A stretch of DNA of 62,798 nt, filler included, from Rhabdomonas costata (lineage: Eukaryota), in assembly GCA_019059605.1 (NCBI GenBank). It is 46 parts of 46 records of this genome, joined end to end, with 100 filler letters (N's around TTAATTAATTAA, not from the genome) between each part and the next. Parts side by side here need not be neighbours in the genome. Positions count along the whole stretch, not along the records: positions 24,615 to 25,879 come from JAHMHO010021301.1; 45 more parts are not named here. One strand, 5' to 3'. The notes beneath the pieces are model-generated. The model ran no database searches. It had not been told where the DNA came from and saw only the letters and a program-made list of their open reading frames with translations. The position numbers were made by a program, and so were the translations under genes. How positions within the stretch are numbered: the first letter of the stretch is position 1; each line of letters begins with the position of its first letter. Of this stretch, positions 1-62,798 are shown in pieces.

Positions 1-11898: not shown

Positions 11899-14800
11899 CC
11901 AAAACCTACATCATCAGCACCAGCCCGCATAGACAATCATCATCATATAGACAGGAACTGAGACAGACTCCGACACATAGACAAACACAAACTACGCATG
12001 AACCAAAAGCATCATCCACACTACATATGCATTTCTGCGCATTACAACACTAAGTACACTTAATGTGAACCCAAATGATGTGAATGTGCGAATTGGATGG
12101 CGCCACGTTCGACATGCCAAAAGATAGAGATATAGGAAATGGACACGGCAGGGGCCCTAGTTCTTTACTGGTCGTATACTCGCATACTGCTCGTATACTC
12201 AACCCCACACNNNNNNNNNNNNNNNNNNNNNNNNNNNNNNNNNNNNNNNNNNNNTTAATTAATTAANNNNNNNNNNNNNNNNNNNNNNNNNNNNNNNNNN
12301 NNNNNNNNNNTTGTGTTTTGAAGTCCGACCATCGGGCGTCGCGTTACGGGAAGCACTAGGTTGGTTTTTGAACCCGCTTTCGTGCTTTTGCAGGTCATGG
12401 GGGTGTTGTGTGGTGGACCGTGGTTTGTTGACTGTCTCTGCTCGAAGGGGCCTTGCTGTGCTTTCGCAGGATGATGACGCCGTGATTAGCCCGGCGCGGC
12501 GCAGCGAGAGCTTCCGCGGGGGCATCGTCCCCAGCTCGTCTCTTCCCATGGCCAAGCAGCAATGCCCAGTGGCTGTGGCGGTGTGTGTGTAAGTGTCCAG
12601 GGGCGGGACGTTCACTGTGCGTTCTCTCCGGAAGGCCCAGTGTCGATTCGGTGAAATGAGCCGACCTTCTCTGGATGTCAGTTTGACTTGTTCCCGATAT
12701 TCCACCCTAAATAGTGGCGGGAACACTTGACTGCATCTCGTCCCACACGCCGATTTAGGTGGTGGTGGGGTCTTATTTTTTCCAGGACTCCTCCGTCCCC
12801 ACGGACACCGGGTCTTCTGGGACATCGCATGGCTCCTATGGGCGCAACGTAACTATGCCGCTGCCTAGACCACCCTCAGACACAGAACTTCGGCAGTGTT
12901 TCTCGTGCCCCACTGGGGAAAGTGGAAAGGAGTGGTGAGGAGGCTTTGCCGAGTGACTGGTGGTGTGGATTTGCAGGTGCCCTTGATGTCGCATAAATGG
13001 TGCTGTTCTTGTTCCTTCTACCTTTCTGTGCATGTGCGAGCGAGCGCTGCTCCTTGTAACGCACCCGTTCCTCCAACACTAAGTAAAAGTGTGTGGTACC
13101 ACATTTTCATTGGCTTGCGCTGTCGACGCCACCTTGCCATCGGCTATAGTGCATCACCGGTTTCTGCTGCCGGAACGCCGTTGCTGTCCGTCCGCTCAGT
13201 ACAGTTCACTCGTCCTCGGATCGGCGGGGCTCCAAGATTCTGTGACCAATATTTTTGAACCTATTTCTTGGAAGAATGAAATTCACAGCATTAGTATTTT
13301 TCCATTACGTGCATGATCGAACGATTTTGTTGGGGCGAAAATCGCAACATGGTTTGCAGTCGTCGGGATAAAAAGGGCACCACAAAGTGTCTCTTACACC
13401 CCATTTAAGAATTCCCCTTAACCATCCCAGATAAGCTTTCTTAGTCGCTGCTGTCTCTGCTGTCTCTCACGTCCTTAAGGTGCACCACCGATTCGCAGAA
13501 TTTTTTCTCTGTACCCCGTTCCATTATTTTCACTCTGTGTTCCCTCCTCCCTCTTCCCGTCTTCCTTTCCACAACACCNNNNNNNNNNNNNNNNNNNNNN
13601 NNNNNNNNNNNNNNNNNNNNNNTTAATTAATTAANNNNNNNNNNNNNNNNNNNNNNNNNNNNNNNNNNNNNNNNNNNNTGTTTTTGGGCATCACTCTACC
13701 ACTTTCCGAACCTTCAGCTGGGGCCTCCACAATCCTACTTAGGAGTTGCGGAGGCCCCAGCTGAAGGTTCGGAAAGTGGTAGAGTGATGCCCGCAGCCAC
13801 ATTTTTAGAGGGAAAACATCCGGGAAACGGCTTGTTCATCGGGCAAACGGCCGCGAGGACACCGGCCCTGTTCCAACCGGCACTGTTGTTTTTTGGAACT
13901 TACGTGTAAACCTGATGTGTGGGATTTGCGCACTGCTCAATCGCGCTGGGGTGTGGAAGAGGCAAGTGTGCGAGGCAGAGGTGGAATGAAAGCGCAAAGG
14001 AAGCAAAAATATCATGATTACTGCAGAAGGTGTGGACTTTCGCAAAACTCAATGGCAGGAATTCCCTCTCTCGTGCATCGGTATACTTCCTCTGCAAAGG
14101 GCAACAGAAAACAACACTCGGCGCATGTCAACAGAACTTCGTGATTCTAGAATTACACACACAGGCCAACAGGGCCAGCTTACAGACATTATTTACTCTC
14201 TGGCACCCGCCCGCCTGGCTGGGGTTTTCACACCCAAAGCCTCGCAAGTCGCCGCTGCACTGCTCTTCGGGTCTGCGGCCGGAATTTCGGCCCCTCCTGG
14301 GCCCACAAAGCCAGATGATACAGTCGGGGAATGCTTGTGAGATGAACACGCGGGGGAGTCAATTTCGTTTGCACCATGTCGAGATGGGTCTTCACGGCTC
14401 TTTGCAGCAGGCAAAATGCCTGTGTTCTGCGGTGAAGAGTGAGTGAGTGTGTGTGCGCTACTTGTGTCCACCGAAAGCAAAACCAAGCAGCTATGCTTTG
14501 ACTGGCACAAAGGACTATTCGACCTTCGCTCAAGGGTCCGCAATATTATCCTATCAGATCATTCGACTTGAAGCATAATATAAAGCAAGGGAAGTTGAGC
14601 ATTTAGAAGATTTTAGAGTCTACATCCAGTTCAAAAGAGCGTGCAAATTTGTGGGGGGCACAGACAGGTTTTTTCAAAACGCTTCATGACGTGCGTATCA
14701 TACAGGGAATTTCGAAGGGCTTATTCGTACTCCTGGGGCTCATTCGTACTGTTGTTTCACAGAAGATGACACAGTTCGCTTTCAAAAGACATCAGACACC

Positions 14801-16699
14801 ACCTCCACGCACGCATCTCACAGCCGAAGTTAATGGCACAGCAAACTGGCTTATGCGCCCGAGCAGAGGACGGGATGTGCCCTCAAAAAAACTACAACAC
14901 CACAACAAACTGATCTTCAGTCTTTTTGATGCTTAGAAAACACACCNNNNNNNNNNNNNNNNNNNNNNNNNNNNNNNNNNNNNNNNNNNNTTAATTAATT
15001 AANNNNNNNNNNNNNNNNNNNNNNNNNNNNNNNNNNNNNNNNNNNNTAGATACAGCCGTGCGCAGTTATTGGGTCCATGTGGTCTGGATGTTGCACAAAG
15101 ATGTCGACTCCGTCTACAGTTGGTCTTGAAGTTATGTAGAATACTGGCATCAATACAGACGTTATTCTGTGTTTCGGGCACTTTTATGACCACATTGGGC
15201 ACAGTTTTGTGTGCGGCAACGTTCACGATTCTGAATGGACCATGGCCAATGTGCTTGCACATGGCCTCTCTGCCAGTCATTACATTATGAACCATTGCAG
15301 CACTGGACTGGAGTTCATTGTGTGCATGTACGCATGAACGACTTCTTACTTGCGTCCAGAAGCTTCTCTGACGATGTATGCCTGCTCGCCACTCCTTTAA
15401 AAAAAAGTTGAGCTACTAGTTGGCGCTTACATGAACTGGTGTCAGTTGCTTTGTGTGCAGATACACCTTTGAAAACTGAGCTCTGGTGCTGTAAGCTCCC
15501 AGGTTGACGGCGTATCACCATTACCATGGAGTCTGGACTTCTTGAACGTGCGACTCGGGCCACAACCCTCATGGTAGGTATCGAGCTGGGCAAATAGAAG
15601 CAGCTACGGTCGCACACGTTGCATATTGACTGGCAAAAGCTCTACATGTTAGCCGTAGATTGATAGCATCGGCCTTTCCTGCCACTGTGGAATCACATAT
15701 GTGGCTTAGTGCAATTCTTCCTCGTGCCTGTACAGCGGAGCGGTGCGCAATATATCCACCATACACTTGCTCCATCTGTGGACCTGAAAGCGAGCCCTCA
15801 CCCGACTGCCACCATTGTATCTGAGTCATTTTTCTGTTGCGGAAGTCATTTGTGCCCTCAATCATCCACGGCTAAACATTCTTGCTCTGAGGCTGCGGTG
15901 GATCCAAGTTCTGGGGAACATCTACGGACTGCTGTGTCCCTTGCACCGACGCCTTGCGTTCTCGGATGATGATTGTTTTGCTTTCATCTTTTTTCTGCCA
16001 AAGCCGTGCACTTGCAGCCTCCTCCTTTTCTCCGTTGAATGATGAGACCTCCTGACCTTCGTTACCACCGGTTTCCGACCATGCACATCGGGCGCCGTGT
16101 TGAGGATGATGAGGATCCGTTGATGGTGATGTCCTTGTGGTGCCGTGGTGCCCCGCACCTGGTTCTTACAATCGCGCGGTTTTGGACCTCAGCAATTTGA
16201 CCAGGGGGAAGAACAACCCAATGTTCGCCGGTGTTTGCGGCGAGGACGCTAAATCCTCTTCTACGCCACCGCTCTTTCCGGCTTTGGGCGCGGGCCCACC
16301 CAAAAGCTTCAGGNNNNNNNNNNNNNNNNNNNNNNNNNNNNNNNNNNNNNNNNNNNNTTAATTAATTAANNNNNNNNNNNNNNNNNNNNNNNNNNNNNNN
16401 NNNNNNNNNNNNNTGTTTGGATTGGGATCTGATGCTGCCGGGGCGCTCCGCGGCTGGGCCGCTGACGGGGCTTGGTTTGTGTCTGGGGGGCTAGCTGCTG
16501 GCCGCGGCCCAGCGCCCCTGACACCGACGGGGTCCCGGGTTCGCTTCCCCGATCCGCACGCCATTGGTGGGGCTGTGGTTCGGTCCGGAAGCTGCCGGGT
16601 GGTGTCGCCGTGTGTGTGTGTGTTCTTCTGTGGGGCAGGCGGTTGCTTGCCCCCCGTCCCCTCCGGTTCTCTGAATCGTGGTTGGCGGGGGACCAGAAT

Positions 16700-17679
16700 G
16701 GACAGCCGCACGCGCCAAGGTGCGGGCCCAAGAAACAGACAACATGTAGGGAAGACATCGGTGGCGCATGCCCGAAAAGGCACACATGACGAGCAAACCG
16801 GCTTAAACAGAATGGAAGCGGCAGAAAAACCAGGCGCAACGCAGCCGGAAGGCGCCAAAGGAAACAAAACAAACCAGGAAACTGGCGGCATTCCGACCGA
16901 AAACCCCAAAGGGCACGCTGAAAATTCCAGCAATGTTCCACGCAGTTTCCTTCATTCTCCAAGAACCGCTGGGAAAAGCAACGAGTCCACCACCAGAGTG
17001 AGAAAGCTGGCAGACCAAGTCCCTCCAAATCAACAATACGATGATCATGATAGAAGAAACAAGAAACCTGCAGGCCTGCGAGAGACACAGATGGGGGCAC
17101 TTCGAACGATCGGAGAAAGACATTTCCGAAAGGTGCACCACTCTCTGATGGGAACAATCCAACAGTGAGACGTGGGCTAGAATTGTCACGAAGGGGCCAA
17201 GCACCCACTCAGGTGAGGGCTGATCGGGCGGCGAAGCTGAAACAGACCCCCTACCCGCATCGCTTCACCCAGCAGGAGCACACACAAGAAGGCAGGCTGG
17301 ATGGTTGACAGAAAGGGGGGTGTTTTTTATTACCTCCTGTTTGCTTACTCCAAGCACACTTAAAATCGTAGACAATTGAGCAGAATTGTCAAAAGGAGTG
17401 TTTTACTACCCTGAGAAGTCCCATCACCAGGACTGCAAACCCTGGATTTAATTTTCATTTTAAACGCTTCGTCTTTCTACCGTGATGTGATGTGAAGAAT
17501 TTTGACAGACAATGGCCCGAGATGCCACCTGACACTTTGGAAAACAACTCGACCATGGACCGAACTTTTCCAGCATCCATCCATCCTGCCTTCATAGAAT
17601 GATATGGCCGTAGAAGGCTACCCTGCATATGGAGCAGAAGAACCAGATGGAAACTTCCTACTATGCCTGGAACTGAGAT
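16700..17679 (+). mobile_element. Possible decayed non-LTR retrotransposon ORF1-like sequence
   Basis: A hydrophilic unspliced frame is followed by TWARIVTKGP, which resembles the LINE ORF1 S/T-W/Y-A-x-V motif. Many stops. Confidence 0.2.
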
Positions 17680-18436
17680 NNNNNNNNNNNNNNNNNNNNN
17701 NNNNNNNNNNNNNNNNNNNNNNNTTAATTAATTAANNNNNNNNNNNNNNNNNNNNNNNNNNNNNNNNNNNNNNNNNNNNTGTGGTGTTGATGGCTGAGTG
17801 TGTTTGGGTGTTGAGGTTGGATGTATGTCCGTATAGCCAATGGGGCACTTGATGATGATTCTATACTCTCGTTTTGGTTGGGGAATCCTCCGCCAATGCT
17901 CTTTTGCCCTGTACTTGGGCTGCGTTTAGCACTTAGCACTTCAAGACTGACCGCGATGTATACCTAAAAAAAACTGACCAGACCCGAGTGGTTTAGCCGG
18001 GGCTTGGGGCTTGCGTTGCATTTACGGAGTGCTTCAGTCTATAGGCCTGGAGGCATTTCACGGGTCATATTTGAGCCTTTTTCACGGCCTGCTGACGAGC
18101 GAACTTCTTCCCAATCAATAAGCAATCCTGTCAAAGATAGGTGCTTTTCCTGTGCCACTCATTGTGATTTTGGAACCCCCACCCGCCCATCTGTGTGGAG
18201 GTGTGGAGGCGGGCTGTACAATGGTGCTGCTGAGGAGCTGTACAACGACGGAAGCTCGGGTCACTTGATATATCTAGGCTGTGGGCATATGATAGAGGAG
18301 CTTAGTCGGGCGGACGTCACAAAAAGATGCGACCTCTTATCAAAAAAAAAGTCAGCGGTAATTTTGTTTGTATCTCCAGTTGGTTCAGGTGGCGTGCAAT
18401 GCATTTGTAACGCGCCCGTACCGTACCCGAAACTAG

Positions 18437-18604
18437 GAGCGCCACAAGGGGTGGGACGCGGTGTGCCGGTGGCACGACGTGCTCTCCCTGGGCGAGCAGC
18501 AGAGGCTTGGGGTGGCCCGTCTGCTGTTTCATGGCCCGGCCTTCGCTGTGCTGGACTGCTGCACCGACGCCGTCTCCGTGGAGGCTGAGCTGGGGCTCTA
18601 CCAG
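18437..18604 (+). CDS. ABC transporter subfamily D (peroxisomal type) nucleotide-binding-domain exon
   Basis: ERHKGWDAVCRWHDVLSLGEQQRLGVARLLFHGPAFAVLDCCTDAVSVEAELGLYQ matches the ABCD signature W.DVLSxGExQR…ARL.Y/FH.P.FA.LDE.TSAV. The 168-nt exon is AG/GT-bounded. Confidence 0.9.
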
Positions 18605-20702
18605 GTGTGCGTGGACAAGGGGACGGGGAGAGAGGGGGTCAGAGCAGAAACGATTCTTCTGTGATGATTTTCCCAAAAGGTCATCATCAGAATGTCGCTT
18701 ATATGGTTAAAAAAACGCCTGCAGAACTACGGTCGTCGAAGCACACCTTTGACACAGATACTCCTTATCGGGATTCATCATGATTCTCGGTTACTTTGCA
18801 GCAAACCTCAGTGGCTGGCTGCCCATCGTCAGTTCTCACATGGATTTAGTGTCTGCTACACGATCTCTTGTGTTATTCTTTTTCGTGCAACAGCACCGAA
18901 GGCCTCGCATCGTCGTGGGCTTCAGTCTGATATCTCTTTTGGCGCTTGTCCTTTTTGGGTCCCAGGAGCCTGTTAGCTCAAGAGAGCAGTATGGTGAACC
19001 CCCTATTGTCGAGTGGACGCAGATTCTAAGCCCGATACACCAACACNNNNNNNNNNNNNNNNNNNNNNNNNNNNNNNNNNNNNNNNNNNNTTAATTAATT
19101 AANNNNNNNNNNNNNNNNNNNNNNNNNNNNNNNNNNNNNNNNNNNNGGGTGTGAGCTCCGGTCCCCTTTTTCTGCTAAAATTTGAAATTTGGGCTCATCT
19201 TTGGGTGCGGCAGAACGCAAGGGCCACCACCTTTATTCCATGACCCAACTCACTTTGGGCACAGCGCTTGAGCAGGCAGCGTTTCCGGAAAGGCTTTATT
19301 CCTTTACCGTCATTCTAACCGGCAATTTTCACCCAATTTCAAATTTTAGCAGAAAAAGGGGACCGGAGCTCCCACCACTTCCCATTTCCGACACATCCAC
19401 TTTCAGATGGTGAAAGAAAGATGTGACGAAAGATTAATGCGCACATAAAATGATACCACCGAAACACAGCGCAACAGTGGACGGGCTGTGGTGGAGCACG
19501 GGGTGGGGCTTGTGGCTACGCCCGTGCTGCTCACCTCAGCGGAACTCCTGAGGTCCGTACTTCCGCTCTGAGGCGGCCCTGGGGGATCCCCCAGGACCAC
19601 AGCGTCCACGGCCCCGGTTACGGCAGGCTTCCCGCTCGTTGCAGTATTTGTTGTCCAAGCTGAACCAGGCCAAGATTCCTGGCAAGGAGTCACCGTGGAA
19701 AAGGTGGGGAGGAACAAGGAAGGTACACCAGGTGTTGAGTTGAGAGACAGATTAGAGACGGCTTACACACCACCCAAGAAAAACCAGAATAACAGAAAAG
19801 CTTCGTCAGGGTACCAGCAGAGTAAAGACGCAGGAATGTCACATTGAAGGACAGTTGTGTGAGAGTCTGGTGCCGGGGCACCGAAAGCGTGAAGAGTAAA
19901 AGGCTCTCCTGATGATGTGGTAATTTCTTCGAGCTTTTCTGTGGCAGGTGGCATCCGGTGGAAGGGTAACCTGTCTCTCGGCTAATCTTGTCAGGCATGG
20001 ACAAGGTGGAGGAGGGTTACCTGGGAGGTTAAGAAACCGCACAGGCCCTCGCCGCATGGGTGTACAACAGAGGCATCGCTCCCGGTCTCAGCACTTGCAG
20101 AGACCACGTGGGCAGCTGGCAGATCGCAAGCGTCGTCGGCCTGAGCGGAAAACATGGCGGAGGGAGTGACTGTCCCCTGAGGGAGGGAGGACCCAGCAAT
20201 CGCTTCTCTGAGAGAAAGATAGGGAGAAGAAGACCGTGTGCGTGCGGTGCGGGTGTTCGATGCGGAACTTGCGCCTTCAGCCTGGGAAAAATAAACTCAG
20301 AGATTCTGCCCCTACGCGAGAGATGGTCCGATCCAAACAGCTTTTGTTTCATTCACACTTGAGAAGATGTGTGTTTCGCATGAAAGGGAAAGCCAATACG
20401 TCCTACGGCGGGANNNNNNNNNNNNNNNNNNNNNNNNNNNNNNNNNNNNNNNNNNNNTTAATTAATTAANNNNNNNNNNNNNNNNNNNNNNNNNNNNNNN
20501 NNNNNNNNNNNNNTGGAATCATGGAAGATAGAAGGCGACGCACCTTCCCAACTTTCTGCTTCCTCTGCCTCGGTTTCCAGTGGACCTCCTTGTAGTTCAG
20601 ATTCGGGTACAACGTATCCCCCACCTGGCCCTGATCCTCCATCAAGGAAAACACAATCAACGGGAACAAGTTACCTTAGTGCCATTACCATCTGATCTGC
20701 AG

Positions 20703-21371
20703 GAGGCCGCCGCGGCCAAGAAGCAGGCTGAGCAGCAGGCTGCGCTGGACGAGGCCGCGCGGGCAGCCGCCGCGGAGCGGGAGGAGATTGAGCAGCTCCG
20801 CCAGCAAGTGCTGGAGGAGAAGTCGAAGTGTGCCGCCGCCACGGCAGCCGCCCTGCAGGTCTGTACTGCCCGAAAGCTTGTGCGCACTCCTGTATGAAGT
20901 GTGTTCTATGTGTGCGCGCGGTTCTAACCCGCCAGCAGTGCCACACATCGGGCGGTGTCCCAATGCATTTGTGCATCGCCTCCCTTGGAAGTGGGCCCTT
21001 AAGCGCGAACTCATGGGAGCTAAGGGTCCAAACTGTTGTGAATTTTTGCAAAAATCGAAATTTTCGAAAGAATCGATTTGGAGCTAAGCCCCCCACCCTC
21101 TCATCCCAGCTCAGCGGAATCCCGACCTTCATCGCTAAGACACTTCTGCATTCCCACAACTCTTACCCCTGCGCAGATAAGCCAACAGAGTATAGCGCGA
21201 CACTGAAGAATGGCGCTCCACCTCCGCCTCATTTCGGCACAGGAGAGAGACTCCCTGGCGCAGATGAAGGCCCAGTGTGAGGCCACTCACGACGCCCTGG
21301 CCGCGAAACAGGCCGCGGAGTTCCAGGAGAAGCTCTCCGAGCTCAACGTGGAGCGCGAGAAGCTGGCCGAG
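20703..21371 (+). CDS. Coiled-coil protein exons (20703-20858, 21264-21371)
   Basis: Phase-0 AG/GT exons encode A/E/K/Q-rich helical sequence with strong GC3 bias. Confidence 0.7.
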
Positions 21372-22366
21372 GTATAATCCCCCCCCCCCGACCCCGTGCT
21401 GTTGATAACGGTAGTACTTTCTTTTGTGTGCAGTGGTTTCGCACAGTGATTACAGCACGGAAAATTCCCAATAGTAGCAATAAATGAACGTGCTTTAAGG
21501 GCTCAAAGAATTTTTATACAGAGGGTAGAGCTGGCCGGGGTCTAACCTGCCTCGCTGTTGTAGCTGCATACCGTATGAGGGGTTTTTAATGGCTCAATAA
21601 TTCGGAAGGGTGGGTCCAAGTTAGACGGTTACTACTGATAATGCTGCCTCCGTTGTGCTCTGGAAAGGTTGATGTCTTCGCTATATTTCCAGGAATGCAA
21701 AAACATCCTCGGAATGGTAACCACGTCACTGGCATTTTTGCCGTTTATTCTTCTTTCCATTGATAATCACACCAACACAANNNNNNNNNNNNNNNNNNNN
21801 NNNNNNNNNNNNNNNNNNNNNNNNTTAATTAATTAANNNNNNNNNNNNNNNNNNNNNNNNNNNNNNNNNNNNNNNNNNNNGTGTTTTTGTCATTTTGATC
21901 TAACCTCTTTTTCTGCCTGAATTACATTTCTTTTCTTCTATTTTGCGTTTCTAAGGGAACTGACTCAGCTCCGACATCCGACTCCCTCTCTTAGATGCAA
22001 GGCGTGCTGTAACGCATTTCAAATAAGTTCAATAGCTTGCCAAATTCTCTTTTAATTTTCTAGAATGTCAATGAAAGGAGTATTGTCCTTCATTGGAGCT
22101 TTTTCTTTCCAAAGGAACACTTGCTCAGCCGAGTTTGGGGAGTTTGCCGTCGGACCTCCGACAGGCAGTGCTGCATTTGCAACGGAGGGGGAGCATTGTA
22201 GGTGCAGATTGGTTCCAACCGTGTGCACTCAGAAACGGACCATACCATCTGGGGTATGTATAACCCCCGCCCCGCAGAAAGAAAGATGCAGAAGAATTGA
22301 TCATCAGGATTCTTGTTTTTGTGGAGGGTTTTCTTTTGACACCAATTTCCGCCTCTCCCCTTGAAG

Positions 22367-22521
22367 GTGGTGGAGATTTTGACGCAGCACCTGGGGATTT
22401 TGATCCGCAAGGCGCTCGCCTTGGTCGACCCAAAGGCTTCTGCTGTTGCCACAGACCAGTTGGTGCAGGCCTGCGTGATCCACCGTAACGCCGTGAAGAT
22501 GTACGGCTGGCTTCTGCACCG
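22367..22521 (+). CDS. Condensin I subunit CAP-D2 (Cnd1/Ycs4)-like N-terminal exon
   Basis: HRNAVKMYGWLL resembles the conserved H/R-NA-L-KMY..LL motif of the Cnd1 N-terminus. AG/GT-bounded. Confidence 0.55.
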
Positions 22522-23247
22522 GTACCGCTCACCCCACACATTCACGGGGACATCTTCCGGGCATTCGATTAAATCTCTCTTTCATGGGCGGAAGCATTCA
22601 AGAACATTCAGACGAGGCAAAAAGCCGCCTTGTTTCCATTGGCAGTGGCCCTTCATTCTCTTCTTTTCTATTGTGCTTCATCTTGCTTAATGGTTCATTC
22701 TGCGGTTCCTCCAACGAGAAAGAGAGAACAAGGAGCCTGCCGAACCCAAAAGGCAGGCAATGAACGCGGACGTAGATCCCCGAGGACGTACGAATGGGCG
22801 GAAATCTGCCTGTGGTGGTCCTACCTTCTTTTGTACAGAAATACAGGGGCTTCTTCGGGGACCAAAATCACTGGTTTGGATTTTGGGAAAGTGAAGAGGA
22901 GAGTGCGGGTGTGCGTGTTCAACCATTCGCCCATGAGATCAGACTTCTTTGCTCCTCTCTTTGCACTGCATTTAGCAACATCAAAGGCTCCAAAATTAGA
23001 TCTCACCGAATGAAAAATAGAGTCATACGCTTGTACCATTAAGCGGTTAAGCGGTCGCGGAGGGGGGGGTGGAATGGGATCCAGCGTTGGGCAGAACACG
23101 AAATGGGAGAGGAGGTGCGAGGGAATGGAGATATGCGACCACAAACCNNNNNNNNNNNNNNNNNNNNNNNNNNNNNNNNNNNNNNNNNNNNTTAATTAAT
23201 TAANNNNNNNNNNNNNNNNNNNNNNNNNNNNNNNNNNNNNNNNNNNN

Positions 23248-24288
23248 AACGAAGTTGCCAGCGTAGTACCGGCCGTCCGCGTAGCGCAGGATTCCCTTGC
23301 CATGGCTGACCCCGTTGCGGACCTCCCCATCATAGCTGTGAAACCAAGGAGGCTCCGAAAACTGAGGATTTCTGTTCGCTTCCCAGCCGCAAAAGAAAAA
23401 AGGTTATGGCGTAGGAAGGTAAGGCTGTACTTCGTACGTCGTCAACTCATAAAAGCAACTTCTGAGGGGAAAATGAGTGGCACAGAGGCAGGACCTATCA
23501 CCATTGGCCCAGCGAAAGACACCCCGACCATCCTTCAGGTCGTGCTTGTAGTCTCCATCATAAGTGTCGCCATTTGCCCAGCGATAGTACCTTAGAAAAG
23601 GGGGGAAAGCAAAGAAAGAACACAACACAACGCTGCTTGAACTTAAACTTGAGCTTGAATCAGTTGAAAATAACAACAGAGAGCCACTTTTCGAAACATC
23701 ACTGTCCCTAAGTCAAAGAAAAAAACTGTCACTGAGGCAGTTGTTGGCTTTAAGGACATAGGACGTAAGAGACAGGCATACCTTCAGTCAAGATTCTTGT
23801 GCAGAGCACCGCTCAACTACGCTTAAAAACTGATTAGAAAAACAGCAGACACAAAGACGCAAGGAGGACCCTTTTCCGTTGCGATGATCACGGTCCCACT
23901 CGCCATCGTAGTAGTCCATGTTCTTCAGGGTCAGCTTCCCCCAGCCATGCTTGCGGTTGTTCTTGAAGGAGCCCTCGTACACCCCCTCTGCCGTCCGCAG
24001 GGTTCCCTGGCCCTCCATTCGCCCATCAACCCACTCGCCCTCGTAGTGGTTGCCGTTGCTGAACTTCATCACTCCCTTGCCTTCCATCCGATCACTGACC
24101 CAGTCGCCCTCGTACACATCGCCGTTGGTGAACTGAAATATCCCTTTCCCGTGCTGAACACCCTTGCGAAACTCCCCCTCGTAGACCTCGCCGTTGTGCC
24201 AGATGAACTTCCCTCGGCCGTGCAAGAGACCACCCTTGGTCTCCCCGATGTACTTTCCAGCGTCATAAATAAGCGTTTGAACCGGCAT
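23248..24288 (-). CDS. MORN-repeat protein, 5' part (exons 24288-23870, 23590-23495, 23335->23248)
   Basis: Many YxGxWxxGxxxGxG repeats. Two phase-2 GT-AG introns restore the repeat (NGKG|YYRWANG, GDS|YDGE). Confidence 0.95.
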
Positions 24289-25389
24289 GGCAAGTCATCA
24301 AAATACTCTTTTAAAAAAAGCGCTAGAACAACAAGAAGAAAATACAGCATATAAGACCGAGAAAAAAGAACATTAGAAGCAATACAAATGCAGAGGCCAT
24401 ACTCAGGTCAGAAGCGCTGGCTATCACTGAAATGATATTGTCCGCGGCACCTCAAAAAGTCATGGCCGAAAAATATTCACTCCAGGTTAGGCATTTTCGA
24501 ACATTTTTGAAGGCNNNNNNNNNNNNNNNNNNNNNNNNNNNNNNNNNNNNNNNNNNNNTTAATTAATTAANNNNNNNNNNNNNNNNNNNNNNNNNNNNNN
24601 NNNNNNNNNNNNNNGGTTGGGGAATTGACGCTTTTTTTCATCAGGGAAATTAAAATACTGCCTTCAAACAAGACAAAGTCAAAGGGTGGTATGACAGCAA
24701 AATGCACATCTCTCATCCAGTGCTTGTAACTGGGCCTGCTCTAACGTCAGGTGACCGTGTCACAGCGTGTCACCGTTGCACGGACAAAAAACAAACACAG
24801 GCATGTTGCGGAACCTCTGACAGGAGCACTCATTAATTCCAGGGGTGTGGGGGGGGTGTCGTCCACTGGTTGGTATCAGGTTTCCAGTGACGACATAAAC
24901 GAGAACAGAACACACTGCAGGCGAAGTGCTTGCGTGTGATTATGTGAGTGTGGGTGTGAGCGAGTGAGTTTAGCAATGCGTAGAAAGGACCTGCTCTGGC
25001 GCGTCAGGAACAGCTGGCCCCGCCGTGGAGGCGGGCAAGGGTTGCTCCGGGACTTTGGGGGCCTTGTCCTGTCGCATTCACCCCCACACCCCGCTTCCAA
25101 AAAAAACTATTTGCTTCTTGTACCGCACACTGACAAAAAACAAAACACGGACAACGACTGGATTCACTTGACAGCAGTCTGCAGCACCAGCGCCTGTGCT
25201 CTTAGCGCGGCCTTACCACCATCCCTCCTCAAACACACACTCTCATCTGACGTTGCACTTTTATCAGGTCGTCTTGTCCCCAAGAGGCGGTGGAGAACCT
25301 GAAGGCAGGGCATGTTTTTTTGACGGCTATTACAACGAACTGACGAACTGTTGCCAAAACATGCGACACAACGAAGAAAAAAGTGAAAC

Positions 25390-25650
25390 CTGCGGCTTCT
25401 GCTTCAGCAGGGCGACCCGGCCCACCGCGCCGAGCCGGCGGCAGGCAAGGGCTATGGCGAAAGTTTCCCGGGGCCTCAAGAAGTCAAGCAGGCCGGCCCA
25501 CACCTCGTCGGAGAGGCCCAGCGCCGAGCCCTCGGGCCACCCCTTCACCTCCACTAGCTCCACCACAACCACCCCCGGGGGGACTTTCCCGCGGAGCTGC
25601 TCCGGGGAGTGAGAGCGTACGAAGAAGCTGGTGCCCGGCAGGAACAACAC
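25390..25650 (-). CDS. Exon encoding an ART-domain C-terminus fused to an F-box motif
   Basis: VLFLPGTSFFV…VVVVELVEV matches the ART terminal strands (E)VLFxPxTxFxV…IxLxE. It is followed by LGLSDEVWAGLLDFLRPRETFAIALACRRL (F-box). The 261-nt phase-0 exon is AG/GT-bounded. Confidence 0.65.
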
Positions 25651-28600
25651 CTGCGCCCCGAGGAAACAACGTAACGAAAGACGGAAAGAAATACCCTACA
25701 AGCATGAAGGGACCAAGAACAAGAGAGTGAATGAACATCTCCCAAGAGGGGTCAAACGTTCCGTGTGCGGGTGTTGAGTCACCGAGCCGGGATTTGCTCG
25801 CCGTTTCGACCTATTCTTCCGGGAGATCGGACAGAACCCGCCCTAAAATCCGTGAGACTCCCACCAATAGCATTCACACNNNNNNNNNNNNNNNNNNNNN
25901 NNNNNNNNNNNNNNNNNNNNNNNTTAATTAATTAANNNNNNNNNNNNNNNNNNNNNNNNNNNNNNNNNNNNNNNNNNNNTGTGTTGTGGAGCCAGTATAC
26001 GGCCTGCACATATTATCCCATGGGCACGCCGTATACTGGCTCCACAAAACACAATAAAACTATGCCATTACCGATTCCCGTTTATTGATTGATTATCCCG
26101 CTGGATTGCCGATTACCATGCCTCTTTTACCGTGGCTCCGGAAGGTGTGGGTTGCCGACTACAACCAAAACGCGCATTTCACCACTCGATTACAGATTAT
26201 GATAAGTTGAATCCGAATTCGACACGTCAGGCCGAGGTCCTGTACTATACTCCCCCCAAAAAAGGAGAGCAACCAGAGCGAGCGGGAAGAGGAAGACGAG
26301 GAGACGGGGGAGGCTAGTTCAGGGAGAGGGGAGGTACCAATAAAAGAATCCAAGCTACCAAAACTATTTTTGACACGTACGTGTATGGGCAGCCGAGACG
26401 TACGGTGCCATTTATCTCCCCGCCCTCTGGTAGGTAAACTCATTCCCCTGCTGAAGACCCAGATGCCGTGGAAAGACCCGGGGACTTGGTAGCTGGAGAG
26501 GTGGAGGGGGCTCGGGCAGTGCCCCAGCATTTTCGTCTAGCATCAACAATGGCCATGATGGCGGAGGCTGCTGCTGCTGCTGCTGGTAGCGATGGTGACT
26601 CGGCGAGCGTCGACTCTGACGCAGGAGCTACGAGCGCTGATCTTGGGAGCGGCACTGATTGTCGAGCAGGCTTGGTCCTGGGCACCGTTTCGTACAAGCA
26701 TGACCCGTCTGCTTTGGGCGCGCCCGGGACTAAGCACCATGATCCCGTGTCATCAGATGTTGACGTTGCTTACCTCGCGGCGGCTGCATTGGAGGAAAAG
26801 CCGCCCACCTCTCCGTCTTGTCCGAGCTATCCCCCTGATTACCGCCCCTTCCTCCCGGTAGGGTTACCGAGGTTTTTTTTTTTGCTTTTTGTGTATGCCC
26901 CTCTAATCTCTCGTGTTCCTTTTTGTAAATTGTGTATTCTTGGTGCTGCACCCCGCACGGTTCACGATATGATGTGTCAGTTCTGAGCAGAAGAACATCA
27001 CAAAATCCCAGGGTCTGCTGCGTCTCCTTGTGCAGATCCCATCCGGGACCTATTGCCCATGGTGACTTTAGCAACGCCGACAATGCCTCCTGCAGCGGCA
27101 GCTTGCCTTGTGTTGGCCCTAGGGAACGCTGCTCTGATGAGTAGCAGCTGCTGAAGGCCGAGACATCGGCGATGGTACGGTTCACACCCCATTGAGCGGG
27201 CATCCCCTATGCTTTTGCTGATGAAAAACCAAAACTACTGGTGAGTNNNNNNNNNNNNNNNNNNNNNNNNNNNNNNNNNNNNNNNNNNNNTTAATTAATT
27301 AANNNNNNNNNNNNNNNNNNNNNNNNNNNNNNNNNNNNNNNNNNNNTCCAGCGGCACGACCACCAAAAGATGTAGGTGCCACGTAAGAGTTCCCGCAGCA
27401 TAGTTGGAGTGTGACACTTTGTCAATTTTTGTGCTTTCCATTTTCATGTAACGGTCCTCTTAATGTCAGAAACCGATTCTTTCTCCTCTCGATCGATGAT
27501 CACTCCTTGCCCGGAAACACATACTTTTGCTCACATTTCCCTCTTACGAAAATCCCCTTTTGGCCAAATGACCGTTCTGGCCATTCCCACTTGACCATTG
27601 CTACTGTCTTTTCCCTGCACAACACCAGTTGCGTTTTTCGTGCTTTTCTTCCTGTTTTCGGTTTCATTTGGTACCTCTTTTCTCACGCGGACCTTTTGGT
27701 CACAATATTTCCCACTCTTTTCATGAACATTTGCTTTCCATTTCAAGCCTTTAACCACACTTCTTCTCTCTCTTAATTCCCGTCTTTTTGTGCGTGTTTT
27801 TGTGTGTGTTTTTGGTTTCTTCTAACGTTTTTTTGGAATGGGAAAGAGGAGTTTCAGCTAATAAATCTAACGCATCAGCAAAGTATTTTTTAAGTAAGTA
27901 AGTATCAGTAAACCGGGCTCTGAGCCCAGTACGAGGTTCGGGAGACCGATCCATCTCACATGGTAGCAGAGGTTCTGTTCGAACTACCGGACTCAGCAGT
28001 TTGAATTTGTTTTTTGTACTTTCTACCGACTTTTTGTGTCCATGTTTTTAATTTTTTCTAACAAATTTGAAAAAAGGGTTTATTTTGAAGGTTTTGTTTT
28101 ATTTCTATTTCCGCTTTTTCACTACCGGTTTTCATGGAGAAGAAATTCTTTTTTGAAAGGGAATTCCCCACCGTCCGAGAGAAAAATTAGTGCGCCATCA
28201 CTCACCTTCTTGGCTCCAGGCAACCCAGTCTTCTTCTAACAAAACCTTTGCAGTCATTTTCAGGGAGCCAGGACACCCAGATTCACGTACCTTGGTCAGC
28301 CTACCGCAGCACCCCCTGTCAGTGTTTGCACAGCAGTGAGATCACCAACTCTAATGCCTGCCGTCCAAGCTACTGAGACGACTCCAGTGGAGTTGGACGT
28401 CGCAGTTTAGTCACACGCTTATCGCTCATGGACTTGGAGCCTGTTTGGCTCTCTCAACTACTGCTTTTTCAACTAACGGAGCAACCCCAATGCCAAACGT
28501 TGCCGTTGCCAGCAATTCCCGACATTGAGACGAGCGCTTTTTAGAGTACCGCGAGTCCCAACAGGGGCCGTGACAGAAGAGAGTCCCCCCGCCACACCAA

Positions 28601-31600
28601 ACACACCCACCACNNNNNNNNNNNNNNNNNNNNNNNNNNNNNNNNNNNNNNNNNNNNTTAATTAATTAANNNNNNNNNNNNNNNNNNNNNNNNNNNNNNN
28701 NNNNNNNNNNNNNGTTTTTGGTTGGCTCGAAGCTGGAGCTCCAGGAGACCCCTGTGGAGGGGCTCCCTGAGTTCTTGAGGTTGGCCCTGCTTTTGAGGCC
28801 CCTTTTGTCCTAAGGGTAGAGCGCACTAATCTTTCACCCTGATTCTGGCGTCGGGGGGGGGGCGGATGAGATCATTTAAGAACAAATTTAGAATCATTTT
28901 GGGGCCTTTTTCCCTTTAGCATGGCGCCCTTGGGGGTGTGGCTTTTTGTACACACGTTGTGGTTGCGGCCGATCCTCAGCTGCAGGCCCTATGCCTCCTA
29001 AGGGTAAACGGGCTGGTCACACAGCGTTTCGGGAGGCCCATTGTGCTTACAAAAGACCCTGGGTCTGGGCGAATGGGTGCAAAAACAATCCAAACAAGAA
29101 CCTGCGCTTTTGGGACATTTGAGTCTCGCTGGCATGGCGGAAACAGGATTTGATGTTAGGCACATCGGCAGCGCCTGAGTGTGCCCACAGGTGATCTTAT
29201 TTGCGTTTCCGGATACTGTGATGGGGCGCAGCCCGCAGCCGTACCGGTTATATTCGCTAAGGGTTGGAATAGGCTATACAGGGCGACAAAATAGCGGGTT
29301 GAATCTAAAAGCGAGTGAAAACACCGTAAAAACGCGTTTTTTTGTGTCCCCGACCTCAAAAACTTGAATGGTCGAATACTGGAGGTCGATTTTCTCCCCA
29401 GTTGGACGCAGGGCTCGAAAACTGGTCATTTTGGCTTTAGAATCGGCCTTTTCTGCGTGAAACTGGTCAATCCAATAAAAACAAAAAAAAAAGCGGATAG
29501 ATCTCGGCATGGATCAAGGCATGGACTCGACGTCTTCTTCGCTTTATACTAACAAATAAAGGCGCCGCGCTACGGGGTCCCGTAACGAAACGAGGGTGCA
29601 TGCTTATCCCAGTATGGATTCCACCTACTTCGAGGAAGGGGGTTTGCCGCTGTTGCAACCAACCGAAACACCACTTTACCCAAGCGGCCGAAGTTCCCTC
29701 ATTGTCACCCCTTTCGAAGCCCGTTTAGACGGCAAAAAGCCCCCCTTTCAAGGCTTTTTGCCCCAAAAATCCATCCCCAGAGCCTCAAAAACCCCTCAAA
29801 TCCGCACAGCAACGCGTTTTTCCGAACCCCCGACCTCAAAACATCATGTTGGGTCGATTTCCAGAGGGTCAATTTTTTCACCCCGGACACCCCATTTTCG
29901 ACCCTTACATGCTACCACTGAGGCAGGCCATGAAAAGGTCGAAAATGGGGTGTCCGGGGTGAAAAAATTGACCCCCACAANNNNNNNNNNNNNNNNNNNN
30001 NNNNNNNNNNNNNNNNNNNNNNNNTTAATTAATTAANNNNNNNNNNNNNNNNNNNNNNNNNNNNNNNNNNNNNNNNNNNNGGGTTGTTGTAGTACTCCCG
30101 AGATGAGTTGGTCGGCCGCTTCCTGGTCTCGGAGTCCTTCTCTACGCCGAGATATGGCCCCCTTCAAGGTCCCATGGCCCTTTTAAGCGCACTTTGAAAT
30201 TTTCAAGGGCCCGGGGTGCACTTTTCAGACCTTTGCCGGCCAGCATACTGAGCCTAAGCTTTCGACCGGGCCTGCTTAGCATACCTAACGGTAGAGCCCA
30301 GGAGTCTTCATGCTGGCACCGGAGTGGGCCGGAATTCTCCGCTTTGGGGTCACACTAGAGGCCATTTCAGGCCATTTGGTGGTGTTTTGGGGCTCTTTTT
30401 GCCTTCACACATGCACCCCAAATTCACGGACCCTAGACACCAACTCTAGACCCCTCAGGCTGATGGTTGGGTGCACCTGAGATCCACCCCTGGGTGCACC
30501 CCCTACCCCTAAATTCTACCACCTTTAGAACCCCTGGGTCAGAATTCCGGGTGGGTATTTAGATTTCTGGGTTCATGCATTCGGGGTTTTGGGTCTTTAG
30601 GTCTTGGTGGTATTTGTGTCCCCGAGTCGAGGATGGTAGGGTATCGGAGTGTGTGGGTATTTGGGTTTCTAGGCGTTGGGTCTCGGGTTCCTCTTCTCTC
30701 TTCGGAGGGGGTAGTAGGCGCCCAGTGTGTGGGTGTGGGTGCCACTAAAGAATGCAATGAGAAGACACCAGTCACCTTGATAATGGTTCTTTGGGGAACC
30801 GTTTGATGCAAAGGCTCACCAGCCGGTTTTGCACCAGGCACCGACTCCAACAACGGTACTCCTTTGTGAGCAAAGTGAGGAATGGGATGCGGTGGGTCAT
30901 GGTTGTTCAGGTTGGCCGTGGTGTCATGCGCTCCGCCATTCCCGGCATGGCCTCGTCATCAGTCCAGCCCGTTTACGTCCAGGTCGAGGCTGAGTTGGCG
31001 ACCCGTTCTGAGGCTCAGTCACTCCCCGGCCTACCTGTGTTGAAGAGCTCGGTTGTTGATCCCCATCCAATTTTTTTCTGTGCTCGCTGCTTTGACAGGC
31101 TACAATTGACACAACTCGAAAACTTGTGGGTGCTGTCGTAAACCCTCCGCGTGGGGCAAGAAACGGCGCAGAAGGGATACTAAAGTGCTGCCAAGGGGCA
31201 CCATAACTTGACCCCAAGGACCGGCCCCGCAGCGTGGCCTGCTGTATATACAATGACCCCAGGCCTGCTTCGGCTTAGCCCTCTACAGAAGCGAGCTTAC
31301 AATAGACAATAATTCTGTATCTCGTTACCCCCCCAAACCCAACACANNNNNNNNNNNNNNNNNNNNNNNNNNNNNNNNNNNNNNNNNNNNTTAATTAATT
31401 AANNNNNNNNNNNNNNNNNNNNNNNNNNNNNNNNNNNNNNNNNNNNGGTGGGTGGGCGGCGTTTCTGTAGATGCGATTTTATTCTCTTTGCGAGGCGCCA
31501 TTCGCACCGTGAGTGATCGAACACCACTCCTCAATCAATGGGTACTTACGGCTGGTAACGAGCTCTCCATCATGTGAATCAAAATGAAGTTCTGAGGGAC

Positions 31601-32924
31601 TGGGGAGCAGGAAAGCGGACTTGGTACAATCGTAAAATCCGTGAGATTTTTGGAGCGCCGGGCGCGAGCTTCCCCACGTACCGCACGGTAGGTTTCCCTG
31701 CAACTTCAAGAGCACCTTCTCGGTGGATTGGTGGGTTATGTTGGACGTGCGGAATGGGAGAGGGAGGATCTTGATGGAGGGCCTGCCCCCACCCCACCCC
31801 CCAAAAAGAATAGCAAAGAACTTCCCTGAGGTAAGGGCGATGCAAGTGTCCTGCGAGACAGTTCACAGTTCTTACCTGTTAATCGTTGCATATCAGTGCT
31901 TTTCCTGAGCTATGCATGTCACGGCGTTACTTACTCTTTTAAGATGAACTTGTTGGTCTGGCAAGGGGGTAGGAGGGCGAGGTTATTAGTTATACAGAAT
32001 ATTCCACCACCACCCCTACACTTCTCCGCCCAAAGTTTTTGCTCTTCCCAAAATGGCTATTGTTCTACTGTTCGTCACTCGCGTTCGTTGAATTGCGGTA
32101 GGGGGGGGGGCAGCCCTGAGCATATCCCTTAGTTCAGCCACGCACGCAGCTGCCTTCGAAGGCATGAGGGTGTACCCCACCGCGATCAACCGATCCACCC
32201 AAATCCAACCCAAACCCACACGCTCGGTTGCAAAGCCTTCGGAATAAATGCAGCAAGCCCCTGGATACCCAGGGAAATCCACTGCTGTGGACTCTCGCTG
32301 TTGCGGGTGTTTACACCTTTGCTCTGCGCCTTTGTTTCCCGCACAGAACCTGCTGCACTTGTTGCTGGAGAGTTGTCAGCGCCACGCGCAAATCCCCGTT
32401 TCCCCCTCAAGTCGTGAGCAAGAGGGGTGGAAGCCGGAAATATGCTTTTCCTTTCCCTTTCCCTTCGCGTACAACCTGGTCACGGGTCCCTTGCACTCAT
32501 TCACACACACACGCTCACAGACACACTCACATCCCTCTTAGGAGGCTGAATCACTGCGGGGTTTGTTAAATCATGAGGGGCTGGCTTTTCTTCGTTTTTT
32601 TCTTTGCTCCGAATATATACAAACAGAGGAAATCCGCTTACCACGCCCCTCAACTCTGGAGCCTTTCCTTCGCGCCTTGCCTGTAGACTTCCTCCGCGCT
32701 TCCCACCCAACCCNNNNNNNNNNNNNNNNNNNNNNNNNNNNNNNNNNNNNNNNNNNNTTAATTAATTAANNNNNNNNNNNNNNNNNNNNNNNNNNNNNNN
32801 NNNNNNNNNNNNNGGTGTTGGGGGTTGTGTTGGGCCTGAGAGCAGGTAAGGGTCGAGTGACATCGGAAGGAGACTGGAGATGCGGGGTCCCGGTCCACAC
32901 GTGCACACACACATACACACATAC

Positions 32925-34071
32925 GTTGGCCAGTTTCAGCGCCGGGGCGTCGTTGGTGCCGTCCCCTGTTACCCCGACGACCTCCCCGAGATCCATCAGC
33001 GCGCCCACCAGGAGGTGCTTGTCCGAAGGTGACGATCGCGCCAGAACACGCAGCCGGGGGAGCTGCAGGCGCATCTTCTCCGGGTAGGTCTTCATCATCT
33101 TTTCGAAATCCACTCCCTGTTTGAAAGCCCCCACTCTCCCCTTACTATGAAAACCCAAAGTTATGAATGACTATGCAGGCCCTGCATCGGCGCGGAACCC
33201 ACACAGTCGTCCTGCTCAGAAGTCCTTTCTTTAACAGCCATTGTGTTGAACATTGTATGGACATTATTCTTAATCCTGGTTCCTATTTACGGTGAAGCCG
33301 CGTGACGTGTGCTACGGACCAGAGGCGAAAAGGAGTGAGATGGGAAGAGGGCGCGCCAGGCCATTCATCGACCCATATCAACCCAATGTTCATATGATCA
33401 CAGGAGGTCACTCGTACCAGCATCGCCAGGTCACCCCTGGACTCGTTGTAGATGCCGCAGAGGTTCGCAATAGCCATCGCCGTTTGCTGAGAAGAAACGC
33501 AAGTGCTAAGATTCAACTAAACACTCAGCGAGTCACCACCAAAGAAAAGGTTCAGGCGAAGACGAAAAGTCATTCCACAGGGCTGCCAAAACCAATTACG
33601 CGACAAAACCCTACGAAAACACTAACTATTTCAACTGTCGCAAATCTCCCCGTGCCTTTGCCGCAAAAGAAACGTGCAACTCGTTCGCCAATTGTGCGCA
33701 ACGCAGACGAAGGGGTGGCAATTGCAGAAATAAATTCTCTGTAAAAATGCAAAATGGTTATCGCCCAAACGCCACACCAGATTGTCGCCGGTCACCATAC
33801 GGACAATGATTCCCGCGCCCTCGCAGTCCGCAACGGCCTTGGGAACCTCTGGGCGGATAGGGTCCTGAAATCACCCCACCCGCTTGTGTCACACAAAAGC
33901 CCACTCCTGAGGATAATCTTTCAATGACAGCCTGTAAATGACAGGGTGGGGACTCCGTCTGCATACCTGGATGCCCACGATGGCGACGAGAATTAGCGCC
34001 CCGTTGGGCTCCTCCGTGGGGAGTTCCTCCGTGCTGTGATAGGAGTACGCGATGGCCAAAGTGCGGTTGCC
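32925..34071 (-). CDS. P-type Ca2+-ATPase (P2B/PMCA-like); exons ~34071-33967, 33864-33778, 33486-33418, 33116-32925
   Basis: Spliced product: GNRTLAIAY…[45 protein letters not shown]…/[16 protein letters not shown]…[16 protein letters not shown]. All introns are phase-0 GT-AG. Confidence 0.95.
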
Positions 34072-34693
34072 ACACCCAACNNNNNNNNNNNNNNNNNNNN
34101 NNNNNNNNNNNNNNNNNNNNNNNNTTAATTAATTAANNNNNNNNNNNNNNNNNNNNNNNNNNNNNNNNNNNNNNNNNNNNCCGTAAGGCGCGGGTCCTGT
34201 GCGAGCACACAACGGCAGGAGCAGAGTCTGTGAAACCTTTCTGTGGGTCTCCGTGAATCTCTCAAAGATGCACGCACAGAACAGGAAGTTCAACGCGTGC
34301 TTCCCCGAAACAATATCCTGGGAGGGTTACACCACAGGCAGAGGACACAGAGAGAAAACGTTCCCAGCAGGGATGGCCTTTTTACAAAAAAAAATTACCC
34401 CCCATTTTCTAAATCTTGCGGAGTTTTATTTACGCAGAAGTGCTGGATCTCGTGAGCTGAACGCTGAACTGACCACCATGATGGTACGTCAAACAACGGC
34501 GGATAGCATGGTCCCATCTCCATGGGACGGAGCTCTGCGTGCAACTGGTTCCCACTGCATGAATCAATTCCCATTCTCCGGAGTTCTGCTCAAAGTTAGC
34601 ATCTTGCGTGCTTTCTGTCCAACCCAATCCGCACCCGTCCCGAAGAGAAAACACAGCCGCGGCCGTCCGCCTCGAGGACGAGAGGAAGAACAC

Positions 34694-35231
34694 CTCAACT
34701 TCGAGAGGGGTAGGGATCCCGGCGGTGGAGGCGGCCTCCAGGACACGAGCAGCCCGGCGACGGTTGGAGGCGTCCTCGAGGATGTCCAGCGAGGTGCAGG
34801 AGGGCCACAGCTTGTGCAGGAGGTGGAGGTAACAGAAGCTGTCCCAGAGGTCCACGGAGAGGTTGGTGACCCTGCCGAGCGGCCAGAGAATGAGCGGATG
34901 CGTATTTTGTGATAATAACACAATCGGCAGAGCAAAGGGAAAATGAATAAGCTTACATTTTTCAATGAAATGAGATATACTAATGGCATGCGTTTGACAA
35001 ATGAAACATGCTGCACCACCCGAAAACTTTCACAAATATACCTTCCCCAAATACAGTTGAAGAGACTAAAGGACAAGGGTGATAGTACCGGCCTCCGTTG
35101 GCGTCCAGAAACTTCTGCGAGCTGCTCAGCACTCCGTTCATCCAGAAAATCAGCAGTTGCTCGGCGTCCTCCCTCGCCAGGAAGTCCTCACGCACACGAT
35201 CGTCCATGTACGGCAGGAAAGACGAGCTGGA
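34694..35231 (-). CDS. Calponin-homology domain protein (fimbrin/plastin-like CH); exons 35231-35089, 34871-34694
   Basis: EQLLIFWMNGVL…R/VTNLSVDLWDSFCYLHLLHKLWP…RAARVLEAA, with a phase-2 GT-AG intron. Confidence 0.8.
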
Positions 35232-35749
35232 CTATGTGCACAGCACCAACAAACCACACCAGAAAACACACAACACAGCACACCAATTTACAGACATTAC
35301 GTTGCCAACATGATAGTTTCGTGGCTTTGAAGACGTAAACGGCTTTCTCGCCCGCACTTGCGGGTTTCTGTCGAGCACTCACTGATTGCTCGTCCGGAGC
35401 CCTTTCAACTCCGAGCGCCTCATCTGTGCAGGTGCTACCCACCACAANNNNNNNNNNNNNNNNNNNNNNNNNNNNNNNNNNNNNNNNNNNNTTAATTAAT
35501 TAANNNNNNNNNNNNNNNNNNNNNNNNNNNNNNNNNNNNNNNNNNNNCGAAGAGCTTTGATGCTCTGCAACAACTCACATCCGAACTGGGTGTTTCTGTG
35601 GCTTTCATCTTTCGCGTAGTTTTGCAATTGTGCACTTTCCCCCTTAAGAAGCTATAGAACACCTATAAAACCCCGTTTACACCAGCTCGCCGAAGATTTT
35701 CTAAAATCAGTCCGTTGATTTTGGCCTCGAAGAAGCCGTACCCTCGAAA

Positions 35750-36110
35750 ACGTGTGCTTTGTCCAGGCGTTGTTTTCTTTTGGTGTCTTACAATGCTTTT
35801 CCAAAGAGTGGCGCTCGGTCTGTATCGAGGTTCCCCCTCGCTGCCGCCCTACTCTGGGGAAGTTCCTCCAGCAGGCCAGCCCGGAGATCTTTGCCTTCCC
35901 ACAGTGCAACACTCGCGCTACCCTTTTCACTGAGATGGCAGCAGGCTAAGGGAATTTGGAGCACGGAGGATGCAACCCTGGAGACCTCGAACAGGCGAGG
36001 ATGACTTCGAAGATGGGCGAATGCGGAGGCAGGTTTTCGCGCAGCAATTGGGTCTTCCACTCTGCGGTGGCCGTCAAAGTCAACTCTTCTGGCCTGGTGT
36101 TCCGGAGAGA
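35750..36110 (+). mobile_element. Possible second decayed tyrosine-recombinase (TATE/VIPER-like) remnant
   Basis: Frameshifted pieces VCIEVPP…LGKFL…FAFP and TLETSNRRG*LRRWANA…SKSTLLAW resemble YR C-terminal motifs (LExxSxRRG.L…GH.S..TL..Y). Confidence 0.25.
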
Positions 36111-37004
36111 CCAGCTCACTGGAACAGTTGCATGGCGGGGGAAATTCTGCGGCTTTGCAGTTGTGCCCAGCTCCCACCAAGACACCGGTAGTTTACGAAT
36201 GAAGCTGTATATGAGCCCTTGATACAAAGCGAGCAAGGGATGCCCCTCAACCTTCAACTGCGGGATCGGACCTGGTGACCCACAACCGCCTGTCCTGTCC
36301 CAACAACGGCTGCCCCTCTTCACATACGTTCTGCTTTCACGAAAGGGCCTCTTTTTGTTGGGGGATGGCTCGGCCAAATGACCCACTACTCACTACTCTG
36401 TGTGCCCTTGTCTGTGGGAAGTGTGGTGTGAACACACGGCTACCCAAATCATGCCCACCTTTTCCAAAGACTGTAGCTCGAGATGAAACAATGTGCGGAG
36501 TACAGTGCTGCTGGACGACTTGTTCTCTTTGTCATCAATGAAGTGGCCAGCTCTCATTAGAAATCAAACACTGCACCCACCGCAGCAAAGAGGATTCCAT
36601 CCCTGAATTTTGAAGTACTTCACGCAGCATTGGTCTGAGCTGTTTTCGCATTTACCCTCCAGAGCGTTGTGCCTTTTTTCCTCCTACAAATCCACAATGG
36701 GGCGGAGAAAGTTTCTCACGGGCCGCGAGGTTGAGCGCCGGGGGATCATCGTGAGGCTGCCTAAGCGAGGGCTCATCCGCATGGTGCGCCCCCCCCCACC
36801 AAACACACCCACACNNNNNNNNNNNNNNNNNNNNNNNNNNNNNNNNNNNNNNNNNNNNTTAATTAATTAANNNNNNNNNNNNNNNNNNNNNNNNNNNNNN
36901 NNNNNNNNNNNNNNTGGTTGTAAACAAGCGTCTGCTGCTTGCCTTTGCTCACAGCCAGTGGGGCCACCGCATGCACACACCACCACACAAACAACCAAGC
37001 ACAC

Positions 37005-38145
37005 CAGGGGCTTCGGGCTTGGGGAGGCAGGAGGAGATGGTACTGGCGGTGGCCCCACTGGCTGTGAGCAAAGGCAAGCAGCAGACGCTTGTTTATAACA
37101 ACCAACGCTCACCGTGCAAAAATATAGCTCAGGGGTTCGATTCCAACATAACAGAGAAACCATAGGTCAAGTCTCAGGCTGAGGGACACATGTTAGGTGA
37201 CTCGGACTGACAGTCTGTTTTGCCCGTCGATGAGTCAGAGCCCCACAAGAGAGAGCCCCATACTCAACAAGATCATATCAGCCCCAGTCTGCACGTTTTG
37301 CTGCGCGGTTTTTGCCATGTAAACCCAACGCATGGCAACCATCTCTAATCCATCAAAAGTAATATCATACTCCCATACACACAAGCACACATATCCAAGC
37401 AAGCACCTGGGGCTTCGGCTTTGGGGAGGCAGGTGGAGAGACTCGTGGCGCTGGCCCCCCAGGCTGTAAGAGCAAAGGCAAGAACCTGACATCCGTTCAC
37501 TACACACAAGGCACTCCGTGCAAACAACAGCTCAGAGGTTCGGTTCCAACATGGCAGAAAGGCTAAAAATGCTAAGGGACACATGCATTCACTAACGTTG
37601 CTTGTGGGTGCGTCGCAGTCTGGCAGCCTGAAAACCATCGGTAATCCACCGAGAGTTCCCGACCAGCGCTGCCCTGCGAGCTCCAGCCCTTCACCGTTCT
37701 CAGCGGCCGTTTACCTTACATCCAACAAACCGATTCTCCTTGAATAACCTCCGATTCTACAGGCACGAAAAGAGGATGCCAATGGAATTGTTCCAAAGCT
37801 CTCCGTTTTGACATTATGATGTACCCTCGCCGGCTGCCTTCAGACAAAGGCTGACCTTCACCAAAATCCCGCGGAAGCGATGCTTATGTCTATTCTGAGC
37901 TGAGCCTACCGCTTCTGTAAATGGAGGGAGACGCAGCCCAGTACCCTCACCATTAAAATCGGGAACCACCCACGACACAAACCCAGTACCGAATCCCAAC
38001 CACCAAACTTTGTCTTAAAGTTATTCAAAAAATTATTGTTTCATTTTAACTGGACACCCGGAACACACAACCACACAACCAAGCACACCTGGGGTTTCGG
38101 CCTTGGGAAAGCAGGAGGAGAGGCTGCTGGCGCTGGCCCCGCAGG
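37005..38145 (-). CDS. Pro-rich repeat protein built from three paralogous 57-nt exons (38145-38089, 37463-37407, 37061-37005)
   Basis: Each unit is flanked by a polypyrimidine-CAG acceptor and a GTG donor. They encode PAGPAPAASPPAFPRPKPQ, PGGPAPRVSPPASPKPKPQ and PVGPPPVPSPPASPSPKPL. Flanking intron sequence is also homologous. Confidence 0.8.

Positions 38146-62798: not shown

Follow-up and report, generated by a model that had tools for sequence, protein, structure and literature searches.

The window (positions 1-62798, the whole 62,798-nucleotide stretch of Rhabdomonas costata DNA that was analyzed) carries on its minus strand, at positions 25390 to 25650, an exon of 87 codons that is in phase 0 at both ends. 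Its translation (protein P0001) runs without a stop through 87 residues, VLFLPGTSFFVRSHSPEQLRGKVPPGVVVVELVEVKGWPEGSALGLSDEVWAGLLDFLRPRETFAIALACRRLGAVGRVALLKQKPQ, in which the sequence VELVEV ends at residue 35 and a segment beginning LSDEV starts at residue 46, with 10 residues between them. The exon is GC-rich overall (69.3%), with values of 88.5% for third and 46% for second codon positions, whereas its two flanks have a GC content of 52.8% and 51.2%; the drop is sharp at both exon borders. On the upstream side, a pyrimidine-rich tract ending in cag (25651-25695, minus strand, with the AG at 25651-25652) represents the putative 3′ end of an intron, and on the downstream side a putative donor GT lies at 25388-25389 (minus strand), where the GC fraction drops from 0.77 to 0.47. 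Because the reading frame stays open on both sides of the exon (25330-25695), its borders were inferred from these splice signals, the GC step and three homologues rather than from a transcript. A 261-nt exon on the minus strand, encoding VLFLPGTSFFV…VELVEV and then a gap of about 10 residues, had been proposed earlier for this locus, and both the translation and the splice signals confirm it.

The genomic context of this exon is short. According to its map of N-runs, the window is a pseudo-molecule of about 46 unrelated contigs of 1265-1266 bp, arranged in descending order of length and joined about every 1367 bases by a linker (N44-TTAATTAATTAA-N44) that holds a stop in all six frames. Because the window consists of joined contigs, synteny between features more than about 1.3 kb apart is meaningless. 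The contig with the exon is 1265 bp long and occupies positions 24615-25879, and all other parts of the window belong to different contigs. Passages of the report on the R. costata draft assembly describe very short contigs (N50 1194 bp, 51.6% GC), introns that are mostly of the GT/AG type, and an assembly released without gene prediction (PMC8219788), a description that fits the material analyzed here. Only 229 bp of sequence lie upstream of the exon on its contig, and the upstream exon is absent from positions 24615-25879. A comparison of this contig with the rest of the window gave no match, and a tblastn search of the window with the family, in which the upstream exon was sought, returned only the exon at 25390-25650 itself.

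The remainder of the window appears to hold ordinary material. From 404 open reading frames of at least 70 aa, 106 with high GC3 were scanned against Pfam, and the matches were to common pieces of eukaryotic genes (WD40, MORN and EMP70, a protein kinase, and a binding domain of the adenylate-cyclase type). No ADP-ribosyltransferase (ART), F-box or Skp1 match occurred among these 106 frames. Much of the neighboring contig is filled by a 168-aa open frame with MORN repeats (23791-24294, minus strand; PF02493, E 1.3e-32). A WD40 repeat exon (1400-1663, plus strand; E 9.9e-11) and an EMP70 endomembrane-protein exon (51370-51804, minus strand; E 4.6e-10) each lie on a contig of their own. A 329-aa open frame at 59078-60064 (minus strand) has a weak match, below the cut-off, to PF25493 (E 4.4e-4), which is the periplasmic-binding-protein-like domain of receptor adenylate cyclases. 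Finally, two exon pieces of a protein kinase share one frame on the plus strand (53372-53905) with a stop between them at 53612-53614, and the kinase profile continues over this gap (positions 29-83, then 87-125). A read-through stop was considered for this kinase gene and rejected, as the stretch from EYTPG|gt to ag|GSISS is an ordinary intron.

A small family of relatives

A full HMMER pass with the exon through 1.84 billion representative proteins yielded four matches at E≤0.001. Three are true relatives: P0003 (89 aa, E 2.5e-8), P0004 (144 aa, E 6.9e-6) and P0005 (311 aa, E 3.0e-5), the last of which appears to be a genomic read-through. All three align along the whole exon, and 22 of its 87 positions are invariant. 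The fourth match, P0006 (756 aa, E 4.4e-4 when summed over seven stretches), is a NACHT-HEAT repeat protein whose single repeat units resemble residues 47-80 of the exon, and we treated it as unrelated. Conservation of this frame in the three relatives shows that the stretch at 25390-25650 is, as judged from sequence, a coding exon and not a chance open reading frame.

Searches of other collections added little to this family. A word-indexed protein database, queried with the exon, the family profile and residues 1-60 of P0005, gave nothing beyond P0005. The exon had no match among metagenome contigs, and viral and prokaryotic genome contigs held no relatives. One metagenome locus matched by P0005 (L001) was rejected because it is bacterial, carries ABC-transporter genes, and shares only a chance antisense frame containing FLPGTCFC. 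When used alone, the window exon matched no Pfam family at E≤10 and no NCBIfam family, had no usable match in the ESM Atlas, and produced only chance matches to PHROGs families of unknown function (E 0.16-0.82). Sequence searches of the PDB likewise gave either nothing or chance matches (CD2BP2, E 1.3; FurB, E 1.2). Within the data searched, then, the family is real but tiny, and it is lineage-restricted.

The gene is unlikely to end with this exon. In all four sequences a valine codon lies within a few residues of the end of the alignment (Q|V in the window, T|V in P0003 and P0004, and K|V in P0005), and since valine is encoded by GTN, a common GT donor after the alignment end would fit. This shared valine codon suggests that the protein probably continues in further exons. 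One speculative candidate for the next exon has 26 codons, DKAPKVPEQPLPASTAGPAVPDAPEQ, at 24991-25068 (minus strand), where AG and GT flank a phase 0 segment. It is proline-rich and sits in the only other GC-rich patch of the contig (65-68%), and homology offers no support for it. If the protein does continue, the F-box-like motif described below need not be its end; it may be internal and followed by a further C-terminal part, as in ordinary F-box proteins.

The ADP-ribosyltransferase-like half

The exon begins with VLFLPGTSFFV (25618-25650, minus strand), a sequence of the kind that follows the catalytic Glu-x-Glu in R-S-E ADP-ribosyltransferases and that is predicted, at low confidence, to form a strand. 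The pattern VLF[LP]PG..F.V is kept in all three family members that reach this far. The putative last strand of the ART domain is GVVVVELVEV (25546-25575, minus strand), in which V27, V29, V30, E31, L32 and E34 are invariant in all four sequences. AlphaFold2 models of the exon and of P0005 are unusable as folds (mean pLDDT 46.1 and 44.3), and the secondary structure predicted for the exon, again at low confidence, is strand, strand and three helices. Both models place strands at VLF...V and VVVELxE (E30-35 in the exon model), and the strand-helix-strand part of P0005 that matches this region is the most confident portion of its model, with a block pLDDT of 64-80.

The most informative relative for this half is P0005, although its domain content is obscured by the way it was predicted. 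The gene calls for P0005 (residues 61-179) and P0004 (residues 1-40) include the translation of CT-rich introns that by chance lack an in-frame stop. Because these introns are read as a Pro/Ser/Leu/Phe-rich pseudo-protein, the ART motif is hidden from ordinary domain scans. P0005 consists of 60 ordinary residues (...WPAFSSASTRV...SPYKAEEE), then a translated intron of about 120 residues that starts with Val (GTN) and ends in ...PAQ (CAG), and then VLFLPGTCFCV with the rest of the exon. P0004 reads ...FTLQ|VLFPPG at the corresponding point. Thus, as in the window, CAG immediately precedes the same valine in both P0004 (...LQ|VLF) and P0005 (...AQ|VLF), and these junctions indicate a common intron position directly before this valine in all three sequences that reach it.

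When the translated intron is set aside, the upstream exon of P0005 resembles an ART. Its residues 1-60 have PF01129 (ART) as their sole Pfam match, with an E of 0.0066 and 16.2 bits versus a cut-off of 22.3. The match places residues 9-60 on profile positions 140-190 of 222 and runs to the last residue of that exon. Because it stops at position 190, the last 32 profile positions are left for the VLF.PG strand. With the intron included, whole P0005 gives the same match more weakly (E 0.11, 12.2 bits). The same 60 residues were also submitted to the ESM Atlas, where PF03496 (ADPrib_exo_Tox), PF01129 or both were annotated in 26 of the 30 nearest named clusters listed (scores 0.88-0.93), a result that by the tool's own figures is a lead and not proof. 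No solved ART was recovered with these residues in a PDB sequence search, and a tblastn search of phages gave three chance matches (E of at least 6).

The details of this upstream exon also bear on the catalytic motifs. The original prediction had the catalytic Glu encoded by the final codon of an upstream exon that the contig lacks, and in P0005 Glu residues are indeed seen at that place: Glu-Glu-Glu (AEEE) are the last residues before the intron that shares its position with the window junction. The exon's own contig holds no S-x-S motif of this kind. In P0005 an S-x-S-like sequence, FSSAS, lies 37 residues before EEE, and the usual spacing between S-x-S and Glu-x-Glu in R-S-E enzymes is about 40 residues. 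Of the upstream motifs that had been named for checking (YRG, STS and ExE), P0005 therefore offers an S-x-S-like element and a Glu-x-Glu, whereas the Arg of the triad (the Y-R-G region) is present in none of the four family sequences, none of which extends that far toward the N-terminus.

Taken together, these observations make it probable that the first 35 residues of the exon are the end of an ART domain. The evidence was obtained with a homologue (46-49% identity) instead of the window gene, and no family member reaches the curated Pfam cut-off for an ART. The proposal of an ART C-terminus at this locus thus gains support from the sub-threshold PF01129 match and the ESM Atlas result in P0005, but the window exon itself contributes no Pfam or NCBIfam match.

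The F-box-like half and competing explanations

The second half of the exon, LSDEVWAGLLDFLRPRETFAIALACRRLGAVGRVALLKQKPQ (25390-25515, minus strand), is a candidate F-box-like helical segment, recognized by 11 invariant residues, the Pfam matches of its homologues and three predicted helices. The residues kept in all four sequences are L46, D48, W51, A52, L58, P60, E62, R72, L73, R78 and L81. By eye, the invariant residues appear to coincide with hallmark positions of the F-box (L-P/S-D-E, L13, P15, an acidic residue at 17 and a basic-basic-hydrophobic run at about 27-29), whose consensus has an L-P-x-E opening, then a conserved Leu, a turn of Pro-x-Asp/Glu, and basic-basic-aromatic residues last. 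The hallmark LPD is found in three of the four members, and in the window copy Ser replaces Pro to give LSD (LSDE). The three predicted helices span residues 48-57, 60-69 and 75-82, with pLDDT values below 60.

Two of the homologues point to the F-box independently. The top Pfam match of P0003 is PF12937 (F-box-like; E 0.012, 15.8 bits versus a cut-off of 24.3, profile positions 2-34 of 47), and its second is PF00646 (F-box; E 0.015, 15.7 bits versus 20.5, positions 1-25 of 43). PF00646 is also the sole Pfam match of P0004 (E 0.027, 14.8 bits versus 20.5, positions 4-36 of 43). The matches of the two proteins cover the residues that correspond to this segment of the exon and keep the register of the profile start. 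Among the trimmed pieces of the four family members, PF00646 is found in two and PF12937 in one, in every case below the curated cut-off, and neither the window exon nor the P0005 piece gives any match. PDB sequence searches with the exon, the family profile (E≤10), P0003 and P0004 recovered no F-box protein. Foldseek found nothing at E≤0.001 with the low-confidence exon model. Five F-box chains (1fs2_A, 5ibk_E, 8if6_A, 7zbz_S and 6byh_I), all from Skp1 complexes or SCF structures, are among the 40 weak matches listed, and they offer a faint hint only.

On this evidence, we lean toward the view that the tail is F-box-like, and we would assign a lower likelihood to its actual binding of Skp1. 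The original prediction of an F-box is accordingly upheld in part: sub-threshold matches to PF00646 and PF12937 in two of the four members favor it, but the window's own copy scores nothing. Because the curated thresholds were not reached, the exon is not filed as a member of either Pfam family, even though it would most probably work like the ART and F-box families.

There are other ways to account for the same residues. Perhaps the ART end is real, and the helices that follow it are a family-specific extension unrelated to Skp1, such as a capping helix bundle or one hairpin of the HEAT/ARM kind. In that case the likeness to an F-box would be no more than what any short amphipathic helix-turn-helix tends to show. 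This explanation, to which we give something like one chance in a handful or slightly better, is consistent with F-box scores that all lie below cut-off and that arise in only two of four members, and with the failure of PDB sequence searches to find an F-box structure. It also draws on the fourth match of the library search (P0006, E 4.4e-4), because at least five individual repeat units of this NACHT-HEAT protein can be aligned to residues 47-80 of the window exon with 32-35% identity. However, the score of P0006 is a sum over seven repeat copies, the window exon has a single unit, and HEAT families (PF13646 and PF02985) match none of the four members at E≤10, while F-box families are the top matches in two. 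The resemblance is also largely specific to the window copy, since its HEAT-like LGAVG is replaced by LSSAG, LSSVA and LSTVA in the other members. Furthermore, the invariant residues are, by eye, closer to the F-box pattern than to the HEAT pattern.

A somewhat less probable explanation is that neither half is what it looks like, and that the exon belongs to a lineage-specific protein of unknown fold in which short motifs agree with known families by coincidence. No family assignment, indeed, rises above threshold, Pfam and NCBIfam give no match for the window exon by itself, the structure models are of low confidence, and a family of four sequences does not permit a strong profile. Several findings nevertheless speak against coincidence. 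Pfam and the ESM Atlas, which are independent methods, both give an ART for the upstream exon of P0005, and the ART match stops exactly where the VLF.PG strand should begin. The 37-residue spacing between S-x-S and Glu-x-Glu falls within the range of known R-S-E enzymes, and an F-box is the best match of two homologues independently. That both halves should match by coincidence is less likely. It is far more improbable still that the stretch is unexpressed, either as a pseudogene fragment or as a frame that GC-rich DNA leaves open by chance. Although the antisense strand is likewise open (128 codons), the high GC3 is specific to the frame, the splice signals are clean, and conservation in three other sequences is evident at the protein level and concentrated at hydrophobic and motif positions.

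The explanation that we favor, with a confidence that is about evenly balanced between acceptance and doubt, is that an ART end, a 10-residue linker and an F-box-like motif are encoded by one exon in a small, lineage-restricted family. As part of the same explanation, and held with equal reserve, this coding exon would lie inside a nuclear gene with introns that belongs to a euglenid-like protist. The exon would encode the last two beta-strands of a mono-ADP-ribosyltransferase domain of the R-S-E type (ARTC or exotoxin-like), whose catalytic Glu-x-Glu would be carried by the preceding exon that is missing from the 1265-bp contig. The linker would then lead into a three-helix motif of the F-box type that is about 40 residues long. 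The fusion of an ART to an F-box within one exon, as first proposed, thus remains plausible and has sub-threshold support for both halves, although no curated cut-off is reached for either.

Known systems and possible functions

The likeness to ARTC and other R-S-E enzymes (PF01129 and PF03496), whose members include vertebrate ecto-ARTs and C3-like exoenzymes, can be followed through both exons. In the upstream exon of P0005 it covers profile positions 140-190 with the S-x-S and Glu-x-Glu motifs, and in the window it appears to continue with VLFLPGTSFFV after the catalytic Glu and then a final hydrophobic strand. In contrast to the established enzymes, the window family scores below cut-off, offers neither a signal peptide nor an Arg motif for inspection, and has an F-box-like motif following the putative domain within the same exon. 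To our knowledge, no such motif follows the ART domain in the same exon elsewhere in the ARTC or R-S-E family.

F-box proteins that carry an enzyme domain do have precedents, which include KDM2A and KDM2B (JmjC plus F-box) and the F-box helicase FBH1. The similarity lies in the combination of a catalytic domain and an F-box in one polypeptide, by which the enzyme is presumably delivered to Skp1 and SCF. The difference is that the enzyme here would be a putative ART, with the F-box-like motif only 10 residues behind it and with an F-box likeness that is sub-threshold. Couplings between ADP-ribosylation and ubiquitination are also established, as in the WWE-RING protein RNF146, Deltex with PARP9/14, and the mART-PDE effector SidE of Legionella. 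In each of these, as in the arrangement considered here, one machine connects the ubiquitin system with a writer or reader of ADP-ribose. However, they employ RING or DTC ligases, or an ART that acts on ubiquitin itself without E1 or E2, and we know of none in which an R-S-E ART is joined to an adaptor of the F-box/SCF type.

The literature that we surveyed is consistent with this impression. No description of an ART-F-box fusion was found in the full-text articles searched, although such a fusion may be listed in the main review of ART domain architectures (Aravind et al. 2015). The original prediction, in which this architecture was not recognized as described, agrees with the articles searched. 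The F-box passages of three comparative genomics papers place F-boxes solely within LRR proteins or in effectors of their own (PMC7955679, PMC3417536, PMC3482391), and a Legionella ART survey makes no mention of the F-box (PMC12522546). If real, the arrangement would be an apparently undescribed pairing of two known modules.

Given such a pairing, it is tempting to speculate on how the protein might work. The F-box-like motif might dock the enzyme on Skp1, which would place the transferase within an SCF-type cullin-RING ligase. There, the transferase could serve as the substrate-engaging module that chooses or marks targets for ubiquitination, or it might modify partners that are bound to the ligase. 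We regard this SCF-coupled mechanism as tentative and more doubtful than the arrangement of modules itself. The same doubt attaches to the chemistry that it would entail, in which a target, ubiquitin or ligase components would be ADP-ribosylated while on a cullin-RING ligase, with ubiquitination coupled to that modification.

The reading as a whole is built from 87 residues on an orphan contig together with three anonymous homologues. If the F-box likeness should prove superficial, what remains is a fragment of an ordinary lineage-specific ART paralogue. If the reading is true, however, it would reveal new wiring, in which a transferase is fused directly to an SCF adaptor motif, a type of adaptor that ART-ubiquitin systems are not known to use. 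Crosstalk between the two modifications is known from a few architectures, namely WWE-RING readers, Deltex/PARP pairs and bacterial SidE effectors, and the new one would belong to a lineage of free-living protists in which ubiquitin and ADP-ribose systems have hardly been studied. Perhaps, then, euglenid-type protists possess a small family of active, SCF-docked ARTs with a working F-box, a prospect that we consider possible but doubtful at this time.
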